Origin: Macrostomum lignano
Taxonomy: Eukaryota
Assembly (NCBI GenBank): GCA_002269645.1
Contig: NIVC01002574.1
Span: 62,001-126,000 of the forward strand
Direction: 5' to 3'
Length of the DNA stretch: 64,000 nt
Position 1 is the stretch's first letter. The number at the start of each line of letters is the position of its first letter. This document shows, in pieces, positions 1 through 64,000 of the stretch. The notes beneath the pieces were generated by a model. It was not told where the DNA came from. It saw only the letters and a list, made by a program, of their open reading frames with translations, and did not search any database. A program made the translations under genes and the position numbers.

Positions 1-2077
1 CCTGGACGGCGGCGGCATTCGCGGCCTCATTCTGGCGCAGCTGATGCGGGCTATCGAGCGCCGGCTTATTCAACACGAGCAGCAGCCGCAGGCGCAGCTT
101 GTTGACTATTTTGACTGGGTGTCCGGCACCAGCACCGGCGCAATCTGCGCGTTGGCTCTGGGCGTTGGCAAAACTGCCGCATTTGGCCGCTGTCTGTATT
201 TGAAGCTGAAGGATCGAATGTTTCAGGTACGACAGTGCTGCATTCTGAATGAGTCTAGGATCCTGGATGAGTCAAGGATCCTGGATGAGTCAAGGACCCT
301 GGATGAGTCTAGGACCCTAAATGAGTCTAGAACCCTAAATGATTCCAGGACCCCGAATGAGTCTGGGACCCTAAATGAGTCTATAGGACCCTGGATGAAT
401 CTAGGACCCTAAATGAGTCTATAGGACCCCAAAGGAGTCTAAGACCCTAAATGAGTCTATAGGACCCTGGATGAATCTAGGACCCTGAAAAATGAGTCTA
501 GGACCCTAAATGATTCCAGGACCCCGAATGAGTCTGGGACCCTAAATGAGTCTAGGACCCTGAATGAGTGTAGGACCCCGAATGAGTCTAGGACCCTAAA
601 TGAGTCTAGGACCCTGGATGAGTCTAGGACCCTAAATAAGTCTATAGGACCCCAAAGGAGTATAAGACCCTAAATGAGTCTATAGGACCCTGGATGAATC
701 TAGGACCCTGAAAAATGAGTCTAGGACCCTAAATGAGTCAAGGACCCCGAATGAGTCTAGGACCCTAGATGAGTCTAGGACCCTAAATGAGTCTAGGACC
801 CTAAATGAGTCTAGGACCTTGGATGAGTCTAGAACTTTTGTCGCATTACTGTGCTGTACTACTAATTACTACTATGTTAATTGTAACGTAGTTGATTTGA
901 TTCCTACATATCGGCAGGGCTCGCGTCCCTACGCAGCCGACTTCCTGGAGCAGACGCTGCAAGAGATGTTTGGCGAGAACACCGTAATGACTGACATCCC
1001 GCTGAGTCGCTGCGGCATCATGGTGCACGCCCTGCTAGCTGACAGATTCCCGCCGCTGCTGCACACTTTCCGCAACTACGATCCGCCTTTGCCCGACCCT
1101 AAGCCGCTCAAGTCTTCGCCTGAGGTGGCCGTCTGCCGGCCCGAGGATCAGCTGGTCTGGCGGGCGGCCAGATCTTCCGGTGCGGCGCCGACATTCTTCA
1201 AATCCTGCGATCAGTACCTGGACGGCGGGCTGGTGGCTAACAACCCCACCCTGGATGCCCTGACTGAGGTCAGCTGTGCTCTATTCTTGCTTCTGTTTGC
1301 TTGCAGTGAATCAGTGAGTGAGTGAGTGAGTGAGTGAGTGAGTGGGTGGGTGAGTGAGTGAGTGGGTGGGTGAGTGAGTGAGTGAATGGGTGAGTGCGTG
1401 AGTGGGTGAGTGAGTGAGTGAGTGGGTGGGTGAGTGAGTGAGTGAATGGGTAAGTGAGTGAGTGGATGAGTGAGGGAATGAGTGAGTGAGGGAGTGAGGG
1501 AGGGGCAGCAATCTATCCGAGGATATTGCAGCCAAGCAAAGCATCTCCACAATTTTCCTGTTCCCTCCCATTTCCCTCCCCGCAGCTGACCGCCTACTAC
1601 AAGAAGAACTATAACCAGCTGCCAAAGCTGCGCTGCGTTGTATCTCTGGGCACTGGCCGAATCCCAGTGATCCCAATCTCCAACCGTGACGTGTTCATGC
1701 CATCCAATCCGGCCCAGCTGTTGCAGACTTTCCGCGGCATGAACAGCCTGGCCCAGATCATGGTTGAGCAGGCCACCAGCGCCGATTATCAGACTGTACG
1801 CCGGGCCCAGGCCTGGTGCGACTGTCTCGGCGCCCGCTATTACCGACTGTCGCCGCCAATCTCGGCGGACATACCCCTAGACTGCAAGAGTACGTCAATA
1901 TTGATCCAGATGCTTTGGGAGACCGAAGTCTACCTGGCTAGGAGTACGGACAAGCTCGACCAGCTGGTTCGAGTGCTCACAGCGCCGCACAGGGCGGCTA
2001 AAGCTGCTGCTACATTCTCGGCCGAGCCAGGGACGCCTGGGACGCCTAAGACGCCTAAAGTGGCTGACTGGTCCTGA
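1..2077 (+). CDS. PLA2G6: Patatin-domain calcium-independent phospholipase A2 (iPLA2-beta-like), 3' part; exons <1-226, 918-1268, 1586-2077
   Basis: Frame 2 from base 2 reads LDGGGIRG (GxGxxG), then GTSTG (GxSxG nucleophile) and LDGG (catalytic Asp). Two phase-0 GT-AG introns (227-917, 1269-1585) join MFQ|GSRPY and LTE|LTAYY; stop TGA at 2075-2077. The GSRPY and CVVSLGTG segments resemble iPLA2-beta. The N-terminus lies upstream of the window, so orthology is inferred. Confidence 0.85.
247..833. repeat. ~18-bp minisatellite (TGGATGAGTCTAGGACCC-like) filling PLA2 intron
   Basis: Tandem units visible directly; explains the ESRTLN/ESRILD tail of ORF 44..412. Confidence 0.95.
1311..1497. repeat. 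(GTGA)n-type tetranucleotide microsatellite in PLA2 intron
   Basis: gagt/gtga/gggt runs seen directly. Confidence 0.95.
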
Positions 2078-2250
2078 AAACATGCGCTGAATTCGCTGTG
2101 CTGGTTTTGCGCTATCAAATTGATCATTTTAAACGCTTTTTAGGTCCCAAAGCTTTCTATATTAAATCACTTATTCACAAGTAGCTACTACTCTACTGTC
2201 CATACTACTTAATAAGTAGTATATGTAGTGCTATGTTGCCAGTAAAATAA

Positions 2251-2462
2251 GTGCAACCGGCTGTGCAACCGGCAGTTCAGCCGTAGGACTGGGGGGTCGC
2301 CACACACCCTCAATTACCCCAGTTAATGCTGGCAGCCATTTTACAGCTGGGTGAACTGAAGCAATGCAGAGTCCAAGTGTCTTTCTTAAAGGACACAAAT
2401 GTTTTGAGAATCGAACCCCTGATCTTTCAGGTGTGAGTCCGATGCTCTATCCCCGAGGTTGT
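2251..2462 (-). mobile_element. tRNA-derived SINE with V-/Meta-domain-like core
   Basis: Minus strand: tRNA-like head TAGAGCATCGGACT...GGGGTTCGATTCTC (A/B boxes; B box at 2406-2417). Then the core TGTGTCCTTTAAGAAAGACACTT...CAGTTCACCCAGCTGTAAAATGG, resembling conserved central domains of widespread metazoan SINEs. Short tandem tail (GCCGGTTGCAC)x2. Confidence 0.7.
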
Positions 2463-2981
2463 GATAAAATAGTTACAATCGGTGGACCTCTATAAATTTG
2501 ATTCTATTTTGATTTCTGTTTGACTGGAGTGATATAATCGATTTCTTCTCTTCTTAATTAGTTTCAAACGGTTTTATCCTTTTTTCTGCTTTTCTGTGCA
2601 ATTATTTATCGGATGGAAGATAAGTGTAGAGGTTGAGAATCTACAACTCAAACTAATATGTGAAACAATCTAGTGTATTATACATGCTCCAGCTAGCATG
2701 AAGCTGTGAGTGATTCTGTGGTAACTTTAAAGACTGAGCTTCCTTGTATTGTTGAATCAATTTTGTCACAATAGCCGCCGTTTCAAGACATTTTTGCTAA
2801 TGCTAATTCTCTGTTTTGACGTAAAAATTGCTGATAATTAAGTATAGTTTTTGTGTACATTTGTATCGTATGTGTTACGTGATTGATATGAAGTAAGTTT
2901 ATACTACGAGCTCGTAAAATATTTCAACTTTTAGTGCGATTCAAATAGTGAGAATAGGCCCTTTCGCGTGCGTTTGGTCAC

Positions 2982-3056
<75 letters not shown>

Positions 3057-3091
3057 ATACTGCTACTACTGCTGCTGCTACTGCTGCTGCT
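2982..3091. repeat. (CTA)n microsatellite grading into (CTG)n
   Basis: Seen directly; source of the poly-T/poly-V ORFs. Confidence 0.97.
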
Positions 3092-3400
3092 ACTCTAGTG
3101 TACTCTAAGTATACATATTTGCGTAGGCAGCCTATACGCACCTAGTACTCGTAGTAGTTGGCCGCATTCCATAGCTCTAGCTGCTGAGAAATAGTTTGAA
3201 AGTTTTTATTGTCAAGTTTATTCATTTTTCAAGCGTTATTTTATTTTAAATATTTAACTCTCTCAGTATTTCACTAGCAGGTAGTCATGTCCTGTTTTGG
3301 TTCCGGGTGTTCTATGCTCTCTGTTTTTATTCCATCGTTCTGTGTTTAGTGTAAATATTTATTCCGAGCTAGTTAAACACTGGCATACTACGGCCATTTT

Positions 3401-3750
3401 CTTGGCATCTCAGAATGCCCACCTGAACCTTGGCATCTCAGAATACCCACCTGAACCTTGGCACCTCAGAATGTCCACCTGAACCTTGGCACCTCAGAAT
3501 GTCCACCTGAACCTTGGCACCTCAGAATGCCCACCTGAACCTTGGCATCTCAGAATGCCCACCTGAACCTTGGCATCTCAGAATGCCCATCTGAACCTTG
3601 GCATCTCAGAATGCCCACCTGAACCTAGGCATCTCAGAATGCCCACCTGAACCTAGGCATCTCAGAATGCCCACCTGAACCTAGGCATCTCAGAATGCCC
3701 ATCTGAACCTTGGCGTCTCAGAATGCCCACCTGAAACTTGGCACCTCAGC
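3401..3750. repeat. 28-bp minisatellite (CTTGGCATCTCAGAATGCCCACCTGAAC)
   Basis: About 12 tandem units seen directly. Confidence 0.95.
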
Positions 3751-4834
3751 ATTCCGCATTGATCAAAGTGAGTCATCTCAGCAACTCCCCTCTAATTCTG
3801 CTGATCTTGTGGGAAACTTTGCCGCAGACTAAACCGCATTATTCGCCAATTATGTATATTATCGAAGCAATTCGTTCGTTATTACTGATTAATTCAATAA
3901 AATTTGCATCGGCTCTGTTCTTGCTAATCTGTTGCTTTCGTGGACTTATGGTCTATATATTCTGTGCGACAGATCTTCGCGACCCTAAGATGCAAGGAAT
4001 GGAAAGTTTGTCTTTAGTCTCAGTTCCAACACTAAACGTGGTTTTACTGTTGATGTAGTTTTCTGTTGTATAATTCCCGTAGTATCCTGATTTGACGTTT
4101 CAATTTCATGTCGAATAAAGTCGAAATGATGATTTGAATTCTTATTTACAAGCCGAATGCTGTGTTAATATTTCTCTATATACAGTAGTACTATTGTTGA
4201 TTTGTACACTTAACCGTTCTGATGTAATTGGTGCCCCGGATGCAGTAATAATATAAATATGCCATAACAATAATTTTCTTTTTTATCGCCTTTCAAAATA
4301 TTGTTGTTTTTGACTTAAACAATCTGCATACTCAAACAGTAATCTTTAGAGTTTATTTATTTCTGTTATTACAAAAAATAAGCGGAAAAAATAAAAAACA
4401 GTAGTTAATGAGCATTAGGGCATGATGAAGGAACTTCCAATTCCAGTTGAAGAGGAGTCTGGACACAATCTAGTCTAGAATTTGTCAAGCGTTTTAAACT
4501 TAAATCCCCATTTATCATTTTCGAAGCAGAAGTTGATTATAAGCAAAGTACCCAACTTCCCCAAATTATTTGTCAGTAAACTTTATTTCCCTTGAGCTTT
4601 GGGAATTTTTGCATTTTTATTACAGCTTGGGGGCTGAATTCGTGAAATTGGCTGACTTTTTTATTTCATTAACAAACACCGGATATGTAAGCTTTCAATT
4701 GCCTTCTCACACAAGTCTCTCATCATAAGCATTCGAGGCTATAAGTTTTGTTCTAAACATATATTCTCTTGAATATGCAATTATGCTATAAAAAGAGCGT
4801 TGAAAGAAAATTACCTTCATTCAGCAACTTACTC

Positions 4835-5109
4835 GTATTTGGGGTCTGTAGTTGACCAGCCATCCGCCTTATTCACCTGATCTGACATCCTGTGACTTTT
4901 TTCTGCAAGTCAAAGATTCACCGCGTCAACGGCGCTTTTCAACCACAGAAGCGGCTGCAGATGCTTTCGATGAGGTGGTGGAGGGGATGTCTTGGTTTGA
5001 GAGAATGAGGCGCTGCATATAGAGTCTGGTAGAGTATTTTGAGAAGCTCTGAAAAATTCACTTTTAGTTGCTGCTTTTGCTCGAGAAACAACTTTCGTAG
5101 GCCCCCGTA
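4835..5109 (+). mobile_element. Mariner (Tc1/mariner) transposon remnant: transposase C-terminus plus 3' TIR
   Basis: The frame from 4861 reads HPPYSPDLTSCDFFL...WFERMRRCI*SLVEYFEKL*, matching the mariner YSPDLAPxD and EYFEK motifs, with in-frame stops. It is followed by AACTTTCGTAGGCCCCCG+TA, whose reverse complement TACGGGGGCCTACGAAAGTT is a mariner-type end with TA. No 5' TIR was found. Confidence 0.75.
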
Positions 5110-7104
5110 ACTGCAGTTTTCTACGGAAGTACGAGCGTAAATTTCCTGCTTATAAAAATCACTCGACTCAGTGGATACCAGTGGGCATGTGCTTAGCCGG
5201 TGGAGCAAAGGTTTTGGAACTCCACAAAAAGTTCGCGTAGGTTGCTAGAAATAGCTGGGTCAGCTGGGTTGACCATAGACTGTAGCTAGTAGAATAGAAG
5301 AGTATAGAATTTTAATGCGCCACTGTGACCAGCGCTGCTGACCATGCTCAACAGGAAGGGCTTTTTTACCATAGACTTGAAAACATGATCGACAGTTAAG
5401 GCCTGAGATTTAATCCCCGCTTTGGCCCGGCTAGCTGCCTATCTCTGTGTATTTTCATTTCTTGGACTCCAAGAAATAATTGCTAAAAAACATTCTTTCA
5501 GTATAAGATAATCCCCACTTGATTTCGCTTCTTTGGCCTAGGAACGGCTGAGGACTGCGTTTCTAGGCCGAGGCTATTCCTCCCTCCCTCGCTGACTCCC
5601 TCTGACACCCTATGATACAAGACTGCTTATAACTGTTCGTAGTTAGATTTTTCACTTTTGATCCCCATTTGTTGCTATTCAGTGTTGTGAAACCGGTCTT
5701 GTTTCAAAAGTATAACAGCATCTTTGTGTTTCTACCATAGACAATTATTTCTTGGCCTCCAAGAAACGCCTGATGGGAGTCTCAACTCATTTGAAGGAAT
5801 GTTTTTTAGCCATAGACAATTATTTCTTGGAGTCCAGCGTTATCCCCGGGCTTCAGGATGAAATCCAGTAGGTCCGGCGAAATCTCCATATCCGGGGCTT
5901 CAACAACGACAGCAGCAGAGATGTCACCCATATTCGGTACCAAGCTACACACAACTGAAGCTTTTCTGATCTTACACAGAATATTCGGCTTTATAGAGCT
6001 TTATAGCCAATAGTCTATGGCCGAGGCTTAGTCTCATATCCTCCCGCTGGCTGCGGCAATTAAATATTATAATCCCCACTTGATTTCGTTTCTTTGGCCT
6101 AGGAACGGCTGAGGACTGCGTGGGGATTATCTTATACTTAATACACCCCTTAGATGGGCCACTCCAGCCGCATGGCCGCAGCGCCAAAACCCCGGGGTTA
6201 CGGCCATAGACTGTACGTAGCCTCCGCTTCTCTTAAGAATTTAGCACAGTACTCGAAGAATAGCACTTGAAAAGCATTCGAATCTAACTGATTCAGCAGC
6301 TAGTGTCTGTGGCCCATACCCCGGGGGTTTTGGGGTCTGGGAGACGGCCGCTAAATACATTAGCAAATTTTGGAGTGGCACATTTAGGTAATATAGAATC
6401 TGCGGTTAAGGCTGTTGATATAAGGTCAGCTCTGCTTACCATACGGCAGCTCAAGGTTAAACTTTCAGTCTATGATGCGTCTCTGGGTCTTTTGTGTCTT
6501 AGCGTGTCATGACGCATTCACTTTAAACTTGGCATCCTGTGTGCGTCTGGCGCTTAAACAACCTACAGGATGCGACCCCAAGATGCAGTGCTGTCATTGA
6601 CATCAATACAGCTTACAATACTCTAGTCCACTAAGTTTTCGTTGCAGATTCAAGGCAATGCCGATTGGGAAAGATACATGGGGCTGTGAGGCATCTGGCA
6701 TCCAGAAGCGTGATGTCGAGCCAGTTTAATTATATGAGGCTTAAAATTAAACTTCGTCATTTTGAACGGCATCGGCATTTTTAATATGGGCAAAAAAGCT
6801 GAATCTGGCAAAGCGCCCTAGTCTCGATCCTCATTATAGAAAACAGCTTTTTGCGCGTTCTAGAATCTTGGAGCCAAGCTTCTTAAGTCGCCTGGTTAAA
6901 AGAGCATAAGTACTCGTAACGTCTTACTGTTCACTTTATCATTATATTTCGGTTATTATCCGTATATTGCCGGTTCCTTATCCAGCAGCTGCTCGATAAA
7001 ATGTATGCAACTTTTCGTTCAGCTAAGATTGCGCATCAGGTTTGCACTTCTATTCAATTCAATCCAGTCTGCCTTCATGATCACTGACCACAGTGCTCAA
7101 GTGC

Positions 7105-7715
7105 TCAGTACTCCACTTCGTCGGTTTCGCGGCCAAATCGGAACGGCATGTGCACCGTGTCGTCGCGTTTGCCCCATCGGAACACATTAGCTCGCTTGCC
7201 CCATCGGAACACGTTGGCTCGCTTGCCCCAGCGAAAGACATTCGGAGCCCGCTTGCTCTCTGGCCAGTAGTAATAGACCTCTTCAGTTGATGGCGCCGGA
7301 TACTCGCTCATCAGGATCCTGCCAGGCGCCATCCGTTTGCCGCGCTTCAATTCCAAAGCCTGAGAGTCCTCACCTGCGGGTTTTGTATCGAATAAAGATA
7401 ATGAAGGAAGTGCCGTCTTGCGTCCGTCATCTTTGCTGATTTCATTTCAGCCGATTTCCTTAATTAGCAAAAATGGTTCCAGCATCCTAGAGTTGCATCC
7501 GCGATGCCGAAAATCAATTATGGAAAATATTTCGGGGCCTAGTTGCTGCTAGTGCTGGTTGACAGCCTAAGACTTTCAAATTTCAACTGTTGCTTTGATC
7601 GGAGACAGAGTGCAAGTTTCGCATATTCACCATTTGCAACGCGCGCGCTCGTTTGCGTAACCATCAGAAAGGCCAAGGCCAGGCCGCAGACCAGCATTGC
7701 TGTGTTTAGAAACAT
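7105..7715 (-). CDS. Neuropeptide precursor (117 aa): APNVFRWamide, ANVFRWamide x2, DDTVHMPFRFamide; exons 7715-7631, 7373-7105
   Basis: ATG at 7715 opens a hydrophobic signal peptide (MFLNTAMLVCGLALAFLMVTQTSA). A phase-1 intron (donor GTGAAT at 7630, acceptor CCCGCAG ending at 7374) joins in frame. Peptides are flanked by KR and end in G-KR or G-R amidation/cleavage signals; stop TGA at 7107-7105. Confidence 0.92.
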
Positions 7716-10151
7716 TTCCAATCAGACTGTTGGCCAAATACTGCAGGAATGAAACGGTGCGGGATTTACATCGCATGGGCTTACAAATAGCTGCGATGTT
7801 CGTTACAAACTGCAGAGAAATCTTCACTTACCAATTTAAGTTAGAAGGGCTACTTAACTCTGAGCAAATGAGTCAACTGCTGGTTGTAGACTGTCTGTTA
7901 CTCAGTGGTGTGCTCATTCTTGATGGAGAGAATCTTTGCTTAAATAGGCTCCGAGTGCGATGAACCAGCTACTTGCTATTCGAATCCCCTGCAAAAAAAC
8001 GCGATACAACAACATTGTAGCTGATTGGCTAGTTAAAAACATCATTTTGGGGGCGGACTTGAGCACCAAAAATGTATCTTGCCGCTCACTAGCTGGACAG
8101 TTTGCCTCTGCAAAATAGTCCATTTATGGAATCAATAACAAAGTGACGACTTTTATTGCCGTACATGTGAAAGAAAAAACACCGTCGTGTCGTCGAGGAT
8201 AAGAATCTGTGTCAACAGATGAATTGCAACGACATGCGCATACATGTACACAATGAATGCCCTTCCATGTATGCATACATGTATACATATATATATGCCC
8301 TTCCACTTGACGCCCTGCGATTTATGCTATATAATTTGACTATTGCGAAATAACCTTTTCAAAGAAAGCACATTTTATTTAAAAAACAGAAAAGATTATC
8401 GGTAGATATCTATCTTCTAGGTATCCCTAATACTATTTGGGCTATTCCAATATGATATAAGCATCCAACACTCGCAGACTTAATAATCTACGCAAAATTG
8501 ATCGTAACAACCAAACCGATGTTATCGACAGTCGACGTCTCCTCATTGTTTAGCAATTTGACGATCGTTGTTCGCACATTTTTAATGCAGAACAATCCAT
8601 TACTACAGACAATGCATTGTCTGTAGGATCGTCAAACAGAAAAACAATGCAAAGAATCAGCGGTCGCAGTGCGTGACAACGATTGTCTGTGGCTCGCGCC
8701 TACGGGGCGCTCGCCAGACAATCGTTGTCACGCACTGGGACCGCTGATTATTTATCCATTGCTGTTTGATATGACAGTAAATGTTAAGACATACAAAATA
8801 TAGATTTTTAAGATTGGCTAAGGTTGCCATGCAATTAGAGTGATGATGGCTCTGATTAATAATGATGAATTTGTATAGATGCATGTACACTGTAGCTACT
8901 GTGAACGTTTCTGTGAACGACGACAGCAATGTCGAAATGAGCTGAACTTTCAGTTACAACTCCTTGCACAGCTCCTCTTGAACGGTAAAACTGCAGAACG
9001 AGTTTGATATGCTGAGCGAAATTGCATTGATTTGGCACCGACAAAAATAGCAACAGAATTTAATGCCGTATCACGAACTTCTCAAGACACAACATTACGC
9101 TGAAACTACCTGGACATGAAGCGTTACGTTACGGTCTCAAGCAACCTACCGACTAAGCACGTCCAGCCTGAAATTGAATGTGCGCGCTTGATAAATACAT
9201 GGAATCGTATCATTCAGATCAGTATAAGCAAGTGGTACGTACGTATAGGCACGTGGAATACCAACCAGGCTAAATACACTGTATGAGTAGTAACTTGAAA
9301 TGGCCTGACTACATGTACATAAAGCTACGCTCGTATACTAACATATGACAACGTTGTATAACATGTATTGTATTTTAATCAATGCAGGTAGCGAAACCTA
9401 TTCAATATAAATCAGAGTTTTTTATAAATGAGTTTTCTCTGCTAGTTTATCTTCGCTTTAATCTTTCCTGCATTGAAATGGCATGCAATACATTGTATGC
9501 ATTATAGTGGCATAATATACGCTCGTGTTTATAAGTTGTGTTTTAAAGTGGTCTTTACAAACTTTGCAAACATGCAATTGTGTCTTTAAGAATAAGAATT
9601 TGGCGCGAGATTTCAACGCTACGTTTTGCCCTACATTTTGTCAGCACAACACTAGCCCAACGTCAGAAAATAAAACTTTGAGCGCGCCTAGTACGTAGCA
9701 AAAAGCAGAGTTTTTAATAAACTGAAGAATTATTTCTGACGCAAGCTAATCTCATCAATATTTATCGATTTTATACATTTTAGCGTATTTAATTTAAAAA
9801 CTGTCTCGGCTGACTTTGGACTGGTGAAATTCTGGTTTCTAATATTGCATTTCCCGCTAAGTTTTTGTGACGACCCAAATCCGGATACTTAAGGTTTTAA
9901 AGTAAATCAAATCAATAATTTTAAATTGTAACTATCTAAATATGAGTGCATTTAAAGCTAGTTTTAATGTTTAAGTTTTAGTTCCTTTGTTAAATGTTTT
10001 CCGTGATCAAAGAAAAAACACGTTTCACTAGTAATCAGTTTTCAGATTTAACATAAAAATATCAGAGGCTTATTTTATTTTGTGAAAATTTGGAAGATTT
10101 GTGGATAGTGCTATTTTAATCGATAAGGTTGCATAATAAGGGCTGCTCACA

Positions 10152-13100
10152 ATGGCATTTGAGCAACCAGCAACGGTTCCAAATGAATTCAACCAGCTTG
10201 ATTCAGGTAATTGAATATGTAGTCAGTTTATTCAGTTGATTCATAAAGTTCACTTTACTCTTATATATTGGGAAAAAAGGAATTTTTGTATGACAGTATT
10301 TTTTAGATTATACGATAAATTGTCGATAGTGAAAACAATAGGCCCATGGAAAAAAGTTTTTTTTATTTAGAATAATAATTAGAAATGATTGGTGCCACAA
10401 GAATTCAATTAATACATGACTGAATAATACTCAATTAATTACTCCCGAGTTCTGAACAGTAGTTGTAGTTGCTCACTTACATCATTTGTAAATTCGAGTG
10501 TTTTTACACAGATGTCTGTGTGTGTTACAAGTTAACGTTAAAAATATTTATCACGCTACATGCAATTATTGCTAAAGTTAATGTTTAACTAAAAGCCAAT
10601 AACTTTATTGAATGATCTATTGTAAATATAGCAATATAAGCTTCCATAATCTTTCTTTAGTATAGTATTTTAACGCATATCAGAACAAAGAAATAATATG
10701 ACATGTGCATTAATTTTTTTATTTTAGAAAGCAATAATTACACCTATTAAACATTGTTTTTTACAGTATTATTTGTTTCCATACGAATTTTATCAAAATT
10801 TTCAGTTTTTAAAAAATGTAAAAAATGTTTTTTATTTAATTTAGACTGGCTATGCTTAATTTATATTCTGATACAATAAGTAAGCAATATTTCAACTAAT
10901 ACAAGCATGTGACATGTCTGCTGTGTAATTGTTAGTGAACATTAGCATTAAAATTAGCATCATAAAAAGCATATCTAGTAGATAGATACATTTTTTGTGA
11001 ATTTTGGATTTAGTTCACAAAAAAAATTTATTAATTCTAAATTTCTATGAGTTGAATTCATATAAGAGGCTTGTTAAATTCCCTTCAACAACGCCCCACA
11101 GGCAACAGCGACGAGGAGGCCAACGAGGAGGGCGTGGTTGGCAACGTTAGCAAATTCTGCGTCACGCCCCCCAGCTACACGGGCAAGCCGAAGAAGGGCC
11201 ACCTGGTGTTCGACGCCTGCTTCGAGGGCGGCAACCTGGGCCGGGTGGACTTCATCAGCGAGTTCGAGTACGACTTGTTCATCCGGCCGGACACTTGCAA
11301 CCAGCGCTACCGGGTCTGGTTCCACTTCTCCGTGGAGAATGTCAAAGCCGACCAGGTTGGTGCTTGGCTATACACCAACATCACTACTTTATGTTGATTC
11401 ATTCAGATATTGAGTCTGGAGAACATGTCAGTTAATACCGGTTACTGCCATTTATACCATAGCTACAGGAATAAATATGCTAATGATGTATAGCAATGTA
11501 AAATGATACTATTTTGTAATTTTTGTTTTAATTTAGTAGATTGGATATCTGTTTCAGAGACTCGTAGCCAGAATTTTACCAGGCACCAGGGGCTTTAGCA
11601 CCAGCGGCTTTAGCACCAGCGGCTTTAGCACCAGCGGCTTTAGCACCAGCGGCTTTAGCACCAGCGGCTTTAGCACCAGCGGCTTTAGCACCAGCGGCTT
11701 TAGCACCAGCGGCTTTAGCACCAGGGGCATTAGCACCAGGGGCATTAGCACCAGGGGCATTAGCACCAAGGGCTTTAGCACCAGGGGGAATTAGCACCAG
11801 GGGCTTTAGCACCAAGGCCATTAGCACCAGGGGCTTTAGCACCAGGGGGCTTTAGCACCAAGGGCATTAGCACCAGGGGGAATTAGCACCAGGGGCTTTA
11901 GCACCAGGGGCTTTAGCACCAGGGGCTTTAGCACCAGGGGGCTTTAGCACCAAGGGCTTTAACACCAGGGGGAATTAGCACCAGCGGCTTTAGCACCAGG
12001 GGCATTAGCACCAAGGGCTTTAGCACCAAGGGCTTTAGCACCAGGGGGAATTAGCACCAGGGGCTTTAGCACCAGGGGGCTTTAGCACCAAGGGCATTAG
12101 CACCAGGGGCTTTAGCACCAGGGGGCTTTAGCACCAGGGGCTTTAGCACCAGGGGCTTTAGCACCAGGGGGCTTTAGCACCAAGGGCTTTAGCACCAGGG
12201 GGAATTAGCACCAGGGGCTTTAGCACCAGGGGGCTTTAGCACCAAGGGCTTTAACACCAGGGGGAATTAGCACCAGGGGCTTTAGCACCAGGGGGCTTTA
12301 GCACCAAGGGCTTTAGCACCAGGGGGAATTAGCACCAGGGGCTTTAGCACCAGGGCTTTAGCACCAAAGGCATTAGCACCAGGGGGAATTAGCACCAGGG
12401 GCTTTAGCACCAGGGGCATTAGCACCAAGGGCTTTAGCACCAGGGGGAATTAGCACCAGGGGCTTTAGCACCAGGGGGCTTTAGCACCAAGGGCATTAGC
12501 ACCAGCGGCTTTAGCACCAGGGGAATTAGCACCAGGGGCTTTAGCACCAGGGGGCTTTAGCACCAAGGGCTTTAACACCAGGGGGAATTAGCACCAGGGG
12601 CTTTAGCACCAGGGGCTTTAGCACCAAAGGGCTTTAGCACCAGGGGGAATTAGCACCAGGGGCTTTAGCACCAGGGGCTTTAGCACCAGGGGGCTTTAGC
12701 ACCAAGGGCTTTAGCACCAGGGGGAATTAGCACCAGGGGCTTTAGCACCAGGGGGCTTTAGCACCAAGGGCATTAGCACCAGGGGCTTTAGCACCAGGGG
12801 GCTTTAGCACCAAAGGGCTTTAGCACCAGGGAGAATTAGCACCAGGGGCTTTAGCACCAAGGGCTTTAGCACCAGGGGGAATTAGCACCAGGGGCTTTAG
12901 CACCAGGGGCTTTAGCACCAAGGGCTTTAACACCAGGGGGAATTAGCACCAGGGGCTTTAGCACCAGGGGGCTTTAGCACCAAGGGCTTTAGCACCAGGG
13001 GGAATTAGCACCAGGGGCTTTAGCACCAGGGGCTTTAGCACCAAAGGCATTAGCACCAGGGGCGCCTGCACTATTATAAATGACTTATAAATTTTTCAAC

Positions 13101-16100
13101 AAATCAATAATTAAACTTGTCTATTGTTAATTTCAGCGAGTGATCTTCACCATAGTGAACTTCAGCAAGACCAAGTCTCTCTATAGAGAAGGCATGACGC
13201 CCGTTGTTAAATCCACCAGCCGGCCAAAATGGTGCGCTCCATCAACTTTGTTGTTTTTTATTTTTTAATACAATCGATAATTTAAGGACTTTGATTACTT
13301 TATAATTGACCGATTCTTCCTATTCTACTGTTAGTAAAGATGAAAGTAGGCGACTAGTAACTTTTTATTTTTTTGTCATTAACCACCCCCTCAACCCCAG
13401 GGTCCGGCTGCCCCCTAAGCACGTGTACTATTACCGCTGCCCGGAGCACCGCAAGAACTACGTGCTCAGCTTTGCGTTCTGCTTCGACAAAGAGGATGAC
13501 GTCTACCAGTTTGCCTACTGCTACCCGTACACCTACACCCGGCTGCAGGCCTACCTGGACAGCCTGGAGCGCAAGGGCCTGGACTATGTGCAGCGCGACC
13601 TACTCGGCCTCAGCGTGCAGCAGCGGCGGCTCGACCTGCTGACCGTCAGCCACCCGGACAACCTCACCGATGAGGCACAGAAGCGAGTGGTCTTCATCAC
13701 CGCCAGGGTTCACCCGGGCGAGACCCCGGCCTCCTTCGTGTGCCAGGGCCTCATCGACTTTCTGGTCAGCTCGCATCCCATTGCAAAGCAGCTGCGCGAC
13801 TACCTGGTGTTCAAAATTATCCCCATGCTGAACCCTGACGGCGTCTACCTGGGCAACTACCGGTAAATTAAAGACTGCAGCTGCCCGGTCCCTTCCACAG
13901 TCCCTTCCCCGGTTCCTTCCCCGGTTTCTTCCCAGAATTTTTGTCCGGTCTCTTCCCCGGTTCCTTCCCCGGTTCCTTCCCCGATCACTTCCCCGGTTCC
14001 TTCCCCGATCACTTCCCCGGTTCCTTCCCCGGTTCCTTCCCCGATCACTTCCCCGGTTCCTTCCCCGGTTCCTTCCTCGGTTCCTTCCCCGGTCCCTTCC
14101 CCGGTCCCTTCCCCGGTCCCTTCCCCGTTTCCCTTCCCCGGTTCCTTCCCCGGTCCCTTACCCGGTCACTTCCCTGGTCCCTTCGCCGGTCCCCTCCGCC
14201 GTTCTTTCCCAGAATCTTTGCCCGGTCTCTTCCCAGGTTCCTTCCCCGGTTCCTTCCCTGATTCCTTCCCAGAATCTTTGCCTAGTTTCTTCTCAGGTTC
14301 TTTCTCTGGTTTTTCCCCCTGTCCTTCCCGGGTTCTTTCCCCGGTTCTTTCTTCGGTTCTTTCCCCTGTCCTTTCTCCGGTTCTTTCCCCTGTCCTTTCT
14401 CCGGTTCTTTCCCCTGTCCTTTCTCCGGTTCTTTCCCCTGTCCTTTCTCCGGTTCTTTCCCCTGTCCTTTCTCCGGTTCTTTCCCCTGTCCTTTCTCCGG
14501 TTCTTTTCCCTGTCCTTTCTCCGGTTCTTTCCCCTGTCCTTTCTCCGGTTCTTTTCCTGTCCCTTTCCGGGTTCTTTCCCCTGTCTCTTCCCAGGTTCCT
14601 TCCTCGGTTTTTTCTCCGGTTTCTTCGTTGCTCTTTCCCCGGCTCTCCGGTTCTTAAACCAGTTCACTCTCCGAATCATCCAGCTCATTTTCTTGTTTCC
14701 CTGGTTTTCACCAGTTTTAGCCCGGGTTCTTTCCTTCCTTAGCAGCTCCTTGCCCTGACCATTAGACGCTCTAAAATCTCTAAAAAGAGCAAGTCTCACA
14801 GCGTAAACATTGAAGACTCTCACCTCTCACCCGCAGCTGCTCTCTGATGGGTTTCGATCTGAACCGGCACTGGCAGGAGCCCTCGCCCTGGGCTCATCCC
14901 ACTATCTATGCCTGCAAGAAGGCCATGATCGATATGTACAACTCCAAGGTACGAGTGCTTCTGTGCGTGCGGCCTCGCCTTTTGAAAGAGTTTTAGTCGT
15001 GAAATTTTAACCTGCCAAATATTCTTAGGACCACGATATCGACTTTTTCTGCGACCTGCACGCGCACAGCACCCTGATGAACGGCTTCATGTACGGCAAC
15101 ACTTTTGACGATCCCGACAAGCAGGAGAGGCAGAACGTCTTTCCCAAGCTGTTCCAGCAGAATGCCGAGGATTTTAGTTTGACTAACACCAACTTTAATC
15201 GAGACGCTGTGAAGGCCGGAACTGGGCGAAGGTTGGTTCTACTTGAGTGTGATCGTACCTTGGATGCTATCGTACTTGGTGCTATCGCACTTCTGCACTT
15301 CAGTGCTATTGTAATTGGGTGCTTGCGTACCTGGGTGCTTGCATACTTGGTTGCTTGCGAACTTGAGTGCTGTGCGTACTTGATTGTGATCGTACTTGGG
15401 TGCTATCGTACTTGAGTGTGATCGTACTTTGGTGTGATCGTACTTGGGTGCTACCTTACTTCGGTGCTATTGTACTTGGGTGTGTTCGTACTTAAGTGCT
15501 TGCTTACTTGGGTGTGATCGTACTTGGATGTGATCGTACTATGGTACCAGCGTACTTAAGTACCAGCATACAATTAAATATACAAACAAAGTACTTAACG
15601 CAATTTAGTACTGACTTATTTGGGTGCTAGCTTACTTACAATATAGCAATTGTAGTTCGTAGCATACTTGCGAGCAGCGTACTTAATGCACTTAAGTGCT
15701 AGCGTATTTTCGTAATTGAGTGTTAGCGTACTGCAAGAACTTGTAACGCCCTAAGTTCACCTTAATACTGCAATTACTGCGGAATCTTTATCTGGTTTTA
15801 TTCTACGAGTATATTCATATTAAAATTGCCTCTAAACCTCAAAAACCGAACAGAGCCCTTGTTGGCATATTTGACGACTCCGTGCTGTGCTACACTCTGG
15901 AGGTGTCGTTCTTCAGCTACATGGCCAACAGTTCCGGTGGCACACTGCCCTACACCGAGGAGGGATGTGAGTGTGCTCGATGTAATCTGGCTTGTTTGTG
16001 TGTGTCAATCTAGTGAACTGCCACATAGGGTAAATTTTCAGCCTCGGTTGGTAGCTATAGTTGAGAATTTAGGCAAGCGTACCTGAACCAAAGTATTGTT

Positions 16101-18262
16101 AAAGTGCAAGCGTACCCTGAACCAAAGTACTGTTAAAGTGCCAGCGTACCTGAACCAAAGTACTGTTAAAGTGCAAGTGTACATGAACCAAAATACTGTT
16201 AAAGTTCAAGGGTACCTGAACCAAAATACTGTTAAAGTTCAAGGGTACCTGAACCAAAGTACTGTTAAAGTACAACCGTACCTGAACCAAAGTACTATTT
16301 AAGTTCGAGCGTACCTAAACTGAAGCCCATATTTAAGTGCACTCGAACCCAAACGCTTTGCAGACGCCAAACTCGGCCGAAACTTGGCGCGCACATTCCT
16401 GGACTATTATAAAGTTCAAAGCGTCATTCCTTCGATGCCAGTAGCAGGTGCTACTGGAAAGTCAAAAGGCGGTGGCAGCGGTGGCGCCAGCGGAGGAGGC
16501 GCGGGCGGCAAGGACAGCAGCTCGCGGTGAGGCTGACCCAGAGCTTTGCTAATTACATGCACGCGACTGATTGGATTCGGAAAGAGAATGATGAAAATTT
16601 TAACAAAAGTAAAATATTTTTGTTGATTTCTTCCAGTCTGCAGCTGCGCCCCTGCTCTCGTTACTCGACCAGAAATCGCTGGATCAATGTAAACCTCTGT
16701 TCCACTTGCAATGGCCGGGGTAACCCCCTTACAGCACCCGACACTGGTCTCTATTGTGCATGCTCTGCATGGAGTCCACTTCTTCTAGTCTTTCTCGGTG
16801 CTCTTGTCCCTCCCTGCCTCCATTTATGTCCATGGGAGAGATATTCCCGAGTAGTTAAAGTGCCTAATCCAATTAAATTATTGCATTACTTCTTATCTTT
16901 CGGCATGCTTAGTCTATTTGATTAGTTCAATAATGTTTGGCTCTGCATTGTCAAGAGGGAAATTACTGCCTGCATCACAACATAATCATCGTCTTTTAAA
17001 GCCAGTTAAAATACGTTTTTTTGGCATGTTTAACTGAGCAAATGTTTACTGTTTATTATTATTAAGTTTACACCTGTTTATTAGGGCGGCCACCTTGGAA
17101 AAATGAGTGTCTGGCAACAAGAATTTCACTGCTGCTTGCGAGTTGCCTGAGATACGGGCAGACACACAGGCAGACACACAGGCAGACACACACATGGGCA
17201 GGCAGACAGGCAGACACACAGGCAGACAGGCAGACACACGGGCAGACACACAGGCAGACACACACACGGGCAGGCAGACAGGCAGACACACAGGCAGACA
17301 CACGGGCAGACACACGGGCAGACACACAGGCAGACACAAGGCAGACACACTCACAGGCAGATACACGGGCAGACACACAGGCAGACACACGGGCAGACAC
17401 ACAGGCAGACACACAGGCAGACACACGGGCAGACACACAGGCAGACACATAGGCAGACACACAGGCAGACACACACACGGGCAGGCAGACAGGCAGACAC
17501 ACAGGCAGACACACGGGCAGACACACGGGCAGACACACAGGCAGACACAAGGCAGACACACACACAGGCAGATACACGGGCAGACACACAGGCAGACACA
17601 AGGCAGACACACACACAGGCAGATACATGGGCAGACACACAGGCAGACACACAGAGGCAGACACACGGGCAGACACACAGGCAGACAGGCAGACACACGG
17701 GCAGACACACAGGCAGACACACAGGCAGACACACAGGCAGACACACGGGCAGACACACAGGCAGACAGGTGACACAGGCAGACACACAGGCAGACACACA
17801 GGCAGACAGGCAGACAGACAGGCAGACACACGGACAGACACACAGGCAGACACACAGGCAGACAGGCAGACACACGGGCAGACACACAGGCAGACAGGCA
17901 GACACACGGGCAGACACACAGGCAGACACACACACGGGCAGGCAGACAGGCAGACACACAGGCAGACACACGGGCAGACACACGGGCAGACACACAGGCA
18001 GACAGGCAGACACACGGGCAGACACACAGGCAGACACACAGGCAGACACACAGGCAGACACACGGGCAGACACACAGGCAGACAGGCAGACACACGGGCA
18101 GACACACAGGCAGACACACAGGCAGACACACAGGCAGACACAGGCAGACACACAGGCAGACAGGCAGACACAATCCGCACCACTCCGCACTGCAGATACT
18201 TGATGGGAGAGGCGAGCAGTAGCGCCGGCAGGTTCGGCAGCGGTGGTGGCCGAGCGAAGTGA
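10152..18262 (+). CDS. AGBL4: Cytosolic carboxypeptidase 6 (tubulin deglutamylase, M14 family), ~507 aa; exons 10152-10206, 11102-11355, 13137-13231, 13401-13862, 14837-14948, 15029-15231, 15854-15966, 16364-16526, 18196-18262
   Basis: Strong similarity to CCP6 (FDACFEGGNLG, RVWFHF, VNFSKTKSLYREGM, FAYCYPYTY, RVHPGE zinc motif, NPDGVYLGNYRCSLMGFDLNRHW, DLHAHS, YTLEVSF). All eight introns are GT-AG and phase-consistent. The first and last exons are less certain. Confidence 0.95.
11583..13046. repeat. 15-17-bp minisatellite (TTAGCACCAGGGGCT) in AGBL4 intron 2
   Basis: About 1.46 kb of tandem units seen directly. Confidence 0.97.
13885..14640. repeat. 12-bp pyrimidine-rich minisatellites (TTCCCCGGTTCC / TTTCTCCGGTTC) in AGBL4 intron 4
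   Basis: Seen directly. Confidence 0.95.
15245..15545. repeat. Degenerate GATCGTACTTGGGTGCT-like repeat in AGBL4 intron 6
   Basis: Recurrent CGTACTT/GGGTG motifs with irregular spacing. Confidence 0.7.
16078..16318. repeat. 30-bp minisatellite (GTACCTGAACCAAAGTACTGTTAAAGTGCA) in AGBL4 intron 7
   Basis: About 8 units seen directly. Confidence 0.92.
17157..18171. repeat. 8-12-bp minisatellite (GGCAGACACACA/GGCAGACA) in AGBL4 intron 8
   Basis: Seen directly; source of the CLPV/GRHT ORFs. Confidence 0.97.
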
Positions 18263-18341
18263 GCAGCCAGTCTTGGAGCGCGGTGACTCAAAATCTGATC
18301 AAAACCTGAGCACTGCGGCCGCCCCTTTCAACTCGCTCGCG

Positions 18342-18347
18342 AATAAA
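18342..18347 (+). terminator. Candidate polyadenylation signal of AGBL4
   Basis: AATAAA about 80 nt after the stop at 18262. Confidence 0.45.
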
Positions 18348-19509
18348 ACTTGTATCATATTTTTGGTTCTGCTAGTTTTCAGCTCCTGTTTCCCCTAGCA
18401 ACCCTGTAAGACTTTTTTTGTCACAGATCCACAGCCTTCAGCATAGGATAAAGAGTGAGACTTGCTCAGCCTATCAAAGAGTAACTGCGTGTCCTGTACA
18501 TAGAGCTCACCATAATATTAGTTTTTTCCTTTGTTTTCAAGTGCAACAGTCTAAAGTTCGGCAAGACTTAGCTATTTTTACTGTTTATTACTTTGCTAAC
18601 AAGATTTTGAATAATTGTCACAAAATTTTACATCACAGCAGAATAAATTTGATACACTGACCGATAAAGATTTTGTCGGGATTTTTTAAAAGCAGCAGCA
18701 GCTGAAAGTAAAGTTTAATTATTTTTTTCATCACCCATCTTAGTTAGCTTTAGGCATTAGGGATTAGGACAAATGATAGGCAGTGAACAAAAAGGCAGAA
18801 CATTATCCGTGCTGTATTACTAATGGCAGCATAGCAAGTATTTTTGTGGTTTGTTTTTTATGCGTATATTATTTTTGATTGACTTCTTCAAGACAGGTTA
18901 TGAAAAATTTATTTATGATTTTTAGAGCCCGATACACCTATGCAGATCCGATAAAAATTTTTCAATGTTTTCCTACTCTTTTATTAAAATTAAGGAAAAT
19001 ACGATTGGACAAGCTTCTTGCGATGTTAGCTGCACCCTCTTTTTGTAGTTCAAGGATGGTAAGCAATTCTTTTTTTAGTAATCAGCAGGCTGCAATACAT
19101 GAGTAGTGGGGCGGTGTATGTTGCATAGGTAAAGCAGAGGGGTTAAGACTGCTATTTTTCAAAGCCCTCTTTTTCATTGATTTATCTGGCCTTTTTAATA
19201 GAGACGGTAAGGTTTGAATTGCCAGGCGGAACACAATTATATAGCAACGGTTTTTAATCGACTAATTCTTGCCCAATGAGAAATGCTTGCATCTCTCAAT
19301 GCTTGAATCATTTCTAATCAAATTATTTATGAATTTAATAATGTCACGTGGTAAGTTCTAATTGTATACGAGAGTGCACCGGTGCTATTTTTTCTTATAT
19401 TTATTGGTCCCCTGTCCAATCACAGGCTGCAGCAAAGCTGCGTGTATTTATTCCCCACTTGGGCCTGGCCATAGACTACAGAAACGTTTTTATTTGGAGT
19501 TTTATTGCT

Positions 19510-19998
19510 CCAGGCCAAATAAATGCGTTTCTGTAGTCTATGGCTAGGCCAAATAAAAACATTTCTGTAGTCTATGGCTAGGCCAAATAAAAAAATTTCT
19601 GTAGTCTATGGCCAGGCCAAATAAAAACATTTCTGTAGTCTATGGCCAGGCCAAATAAAAACATTTCTGTAGTCTATGGTCAAGCCAAATAAAAACATTT
19701 CTGTAGTCTATGGCCAGGCCAAATAAAAACATTTTTGTAGTCTATGGTCAAGCCAAATAAAAACATTTCTGTAGTCTATGGCCAGGCCAAATAAAAACAT
19801 TTCTGTAGTCTATGGCCAGGCCAAATAAAAACATTTCTGTAGTCTATGGTCAAGCCAAATAAAAACATTTCTGTAGTCTATGGCCAGGCCAAATAAATAC
19901 ATTTCTGTAGGCTATGGCCAAGCCAAATACATTTGTAAATACGTTTCTTTAGTCTATGGCCAGGCCAAATAAGTACGTTTCTGTAGTCTATGGCCAGA
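19510..19998. repeat. 35-bp minisatellite (GGCCAGGCCAAATAAAAACATTTCTGTAGTCTAT-like)
   Basis: About 13 units seen directly, intergenic. Confidence 0.95.
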
Positions 19999-20404
19999 CC
20001 CAAGTGAGGAATAAATATATTTCTCCCCGCTGGCTTCACATACAACCGCTACCACAATATTCGCGGCCATAATCAATTAAACAAGCGGAAAAATGACTTA
20101 TACCTATAATCTGTCACTTCAAGCCTTTTTTTGATGCGCACAAATTTTATTATTCACTTCTGCTTCACATTATTTTGCGAATTATGCGTCACTTGTTACT
20201 AACACAAACAAACTCACAATATTCCAGCCTACGCGGCTACAGAGAGCTCACTTCACCTGCTGAAAGTGCCAGCGTATTTTCTGCTAATTTACAGCCCCTT
20301 TTAGAGTGATTAGAAAACCCTAAGTTTGGAGTAATTTGGAGTGACAAGTTAGATTTTAGATTGACAAAACTAGCAAGTGAAAGTGCCAAGCTATTCGATA
20401 AGAG

Positions 20405-20748
20405 TGACAAGTTGTTACGTTAGAGTGACAAGTTATTGAATTAGAGGGACAACATATTGAATTAGAGTGGCAAGTTGTTGAATTAGAGTGACAAGTTATT
20501 GAATTAGAGTGACAAGTGATTGAATTAGAGTGGCAAGTTGTTGAATTAGAGTGAAAAGTTATTGAATTAGAGTGACAAGTGATTGAATTAGAGTGACAAG
20601 TTATTGAATTAGAGTGACAAGTGATTGAATTAGAGTGACAAGTTATTGAATTAGAGTGACAAGTGATTGAATTAGAGTGACAAGTTATTGAATTAGAGTG
20701 GCAAGTGATTGAATTAGAGTGACAAGATATTGAATTAGAGTGACAAGT
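20405..20748. repeat. 21-bp minisatellite (TTATTGAATTAGAGTGACAAG) ending ~22 nt before the CCDC89 ATG
   Basis: About 16 units seen directly. Confidence 0.95.
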
Positions 20749-20770
20749 GAGTGCTTTCGGAGTGCCGAGA

Positions 20771-23083
20771 ATGTCACGCCAGCAGCAGCAGCAGCCGCCA
20801 CAGCTGGACGTGGCCGACCTGGCCGGCCTGGCTTCGCACGCGCCGCTGGACTCCACAGGGCAGCCGGACGCCGAGCTGCAGCAGCAGCTGGGCCGCCTGC
20901 GCCACCTCGAGCCGGAGGACAAGTCCGAGCTCGGCCTGCTGCGCTCCCGGGTCGAGGACCAGTCGCACCTCATAATGATGCTGAAGCAGCGCTCTGACGA
21001 GAATCTGATGCGGGCGCAGACGCAGGAACGACTCAACAAACAGCTGGAGGAGGCGCGCGCTGAGGCTGAGCAGCGGCTGGAGCGGGAGCTGCAGCGGTTC
21101 CGCGTGCTCGAGGAGCAGTTCGAGACGCTCAGCTCCAACCATGAGCAGCTGATTCAGTTCAACAATGAGCACAAGCAGCAGAAGGAGTGGCTGCAGAAGG
21201 TTGGTGTCCGAGGCCACTGTACACCCCGTGTGATTCAATTCTTTGGCAACTTAACCCCAGAAAGTTCAATTTTTCTAATCGCGCTGAAGCTCATCGAGGT
21301 TCATCTTGACGGTCTTGAATACTGAGTGTGTGTGGATAGGAAATCTCAATTTTGTAGTGCAAATAATTGTTTTCTCTACATATCGGGCATCGGTTGGCTC
21401 CACTGGGATTCAGGAACTTCAAAGGAATCTGCTGCATGTTAGAATTTGTTATAATCCTCAAAATTTTCCGGGATTTTTCTCAAACGCGCAAAATTAAACG
21501 CATATTTTAATCAGTAAGACATACACTACTGCAGCTCATCAGTAGGCAGTAGCGAATATTTATGCTCGGATTTTAATTTAAAAAATCCTAACTGGCCCAC
21601 CGACTCAAGGAGAACACAAAACTGCGCGACCACTTCGAGACGCTGGTGGCCGCCCGACTGCGGGAGCGCGACGCTGAGACCAGCAGGCTGACTGAGCGAC
21701 TGGCCACGGCCGAGCGGCAGCTGCAGGAGAGCCGCCAGGAGGCCGGCCAGACCGCTGACCGGCTGAATGCCCGCCTGGCAGAGCTGTCCGCCCGGGCGGA
21801 GCGGCTGGAGGCGGACGCGGCCGCTGCGAAGGCGGCGGTCAGGGAGCGGGACGCCCAGCTGGCCGAGCTGCGGGCGGCGGCGGCCGCGGAGGGCGAGTCC
21901 GGGCGGACCAAACTGGCTGAGCTGACCAAGTGAGCCAGGACTCCCTGCTGTCAGACACCATAGGCACACGCCAGACACCATAGGCACACGCCAGACACCA
22001 TAGGCACACGCCAGACACCATAGGCACACGCCAGACACCATAGGCACACGCCAGACACCATAGGCACACGCCAGACACCATAGGCACACGCCAGAAACCA
22101 TAGGCACACGCCAGACAACATAGGTACACGCCAGACACCAGAGGCACACACACACTAGACACCATAGGCACACGCTAGACAACATAGGTACACGCCAGAC
22201 ACCCCAAACCCACTCGGCAGACACCCCAAACCCACACGGCAGACACCCCAAACCCACACGGCAGACACCCCAAACCCACACGGCAGACACCCCAAACACA
22301 CACGGCAGACACCCCAAACCCACACGGCAGACACCCCAAACACACACGGCAGACACCCCAAACACACACGGCAGACACCCCAAACCCACACGGCAGACAC
22401 CCCAAACCCACACGGCAGACACCACCCCAAACACACACGGCAGACACCCCAAACCCACACGGCAGACATCCCAAACCCACACGGCAGACACCCCAAACCC
22501 ACACGGCAGACACCCCAAACCCACACGGCAGACACCCCAAACCCACACGGCAGACACCCCAAACCCACACGGCAGACACCCCAAACCCACACGGCAGACA
22601 CCCCAAACACACACGGCAGACACCCCAAACCCACACGGCAGACATCCCAAACACACACGCCAGACACCCCAAACACACACGGCAGACACCCCAAACCCAC
22701 ACGGCAGACACCCAAAACCCACACGGCAGACACCCAAAACCCACACGGCAGACACCTCCCCCCGCAGAGAGAAGGACTCCCTGCTGACCCTGTCGATGGA
22801 GCGCGGCCGCCTCTGCGAGGAGAAGCAGCGGGAGCTCAAAGCTGCCCGAGAGCGGCAGGAGGTGGCGGAGCGCCGTCTCCGCGAACTGCAAGACCGCTAC
22901 AGCCGGGACACCGAGGCGGTGAGCTCCGACGCGGCCGTGAAGAAGCTTCGAGCCGACTTGGAGTTTCATCGGCGCGCTCTGGCCGACCTTCGCCAGGAAT
23001 TCTCCGCCTACAAAGTGCACGCTGGCAGTGCGCTCAAGCAGGAGAAGGAGATCAACGCCCGTCTGCGTAGCAACATCGCCTGA
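20771..23083 (+). CDS. CCDC89: Coiled-coil domain-containing protein 89, ~354 aa; exons 20771-21199, 21610-21929, 22768-23083
   Basis: Matches CCDC89 signature segments (EDKSELGLLRSRVEDQSHLIMMLKQRSDE, FETLSSNHEQLIQF, EKDSLLTLSMERGR, FSAYKVHAGSALKQEKEINARLR). Introns 21200-21609 (phase 0) and 21930-22767 (phase 2) are GT-AG. Confidence 0.85.
21952..22755. repeat. Compound minisatellite (20-bp CAGACACCATAGGCACACGC then 22-bp GGCAGACACCCCAAACCCACAC) filling CCDC89 intron 2
   Basis: Seen directly. Confidence 0.96.
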
Positions 23084-23704
23084 GAGTTCCGGTTGCTAAG
23101 GACTCTGCCAACCATTAGAGCACTAAACCATTGCTGCAGCATCTCCAGCGACTACTGTTTGAGATTAAAAACTTTCATTTTTGGCATAGAGAAAGAAATG
23201 GGGGGATTGATGTGAGGATTAAGGTGCTAGCATGCCGACAATCTCGGACAGACATGGCAACGGTAAGCAGTGTTCCAATTTCTTATCGCCTTGTCAAACA
23301 AGCAGGCAGATTTCCAGCTTGAATTACAAGAACTTTTATCTGTATAAAGCACCTGGACTGGACGCGCCGCTCATTAGTTTTTTTAGCCTCGCAAAGATGT
23401 TATTTGCCTGACGATGTTAGACATCCCTGCGGCAGACAGGGAAAGGCAGACTATGCCTATAGAAATTGTGTAAACATTTTATGGCTTTTTCACATTTACT
23501 TTCAATGATTAAAGCGTTAGCCGTACCGTTTTTTTGTTTTAATTTTGTTACATCTTTTGTTTTACTGTCTACAGTCTGTGATCTGGTTTAAACTGTTTTA
23601 AGCATGCCGTTTTGCATTCTATTCAGTGAGTCTGTTCTCATCAATAATTGATCGAATTCTCCAATGTGGCTCTGCAGTTCTGGCTTTGAGCTCTAGAAGT
23701 ATTG

Positions 23705-23710
23705 AATAAA
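23705..23710 (+). terminator. Candidate polyadenylation signal of CCDC89
   Basis: AATAAA about 620 nt after the stop. Confidence 0.35.
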
Positions 23711-23792
23711 AACATGCTGCTCGTGATCTGAGTTTTATCTGCTTTTTTTAACCTCACGGCTTCAAAATGACATATTTTGACAGCCTAATCAG

Positions 23793-24173
23793 GGTCTGTG
23801 CCAGTCCAGTCAGTTGTGGGTCTGTGCCAGTCCAGTCAGTTGTGGGTCTGTGCCAGTCCAGTCAGTTGTGGGTCTGTGCCAGTCCAGTCAGTTGTGGGTC
23901 TGTGCCAGTCCAGTCAGTTGTGGGTCTGTGCCAGTCCAGTCAGTTGTGGGTCTGTGCCAGTCCAGTCAGTTGTGGGTCTGTGCCAGTCCAGTCAGTTGTG
24001 GGTCTGTGCCAGTCCAGTCAGTGGGGGTCTGTGCCAGTCCAGTCAGTTGTGGGTCTGTGCCAGTCCAGTCAGTGGGGGTCTGTGCCAGTCCAGTCAGTTG
24101 TGGGTCTGTGCCAGTCCAGTCAGTTGTGGGTCTGTGCCAGTCCAGTCAGTTGTGGGTCTGTGCCAGTCCAGTC
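23793..24173. repeat. 26-bp minisatellite (GGGTCTGTGCCAGTCCAGTCAGTTGT)
   Basis: About 14 near-identical units. Confidence 0.97.
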
Positions 24174-24889
24174 TGGCCCTGTGGCTTTTCGTGGGATTTA
24201 GTGCCTCCACAAGGGCCAGGCCCCAAGGCACACAGAGTGCACATGCCTGTCGATTAAAAGTCAGGGCTGCTGTGCACCCTGTGTGCGCGGATTCGGGCTC
24301 AGGGTTGGCGGAAGGGGCAACCAGCCAGCCAGCCCACCATCAAGTCCGCACTCACCATGGCTACGCACAGGTGGAGCAGCTCACAGAGCGCAGTTTAAAC
24401 AGAAAAAGCAAAACAGAAACGCTCAGAATTGTCTCCAAAGCCATGTCTGAATTGTTTTTCGAGTGCTCTAGCCAGCAGCGTGTTGCTTTTTGAGGCAATT
24501 TGCCTGCATGCTCAACCCTTCTGAAGGCGGCAGAAACATTTTCAATAATGAATTTCTCGCGAGAGAATGGCAGGTGCTGCGCGACGTGATTTTTTTTGTT
24601 TCGTTTTCCCAACCCGCCATTCGCGCTTTAATTGAGCTGGGAAGAAATAGCCTCGTTTCCCCCATTGTCTTCGCCTGATTGTTGATCATTCCCATTGTTC
24701 CGCTCCTGCAGTCGCTTATGGGCTGGCATTACGGGGGAGGGCAATTGTCATTGGCTGAGAGGCGGAGTGCTCGATTCTGTCCTCTCCTTGCTTTTTTGCA
24801 GAGAGGAAATTTCTATATTTGCAACCTATAGAGATCTATCAGTTAGCTTGATTCCTAGAGCTGGGTGAGGAAAATCGAAGTCGCCAAAT

Positions 24890-25116
24890 CAGAAGCAGCA
24901 AAAGCAGAAGCAGCAAAAGCAGAAGCAGCTAAAGCAGAAGCAGCTAAAGCAGAAGCAGCAAAAGCAGAAGTAGTTAAAGCAGAAGCAGAAAAAGCAGAAG
25001 CAGCAAAAGCAAACGCAGAAGCAGCAAAAGCAAAAGCAGCAAAAGCAGAAGCAGAAAAAGCAGAAGCAGCAAAAGCAAAAGCAGCTAAAGCAAAAGCAGC
25101 TAAAGTAGCAACAAAA
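24890..25116. repeat. 15-bp A-rich repeat (AAAGCAGAAGCAGCA) just upstream of the six-Cys membrane protein ATG
   Basis: Seen directly; translates as (KAEAA)n but has no ATG. Confidence 0.9.
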
Positions 25117-25157
25117 AGGTAGCAACAGCGAAAGCGAAACATTTTTCGTCTTAAAAA

Positions 25158-28100
25158 ATGCCTCAAAGACAGCAAAGTCAGGTGTTTCTAGCTGTCGTTG
25201 TTATCATCGGCCTTCGGCTAATCCAATCGGCCGCGGGCACTACCAGCTCCGGGACTCTGTGCTACAAGGACAACAACCCCAGCAACCCGGACCCCTACAA
25301 CAAATACACGTGCGAGGACAGCGCCAAGCCAAACTGCTGCCAGGAAGGCGACCTCAGCACCTGCTGCGACTATGACCCGACTCAGCGGACCATGTAAGCG
25401 GCTCTGGGAGATCGAGTTTGCGGCTGGATCTTACACCAGATTCTCCTCTGACACCAGATTCTCCCTGACACCCGATTCTCCCTGACATCCGATTTCCCCT
25501 GACATCCGATTTCCCCTGACACTCGATTCGCCCTGACACCCGATTCTCCCTGACACCCGATTCTCCCTGACATCCGATTTCCCCTGACATCCGATTTCCC
25601 CTGACACTCGATTCGCCCTGACACCCGATTCTCCCTGACACCCGATTCTCCCTGACACCCGATTCTCCCTGACACCCGATTCTCCCTGACACCAGATTCT
25701 CCTCTGACACCAGATTCTCCTCTGACACCCGATTCTCCCTGACACCCGATTCTCCCTGACATCCGATTTCCCCTGACATCCGATTTCCCCTGACACTCGA
25801 TTCGCCCTGACACCCGATTTCCCCTGACACTCGATTCGCCCTGACACCCAATTCTCCCTGACACCCGATTCTCCCTGACACCAGATTCTCCTCTGACACC
25901 AGATTCTCCTCTGACACCCGATTCTCCCTGACACCCGATTCTCCCTGACATCCGATTTCCCCTGACATCCGATTTCCCCTGACACTCGATTCGCCCTGAC
26001 ACCCGATTTCCCCTGACACTCGATTCGCCCTGACACCCAATTCTCCCTGACACCCGATTCTCCCTGACACCCGATTCTCCCTGACACCCGATTCTCCCTG
26101 ACACCCGATTCTCCCTGACACCAGATTCTTTTCTGACACACGATTCTCCCTGACACCCGATTCTCCCTGACACCCAATTCTCCCTGACACCAGATTCTTT
26201 TCTGACACACGATTCTCCCTGACACCCGATTCTCCCTGACACTCGATTCTCCCTGACACTCGATTCTCCCTGACACCCGATTCTCCCTGACACCCGATTC
26301 TCCCTGACACCCAATTCCCCTGACACCCAATTCCCCTGACACCCAATTCCCCTGACACCCAATTCCCCTGACACCCAATTCCCCTGACACCCTGACAGGC
26401 CTGACAGTGCAGACTCCTTGCTTCGCAGTCGCCTGTCTGACAATTGGTCGCATTTAGCCTATCAATTAGCCCTCTGAGCACTCAAGACTCAACCTGTCCC
26501 ATGGTTCCCTCTCTCCATTTTCCGAGGCAGACTGTCAACTGACCGAAAAGGATTTTCTTACTCTCTGAGCCGGCAGGAACACAAATAACAAATAGCAAAG
26601 CAGCAAAAAGTAAAGCACTTGAATAAGCAGAAATGGAAGCTTTGCGTGCACCCCAGCTGTTCGTAGCAACTATACCGGTAGTCCGCCAGAGACCAACATT
26701 AAAACTAGAAAGTGGAACTCTCCCCTCTTTCAAATGCTTTTTCCTCTGGAGGAGAGTGGTCGTTGCGAAGAACTGTATGGAATGATAAGTCAAGTCTGGT
26801 TGCCGCAGTTCCGAGCCAGATAGAGAGGCTAAGCAGGATTCTAGGGGGGAGGGGGGGGTGAGGGGATGAGAAAAATGATCCCGATGGCACGCAGCTCTGG
26901 CTGATTTTGCTTATTTACGCTCGTAGTTACGCCAATTCCGCTCAGTTTTTTAGTTTATCGGCTCAGAAATCATGATCAGCGAGGCCTTTTCGCCGCATCT
27001 GATCTCCATGATTCTCAACATGCACTTCTCAGCTGTCAGCTCTCTTGGAATGTAGAGCTCACGGCCTATGGATGGGGAGTATAAAGAGGAGGGGGAATCT
27101 AGAGAGGAGGGGGACTCTAGAGAGGATGGGGAATCTAGAGAGGAGGGGGACTCTAGAGAGGATGGGGAATCTAGAGAGAATGGGTAATCGAATCTAGAGA
27201 GGATGGGGACTCTAGAGAGGATGGGGACTCTAGAGAGGAGGGGGACTCTAGAGAGGATGGGGACTCTAGAGAGGAGGGGGACTCTAGAGAGGAGGGGGAC
27301 TCTAGAGAGGATGGGGACTCTAGAGAGGAGGGGGACTCTAGAGAGGATGGGGACTCTAGAGAGGAGGGGGACTCTAGAGAGGATGGGGACTCTAGAGAGG
27401 AGGGGGACTCTAGAGAGGAGGGGGACTCTAGAGAGGAGGGGAATCTAGAAAGAATGGGTAATCGAATCTAGAGAGGATGGGTAATCTAATCTAGAGAGGA
27501 GGGGGACTCTAGAGAGGAGGGGGAATCCAGAGAGGATGGAGAATCTAGAGAGGAGGGGGACTCTAGAGAGGAGGGGGAATCTAGAGAGGATGGAGAATCT
27601 AGAGAGGAGGGGGAATCTAGAGAGAATTGGTAATCGAATCTAGAGAGGATGGGGAATCTAGAGAGAATGGGGAATCTAGAGAGAATGGGTAATCGAATCT
27701 AGAGAGGATGGGGAATCTAGAGAGAATTGGTAATCGAATCTAGAGAGGATGGGGAATCTAGAGAGAATTGGTAATTGTCAGATAGTTAGTTATGTGTATG
27801 GCTTGGCTAGGTCTGTCAGTTAGTTATTATTATTTGTTTATTTTTTAGATCTAGTGCACTTTTGCCACCCCAGTGTCTGGGGGGGTTTGGAGTTGGTTAT
27901 TTACTCTCTCTCTCTCTCTCTCTCTCTGTGTTGTTCAGTCACCCACCCCTAATCTCTGTCTGTGCTGAGTCAGTAAATCAATATAAATTGATACAACTAA
28001 CTATCTGACATCTCCCCCCTAAAGTTCGAAACATCCCCTAGCAAAGTTCGTTCGAAGTCAGAGTCAGTTCAAATTCAGGATCAAAGTTGCAGGCGTTCAG

Positions 28101-31100
28101 GTGGCTGCCTCCGACGCTGCGGATAGCGCCTCGCCGGACTGCTCGGCCGGTCAGCGGCGGCGGTGGCCGCGTCATCCTGCGGCGCGTCATTGCCGCCGTC
28201 GCCTTCGCTTTGCTCGGTGGGCAGCGAATGCGGTTCATCGGAGACAGCGGCCGGCGTCACCGGGTCGGCCTCTGGCAGCGAGCTCGTCAGCAGCTGGTCC
28301 GTGTGCCGCCGATGGAGAGCGCCGCCGACCTCAACGTCGCAGTTGCGGGATCCAGCGGACACGACGCTGCCCTCCGCCCAGCGAGTGCCGCCGCCAGCCC
28401 TAGCGTTGGAGCTGAAGTCGCGCAGTAGAACTCGGTCGCCGACTTGAAACTCGCGCGCATGCGGCTGCTGCTCGACCTGCCGCTCTTGGTGTTGCTGCAT
28501 GCTGCTCGTCAGCGATGGCATCAGCAGGTCCAGCCGACTGCGCAGTCTGTGGCCGATGAGCAGCTGGCTGGGAGCTTCGCCGGTGATCGAGTGCGGCGTG
28601 TTGCGGTAGGACAGCAGCATCTGCTGCAGTGCCGCCGAGTGCCCGCTCTTGAGCAGATGTCGCTTGAGCACCTGAACGAATCTCTCCGCTTGGCCGTTCG
28701 TTGCCGGATGGAACGGCGCCGAGAAAACATGCCGAATTCCGTTGCGCCTTGTGAACTCGCCGAACTCCGCGGAGGTGAACTGCGTGCCGTTGTCGGAGAC
28801 CAACACCCGGGAATGCCCAGTCTGGCGAAGACCTCGCGGAGTCGCTCGATGGTGGCAGCAGACGTAACGCTGTGCACCTGATGAACCTCCGGCCACTTGC
28901 TGAAGGCGTCCACGATGACCAGGTACGTGCGACCGTTAACGGGGCCGGCGAAGTCCAGGTGCAGCCTCGCCCAAGGTTCAGCAGGAAACGGCCACGGTTG
29001 CACCGGCGCCTTGGGCGGGTCGGCCTGGTTCAGCATGCAGGTCCGGCACGACTTGACGGTCAACGCAAGCTGCTCGTCCAGGCCGGGCCACCAGACGTAG
29101 CTGCGGGCTAGCGCTCGCATGCGGTTGATGCCGGGATGCGCCTGGTGCAGCTCGTCCAGCACGCCTTGTCGCAGAACCGCGGGCACCACGACGCGGGCGC
29201 CCCACAGCACGCAGCCTTGTTCAACGCTCAGCTCGTCCTGGCGCCTCGAGAAGTCGATGAGATCGGCGCCAGCCATTGGCGCGCCAGTCTGCAGACAGCG
29301 AAGCACCCGGCCGAGAATGGCATCCGAGCGAGTGCTGCGCGCGACCGCCTGAGCCGTTATGGCGGACCCGGTCTCCTCATCCAGTAGCAGGGCGTTGACG
29401 GCCGGCTCTTCCTCAAACTGCCTCGGCAATGGCAGCCGGGACAGAGAGTCGCAGTTGGCGTGCTTGCTGGTGGGCCGGAACTCCAGCGAGTAGTCGTAAC
29501 CGGCCAAACGGATCGCCCAGCGCTGCATGCGAGCCGCGGCGTGCTCTGGAATCGCCTTGTTTTCACCGAGAAGTCCTAGGAGCGGCTTGTGGTCGGTCAC
29601 GATGACGAACTTGCGGCCTTGGAGGAACTGATTGAAGCGCTGGAGGCCGAACATGATCGCTAGCGCCTCCTTGTCTAACTGCGAGTAGCCCTTTTGAGCC
29701 GTCGTCAGGCTGCGACTTGCGAAGGCAATGGCTCGGTCCTGGCCGTCCACTCGGTGCGTCAGCACCACGCCGAGACCATAGGGGCTGGCGTCGCACTCTA
29801 GCCGCAGCGGCAGCTTGGCGTCATAATGCATCAGCACCGGAGACTCGAGCAGAAAACGCTTGGACTTCTCGAAGGCTATCTGCTGAGGCTCCCCCCACGT
29901 CCAGCGCGTGTTCTTAGTCAGCAGCTGATTCAGGGGAGCGACAACCGTGGACAGATGAGGCAGAAATTTGCCGTAGTGCGTCAACATGCCCAAATAAGCT
30001 CGGAGTTGACTGCAGTCTGCGGGTGGCGGGGCGTCCTGCACCGCCTTCACCTTCTCTGTCAGCGGCCGCAGTCCGTTGCTGTCGATCCGGTGGCCCAGAT
30101 ACTCGACCGAATCGCGGAACAACTCGCACTTGTCTTTGTTCAGCCGTAGGCCCGCCTCCCGTAGGCGCTGAAGGACCTTGATAAGATTCTCGCGATGATG
30201 CTGCAGCGTCTTGCCCGTCACCAGGATGTCGTCCACAAAGACTTGCACAGACTCTAGGTCACCGAGCAGCGAGTCTAGCGTGCGCTGGAATACCGCACTG
30301 GCGCAGTTGATGCCGAACGGCATGCGGTTCAGCTGGTACAGGCCTCGCTGCGTGTTGATGGTCAAGAAGGGCTTGCTGTCCTCAGACAATGGCAGCTGCA
30401 GGAAGGCGTTTGACATGTCCAGCTTGGACCATTTGCAGCCGCCACCCAGCTTTGCAAATAAGTCCTCAATGCGCGGCAGTGGGTACAGCTCCGGCCTGGA
30501 CTCTGCGTTGTAGGTGAGCTTGTAGTCGCCGCAGATCCTCACCGAACCGTCCTTCTTGACAACAGGCACAATTGGCGCAGCCCAGTCGGAATGTTTGACT
30601 GGCGTGATGATGCCGTCAGTCTCCATCCGTCGAAGTTCCTGATCGACGCGCTCCCGGAGTGCATAGGGGACCGGTCTGGCCTTGAAAAAGCGCGGCTTCG
30701 CCTCAGTCGGCATGTGCAGTTTCACCTCGCCGTGCCGATAGGTGCCAAGGCCGCCTTGGAAGACCTCGGGGAACTGCGCGAGCAGATCAGCTGCTTGTCC
30801 GGTCACTGAGTTGACCTGACCAAGGATCGTCGGCCAGTCCAATCTCAGCTGCGTCAGCCAGTCGCGACCCAGTAGTGCGACATCGCCTTGCTCGACCACA
30901 AGCAGCGTCAACCGCCGATCTTGGCCATTATGCTGAACTGCGACCTCTGCCTGTCCGATGGGTCGAAAGCTCTCGCCCGTGTAGGTGCGCAGCACCGTGG
31001 ATGTCAGCGACAGACGGAGACCCGGCAGGACATCCTCTTGGAGACTCTTCGGGATGACGGTGAGGGCGGAGCCGGTATCCACCTCGAAGCGACATGGCTT

Positions 31101-34100
31101 GCCTTGGAGCAGCAGCTCGACCGCCAGACCCTTGCTCGATCCGCTCTGCCTAATGCTGAAGAGGGGCTCCTGCAGCTCAGCCGGCTCTGGGTCCAGCTTG
31201 TGCAGCTTTGAAGACCTGCACACCTTGCGGATGTGCCCGACTTTGCCGCAGTTATGGCACTTGGCCTCACGAAGCTTGCACTGCTGCCGACTGTGGGCGC
31301 CGCCGCAGCTTGCACACGCGCCTGAGGCAGCAGCTGACCGCATAGCGTTGGCTTGAGCTCCGGGCGGCTGCCGGGGAGCCTGCTTGTTGAATTTTTTGAG
31401 CTCTTTGGGCGCAGCGGGCTTCTTGTGGAGACGCAGGTGGGCGACTGCTTCAGCACGGTGCGCCATCTCCGACGACGATTTCTCCGCTGCCTCCAATGCG
31501 TCGACTCTGGCCACGAGCGTCTTGAAGTCGGGCTGTTCGATCTCCAGCAGCTTTGCACGGTGCACGTCACTGCGGAGACCGAAGACAAACTGGTCGCGCA
31601 GTCTCTCGTCCAGAGTGCTGATGCAGTGGGATCCGTCTGACCCGTCCAGAGTGAACTCAAATTTGCAATGCTCCGAGGCAGCCTTTAGGCCAGCAATAAA
31701 GTCCGCGAGACTCTCGCCGGGCTTCTGCACGCGCTGTTGAAAGCGGAATCTGGCGGATAACATTGACGTCTTGGGAGAGTAATGTGCCCTCAAGACAGCA
31801 GCTAAGTCTGAGTATGACTTGGAGGTCACCGTTTCCGGCAGGCACAGATTCCGAAGAACCTTGTAAGCGTCTTCTCCGATGGCGGTCACCAGCGTGGCGA
31901 CCTTCGCCTCGTCTCGGACTTCTTTACAGATGAAGTATTGTTCGAGCCTCTCTAGGTATACCTCAATGTCAGAGTTTGCAGAGAGTTCTGGAATTCTACC
32001 AGTTGTAGCCATTTTCTCGTCGCCAATGTGAAATTATGAGCCGAGTGATTGTAGTTAGAAGTAGAAAAGGAAGGACACGTGAAACTCTCCACGCGCGGTG
32101 TTGTGTTTATTTATATTGATTTACTGACTCAGCACAGACAGAAATTAGGGGTGGGTGACTGAACAACACAGAGAGAGAGAGAGAGAGAGAGAGTAAATAA
32201 CCAACTCCAAACCCCCCAGACACTGGGGTGGCAAAAGTGCACTAGATCTAAAAAATAAACAAATAATAATAACTAACTGAGAGACCTAGCCAAGCCATAC
32301 ACATAACTAACTATCTGACAGTAATCGAATCTAGAGAGGATGGGGAATCTAGAGAGAATTGGTAATCGAATCTAGAGAGGATGGGGAATCTAGAGAGGAG
32401 AGTGAATCTAGAGAGGAGGGGGAATCTAGAGAGGAGGGGAAATCTAGAGAGAATGGGGAATCTAGAGAGAAGGGGGAATCTAGAGAGGATGGGGAATCTA
32501 GAGAGGAGGGGGAATCTAGAGAGAATGGGGAATCTAGAGAGAAGGGGGAATCTAGAGAGGATGGGGAATCTAGAGAGAATGGGGAATCTAGAGAGGAGGG
32601 GGAATCTAGAGAGGATGGGGAATCTAGAGAGGAGAGTGAATCTAGAGAGGAGGGGGAATCTAGAGAGGATGGGGAATCTAGAGAGGATGGGGAATCTAGA
32701 GAGGATGGGGAATATAGAGAGGAGGGGGAATCTAGAGAGGATGGGGAATCTAGAGAGAATGAGGAATCTAGAGAGGAGGGGGAATCTAGAGAGGATGGAG
32801 AATCTAGAGAGGATCTTAGAGGATGGGGAGTCTAAAGAGGAGATTCCCCCTGACACCCGATTCCCCCTGACACCCAATTCTCCCTGACACCCGATTCTCC
32901 CTGACACTCGATTTCCCCTGACACCCGATTCTCCCTGACACTCGATTCCCCCTGACACCCGATTTCCTCTGACACCCGATTCCCCCTGACACTCGATTTT
33001 CCCTGACACCCGATTCTCCCTGACACCCGATTTTCCCTGACACCCGATTCTCCCTGACACCCGATTCCCCCTGACACCCGATTCCCCTGACACCCAATTC
33101 TCTCTGACACCCGATTCTCCCTGACACTCGATTTTCCCTGACACCCGATTCCCCCTGACACCCGATTCTCCCTGACACTCGATTCCCCCTGACACCCGAT
33201 TTCCCCTGACACTCGATTTTCCCTGACACCCGATTCTCCCTGAAACTCTGACACCCGACACCCGATTCTCCCTGACACTCGATTCCCCCTGACACCCGAT
33301 TCCCCTGACACCCAATTCTCCCTGACACTCGATTCCCCCTGACACTCGATTCCCCCTGACACCCAATTCCCCTTCTTGAAGAATGAGGGTCAGAGAGAGT
33401 GGGTGAGCAAGAGTAGGGGCGGAGGCTTCACACAGATTTTTACCTGCCACTTCAAATCGCAGATTTCACTTCGAGACCTGCCCCGCTAGTCAGTCGGGAA
33501 CAGAAAAAACTGACAGCCCTGACATTAAACAGACAAAAGCCATGGCAAATTTGCAATGATGCTATTTTATACAAAGGTCAAAGGGGAAGAGGTAAACAGT
33601 GGGGAGACAGGGTTGCCAAGAGCAGCAGGCGGAGATGCAGCAGAATGGCTGAGCTGTACAGACTCTCGCTGAGAAAAATCAAATAAATTTGAATAATTAA
33701 AAACAACAGCAGCGTCATCTGCATTCTCTTCTCACCTCATCCCGATTCCCCCAGCTCTGAGTCCACTCAAGCCCCGTCTGAGCATACGCAGGCTGTTGGG
33801 AGTGCTTATAAACTGGAGTCGAATAGAGAATTGATTTGATTATACGGTTCGCTCGGTAGCTGGGAGAGCAGTGTCAGCAGAGAAGCCAGGCCTATCCGGG
33901 ACCTCTTCGCCTTGTCGTGCCCCTGACTTAGAAATCAGCTTTAGTCTGAGATCGTCCTGGCAGCCGGGTCACCGGTTTTTTCCTTCTTAGAGACAGCTAA
34001 TCCGATTTTGGAGGGAGAGAATTTAATCTGCGGATTAGAGAGGAGAACAATTGGGTGTCAAAAATTGTGTTGCTTTTTAGCGTCATTTTCTAGAAATATG

Positions 34101-35456
34101 ATCCGAAAATAATTGAGCAGTTCGTGTCATTGGGAACTGATCTCGGTTGGTAGAACTGCTGGTGGGGTAGCAGCGACAGCTCAGGGAGTTACCGGTTGGG
34201 AGCTCAGGGAGTTACCGGTTGGGAGCTCAGGGAGTTACCGGTTGGGAGCTCAGGAAGTTGCCGGTGGGGAGCTCAGGGAGTTACCGGTGGCAGTTCAGGA
34301 AGTTACCGGGTGGGAGCTCAGGGAGTTACCGGTGGCAGCTCAGGGAGTTACCGGTGGCAGCTCAGGGAGTTACCGGTGACAGCTCAGGGAGTTACCGGTG
34401 TAAGCTCAGGGAGTTACTGGTGGCAGCTCAGGGAGTTACCGGGTGGGAACTCAGGGAGTTACCGGTGGGAGCTCAGGTCGGAACCAGGTGGTGGCCCTGT
34501 GCCTCAGTCAAACCACTGCCAATCCCGCAGCCTGCAGCAGTTGGCCATCTGGGGCCTGCTGCTGGCCACAATGGCGGGCCTCATCATCATTTACCTGTGC
34601 TGCTTCCGGTCCCGGAACAGCAGCGGCACGGAGATTCACCCGCTGGACGAGCAGGAGAGAGCCGGCTGTTGCCTTTTGTAAGACAGATTTTTTTACCGGC
34701 AGACTAACGCCCTGGGGTCTACCTTAGATATGGCCTGACATTTCCCAAATACAGCTTTGCGATTCCCCTGCAGTAGCAGCTGCAGGCATGTGGCAAGTTT
34801 CACATGTTTGATGAAGCAATGTCTAGCAGCAGTGGCAGCTCTGCAACAGAACTGAGCTGCGTTCTGGGCGAATGGGATTAATGGCTTGAGTCAGTCAGTT
34901 TCTTGGGTTTGAATACATCTGCTAATGGGCTGAAGTTAAATGTTTGTTTAATTTAACATTATACCAAGAGTTTAGTGATGTCACCTCTTGTGCTGGCGCC
35001 TCTGGTGCTGGCGCCTCTGGTGCTGGCGCCTCTGGTGCTGGCGCCTCTGGTGCTGGCGCCTCTGGTGCTGGCGCCTCTGGTGCTGGCGCCTCTGGTGCTG
35101 GCGCCTCTGGTGCTGGCGCCTCTGGTGCTGGCGCCTCTGGTGCTGACGCCTCTGGTGCTGGCGCCTCTGGTGCTGGCGCCTCTGGTGCTGGCGCCTCTGG
35201 TGCTGGCGCCTCTGGTGCTGGCGCCTCTGGTGCTGGCGCCTCTGGTGCTGGCGCCTCTGGTGCTGGCGCCTCTGGTGCTGGCGCCTCTGGTGCTGGCGCC
35301 TCTGGTGCTGGCGCCTCTGGTGCTGGCGCCTCTGGTGCTGGCGCCTCTGGTGCTGGCGCCTCTGGTGCTGGCGCCTCTGGTGCTGGCGCCTCTGGTGCTG
35401 GCGCCCAACCCAGTCAAATAAAACGACGCTCCCTCAATACGCAACCCATCCACTGA
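25158..35456 (+). CDS. Small single-pass membrane protein with six-Cys ectodomain (Shisa-like/WBP1/VOPP1/TMEM92/CYYR1 type), ~141 aa; exons 25158-25393, 34531-34677, 35414-35456
   Basis: Signal peptide, then C-x16-C-x7-CC-x7-CC. A phase-2 intron (GTAAGC at 25394, CCCGCAG ending at 34530) leads into a TM helix (LAIWGLLLATMAGLIIIYL) followed by CC. A second phase-2 intron (34678-35413) gives the tail FQIKRRSLNTQPIH*. Without it the ORF stops at 34681. Confidence 0.75.
25432..26392. repeat. 18-bp minisatellite A (CCCTGACACCCGATTCTC)
   Basis: Seen directly; intronic. Confidence 0.97.
27088..27775. repeat. 18-bp minisatellite B (CTAGAGAGGATGGGGAAT), left part, interrupted by the Gypsy element
   Basis: Seen directly; continues at 32321. 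Confidence 0.96.
27776..28010 (-). repeat. Rearranged 3' LTR: first 16 nt of LTR + short junction + inverted U3; lacks R-U5
   Basis: In element sense, TGTCAGATAGTTAGTT follows the PPT. It is followed by the reverse complement of the first ~213 nt of the 5' LTR. Confidence 0.9.
28011..28020 (-). other. Polypurine tract (AGGGGGGAGA)
   Basis: Directly abuts the TG of the 3' terminal repeat, ~60 nt after the integrase stop. Confidence 0.9.
28081..32012 (-). CDS. Gag-Pol polyprotein (Gag with two zinc knuckles, aspartic protease, RT, RNase H, DDE integrase), ~1310 aa if one 1-nt frameshift at ~28809-28811 is repaired
   Basis: Motifs: CASCGGAHSRQQC and CHNCGKVGHIRKVC; VDTGS protease; FVDD RT; CDAS...TDHKPL RNase H; HQAHPG...CRTC HHCC; LHLDFAGP, SDNGTQF and NGQAERF integrase triad. 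The PR-RT-RH-IN order is the Ty3/Gypsy order. The last D and the E lie in the ORF 28081..28896 frame. Confidence 0.95.
32016..32026 (-). other. Primer-binding site (TTGGCGACGAG)
   Basis: TGG-starting tract directly after the ...TTTCACA end of the 5' LTR; the gag ATG follows 3 nt later. Confidence 0.88.
32027..32320 (-). repeat. Complete 5' LTR (294 bp, TG...CA) with TATAAATAAA (overlapping TATA and polyA signal)
   Basis: Element sense: TGTCAGAT...U3 with (CT)12...TATAAATAAAC...T-rich U5...ATTTCACA, then the PBS. Confidence 0.9.
32321..32838. repeat. 18-bp minisatellite B, right part
   Basis: Same unit as 27088-27775. Confidence 0.96.
32839..33370. repeat. 18-bp minisatellite A, second array
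   Basis: Same unit and orientation as 25432-26392. Confidence 0.96.
34183..34475. repeat. 22-bp minisatellite (GGGAGCTCAGGGAGTTACCGGT)
   Basis: Seen directly, just before the acceptor at 34530. Confidence 0.94.
34988..35405. repeat. Highly homogeneous 15-bp minisatellite (GCGCCTCTGGTGCTG), intronic
   Basis: About 28 units, nearly invariant; ends ~8 nt before the acceptor at 35413. Confidence 0.97.
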
Positions 35457-36005
35457 AGAATCCCAAGCTACGACCCTTGAGTACACAACCTGTAGTCTGA
35501 ATTATCACATGGCTCTTGACATCGGCGGAACCGATGCAATGATTGAATGTCTGGAAGGTTTCCTAACAACTTGAAAGTTAATTGCTTTATTTCAAACACG
35601 GGTCAGGCATTCTTGTCGCAGGAAATTTGCATGTCAATCTACTTTAAGTAAAAGCAGAGCCAGCAAAGCAGTCGCACTGCCGCCTTCGCCCCCCTCGCTT
35701 AAACCCCCGTCCAGTTTGAAAAAGTGCGGCAAAGAGGACCAACAGGAGGAAGGCAATCGCTACCAGAAGGACGACCGGATGTGAGGCGTGAAGGCAGCTC
35801 AAAATCGCGGCATCGAGTACTCAATAGACTCTCGTATTTGTAGACGGCTTTGCCTGTGGTGTCCAAATAGTGCAAATTTTATGTCTGGTTTGAGTTTTCG
35901 TTGAAGAATGCGATTGGTGAGGTGGGAATGTATGGGATCCTCTGAAGTATAATTGAAGAAAGTGTGAGCCGGATCCGAGGTTTGTAACTTGTTCAGTTTG
36001 ATTCC

Positions 36006-36446
36006 GTTTGAGTTAATCCATTGTAACGTAATCCAGTTCAAGTTAATCCAGTTCGAGTTAATCCAGTGCGAGTTAATCCAGTTCGAGTTAATCCAGTTCG
36101 AGTTAATCCATTGTAAGTTAATCCAGTTCGAGTTAATCCAGTGCGAGTTAATCCAGTTCGAGTTAATCCAGTTCGAGTTAATCCATTGTAAGTTAATCCA
36201 GTTCGAGTTAATCCATTGTAAGTTAATCCTGTTCAATTTAATCCTGTTCAAGTTAATCCAGTTCAAGTTAATCCAGTTTGAGTTAATCCAGTTCGAGTTA
36301 ATCCATTGTAAGTTAATCCAGTTCGAGTTAATCCATTGTAAGTTAATCCTGTTCAATTTAATCCTGTTCAAGTTAATCCTGTTCAAGTTAATCCTGTTCA
36401 AGTTAATCCTGTTCAAGTTAATCCAGTTCAAGTTAATCCAGTTCAA
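36006..36446. repeat. 15-bp minisatellite (GAGTTAATCCAGTTC)
   Basis: Seen directly. Confidence 0.96.
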
Positions 36447-37199
36447 GTACATATAGTTTCGCACCTGCCTCCAATAAAGTAATATTCTGCGAGCTAATCT
36501 TATAATTTTAGTCCGGTATTTACATGTACATGTCACAAAAATATGCACACTTTCTAGTAGTAATTTACGTCTTCTGTTACAATATTATCAACTCGTTCCG
36601 TTCCTTCAATTCCAAGACTTAATTTGCACGACATTTTTAAGTTTTAAATTTGAGTTTTAAAAAAACTTAATTACGTATTCTTCAAGTCTGCAACAGCATA
36701 CATGAAGACGTTGCAAATACTCTGCACTCTCCTGCTTTCGTAATATTTTTTAAACAGAATTATAACCATAATTATTGCAGGTGAAACTGGCCCTGTACTT
36801 CTGGCTAATTCAATAACAGTGGGCTAGACATTCATTCCGTTTGCTCTCGCCCCTGATTGGTTGAACTGTTAAGCCAATCAGCAGTAGCCTCAGCCGATTT
36901 GCTAGCCCAGTTTTAATTGGTTAAAAACTCTCAACCAATTAGAAATGAGTATGCATACACGAACTTTCTGCGTGGCACTGTTCTAATCGTTAACAGAATT
37001 TTTTTTAACTTAAAGATTGGACGTTGGAAAGTCCGATGTATTTTTACTTGTATTTTAATTGCTGATTCTGTTGCCATGTTTCTCTATCAGACTATATGTT
37101 GCATAGCGTTACATATGCAACTTAACTACTTCTTCAGAAATATACTATAGTAACTGTTGATACTTTAGCAGGCGCTTTTTTTGTCTAAGTAGTGTAGGC

Positions 37200-37868
<669 letters not shown>

Positions 37869-39590
37869 CTTATACAGATTATACAATATTTAAGCTACGA
37901 GTCGAAAATTCCTAAATTAATTGCCTTCTCTTGAAGCTGCTGTTTTGAAGTTCAGCTACATGTACTTTCTGCTACTACTCGTACATGTATAGCTGGATGC
38001 TCGTTAAGCGATATATAGCAATGAATTTCAGTCAAGAATTTTCGGAGAGCGAAAAATTTATTTTATGCAGCTAATTATATTTTGCATGTAGAAGTTAGAA
38101 GCTAAATTGTATAATTGGAAATTGATCTGCATGCTACAGAATTAATGCAACCAAACTGTCCTGGCCTAATCGTATCAAATAATAACTGGCGTAAAGAAAA
38201 TAATTAATTAAATGGGTAAAATGCTGAATCATTCTTACATCTAGTATTGCCTGTGATGATGAAGCGATCCGTTGGCTTGCCGGTCCCATGGCTTACGCCT
38301 AACTAAGGACCACTATAATCAAGGACTAGTTTATAAAGAAGTATTTGTCATGCTTAGCCCTTGGCTAAGCGATTCGATCCATACAAGCTTGTACATGTAT
38401 ATCGTTTAAGATGTCGGATTTTCGGTGCTACATGTATATCTGAAACTACTACTCAAGTGTTTTAATTCAGAGTAGTCTGCATACATCATTAGGTCTGAAA
38501 TTCAATGCATTATGGGTATGCACATTATGATGCACTGCAATAGTGTGGTCGGAGATTTGTGCCACCTGCACGGCCTGTTGATCATAATTGTGAAAGGTTG
38601 GCTGATGGTAAGTACGATTGACGGTGAGTACATTGACGGGTACGGTGAGGGCAAATATGTGTCATTTAATAGCACGAAGTGCGCATGTAGAATTTGTGTC
38701 AGGATGACAATTATTCAAGGACCATTGAATATACTGTACATGTACGCTCGTATATACATTTATGTAGTCAGTGGTCCTATGGCAATTATCTTAAGACATA
38801 TTCTGCAGGTAGTGCGTAAGAAATTAACTAAAGAAATGGTCATTGGTTGAAACTGTGTTGTATATCTGCCGCCGTTTTTCTCAAGAAATCTATGAGTACA
38901 TGTACATGCAGCTACTTGCATGACATGTTACTCTGGTTGGGATAGGAGCTTAACATAATAAATGCAAAAGCCTCCATTTTTTTTAAAACCAATGCCCATT
39001 TCCGTACCCTGTGACACAGAGGCATCATTGCATCAATCATACATGTTAACATGTACACATTATACACATAGTTTGTTCTGTACCGTTACAGTTTCTAAAT
39101 ATTTTTTATTTTTCATGCATATTTAAAATATGAGCTTACTTTGCATAAAAAGTCACGAAAATATGTTTATTTTTAAGGTTGATTTTTTTCATTCTACTAA
39201 TGCTGCTATACCCTTTAAGTTATATTTGATTTAGTATTTGAACTCGTGTTAAAGACGATAATTCTATAATTTAATTTATCAACGCTTTCCTGTCGACTGA
39301 CGACTTCTTGTTCTTGTGCTAGCCAGCCTTGTAGCAGTCCATAAGTCTGTATAGCCCAGAACGACAGTAATAGCAATAGGAACAGAAAGACTGCATTTGT
39401 GAGCTGCGGCAGTTGGTATTTCGTTAGTTTTAAAGTGTAAGTTATACCTGATTTTTAATTTCAAATCGGTGCATCCCGTCCAGGACCAGGCCGTCCTCTG
39501 TTCATTGGAATTAACAGAAGTGTTCCTGCGATACGTTAATCTGTGTTTTGCATTCACCTTCTTTTTAAATTACTATTATTACATTGTAAA

Positions 39591-42315
39591 ATGGCAGCTA
39601 CTTCCTGTCTGTTTCTGATAACTGGTGAATGTCTTACAGACGATGATATTGGACCCTTGTCTGAATTAATTATACTAGGTAAGGTGATACAACTTTGCTT
39701 TTCAGCTTAAAATTCTTTGTTAATTGGCCTTGGTTTAAGTATATTTTATTTTCTAGGAATGGATTGTTTCTATTATAATGTTGACATCGAAATCAAAGTT
39801 AGACCCAGGGCCAATGCCTTCTAAGTTTAAAAAATAGAAAATTAAAAATTCAAATCAAATGTTCATTTATCAATGTTGTTTAGTAGACTTGTATGTATAT
39901 TATATTTCAACATTTAGGTCTAGATATATTAATTGAATTTAATATTATACATGTTTAATAATTCAACTTACCAAAAAAATAATTGAATAGGCTCTAGTCA
40001 AAAGATTGATAGTTATTTTGTCTGCTGCCAGTTCATCTGCTATTCTTTTGTCTAGAAAAATATGATGCATTCATTTTGTTTGCTATATAATATTAAATAT
40101 AATATCAGTATTTATTGTGTATATAATAATATTAAAATAGAGAAAATTGAGTGCTATATAATATAGAATGCCAACCACTAAAGGAATGCATAAGGCAAAA
40201 GTGAAACTGATTTCACTGCAAAGTAGGTCACTCTCTTTTGGCCTTAGACAAATATTTTCCTCAAAAAGCAGATACATATGCAACAATTCTCTCAATAATC
40301 TATTTTGAGCTTAGTAATTTGCCATTGCTTTCAGCAATTATTCATTAGATTCAAATTACTGTTTCTGGTCTAAAGGCAAGTGACCAGATAAAAATATTGC
40401 ATGCAAAAATGGGCTTTATTTTCTCATTGCTCGTTGGCATTTTATGTATAGTGCTCAATATTCTCTATATTAAAAGTAAATATCTATATATCTTAAAACG
40501 CATAAAATATTTAAGATAGTAAATTCATTTTGTTAGAAGTATAAACAAATCTAGAAATAACATTTCCCAAACATTCAAAATGTAAAGTCATCAATATTAT
40601 ATGGCTATACAACTATAGTGTAACTTTTGTTTATAATGAATAAATTTTGCAATTGGGATATCAATGCATTTATCAGTAGATAAGGCCTAGGCTTATATTA
40701 ATGCTTATAATAGTTAGCCAATTTTATTGAACTCAAGAATTGCAATTGCAAATTTAGCCTTCAATATATATATTTATACTGTCTAGTCTAAATTTGTCAA
40801 AAATATTAACAAATGTTCAAATTTTATATTAAATTTTTTTGAATTTAAAATATTGCAATAAACAAAATTACACATACAAAAAGTAATATCTCAATGTAAA
40901 TCTTTGCATGACTCAAAATATCTTATAGAAAATTAGCTTTATATAAGTTTTGTAACTGATTTTATTCTTTTTTAAAGTCATTTTATCTGCTAGCAGACAA
41001 AAAAGTGGCAAACAAAATGACTGCACACCATCAAAAGTAGGAAATGATAATACTTATTCCTAATTTATTTTTTGAATTAAAGCCTAATATGAAGTCTATT
41101 ATTAAATAATATAGGCTATACTTAAAAATTTATAAACTCCAAATTTCTCACAACTATATAATATTATATAGGATACTAGTTGTTTCAGTGACGTCTTTTA
41201 AACAAGAGAAATTTTAGTAACAAATAGTTATAAGTTGAAGGTCCAAGCAAAGGGTTTGATTCTCTTGACTCCATCTACTTAGAATGGTTTGTATATTTGA
41301 ACAAAAAATGACCATATTGCTTTAGTTCACGTAGCTATAAAATTAATATAGGTCAGTATTAGCTAAGATAATTAAGGATATTATATGGCAACCCTCTTAG
41401 TCCTTAGACTAAATAGCCATATATAGCTTTTAGATACACTATGCAGTAGCTTTACCTAAACTACTATTTATTGCACATCTTATGGTTATGATTAGGGTAA
41501 GTATAATCAATTATTGTTATTATTTGTCAAGTATTTCTATAGTTTAAACCCATTACTTATTAACAGTGTTTTAGTTAGTATTATACAAAAATAATGGCCA
41601 TGACTGAATTTGTATGAACTTTAGCCCCCCTCCCACTACACAATGTGCACATGGCATTTGAACTAGAAATGTTGAATGTGTTCCCATAACCATATTTCAT
41701 ATCTGTATGTTCTGCCTAAAACCTCTGTATCTGTAACCACCCATATCTATATCCACAGCTACAGCGAAAGTTTAGAGTTTTGTTTCAGATTAATATTTGA
41801 CGATCCTAATAAGGGTACTTTACATTACTATTAGGGAGTACTGCTTGTACTTGTGGACAATTAGCATAGTTTTGACTAGTCTCGCAATCCTCCAACAGGT
41901 GTGCACGCTTGGGACACCAGCTCCTTGGGATTGGACATTAATGAAGAATTGAAAACATTCGTTTCGTCTAACCCCAGCCCGCAGAGCTACAATCAGAATG
42001 AGAAAGGTAAGCTAAAAATTGTTTTGTTTATTTCCTGTTCCCAGCGCTGCCAAAGGTGTCAACATGGACTGATATCTGTGCGCAATGTATAATATGGAAA
42101 GAAACAAGGCGTTTAATTTGCATTGCACACGCATCGATTAGCTTGGCTTGTGTACAGAATCCAATGTATATTTTTACAAGCCGTTATTGCTTCACAGAGA
42201 TATTACAGAGTTCAATAGAATTCACACGAAATCTAAACAGCTGTATATACAATCTGTACCAGCTAAGGGTGCGTTTTATTATAGAAGACTAACAGAGCGG
42301 CTTGAGAAAACGTGA

Positions 42316-42364
<49 letters not shown>

Positions 42365-45300
42365 AGCATTTGGCGAGGGGAGTGTTGCCTTCGGCAAAAC
42401 TCTGGCTTGCTTATATCGCCTCAAATGAGTCATTCGTATAATTGTTTACGGCCCGCCGAGAGTTCGCTTCGATGCATTTCTATGTTGTTCTTCTTTTTCC
42501 TTACACTATGCATGTATGAGTGCCTAGTGAAACTGCGTATGGCTGTGTATCGCACTGCAGACGAGATGTCTGTGTACAAGTAGAGACTCTCATAGTGCAG
42601 TACTGTCGTAGCTCTTATTCTCTCGCCTTACCATATTGCCCTCTATTGTGGTGGCTCTGCTATCTGTCTGGGGCCCGGCTCTGACAGCAGGTGACCCCGA
42701 CTGTGTTTGCCAAGGCAATGCCCGACCTGACTCTGTGTAGCTCAGTGTGCTTAGTCTAATAGGTATATTAACCTCTGATAAAAACACACACATATGCATA
42801 CAGTCCTGCGAGTTAAAGAAGTATTGTTCACACAGCAATGATAATGATCTCTTTAATCAGATTATCGCTTTGTATGAGTTATTTGAAACTAAATCTAGTT
42901 TAAATATTCTCTTTGTGCGGCCAAAGCATTTTCACAGCTCAGTGCCTCAGCCGAGAGCAAGTACAGGAGAAAAAATCAATGATTTCTCTTAGAATTATGG
43001 CATTCTCCACATACTCAACTAGAGGTAGAGAAGTGAGGATTTATTGTGCGTGTTAAATCCCAAATCCCATGATTTAGGAAAATACTTATTTTCAACTCTA
43101 GCTGACACAAGTGCATTTGGTTCCAAGCTATAGTTTTTGTTTTGTAAGTTCGAGGGTAAAGTTGGAAGTTCAGCGTTTTGAGGCATGGATTTCTAATGAT
43201 TAAAATCTGGATTGGAAATCCAAGACTGGTGCATTTTAACATGGAGGCTTAATCTTATTTGTATTTGGGCTTTAAACAACTGCTCACGGGTTGAGTTGAG
43301 TTCATTGATCAACTTTGAGTCTTTGACCCTGGAGTTTCCTCTCCAGAGTGTGGGTTTAGAATGCTTTCATTCAAGCAATGTGCTAAGTTTGGGGTTGAGT
43401 GAGTCAGCTTGCTTGTCTGACTGTTTGCAAGGATTAATTAACTCGGAATGAATAAGGCCAGGTGTTTTTCTTACTGACTTTTTTGGCGTCCAATCAGACT
43501 TTTTGAAAGACTGCTGTGCTCACAGCCTTTGAGCAGGATTAGAAATTCCATGTCTATTGTTTCTTTAACTGCTGGCTCCAACAGTCTCATCGAAGTTCTT
43601 TCCAATGCGGGGGTCGCTTTCACCCCCTTGCTGGTCACGCCAATGTCAAGGCTTGTGAAGATTCGAGCTTGTGAAGATTCGAGCTTGAGTATTCGAGCTT
43701 GTGATGAAGTTTCGAGCTTGTGAAGATTCGAACTTGTGATGAAGTTTCGAGCTTGTGGAGATTCGAGCTTGTGATGAAGTTTCGAGCTTGTGAAGATTCG
43801 AACTTGTGATGAAGTTTCGAGCTTGTGATGAAGATTCGAGCTTGTGAAGTTTCGAGCTTGTGAAGATTCGAGCTTGTGAAGATTCGAGCTTGTGATGAAG
43901 TTTCGAGCTTGTGAAGATTCGAGCTTGTGAAGATTCGAGCTTGTAAAGATTCGAGTTTGTGAAGATTCGAGCTTGTGAAGATTCGAGCTTATGAATATTC
44001 GAGCTTGTGAAGATTCGAGCTTGTGAAGATTCGAGCTTGTGAAGATTCGAGCTTGTGAAGATTCGAGCTTGTGAAGATTCGAGCTTATGAATATTCGAGC
44101 TTGTGAAGATTCGAGCTTGTGATGAAGTTTCGAGCTTGTGATGAAGATTCTAGCTTGTGAAGTTTCGAGCTTGTGAAGATTCGAGCTTGTAATGAAGTTT
44201 CGAGCTTGTGATGAAGTTTTGAGCTTGTGAAGATTCGAGCTTGTGAAGATTCGAGCTTATGAATATTCGAGATTGTGAAGATTCGAGCTTGTGAAGATTC
44301 GAGCTTGTGAAGATTCGAGCTTGTGATGATTCGAGCTTGTGAAGATTCGAGCTTGTGAAGATTCGAGCTTGTGAAGATTCGAGCTTATAAAAGTAACAAG
44401 CAAGATTTTTCACGATTTTGAAAATTAACCGCAGCTGTGAGAGAAAACAGGTGCATACGGAGTTTAAAAAGAAATTTACAGTTTTAACGAGAATTTTTTT
44501 CATACACCGATGAGAATCCAGAAACTTTGCGAAACCCAGATCTGCATTCGCCTCATTTTTAACGAAAGTAACTTGATAAAGATTCAATCTTGTGAAACAA
44601 CCCTCTTCCGTGACGCAATTATTACGATGAGATAATGAGAGTTTGTATTGTAAAATGTTTCTACTTGAAAGTTTGTAGCGATTTGAAGATTCTCACTGGG
44701 GTGAGTTTGATTCCGCCTGAGTTTGTTTTGCTTGCTAGACCGACTCTGTTAGTTCTTTAATTAGCTGTTTTTTTCAGTTTTAATTTGCCCCAAGCATCGC
44801 AGGTAGTTGGTGCCGGAGTTTTGTGTGCTACTTTTTTCTCAAAGTTTCATAAGTCTGGCTTTTCTTTTGTGGGTCAGTGTTTTTTTGCTAGTCGGTAAAT
44901 AGGCTGTTTTCCTATGCAGAGCTGTTCAGTGTCACCTGCTGCTCTTGTCTAATCTATAGTCTAGAACTGTTTCGTCTGCATTGGGCTTTATTATCGCTAA
45001 CTGGTTTGCTAAGCAGAAAAACAGTGCAACTTGAAATGAAGAAAGTAAATTAACACCGTGTGTCTGCTTCCCAATCTACAAGGCTTTTAATTTACCTCTA
45101 AACTGTTTATGATCAATATCTGACAGATCCCATTTGATTTGATCCCTACAGCAGATCCCAATCTCATTTGATCCCTCCAGCAGATCCCGATCTCATTTGA
45201 TCCCTACAGCAGATCCCGATCTCATTTGATCCCTACAGCAGATCCCGATCCCATTTGATTTGATCCCTACAGCAGATCCCGATCCCATTTGATTTGATCC

Positions 45301-48300
45301 CTACAGCAGATCCCGATCTCATTTGATCCCTACAGCAGATCCAGATCCCATTTGATTTGATCCCTACAGCAGATCCCGATCCCATTTGATTTGATCCCTA
45401 CAGCAACAGCAGATCCCGATCCTATTTGATTTGATCCCTACAGCAGATCCCGATCCCATTGATTTGATCCCTACAGCAACAGCAGATCCCGATCCTATTT
45501 GATTTGATCCCTCCAGCAGATCCCGATCTCATTTGATCCCTACAGCAGATCCCGATCTTATTTGATCCCTACAGCACATCCAGATCCCATTTGATTTGAT
45601 CCCTACAGAAGATCCCGATCTCATTTGATCCCTACAGCAGATCCAGATCCCATTTGATTTGATCCCTACAGCAGATCCAGATCCCATTTGATTTGATCCC
45701 TACAGCAACAGCAGATCCCGATCCTATTTGATTTGATCCCTACAGCAGATCCCGATCCCATTTGATTTGATCCCTACAGCAACAGCAGATCCCGATCCCA
45801 TTTGATTTGATCCCTACAGCAACAGCAGATCCCGATCCTTTTTGATTTGATCCCTACAGCAGATCCCGATCCCATTTGATTTGATCCCTACAGCAACAGC
45901 AGATCCCGATCCCATTTGATTTGATCCCTACAGCAACAGCAGATCCCGATCCTTTTTGATTTGATCCCTACAGCAGATCCAGATCCCATTTGATTTGATC
46001 TGTACAGCAGATCCCGATCCCATTTGATTTGATCTCTACAGCAGATCCCGATCTCATTTGATTTGATCCTGACAAGAGGGTTTAAAATTAGTTGTCAAGG
46101 ACAAGCCCAGTTACATATGATCGAACCAGGGACACAGATCCCCACTCCCCATCCTCTTTGATGAAATTTTCGTGTTTTCATTCAAAGCTAGCATCAGTAG
46201 TTACTGTTAGCTCAATTATCCTTCATGCACAGGATTTATGCCAGAATCTCTAATCTGCCAATTCCCAGGCGAGTCCGTCATCCGCGTATTCTCCGACAAG
46301 CTCTGCGTTGCCGCTCTCATCAACCCGGGCCTGTTCACCTTGGCCAGCCAGCTCGAATGGCTGCTGCAGACGCCATTCATCAACCGGCATCTGGTGTTCG
46401 CCGGCCGCCAGTCCGACGAACTTGGCGACTGGCTGCTCAAGGATGCCAGCGTGTCGCCCGCTCGCCTCGGCCAGATGCTGCGCTCTGCACCCGACGCTTC
46501 GCTGCCGCCAGATCATCGGTGAGATGCAGTTGGATGCGATAGATTGGTAGTTGGATGCGGTAGATTGGTAGTTGGATGCGATAGATTGGTAGTTGGATGC
46601 GGTAGATTGGTAGTTGGATGCGATAGATAGTAGTTGGATGCGATAGATTGGTAGTTGGATGCGGTAGATTGGTAGTTGGATGCGATAGATTGGTAGTTGG
46701 ATGCGGTAGATTGGTAGTTGGATGCGATAGATTGGTAGTTGGATGCGGTAGATTGGTAGTTGGATGCGATAGATAGTAGTTGGATGCGATAGATAGTAGT
46801 TGGATGCTGTAGATTGGTAGTTGGATGCGGTAGATTGGTAGTTGGATGCGATAGATTGGTAGTTGGATGCGGTAGATTGGTAGTTGGATGCGATAGATTG
46901 GTAGTTGGATGCGATAGATTGGTAGTTGGATGCGGTAGATTGGTAGTTGGATGCGGTAGATTGGTAGTTGGATGCGATAGATTGGTAGTTGGATGCTGTA
47001 GATTGGTAGTTGGATGCGATAGATTGGTAGTTGGATGCGGTACATTGATAGTTGGATGTGGTACATTGGTAGTTGGATGCGGTAGATTGGTAGTTGGATG
47101 TGGTACATTGGTAGTTGGATGTGGTACATTGGTAGTTGGATGCGATAGATTAGTGGTTGTTGATGTGCAGCAGTCTGGTAGATGGGAGGTGAGATTAACA
47201 GCCACCCCCGACTCCGCTCCCATTCCAGATTCAGCATCTCCTGCGCTCTGAACGCGGCCGGCTCAAGCTGGAAGTCGGCGAAGCCGCCTCTGACGGAATT
47301 CCGCGCCCACGCCCAGCAGTCGGAATTGGACCAATCGGCCGTGCCTGGCGCCGTCCAGCTGGCCGGATTCCTGGCCGGCAAGCAGTGCGGCCTGGCCAAT
47401 GTTGAGCAGCGACTCCGGCCAGCCGGCACAGTGGGTAACATTCGAATCGCCAAGCCCACGCTGTACGTGTTCCCGGCCGGCCTGGGCGACTCCTGCTACC
47501 TGGGCGTGGACGGGTTCGGCCTGCTGGTGAACACCGGTGCCGGCAGGACCCCCGCCTTCTGGCCCTTCCTGGCCCATCTGGATCGGGTGAGTCCTGGCAG
47601 CTGTTATCCATACTGTCCGTGAACTCATCTGGGGCTTGTACATGCCTGGCGATTAGAAAGTCAGGGCCGCTGTGCACCCTCCCGACCGAAAATAATTGCC
47701 CTCTCAAAAACAGTAAGTGTGCCAGTTGTGCCGCAGCTATACCATTTAGCACAGTTATAAATGTCTTTGTATGTCCTATTTGGCTTTTTACGCTGCATAT
47801 TTTTACAAATCATAAGTCCAGATTGTCTCATTTCCTAGAAAGTTTGAAGCCCTTGCTAGAAATCAGCTGCTCCTTCTTAGAATTGGAAAATCGGTTTTAT
47901 ATAAGTCTGCAGATTGCCCAGAATTAGATGTCTTTCTTAGAATCTTACGTAAGATTCTTTCCTACCGTACATCAGTTTGACTTCTTTCCCTATCGAAGAA
48001 TTCTGGTTTTGAATGTTGAAGGTTGAAGTTAAAGTTCGAATATCGAATAAGTGTAGAGCTCGGCCCCCGACCGCAGGTGGACGGCCTCCTACTCAGCCAC
48101 TGGGATCACGACAACCTGCCCGGCCTGCTGGCTCTGCTAGAGCGCCTATCGGTGAAGGAGGCCGGCGGCGGAGCCCCGGTCCTCGGCTGCGCCCTGCTGC
48201 CCTGCCGGCCACGACTGGCCGACGAAGCGGCCTCCGATGCGGCTGCCGCAAACGGCGGCCAGCACCGGCTGGAGGCGAGCATCCGCCGAGACGCCGTGTC

Positions 48301-50879
48301 GGCAATGCGGCTGTTCCGCAGCCTCGGCGTCCATCTGGAGGAGGTGCGCAGGCTGGGCACCGGTCAGCCGCAGCCGATGACGCTGTACAGCAAGCTGGGC
48401 AACGGCTCGCTGGATCTCTACCCGCTGCAGCCGGTAGCCGACGCCAAAGAGTTCAAAGACTTTTTCAACCAGCTGCTGCACTCGCAGGCCTCATCGGCCG
48501 GCGGCAAGCCGTGGCCACTGGCCAAAGTTGGCAACTGCCAGGCCAGCCCGGCTCACGCCAACTCGCTCTGCTGCCTGCTGGTCTGGCGGCCCAGCGATCC
48601 TAAGGCGGCTTGGACTCGCCTGCTGCTGCCCGGCTGCTGTCCGCAGCTGCGCGTCATTGAAGGCTTGGAGAAGGTGATTGTTGCATGAATCTGTAGCTAG
48701 ACCTATGTTAGACTCTTTGTTCTCTAAATTAATAAATCATTCTTCTTACCAAAGATCTTAAAAGTCATTGAATCGCCCTCAGAATGGTCATTAAGGCGCC
48801 CTCAGAATGGTCATTGAAACGCCGTCAGAATGGTCATTGAAGTGACCTCAGAATGGTCATTGACTCACCCTCAAAATGGTCATTGACTCACCCTAAGAAT
48901 GGTCATTGAAGCGCCCTCAGAATGGTCATTGACTCACCCTCAGAATGGTCATTGAAGCGCCCTCAGAATGGTCATTGACTCACCCTCAGAATGGTCATTG
49001 AAGCGCCCTCAGAATGGTCATTAAATCGCCTTCAGACACCTGACTGCCACCCGACCGGCTTATTCCCATTCATTCAGGTGCGCGGCCTGGACTGCTTGAA
49101 GACGGCTGAGTATTCACCCGCCGCCGCCGCCGCCGCGGCTCACAAGCCGGCCAGCGCCGCGGCCAAGAAAACCGCCGCCGCTTCTGGCGACCACGCCGGC
49201 CCGACTGCTGCCGCCGCCAAGCCCCGTCCAAAACCGTCGTCGGCCACCGCCGCCGCTCCCGCCGCCAAGAAGGCCGCGGCTGCTGCTCCTATCGTGAAGA
49301 AGCCGGTTGCCTCGGCTGCAGATCCCGGCAAAACTGCCGCCCCAGCCGCTTCTGGCAAGTCGACAAACGCCGCCTCCAAGTCTTCCATGTCCGCTTCGGC
49401 CTCGGCCAGGCCAACCGCTGCTGCCCCGAAAAAGGAGCCGGCCAAGGCTGGCGCTGGCGTCAAGACCGCGGGCGCGGCGGCGTCCAAACCAACTTCTGCT
49501 GCCGGCCGGAAGGCCGCCGCAGCTCCGGCCTCGTCCAAATCCTCGGCGACTCCGGCTGCTCCGGCGGCGACTCCGGCTGCTCCGGCGGCAACTCCAGCTG
49601 CTCCAGCGGCAACTCCGGTCGCTGATGCCGCTGCCGCTTCACCGCCAGCTGCTGCTGAGGAGAGTCTGGTGACTGAGCAGCACCAGCCAGATTCTGCTGC
49701 CGCTGTTGAAGAGATTCCGCTGGCTAGCGGCGACGGCGGAAGCGGCAATGCCGCTCAGGAGGCCGCCTCGGAGGTCAAGGAAGTCACGGTTAGTGAGATT
49801 CAGGATGTGGGTAGCAGACACACCTGATATTCAGGATGTGGGCAGCAGACACACCTGAGATTGAGGATGTGGGCAGCAGACACACCTGAGATTGAGGATG
49901 TGGGCAGCAGACACACCTGAGATTGAGGATGTGGGCAGCAGACACACCTGAGATTGAGGATGTGGGCAGCAGACACACCTGAGATTGAGGATGTGGGCAG
50001 AAGACACACCTGAGATTGAGGATGTGGGCAGCAGACACACCTGAGATTGAGGATGTGGGCAGCAGACACACCTGAGATTGAGGATGTGGGCAGCAGACAC
50101 ACCTGAGATTGAGGATGTGGGCAGAAGACACACTGAGATTGAGGATGTGGGCAGCAGACACCTGAGATTGAGGATGTGGGCAGCAGACACACCTGAGATT
50201 GAGGATGTGGGCAGCAGACACACCTGGGATTCAGGATGTGGGTAGCGCAGACACCTGATAACGAAGAAGTTACTTTAGATAGTGGAAGCCCAACCGCACC
50301 CTTTACCTGCAATGTGCCGCCCACTAGGAGCAGCTAGGCGCGCAGCAGCAGGAGCAGCAGGAGGCCTGGGCTCTGAACGCCAACAACACAAATAGTGCCG
50401 AGGCGTACAGCGCCGAGCTGATTTCAGCCGATCAGCCGCTGGGGTTGCCAGCCCCGGCCCCAATAAGGTCGTCCAAACCGTCCGGTGGCGCGTCGGCCGC
50501 CGCAGTGAACTACGGCCCGGTGCACCCGCTGCACTTTGACCTGGCGTACGTGCCCGGCCACGGCGAGCGCCAGTTCGCTGACTCCGAGTACTTCAAGCGG
50601 GTCCGGGCTCGCTACTACGTGCTGAGCAGCTGCGACCCTCAGCCAGCTGTACTGGACTCGCTGCTCGAGGGCAAATCGGCCTGGCCAGAGCTCGAAGTCA
50701 CGCTGATCCCTACGCATAGCAACCAGCTGCTGAGCACCTGGCTAAGCCAGAACGCCGTACGGATGCAGCAGCTGCACGTGACGGTGGCGCCGAGCGCCTC
50801 CGATTGCCGGATCCGGCTGCAGCAGCAGGGCGACGAGGCCGACGAACAGGCCTGCACCGCTTACCGCGTGGAGTTCTGA
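39591..50879 (+). CDS. Microtubule-associated protein 1 family (MAP1A/1B/1S, Futsch-like), ~899 aa; exons 39591-39678, 41899-42006, 46233-46518, 47229-47586, 48077-48673, 49078-49788, 50328-50879
   Basis: Heavy-chain motifs LFLITGE...GVHAWDT...EELKTFVS, AALINP, KPTLYVFPAGLGDS...FWPFLAHLDRVDGLLLSH, LLVWRPSDP...RLLLPGCCPQ. Light-chain C-terminus DLAYVPGH...YFKRVRARYYV...VLDSLLEGK...VTLIPTH...YRVEF*. All six introns are phase-consistent (2700 nt CDS). Confidence 0.92.
42318..42360. repeat. (AG)n microsatellite
   Basis: Seen directly. Confidence 0.95.
43652..44385. repeat. 16-bp minisatellite (GATTCGAGCTTGTGAA) in MAP1 intron 2
   Basis: Seen directly. Confidence 0.96.
45125..46070. repeat. 29-40-bp minisatellite (GATTTGATCCCTACAGCAGATCCCGATCCCATTT) in MAP1 intron 2
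   Basis: Seen directly. Confidence 0.96.
46528..47150. repeat. 21-bp minisatellite (GATAGATTGGTAGTTGGATGC) filling MAP1 intron 3
   Basis: Seen directly. Confidence 0.97.
48779..49022. repeat. 23-bp minisatellite (CTCAGAATGGTCATTGAAGCGCC) in MAP1 intron 5
   Basis: Seen directly. Confidence 0.94.
49795..50250. repeat. 31-bp minisatellite (GAGATTGAGGATGTGGGCAGCAGACACACCT) filling MAP1 intron 6
   Basis: Seen directly, beginning within the splice donor region. Confidence 0.96.
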
Positions 50880-52029
50880 GCAACAGCGGAGGTTTTCAGG
50901 CGAAACAAGAACACAATGCGCGTTTTTTTACCGACACTGACTGCTTACTGCTACTATTAGTTTAGTAGCTAATTGTGATTTTTATATTATTAATTATTAT
51001 TATTATTTTATAAACCAGTTCGGCTTCGCTGTTTTTCATGTGCCCTAATTCCAGTTTTATTTGCGAGGCAGTTTAGCTATATTAATTAGAAATATTAGAA
51101 GCACTGCTAGCTATTTGCATAAGTGCCATCTGAACTGTTCCATGTTATGCCATACAGTCCCCCTCCCATCCTGATTCTGCTCTCTTTTATAATCCCACTT
51201 TTGTTGCTAAGCTTGCGCTAAATTAATAGTACAGGATGCACTTTTCTGAACTTATAAATTGCCCGCTTCACGGTAAATTGGACCGTTCCTCTATCATAAC
51301 ATTTTTATTGATCTGCGCGCCCTTTAGCTTTATTTCCTCTTTATACTACTAGTACTGGCCTACACGCTCGTGAGTAGTCGATACGCGTTTTCTTCTATTT
51401 TAGTCCATTTCTTCGAAAATCGACATAGGAAATCCGTTCAAATTGCGCAACAATTCCCACTGCACACAGGGCGTTTCTTTGTTTCATTTTATAGACATCC
51501 GGTGGCTTGGCCTGCAGCTTCCAATCTGTTTTTTTTGTCTCTTCAACAATTCTATAGCCTAAATTTTAGTTCCAATTGCTTATTTATATTGTCCAGACGT
51601 ATTTGAAACCTAACAATAGGTGGAACGGGAAACACAAATCTGCGTTTTTTGCTTTGCAAACCGAGCAGTTTTTTTCACTCGCAAATTTCAATTAACATCG
51701 TGATTCGTTGATCCTCATCATAATGCCCTTTGTTGTCCTCTGCTTCAAGCGCACAGCCTAGCAACAAAAAAACTAATTTATTTTCTCGAACAATCTTTGA
51801 TGCAAGTCCGCTGTTCTCTCGACTATATTTATATTTTCTTGCGCCTAATTATTAAAATAATCATTTACGAAATTACGATATTTATTGTCTTTAATTGCAA
51901 AATAAACGAAGACAAAAAAGCTTAGTAACTCCCTGCACTGTCGTGTTGCATCAAACCACTTTGACACGTTTCAAACTGCTGACTGCATCATTAGATGATG
52001 CTTAGTGAGATGCTTGCTAAGTGAGTAGC

Positions 52030-52950
52030 TGAGTGGGATGGTTGAGTGGCGGTTGCTGAGTGGGGGTTGTTTGCTGAGTGGGCAGAATCACTGAGTCGAA
52101 TGGTTGAGTGGGCAGGATTACTGAGCGGGATGGTTGAGTGGGGAGGGTTGCTGAGCGGGATGGTTGAGTGGGGAGGGTTGCTGAGCGGGATGGTTGAGTG
52201 GGGAGGGTTGCTGAGCGGGATGGTTGAGTGGGGAGGGTTGCTGAGCGGGATGGTTGAGTGGGGAGGGTTGCTGAGCGGGATGGTTGAGTGGGCAGAATTA
52301 CTGAGCGGGATGGTTGAGTGGGGAGGGTTGCTGAGCGGGATGGTTGAGTGGGCAGGATTACTGAGCGGGATGGTTGAGCTTGTGCAGGATTGCTGAGCGG
52401 GATGGTTGAGTGGGCAGGATTACTGAGCGGGATGGTTGAGTGGGCAGGATTACTGAGCGGGATGGTTGAGCTTGTGCAGGATTGCTGAGCGGGATGGTTG
52501 AGTGGGCAGGATTACTGAGCGGGATGGTTGAGCTTGTGCAGGATTGCTGAGCGGGATGGTTGAGTGGGCAGGATTACTGAGCGGGATGGTTGAGTGGGCA
52601 GGATTACTGAGCGGGATGGTTGAGTGGGCAGGATTGCTGAGCGGGATGGTTGAGTGGGCAGGATTGCTGAGTGGAATGGTTGAGTGGGCAGGATTGCTGA
52701 GCGGGATGGTTGAGTGGGCAGGATTACTGAGCGGGATGGTTGAGCTTGTGCAGGATTGCTGAGCGGGATGGTTGAGCTTGTGCAGGATTGCTGAGCGGGA
52801 TGGTTGAGTGGGCAGGATTGCTGAGCGGGATGGTTGAGTGGGCAGGATTACTGAGCGGGATGGTTGAGTGGGCAGGATTACTGAGCGGGATGGTTGAGTG
52901 GGCAGGATTGCTGAGTGGAATGGTTGAGTGGGCAGGGTTGCTGAGTGAGT
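52030..52950. repeat. 30-bp G-rich minisatellite (GAGCGGGATGGTTGAGTGGGCAGGATTACT) between convergent MAP1 and Mondo 3' ends
   Basis: About 30 units seen directly. Confidence 0.97.
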
Positions 52951-53703
52951 GGGGTTTGCTGAGTGGCAGTTATGGTGTACCGGTATATGCGTTGAGTCGT
53001 GAAAAGCAGCAACACCGCCCCATCAAAATTAAAAGTCAGAAGTTTAGCTTTATTAAATGTGGGTTAGATGTGAACGAGCCTTTAATTTAAGATGAATCTA
53101 TGTTGATGGATTCATAAATTCATGTCGAGTCTAGCATAGCAACAAAGAATTCGCAGTTCAACTGCCACGCCAATATTTTAATCTGGGCTATGAAACCAAG
53201 GTGAAGAACCATCGCTTCAAACAAAGTATGTATTATATATGTACAAAACAAGGCAAAAGTACATTACATTAGAATGAATAATGTGGCCACTAAATAGCTA
53301 TACTAGTTACAAAGCTACTACTACAAGTAGGCAACGCACATACAATAAGAAAGAGCCTGACAAATCAGAAAAATCAGCAATTAAACTACGGTAAAAAACT
53401 CTGGGTGTATCGTTAAAGCGAGAAATTCTGCTACAGAGGGGCGAGTTGTCGTTAGCAGTAATGCAAACAGTAGCAGGGAAGGGCATCACAGATAAGGTGG
53501 CCTCTAGCCGAGATTAACTCCGGTTGGGGCAGAGAACGGATGACGATTAAATGAGTTTGTGTACAGCGCCAACTCTAGCTACGAGTAATTTCATATTTAC
53601 TATATACAATCAAAGCAGTGAAACTCGAACCATTCAAAATATAGAGGGTTCAGGGTTAATGTGTACGTAACATAATTGCAATCTGGCCAACGCTCACTTG
53701 GGC

Positions 53704-56700
53704 TTATTCAGTCATTAAATAGTCCTCAGCTTCATCTTCGGGATCGGAGATTGCAGCAGCACCTGCTGATGCCTCGATGGCGGCGGACGAGGCGGCGGTC
53801 AAGCGAATTGGCAAATTGCCGCTGTGAACCCCGGCGATGACCTGGGAGCTGGTTTGGCCCGGATCCGTCAAGATGGAGGTGGTCACGCACAGCTGGGTCA
53901 GGGCGCGGTGAGCAGCTGGGGTGCAGGGTGGAGGGCTGTCAGTAACTGATTGGCTGCTATTTGATTGGCTGTCAACTGATTGGCTGCTATTTTATTGGCT
54001 GTTAGCATGGCTGCTATTTGATTGGCTATGAGCTGATTGGCTGCTATTTTATTGGCTGTCAGCATGGCTGCTGTTTGATTGGCTATGAGCTGATTGGCTG
54101 CTGGGTTATGTGCTATTTAATTGGCTATGAGCTGATTGGCTGCTGATTAGGTGCTATTTGATTGGCTATAAGCTGATTGGCTGATATTCGATTAACCTGC
54201 TTATCTAACTGGTCGGACAATAACATGCTTATTTGAAACACAGCAACAAACTCGGCAAGCAGGGACCCGTTCGCTACTCACAAGGCCGCAGTTTGGTCAG
54301 GCAGAAGTGCTGGTCGGCCCAGTTCAGCACAGTCCTGGCGAAATCCTCAATCGAGCACGTGGAAACGTTGCTATTGTAAGCGTCGAATGCGTCTGAGACC
54401 ATCAGGCTGAACTGCAGGGAGGGGTTGGCAGGGACAGTTTTGCTAAAATCATTCTCATACTCATTTCTCACTGTCGCATAATCGATTCTTCTTTTTCGGG
54501 CTATAGGAGTACTTTTATTACGTTTTAATGTCTACTTACTCTGAATCTCACCGTCTACTCTGAATCTCTCAGTCTACTTACTCTGAATCTCACCGTCTAC
54601 TCCGAATCTCACAGTCTACTTACTCTGAATCTCAAAGTCTACTTACTCTGAATCTCACAGTCTACTCATCTGAATCTCACAGTCTACTCATCTGAATCTC
54701 ACAGTCTACTTACTCTGAATCTCACAGTCTACTTACTCTGAATCTAAGTTTACTTTCCAACCTTTCCACTCCCTTGACACAGCACCCATTTCCAACACAA
54801 ACAACTGGCTGAACTCACAAGATAAAACTTCCAGTTGTTGAGCACGCCGGGCCCGGCGTAGCTGTCCTCAAACCAGCGCCTGCCGTCCAACTGCTGCCTC
54901 TGCTGGCCGTGCGCCGACCCAGCGGTCGACGCCGCTGTAGCCGACGAAGCTGCGGACAGGTGCTCACAGGCTGTGCCGATTTCAGCGCGCAGCCGGGCGG
55001 CCTCGGCGCGAAGCAGCTCGGCCTGACGGCGGCTCTCGGCCCGCTCTGAGCGCAGCTGGCGGAGCCGGTCGGCCGCCTTGTGCAGCAGGGCGGCTTTGGC
55101 GAGCTTCTGGGAGCCGCTCACTGGCAGCAGCGCCTGCAGCGTGTCGAAGGCCGAGTTGATGGACACCCGTCGGGCCTGCAGAAGGGGATGGCACGTCCGG
55201 GTTGGTCTGTTTTCTGGCACTCCTATTCTGTCACTCTATTAGCTGGCACTCCGATTCTGTTACTCTATTAGCTGGCACTCTGGTTGGTTCTGCCACTCTA
55301 TTAGCTGGCACTCTGGTTGGTTCTGTCACTTTATTAGCTGGCACTCCGATTCTGTCACTCTCAGCTGGCATTACGATTCTGTCACTCTATTAGCTGGCAC
55401 TCCGATTCTGTCACTCTTAGCTGGCATTCCGATTCTGTCACTCTAAACGCTGGCACTCAGATTCTGTCACACTATAAGCTGGCACTCTGGTTGGTTCTGC
55501 CACTCTATTAGCTGGCACTCCGATTCTGTCACTCTTAGCTGGCACTCTGGTTCTGTCACTCTATTAGCTGGCACTCTGATTGTGTCACTCTATCTGCTGG
55601 CACTCTGATTGTGTCACTCTATCTGCTGGCACTCTAGAATTCTATCTGCATACTAGTTGCCACCCGAAATCCTAGTTAAAACAACAAGTATGCAAATATG
55701 ACCTCATCAATAAGGTAAAAACAGGAAGCAGATGCAACAGGCAAGCACAAACCTGTTCAGTTTTCAATGACATAGCCATGGACTGCTTGTGAAGCAGGTA
55801 GCTCTCCCTATGCCTGTTCATTGACGGCTGTAAGCGGAGGAAAAATTGAAATTGCTTCAACTAATATTAACCATCTTCATCACAAACACATGAGTCTACA
55901 TTGCCAGGATAGCAAAATAATGAAGATTTAATAAACTAACCAACTCAATTCTGAATCCATCGCCAGACAGGGAGGAACAATCCATGTCGGATTTTGGTAT
56001 AGCTGTAGGCAATTGAACTTCTGGCTGCTGCTGCTGGGTGTGCAGCTTCCTTTGTTGCTGCTGCTGATGATGGTGCTGCAGCGGAGGCGGCGGCGGCGAT
56101 GGCTCGGGCAGAACCGGGGCCCTGAGAATCCTGTAAAGAGTCTCCGAGCCGGCTATGCTGAAAGCTGGAGCTGGCGGTGGCAGCGGCGGAGGCGGCGTTG
56201 GAGTCGGCAGCTGTACATGAATGCCGATGCCTCTCAGGTAGTCTAGCAGAGCGCTGACCACAGCGGGTGGCTGGTTAGTGCGGGCCAGGAGACCCTGCAG
56301 AGTGCTTACAATTCTCTGGTACTCCGCTGGGCTGAGATTCACCACGGGAGTCTGCTGGAGCGGCGGCGGCGGCGGCGGCGGCTGCGGAGTCAGCGGCGGA
56401 GGCGGCGGCGGCGGCGGGGGAGTCGGCACTACGAATGTAGTCGCAACCGAAGTCGCAGTCGATGGCATCGGCATCGCGGCGGTGGCCGAGACGGAGACAG
56501 CGGCAGAAGAGGTCAGCAAAGCCAGCAGCTGGTCACCGCCAATGAAATCGTCAATGCTGGGCTGCAGCTGCTGCAACCCCGGCTGGATGAAGTCGGAGTT
56601 CACCCCGCCGCCGATACCGCCGCCACTGCCGCCGCCGCCGCCGACACTGCAGTCGACAATGCCGACACCGTTGACGTAGCCGGAGCCGCAGACCGCGGTG

Positions 56701-58455
56701 TCCGCGCCGCCGAGCAAGCCTCCAAAGCTGAATCCGTCGCAGGCGGCCAGCAGGCTGTCCAGATTCGGGTCCAGCTGGAAATCGGCCAGCAGATCGTCCA
56801 GCAGGTGGACGCTCGGCGCCCGTGGCGGCTGCGACTCGCGCGGGCTCATCGGCCAGTCGGTGCCGGTGGCGCCAACGCCACGGCGCTTGATGTCTAGCTC
56901 CGTGTTCTGCGCCAGCCAGTCGCTATCGTACACAATGTCCATTGGCTCCTGGCAGCGCGATGTTTTCAACCTGTGCCGGTTCTGCCTGTAGAATGTGCGC
57001 CAGCTGTGGTACTCGTTGCACACTGTGTCAAGCCGGCGCTTCCAGTACTTGCCTTCCATGATCACGGACTCGGCCCTGGAGTGCGCCTGGGCCGGCGAGG
57101 ACAGGCAGGCAGTGGTGAGTGAATACCAATCTCAGACGGCCAGCTGAAGCATCGGGGGGAGGGCAGCAGCGGCCAGCTGAAGCATCGGGGGGAGGGCAGC
57201 AGCGGCCAGCTGAAGCATCGGGGGAGGGGAGGGCAGCAGCGGCCAGCTGAAGCATCGAGGGGAGGGCAGCAGCGGCCAGCTGAAGCATCGAGGGAAGGGC
57301 AGCAGCGGCCAGCTGAAGCATCGGGGGGAGGGCAGCAGCGGCCAGCTGAAGCATCGGGGGGAAGGCAGCAGCGGCCAGCTGAAGCATCGGGGGGGAGGGC
57401 AGCAGCGGCCAGCTGAAGCATCGGGGGGAGGGCAGCAGCGGCCAGCTGAAGCATCGGGGGGAGGGCAGCAGCGGCCAGCTGAAGCATCGGGGGGAGGGCA
57501 GCAGCGGCCAGCTGAAGCATCGGGGGGGGGAGGGCAGCAGCGGCCAGCTGAAGCATCGGGGGGGGAGGGCAGCAGCGGCCAGCTGAAGCATCGGGGGGGG
57601 GGAGGGCAGCAGCGGCCAGCTGAAACATCGGGGGGGGGAGGGCAGCAGCGGCCAGCTGAAGCATCGGGGGGGGGAGGGCAGCAGCGGCCAGCTGAAGCAT
57701 CGGGGGGGGGGGAGGGCAGCAGCGGCCAGCTGAAGCATCGGGGGGGAGGGCAGCAGCGGCCAGCTGAAGCATCGGGGGGGGGAGGGCAGCAGCGGCCAGC
57801 TGAAGCATCGGGGGGGAGGGCAGCAGCGGCCAGCTGAAGCATCGGGAGGGCAGCAACTCACCTCGTCGGCAAGCGGGTTGGCGAACTGCACAATCCGCGG
57901 CCGCTGCTGCCGCACGAACTGCAGATGATACTCCCGCCAGATAATATTATTCAGCCGAATTTTCTCTTTCACTTTGAATCGCATGCCGCGGAAGTCGTTC
58001 CACTTCGGATTGGTGATCTTGCCCGAGTAGGTGAGCTTCAGGTAGCACAGCAGCTTTGTCAGCGACTGGTCGAAGCTGATTGCGGCGGCACCAGCCGACT
58101 GCTCAGCGGTGCCGGCGCCAGTCGAAGCGGCAATGGCCGCCGTCGCAGCAGCCGCGGTTGACGCGCTAGCAGCGGCGTCAGCTGAGGAAAAGTTCACCAC
58201 GATTGGAGCGTCGGGGACAACGGCAGCCGGTCCGGAGCCTGCTGCCAGCATCGAGCGCTTCTTGTCAGTGTCGGAGAAATCGACGGGAAAGTCGGACAGA
58301 GAGTTGGAATCCGAGTCGGCGTCCTCCAGGTTGCTCATCATGAAGTGGCCGGAGTGGATCTGGGCGGACTCGGCCACTCCGGCAGCTCCCACTCCCACTG
58401 GCTGGCTGCCAGAGCCAGATGGGCGGCGCTGCGGCTGCTTGTCTGTCATCACCAT
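53704..58455 (-). CDS. MLXIP: MondoA/ChREBP (MLXIP/MLXIPL) family bHLH-ZIP transcription factor, ~837 aa; exons 58455-57862, 57086-55941, 55827-55753, 55175-54819, 54411-54282, 53915-53704
   Basis: Mondo conserved regions IHSGHFM, DQSLTKL, KITNPKW...RLNNIIWREYHLQF, EGKYWKRR, then a Pro/Gln-rich middle. bHLH-ZIP TEQARRVSINSAFDTL...AKAALLHKAA; DCD/WMC segment NWKFYLFS...WADQHFCL...TSILTDP. Junctions are phase-consistent. The exon-2 donor (55940) is the least certain, and MLXIP vs MLXIPL cannot be resolved. Confidence 0.88.
53946..54186. repeat. CCAAT-rich degenerate minisatellite (CTGATTGGCTGCTATTT) in last Mondo intron
   Basis: 13 ATTGGCT motifs counted in ~240 bp. Confidence 0.9.
54532..54745. 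repeat. 23-bp minisatellite (TCTACTTACTCTGAATCTCACAG) in Mondo intron 4
   Basis: Seen directly. Confidence 0.94.
55215..55635. repeat. ~29-bp minisatellite (TTAGCTGGCACTCCGATTCTGTCACTCTA) in Mondo intron 3
   Basis: Seen directly. Confidence 0.93.
57138..57855. repeat. ~33-bp minisatellite (GGCCAGCTGAAGCATC-G(n)-AGGGCAGCAGC) filling Mondo intron 1
   Basis: Seen directly; units differ mainly in G-run length. Confidence 0.97.
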
Positions 58456-61400
58456 GGCAACAGCAGGTCACTGTTTGGTTCCTTTGATCGCTTCGGTGCT
58501 CACTGTTAGTTAGTTTGCAAAGAATAGAGAGTAAAACAATGATTTACAGGTCGATTACAATGGCACGTGGCATCGAAAATCTCTGCTGCTTGAGTCTCCA
58601 ACTCCAAGGGACTTAAAGAGTTCACCCTGCTTTGAAGCTGGCAAAATTAATTTATTCATACTGCCCTTACCGACCCCACCCATCAAATCAACATTGGTTT
58701 CTGCTTTAACACACTTTTAAGATAACTTACAAACATGAGACTAACATAATATTTAGTTTTATCAGTTGCATTTTATTAGCAAAATGTTTTAGAAACAAAA
58801 AATATATTCTTTCAAAATAGACTATATACAAAAAAATAGCAATCTTAAGATACATGTATATCTTGTGTGGAAATGTACCCTTATAAGTTTTTACAACTTA
58901 TTTCTATCAAAAAACCCTATTTGTCTATATAGCCCAAAAATGATAATAATAAATAATTTTTATACCTTACTCATTATAATATAAATAATAAATACCAATA
59001 ACATTAAACAAAGTATCAAATTATGTAATACAAATTATAGATCATTTATTAAAATAGAATTGCAAAAGGCAACAAAGCCTAAAGTTTCTAAATATCTAAA
59101 TATTGGGGCTTATAAAAGTTAGAAAAGATCAAAACTTGTAGTTTAAGTAAAATTTTAAGTTTTTGCTAAGATCTCATGATTTTAGGATTGGGATATTGAA
59201 CATTTGACAAGATAATTTTTTTAATCCATCTTACCGTATAGATAGTTTTTTAATTAAACACTGAACATGGCTATGGCCATAAGGGCCAAAATATCACATT
59301 ACTATTTTTCACTGGCATCAATTTTGTTTTTTTTTAAAGGTCATAGGACAATGTGGTAAATGCTTATATTAGCATTAAAATAGGTGACATTGCCCCTTTT
59401 GTCAAATTTGTAACCTCAATAAAAGAAATATCTAGAACTAAATTGAAGATCAGATAGTATAGCTTATATTATAAATTTTGGCTAGAAATAGTAAGTTGGT
59501 ATAGGTTTAGCACATTTTGTTTAATAAATAGGGAATAGCAAGGAATCAGACAAATTATCTTACTTTTAAACTGTCTCACAAAAAATATTTAAATAAGAAA
59601 ATTAGACAAAATTTTCTAGATAAAGGGCTTAGGACAAATTTCTATATAACTTTGTAATATGACATTTATACAAGTCCAATGTTTAAATATAACAAAAAAG
59701 AAAGTCTGGTATAAACAAAAATATAATTATGATTTATGCCAACTGCTTTTTTTTTCTTGTATACACTTAATGCAATATTAATTTTAGATCTGGATCAAAG
59801 AAGTCAAATACCTTTTTTTAAATAAAAAATAAACTAAAATATTGTCTATAACACTAAATCTAATAGGCCTATTCTAATATAAAAAATAAACTAAATGAAT
59901 GTTAAAAAATAGGTTTATTTATATACAATAGGGTTCGATACTCTAGGCCTATGCATATACATTTGCAAGCAGAAAAAATATAAGCTTTTTTGTTTACAAA
60001 TCTTATTTTGATCTCTTGGTCTATAGGCCCTTACTATTCTAGTCTAGGCTTATAGACTATGCTTGATTCTTGGCCCCTTGGTATATAGTCTATAGACCAT
60101 GGTTTAGAATATGTATTTTATACTAGAAAATTCTAGAATATTTTGCCCTTCGTTAACAATCTTGGTATACACAATTGGGCAATCCTCTAGTTTTGCATGT
60201 TTAATTATTTTTTTAAACTTTAACAAAGTTTTTTCAGACATTTTAGTATTGCCCTCCCAAAATATGATATTGCCAAAGGTGTTGCATAGATGGCAATGGC
60301 GCCACAGAAACTTATTGAAGTAAGTGTTGAATAGCAAGGTGTCTAACCATTATTGAAAAAGAGTTATTGATCAAGGTTGACAAAGCAAGCAAGGCAAGAA
60401 ATCTTTTAGATAATTGTATAATCAGATAATCCCAGACTCTCCTATCCTTTTTAAAAAATGGAGCAATTGCAGGTTTTCACCAGGCCTATAGATATATTTT
60501 GACAATAGATTATAGACATACAGACGCACCTCCAAAATTTGGTTGGCCATGCACCTTAGTTTTAACAAAAATGCATCATAGTTTTTTGCCAAAAATGCGA
60601 GTCCTTACATGTAAAAAAACCCTAAAGCAAAAATAATGCAACTTTGGGTAAACAGAAGGAGTAATTATGACTGTCTTATTAAGCCAAAATGCCTTGTCAG
60701 CTACTTAGTACTACTACTTGGGTAATTTTTTGGGTAGGTATTTTTGCGACTTCCTTGGTTGGCTGCCAAATCAGTTGGCCGGATCGGCCGACTCGGCCAA
60801 CTGTTGCGCATGTATGATTATAGATATAGACATAAAATTGGCACATTGCCATGTCATAAACTCATGCAAATATTTACTCTCTGTTGTTAAAAATTCATTA
60901 AAATTTTAATAAATCATTAAATGTGTAAAATTAGAAGATTGCCTACAATTGATGTAAACCTATAAAAAATAGCTATTTGATTTAGCAATTGAAAACCTAT
61001 CTAATAAAACTTATTAGAGGTCTAATCTATCCATTGAATCTATTAATCTATTATGGTATTATGGTAAATAAAAACTATATTAATGTCACTTTTTACTGAC
61101 ATTGACAATGATCAAAGACTTTTGCCCCTAGCAAACAAATTGTTTTATAGTGCTAATGCCAAGCTTTTCTCTTTAAACATTTTTGTGCATATGCAATGCA
61201 AAATAAACAAATTATCAAAAAATATTTTTATCCCTATACTAAAAATGATCTGTCAGTAGGTAGGTATGGTATGTGTGTGATCGATTCTAGAAATTATTTC
61301 TAATATTATACTTATACTTTAGGCTTTAGGCTTAGTTAGGTTAAGGCCTATATAGGAAGATTGAAAATATTGATATTAGCTTTAAGTTATTTTTATAGTG

Positions 61401-62469
61401 GTATAGGGGCTTAATTATTATTTGATTGCCATTACACAACACATTTAAGATCCTGTCTGACATTTTTTGTCTATAATCTTAAGTGTCAAAGCACAGCTTT
61501 CATATAATATAGAATAGCATTATTATTACTTTCATATTTATTACTATTTTATCTAAGGCAATATTAAACTATAGGTCTATAAGTTGATTGAAGTAAAAAA
61601 GCACAAAAAATTATTCAAGCATCATCAGATTTATCGCTACAATTTTTTCATAAAACTACGTTGTAAAAACACAAAGACAGTTAAGACCTAACCCTAACCA
61701 ATTTTCATAGAAAACAAGATATTTAAAAATCGCGGTCCCACCTTTACGTTAATCTTGTCAACATCAACTTACGCGTATTTTATACACAGCGTAGACGCGT
61801 GTCAATCAGAGTCATCGGCTCATTTAGGATGGCCGCTCTTAGTCTGTGCCACAGAGTTTTGTGCATCGCGCATAGACGGCTGCAGTAGCCATTGGGAAAT
61901 TAAGCGTGTTGCTAGACGTATAGAAATTAACGGTAGCCAGCCAGAGGGAAAATGCACCTCCAACTTTTGATAAGATATCCTATATTCCTATGTTTTTTTA
62001 ATATGGTATAATCGAATTAAGCTTTAACTTTTTGTCTTGACTCGTTCCACCAAGCCTCCTCGGTTCTGGGCTTTAGCCCACCATTTTTTCGAACATGAAT
62101 CCTATACATATGGCTACATCCAGCTACGACGTACATGTAGGCGTTTACAGTTGCGAAAAGGCCCGAAGAGTAAAAGACATGTCGTCAGAGGATATCGTCA
62201 AGACTACGAGTAATTTTGAACAAAGTAGATTCATGAGGAGTGTAAAGTGACCCAGATCGAGATACGTGTACTCCTCCATTGCTGCTACATGTATTTTTAT
62301 GACTTATATTTAGCGCAGGGCACAAATCTCAGTGCTGGGGATGGGCAATATACTTTTTCATATACTAACGAATGTCGTTGAATAAAGCAAGTTTTCCCAA
62401 CCATTCCCAACAACCAAAAAACAACAAAATTCATTGTTTGCCAGTCAAGAAGCGAGTCATTTGAGAGGT

Positions 62470-64000
62470 AGGACAACGTCACAGGGCACGTGGGCTGCAC
62501 AGCCGGCAGTGTCCTGGGGAGTGCGCACCTAGCTGTCCACGCCAGTAGGGTGCCTGTGCAGCGTCAGCAGCAGCCTGCAGCTAGCACCGGCTGCAGACAG
62601 TGACTCGGCTCAGATGAACGGGACAGGCCGGTGCGGTGATAGAGTGCCACATTGCTGACGTGCTCGTAGTCGATCGTGAAAGCGCGGGGCGCCGCAGGCC
62701 AGCATGCGCCGCATCGACCTGCTGTTCGAGCGAGTCTGTCCAGGTCTCGGCGTTGCACAACAGGACCGTCTCCATCACCGCCTGGAACAACTCCGCCCTC
62801 TATCGTTCGGAAGTGCCTCGTCGGACTGCAGGACAGCCCTCACAGAACGGAAGGCAGCCCAAGAAAGTCCACGGCGACGTCGCAGATCCTCGTAAACGTC
62901 ATGGACACCATATTGCCGAGTTAGACGAACTACTGACAGTGCGCAAGCTTCCTCACCTGCGCGTCAGCGCCGTCGACGATCGAGGACAGCCGGGCGAGAT
63001 CATGCATCGGTGTAGCCAAGCACGCTGAGCCGCCTCTCCGGTTGGCGGCGACCCACGTCGCTGCAATAGGAAGCGGTCGTCGTTAGAAGGTAGAGTAGTC
63101 CACAGCACCCAGTCAAGCATCAGGACGAACAGGAACGGCGCAAGCGTATCTCCCTGAAGCACCCAGAGGATTCTAAAAGAAATCCGACAGGCCGTCCGGT
63201 GTCAGCACAGCAGCGCTCGTGCCTTGATACAGCGCCATGACGGCGGAATCAGCTGCTCTGGCACGTTGTACGCACGAAGCACCATTGGTAGCACGGCCCT
63301 CACGACCGAGTTGAAAGACTTCCTTAAGTCAATAAAGAGAGCAATCAGGCTCGACTGGCGAGTCCGCGCTTCTTCGATGATCCGGCGAAGAGCCAGGATC
63401 TGCGCCACTACTGTGCCGCGATGGGGCCGGAACCCGTTTTGCTCAGGCCGCAAATACGCATCCACGGGCAGAAACTGTGATAGCAGCATCCGGTTGAACA
63501 GCTTCGCAGTGCAGGACTGCAATCAGAACGCTCGGTGCTCCTCAAGCCGCGTGGTGCCCTGCTTCTTCGGAATAGCGACGATGTGGGCCGCGGTTCATTC
63601 GTTGGGTGCCGCCTCACCGAAAAGCACGCGGTTCGACATCACACTGGCGACCTCGCTGGCCACACAGTGGAGTCGCAGCGTCTCGATGGGCACCTCGTCC
63701 GGACCCAGCGCTTTGCCGCCCGGAGTCTCCGCAGGCAACGACGTCCCCGGCGGGCAGCCTCAGCTCGTCAAGCGGCCTCTCTAGCTGTCCTCGGTTGCCG
63801 AATCGCAGGGTCATCCTGCCACACCGGCTGCCTAGGTCGGGTACGTACGGAAGGAGGCGCGTACGCGCAGAACAGGCGAGCGTTCCGCCGCCGCGAAGCC
63901 GGACGTCGACCTGAAGCAGCTGGTCAGACGGAGATGTAGCGACAGCTCTGCTGCAGCCTCGGTCCGATCAGCACTCCAACTCCTCCACGGCCTCGTTGGT
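62470..64000 (-). mobile_element. Decayed RTE-like non-LTR retrotransposon (RT region and C-terminus), continues beyond the window
   Basis: Frameshifted fragments: AKLFNRMLL...LRPEQNGFRPHR...QILALRRIIEE...FIDLRKSFNSV, LQGDTLAPFLFVLMLDWVL, a degenerate YTD- in place of YADD, and FQAVMETVLLCNAETWT. These resemble RTE-clade RT. The 3' boundary is approximate. Confidence 0.85.

Follow-up and report, generated by a model that had tools for sequence, protein, structure and literature searches.

Does a Gypsy-type retrotransposon whose ends are inverted repeats of each other represent a new kind of mobile element with its own replication cycle, or is it an aberrant copy from an ordinary family? This question is raised by a locus within a 64,000-nt stretch of Macrostomum lignano DNA (GCA_002269645.1, contig NIVC01002574.1, forward strand, 62,001 to 126,000), which we call the window and to which all positions given below refer. 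The evidence described here indicates that the inverted-end copy is most likely a rare one-off scar, and not a new kind of mobile element.

Structure, coding region and insertion site

As assembled, the Ty3/Gypsy element is 4,545 bp long and has a normal 5′ LTR and an aberrant 3′ end. The 5′ LTR (32027..32320, reverse strand) spans 294 nt with TG...CA termini and is followed, after a gap of 1 nt, by a 10-nt primer binding site (PBS; 32016..32025, reverse strand) that pairs with the 3′ end of a tRNA-Ser(GCT) from the same genome, CCA included. At the other end, a polypurine tract (PPT; 28011..28020, reverse strand) like that of sister copies leads into a 16-nt stump (27995..28010, reverse strand), which is a direct copy of nt 1-16 of a normal 3′ LTR. 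Next comes LTR nt 1-221 in inverted orientation (27776..27997, forward strand), whose first base coincides exactly with the LTR TG. The inverted nt 1-221 therefore stand in place of LTR nt 17-294, and there is no 3′ R-U5. Judging from the TATA and poly(A) motifs by which the U3, R and U5 borders were placed, the inverted arm would consist mostly of U3, and its TATA box (27982-27987) is directed into the element.

The earlier note on this DNA had described reverse-complementary termini (27776-27988 and 32109-32320) with two substitutions and one indel between them, a normal 5′ LTR with an adjoining PBS, and a 3′ end in which only 16 nt of the LTR start follow the PPT. All of these features are confirmed in the assembly. 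Local alignment lengthens the match between the arms to 222 nt at 97.3% identity (27776-27997 versus 32100-32320; blastn E 6e-104). These 222-bp arms begin with TGTCA.

Pfam domains for protease, RT, RNase H, H2C2 and rve occur in Gypsy order, in agreement with the reported gag-PR-RT-RH-DDE integrase arrangement between PBS and PPT, except that the integrase frame is interrupted. Specifically, a single frame of 1163 aa (28521..32012, reverse strand) carries gag-PR-RT-RNaseH and the N-terminal part of the integrase, and departs from the integrase frame near 28.8 kb. The integrase core and C terminus continue out of frame with it (28081..28935, reverse strand). This frameshift, which the first reading had overlooked, breaks the integrase core and splits the rve domain, and hence the rve match (E 4e-7) falls below its curated cut-off. 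Among the 23 sequences matched in a comparison with solved structures, the main ORF scores best against Ty3 Gag-Pol (E 5e-76). No Pfam family of tyrosine recombinases was detected in the two frames scanned.

The element splits a host array of 18-bp tandem repeats identified by TRF (27085..32814, forward strand, comprising 27085-27775 and 32321-32814), and is flanked by two copies of the 5-bp sequence GTAAT (27771..27775 and 32321..32325, forward strand), as had been reported. What had been missed is that this target 5-mer recurs within the array. The element is absent from two sister loci (contigs C197 and C606), whose sequences are colinear with the unique flanks. Because both of these element-free loci carry the uninterrupted target motif with a single copy of the 5-mer, assignment of GTAAT as a target site duplication (TSD) is still supported despite the array. 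Several other copies of the family are likewise located in tandem repeats.

Standing of the copy within its family

Our census scored 40 of 305 family candidates and all 39 of 39 matches from a search with the LTR. Among the matches listed, 13 of 14 PPT junctions lead into a normal direct LTR, the remaining one being the aberrant junction, and all eight sister loci that hold both ends have direct LTRs (8/8, again among matches listed). A 27-mer spanning the aberrant junction has one match in the 764-Mb genome with two mismatches allowed. A 5-bp TSD, the same length as that of the aberrant copy, was found in five of the seven other two-LTR copies checked. Of eight sisters aligned over the internal region, six differ from this copy by 0.42-0.83%, a smaller distance than that separating two direct-LTR copies from the rest. 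With the nearest sister only 0.42% away (99.6% identity), the family is young as well as direct-LTR. When 11 other loci from related families were compared with themselves, five had terminal repeats, all of them direct, and the remaining six had no terminal repeats in the stretch compared.

The family is Gypsy and this copy is an aberrant derivative of it. A new replication system is not supported, because the copy is a singleton within a young direct-LTR family. Of the two options put forward in the earlier note, an aberrant cDNA that integrase inserted only once gains support from these observations, given that every other copy with a 3′ end among the matches listed has a direct LTR there and that the genome contains no second such junction.

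Origin of the inverted end

The inversion junction carries a 3-nt microhomology (27995..27997) between LTR nt 219-221 and nt 14-16. Five nucleotides away is a 2-nt change (27989-27990), not shared by any other LTR copy scored, that creates a perfect 6-bp hairpin (27977..27992, forward strand; pair probabilities 0.84-0.97), and we interpret this hairpin as a probable quasi-palindrome, or snap-back, scar. Both arms have a T-G6/7 run state that is absent from every other LTR scored, which argues that they derive from one parent U3. Two separate parent templates are unsupported, since the differences between the arms are private and one marker is common to both. Outside the hairpin, the arms differ by three substitutions, compared with four private substitutions across the 4,017 bases of the internal region. 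This excess over expectation from the internal rate corresponds to a rough Poisson P of about 0.01. The LTR ends have a 3-nt inverted match to each other, and an alternative 5-nt match (nt 20-24) adjoins the match at nt 14-16. A preformed stem between the arm end and LTR nt 14-16 was also considered, but DNA folding of LTR nt 1-221 predicts no such pairing, and therefore a switch to nt 14-16 would have been favoured by the 3-nt microhomology alone.

We believe, with a probability of about 0.63, that during reverse transcription a plus-strand U3 DNA that had ended prematurely became linked to the beginning of the 3′ LTR, and that integrase then inserted the resulting U3-U3 cDNA. Under this explanation, plus-strand DNA primed at the PPT would start at LTR nt 1 and stall in the A-rich stretch at about nt 213-221, where its 3′ end might briefly snap back and thereby perfect the small hairpin. 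A 3-nt match could then let the strand end anneal to LTR nt 14-16 on a sense-strand molecule, which might be the 5′ end of that same strand, a stalled plus strand or the second RNA, and the U3 fragment would thereby come to lie, inverted, at the distal end of the cDNA. Completion of the 5′ LTR from normal plus-strand strong-stop DNA would yield a cDNA with a U3 attachment site at each end, and joining of both by integrase in one step would generate the 5-bp TSD. These steps are reconstructed from one junction, with the observed structure, TSD, singleton status and junction scars as the starting points. The hairpin scar would be explained most simply as an intramolecular fold-back if the growing strand were sense U3. 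Without a 3′ R, the inverted structure is not transmissible by the normal cycle, and thus the copy is best explained as a dead-end member of an ordinary direct-LTR Ty3/Gypsy family. The excess of arm substitutions is left unexplained by this proposal and would fit error-prone repair equally well. Microhomology together with snap-back insertion is also a hallmark of host end-joining, and the scars at this junction are compatible with that process too. Precedents for the individual events come from HIV-1, for which asymmetric LTRs were reported in 26 of 88 proviruses and attributed by the authors to strong-stop DNA of a second RNA (PMC9278108), and from a report that plus-strand synthesis can stop early (PMC12657518).

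In a second, considerably less probable scenario, concerted integration of the U3 ends of two separate cDNAs left their inner ends free, and the host sealed these by microhomology-mediated end joining. This would yield a correct TSD and a U3 at either end, and joining of the polymerase-theta type fits the 3-nt microhomology as well as the snap-back change close by. However, the second molecule must lose about 4.3 kb when the first loses only 278 nt, and the position of both breakpoints inside the LTR would be due to chance unless the second molecule was a short by-product, in which case the scenario converges on the reverse-transcription error favoured above. Moreover, no precedent for bimolecular integration emerged from a literature search in which subscription journals and older retrovirology were thinly covered. 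Slightly less plausible still is that a normal element, once inserted, was rearranged when replication switched template within its 3′ LTR and then returned (four-point model). The outcome is geometrically possible, and short template switches produce inverted repeats with inverted spacers (PMC5453318). The 3-nt inverted match between the LTR ends, the single parent of both arms and the surplus of arm changes, which fits error-prone synthesis, are all in keeping with this process. Its weakness is that the switch must hit the LTR terminus. In a normal 3′ LTR, 2,128 entry pairs have at least 3 nt of microhomology, and no more than 2 of them do so, although the finding itself was selected for clean ends. 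Integrase requires clean LTR termini, unlike a template switch.

Other explanations appear far more remote. An assembly or chimeric-read artefact is improbable, even though the junction occurs once and lies in a tandem array. In the best public runs, 0.82 of 39 words sampled from 27930-28330 are present, below the 0.90 that normal copies could give, and this share lends the junction no support. With only 36 of 371 31-mers in the region private to it, the shares argue neither for nor against it. Symmetry about the junction would be expected of a fold-back chimera, whereas here nt 16 is joined to nt 221. In addition, the unique flanks run colinear with both sister loci, an exact TSD is present, and one arm has private changes that include the perfected hairpin. 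We consider it very unlikely that the copy belongs to, or founded, a family with a DIRS-like non-canonical cycle that reproduces inverted ends, which was the other option raised in the earlier note. Clean integrase sites at the ends and the young age of the copy would fit such a cycle, but all 13 other 3′ ends among the matches listed are direct, there is no second junction in the genome, the two frames scanned contain no tyrosine recombinase domain and the integrase frame is broken. The proposal that the 16-nt copy serves as a DIRS-like internal complementary region (ICR) is rejected as well, because it is the stump of an ordinary 3′ LTR, located where sisters start theirs (compare the definition of the DIRS-1 ICR in the available text of PMC7192593). 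Least probable of all is a deletion that fused two insertions of opposite orientation in the same tandem array, with the TSD as a coincidence of repeat phase. The target 5-mer does recur in the array, and family copies do sit in tandem repeats, but two same-parent insertions about 2 kb apart in a 764-Mb genome, in identical repeat phase, would be needed.

Implications and comparison with known systems

This copy is a readable scar that records a plus-strand error seldom seen after integration, and it suggests that Gypsy integrase accepts two U3 ends in vivo. It also provides a one-step route to an integrase gene flanked by terminal inverted repeats (TIRs), the structure of the proposed ancestor of Ginger1, for which Bao and colleagues invoked two separate insertions, and it is similar to the intermediate from which Ginger has been proposed to originate. 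If inverted-end copies recur across genomes, their U3/U5 bias would directly test the way in which they arise. Annotation by tools that seek direct LTR pairs would probably miss such copies. We view as highly speculative the broader idea that Gypsy reverse transcription repeatedly yields U3-U3 integrants as a by-product, each placing an integrase gene between TIRs in one step, so that this copy would be a fresh intermediate in Ginger origin, excisable or recopied in trans, and able to found an inverted-end lineage. Somewhat less doubtful, although still unlikely, is silencing of the family by antisense RNA that the inward-facing promoter would produce across pol.

A literature search with thin coverage of subscription journals revealed no evident precedent for an inverted-LTR Gypsy retrotransposon with a TSD. 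Among the closest known systems are HIV-1 proviruses with asymmetric LTRs or premature strand transfers. These, too, are errors of reverse transcription that became integrated, with the 5′ LTR intact but the 3′ LTR altered. However, the cases described in the available text of these reports involve deletions or tRNA insertions and not an inverted U3 as a second attachment site (PMC9278108, PMC12657518). DIRS-1 also places an RT element between inverted repeats, and its inward-facing right repeat drives antisense RNA, as the inverted arm of this copy could do. DIRS-1 differs in having a tyrosine recombinase, an 88-bp ICR with both termini, no known primer according to the available text, and a family-wide structure (PMC7192593, PMC3950715). 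In the present copy, no ICR brings both termini side by side, and the inverted repeats are not family-wide.

Ginger1 and Ginger2 elements have a Gypsy-type integrase between TIRs of 40-270 bp that start with TGTNR, and the corresponding values here are 222 bp and TGTCA. Their authors propose that the TIRs arose from two oppositely oriented LTRs. As described in the available text, these elements are without gag and RT, occur in families and mostly have 4-bp TSDs (PMC2836005), whereas the present element has kept gag-pol, is a single copy and has a broken integrase frame. Genome searches with the junction and the LTR uncovered no set of TIR-bounded copies with different TSDs in the manner of Ginger. 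Although this copy is without the two direct LTRs of Ty3/Gypsy elements, its affinity with them is evident in the gag-PR-RT-RH-IN order, the TG...CA LTR, the tRNA PBS, the PPT, a 5-bp TSD within the 4-6 bp range, and an RT that, by sequence match, is nearest to Ty3 among solved structures.

An element with inverted LTR ends at a true target site

The 4,545-bp Ty3/Gypsy element occupies the minus strand from 27776 to 32320. On its own strand it reads as an LTR, a 1-base spacer, the PBS, a gag-pol frame, the PPT, LTR nt 1-16 (27995-28010) and then LTR nt 221 back to nt 1. Its LTR-derived arms (27776-27997 and 32100-32320) are reverse complements with 97.3% identity over 222 aligned nt, and the 2 substitutions and 1 indel previously counted over 213 nt were confirmed. 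The 5' LTR is normal, as the earlier note had stated (294 nt, TG...CA), and is followed one base later by a 10-nt PBS complementary to a tRNA-Ser(GCT) encoded by the same genome. Putative U3/R/U5 borders were placed from two motifs, a TATA box at LTR nt 206 and a poly(A) hexamer at nt 210. Pfam domains define one gag-PR-RT-RNaseH-integrase frame, whose best solved match is Ty3 Gag-Pol (E 5e-76). A frameshift near 28.8 kb interrupts the integrase core. This column is a gap in three of nine aligned copies (near window 28810-28830), reflecting either a lesion passed down in the family or a homopolymer error that recurs in the consensus.

As far as the assembly goes, we consider the insertion genuine. 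The unique DNA flanking it has two sister loci with the same order and 94-97% identity, and no element sequence occurs at either locus, on contig C197 (covered in full) or on contig C606 (covered in all but 540 bases, too few to hide an element). GTAAT adjoins the element at both ends (27771-27775 and 32321-32325) and recurs within a host 18-bp array. Despite this recurrence, it represents a true 5-bp TSD, as had been claimed, because both sister loci keep the uninterrupted target motif with a single 5-mer. The host locus (26400-27060 and 33380-34100) exists in three genomic copies, and near-identical insertion pairs or groups occur in the family (loci L008/L009, L014/L015 and L010-L012), which suggests genome duplication, polyploidy or separated haplotypes. 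A 17-bp tandem array lies in the same orientation on either side of the 18-bp array region (25433-26392 and 32841-33372), and the window holds many further minisatellites.

A singleton among direct-LTR copies

A whole-element genome search gave at least 96 matches (best 40 of 305 candidates scored). Nine of the loci among the matches listed contain a close copy with its two ends; the LTRs are direct in eight of them and inverted in the window copy alone. Thirteen of 14 PPT junctions continue into a normal LTR, a count that includes duplicated loci and represents about 11 insertions. When the LTR was searched (39 of 39 candidates scored), opposite orientations were found on one contig only, that of the window, and the 27-nt junction pattern matches once in the 764 Mb searched, even if two mismatches are tolerated. 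The internal region is 0.42% diverged from the closest sister; for five others of the eight aligned the figure is 0.52-0.83%, while two direct-LTR copies diverge further from the rest (1.2-3.5%) than the window copy does. Related families at 70-80% identity carry direct repeats in all four cases where both ends were covered. The window copy is a singleton in a normal direct-LTR family, the very outcome that the earlier note had named as refuting its new-system reading, and our verdict is that it is a real, rare and aberrant member of that ordinary family.

Other irregular copies were also seen. Loci L014 and L015 (contigs C1541 and C963) hold an element that has direct LTRs but an internal deletion, no matching 5-bp TSD and flanks identical between the loci, probably a recombinant of two insertions that predates duplication of the locus. 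A solo LTR at L050 (about 1497-1782) apparently stops at an inner CA, 2 nt earlier than normal, and a 5-bp repeat of its left flank comes next.

Origin and prospects of the inverted end

Plus-strand DNA primed at the PPT of retroviruses and LTR elements starts at LTR nt 1, and the inverted arm begins precisely there. We favour, at a probability of roughly 0.63, a reverse-transcription error followed by integrase insertion of a U3-U3 cDNA. The plus strand would stall near LTR nt 213-221, snap back and anneal over 3 nt to LTR positions 14-16 in a sense-strand molecule. The U3 strand so paired would then form the distal end of the cDNA, inverted. Normal strong-stop DNA from a co-packaged RNA would supply the 5' LTR, yielding a product with a U3 attachment site at each end that integrase could insert with the usual TSD.

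The junction carries a 3-nt microhomology (LTR nt 14-16 versus the complement of nt 219-221). Five bases away, a 2-nt change in the inverted arm, absent from every other LTR scored, makes a perfect 6-bp hairpin out of a palindrome that is otherwise imperfect (pair probabilities of 0.84-0.97 on folding), matching template-switch correction as described in the available text of PMC5453318. This change would be simplest if the growing strand were sense U3 folded on itself. Folding predicted no stem already formed where the switch would occur, which counts against the model. Both arms share (CT)12 and a G-run state found in no other LTR scored, and so derive from one parent; they differ by three further substitutions, an unexplained excess over the internal-region prediction (rough P 0.01). 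Across all copies (CT)n spans 6 to 75 units, an element's two LTRs often differ in unit number, and L004 lacks the whole segment in both. The junction falls at LTR nt 8-16, where unit number varies across the family (L037, identical with L026, as well as L047, L050, L059 and L060; four loci are one unit short, and in one the terminal 11 nt occur twice), which suggests a polymerase slippage hot spot. In HIV-1, 26 of 88 proviruses have asymmetric LTRs attributed to second-RNA strong-stop DNA (PMC9278108), and plus-strand synthesis can terminate early (PMC12657518). These offer precedent for the ingredients, although the available text of neither describes a U3-U3 provirus.

There is a modest chance that two cDNAs integrated in concert and were later joined by host end joining, which would account for the scars but would discard about 4.3 kb of one molecule and leave both breakpoints within the LTR only by chance. 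A replication template switch following insertion is slightly less probable; the geometry allows it, but of 2,128 possible entry pairs no more than 2 would produce a clean terminus, a figure softened by the finding having been picked for its clean ends. Misassembly is improbable, given that a fold-back chimera should be symmetric and lack colinear flanks or a TSD. A heritable new cycle, the first option of the earlier note, is unlikelier than an artefact, since the other 3' ends examined lead into direct LTRs and the junction has no second match in the genome; its second option, a one-off aberrant cDNA inserted by integrase, is the one we retain. That two insertions fused is the most unlikely account.

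Lacking a 3' R, a 5'-LTR transcript of this copy could undergo first-strand transfer only onto a normal RNA packaged alongside it, and direct LTRs would then be restored; the integrase frame of this copy is itself broken. Within the inverted arm the TATA box (27982-27987) is retained and points inward, and antisense RNA across pol could therefore arise; the DIRS-1 right repeat is thought to drive antisense RNA, according to the available text of PMC3950715.

Comparison with known systems

The family agrees with Ty3/Gypsy in every test, and the window copy departs only in lacking direct LTRs. No published account of a Gypsy element that had integrated with inverted LTRs and left a TSD was found in a search thin on subscription and older literature. 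The DIRS-1 ICR, as portrayed in the accessible part of PMC7192593, spans 88 bp, contains both termini and is essential for transposition. The window copy has no such region and no tyrosine recombinase by Pfam in the two frames scanned, which rules out a DIRS-like identity. Its ends resemble those of Ginger elements (TGTNR, within 40-270 bp), but unlike Ginger it retains gag and RT and has no inverted-end sister copies. Ginger1 TIRs are proposed, in the text available for PMC2836005, to have originated from two LTRs in opposite orientation flanking an integrase, and the window copy shows that this layout can be obtained by one event.
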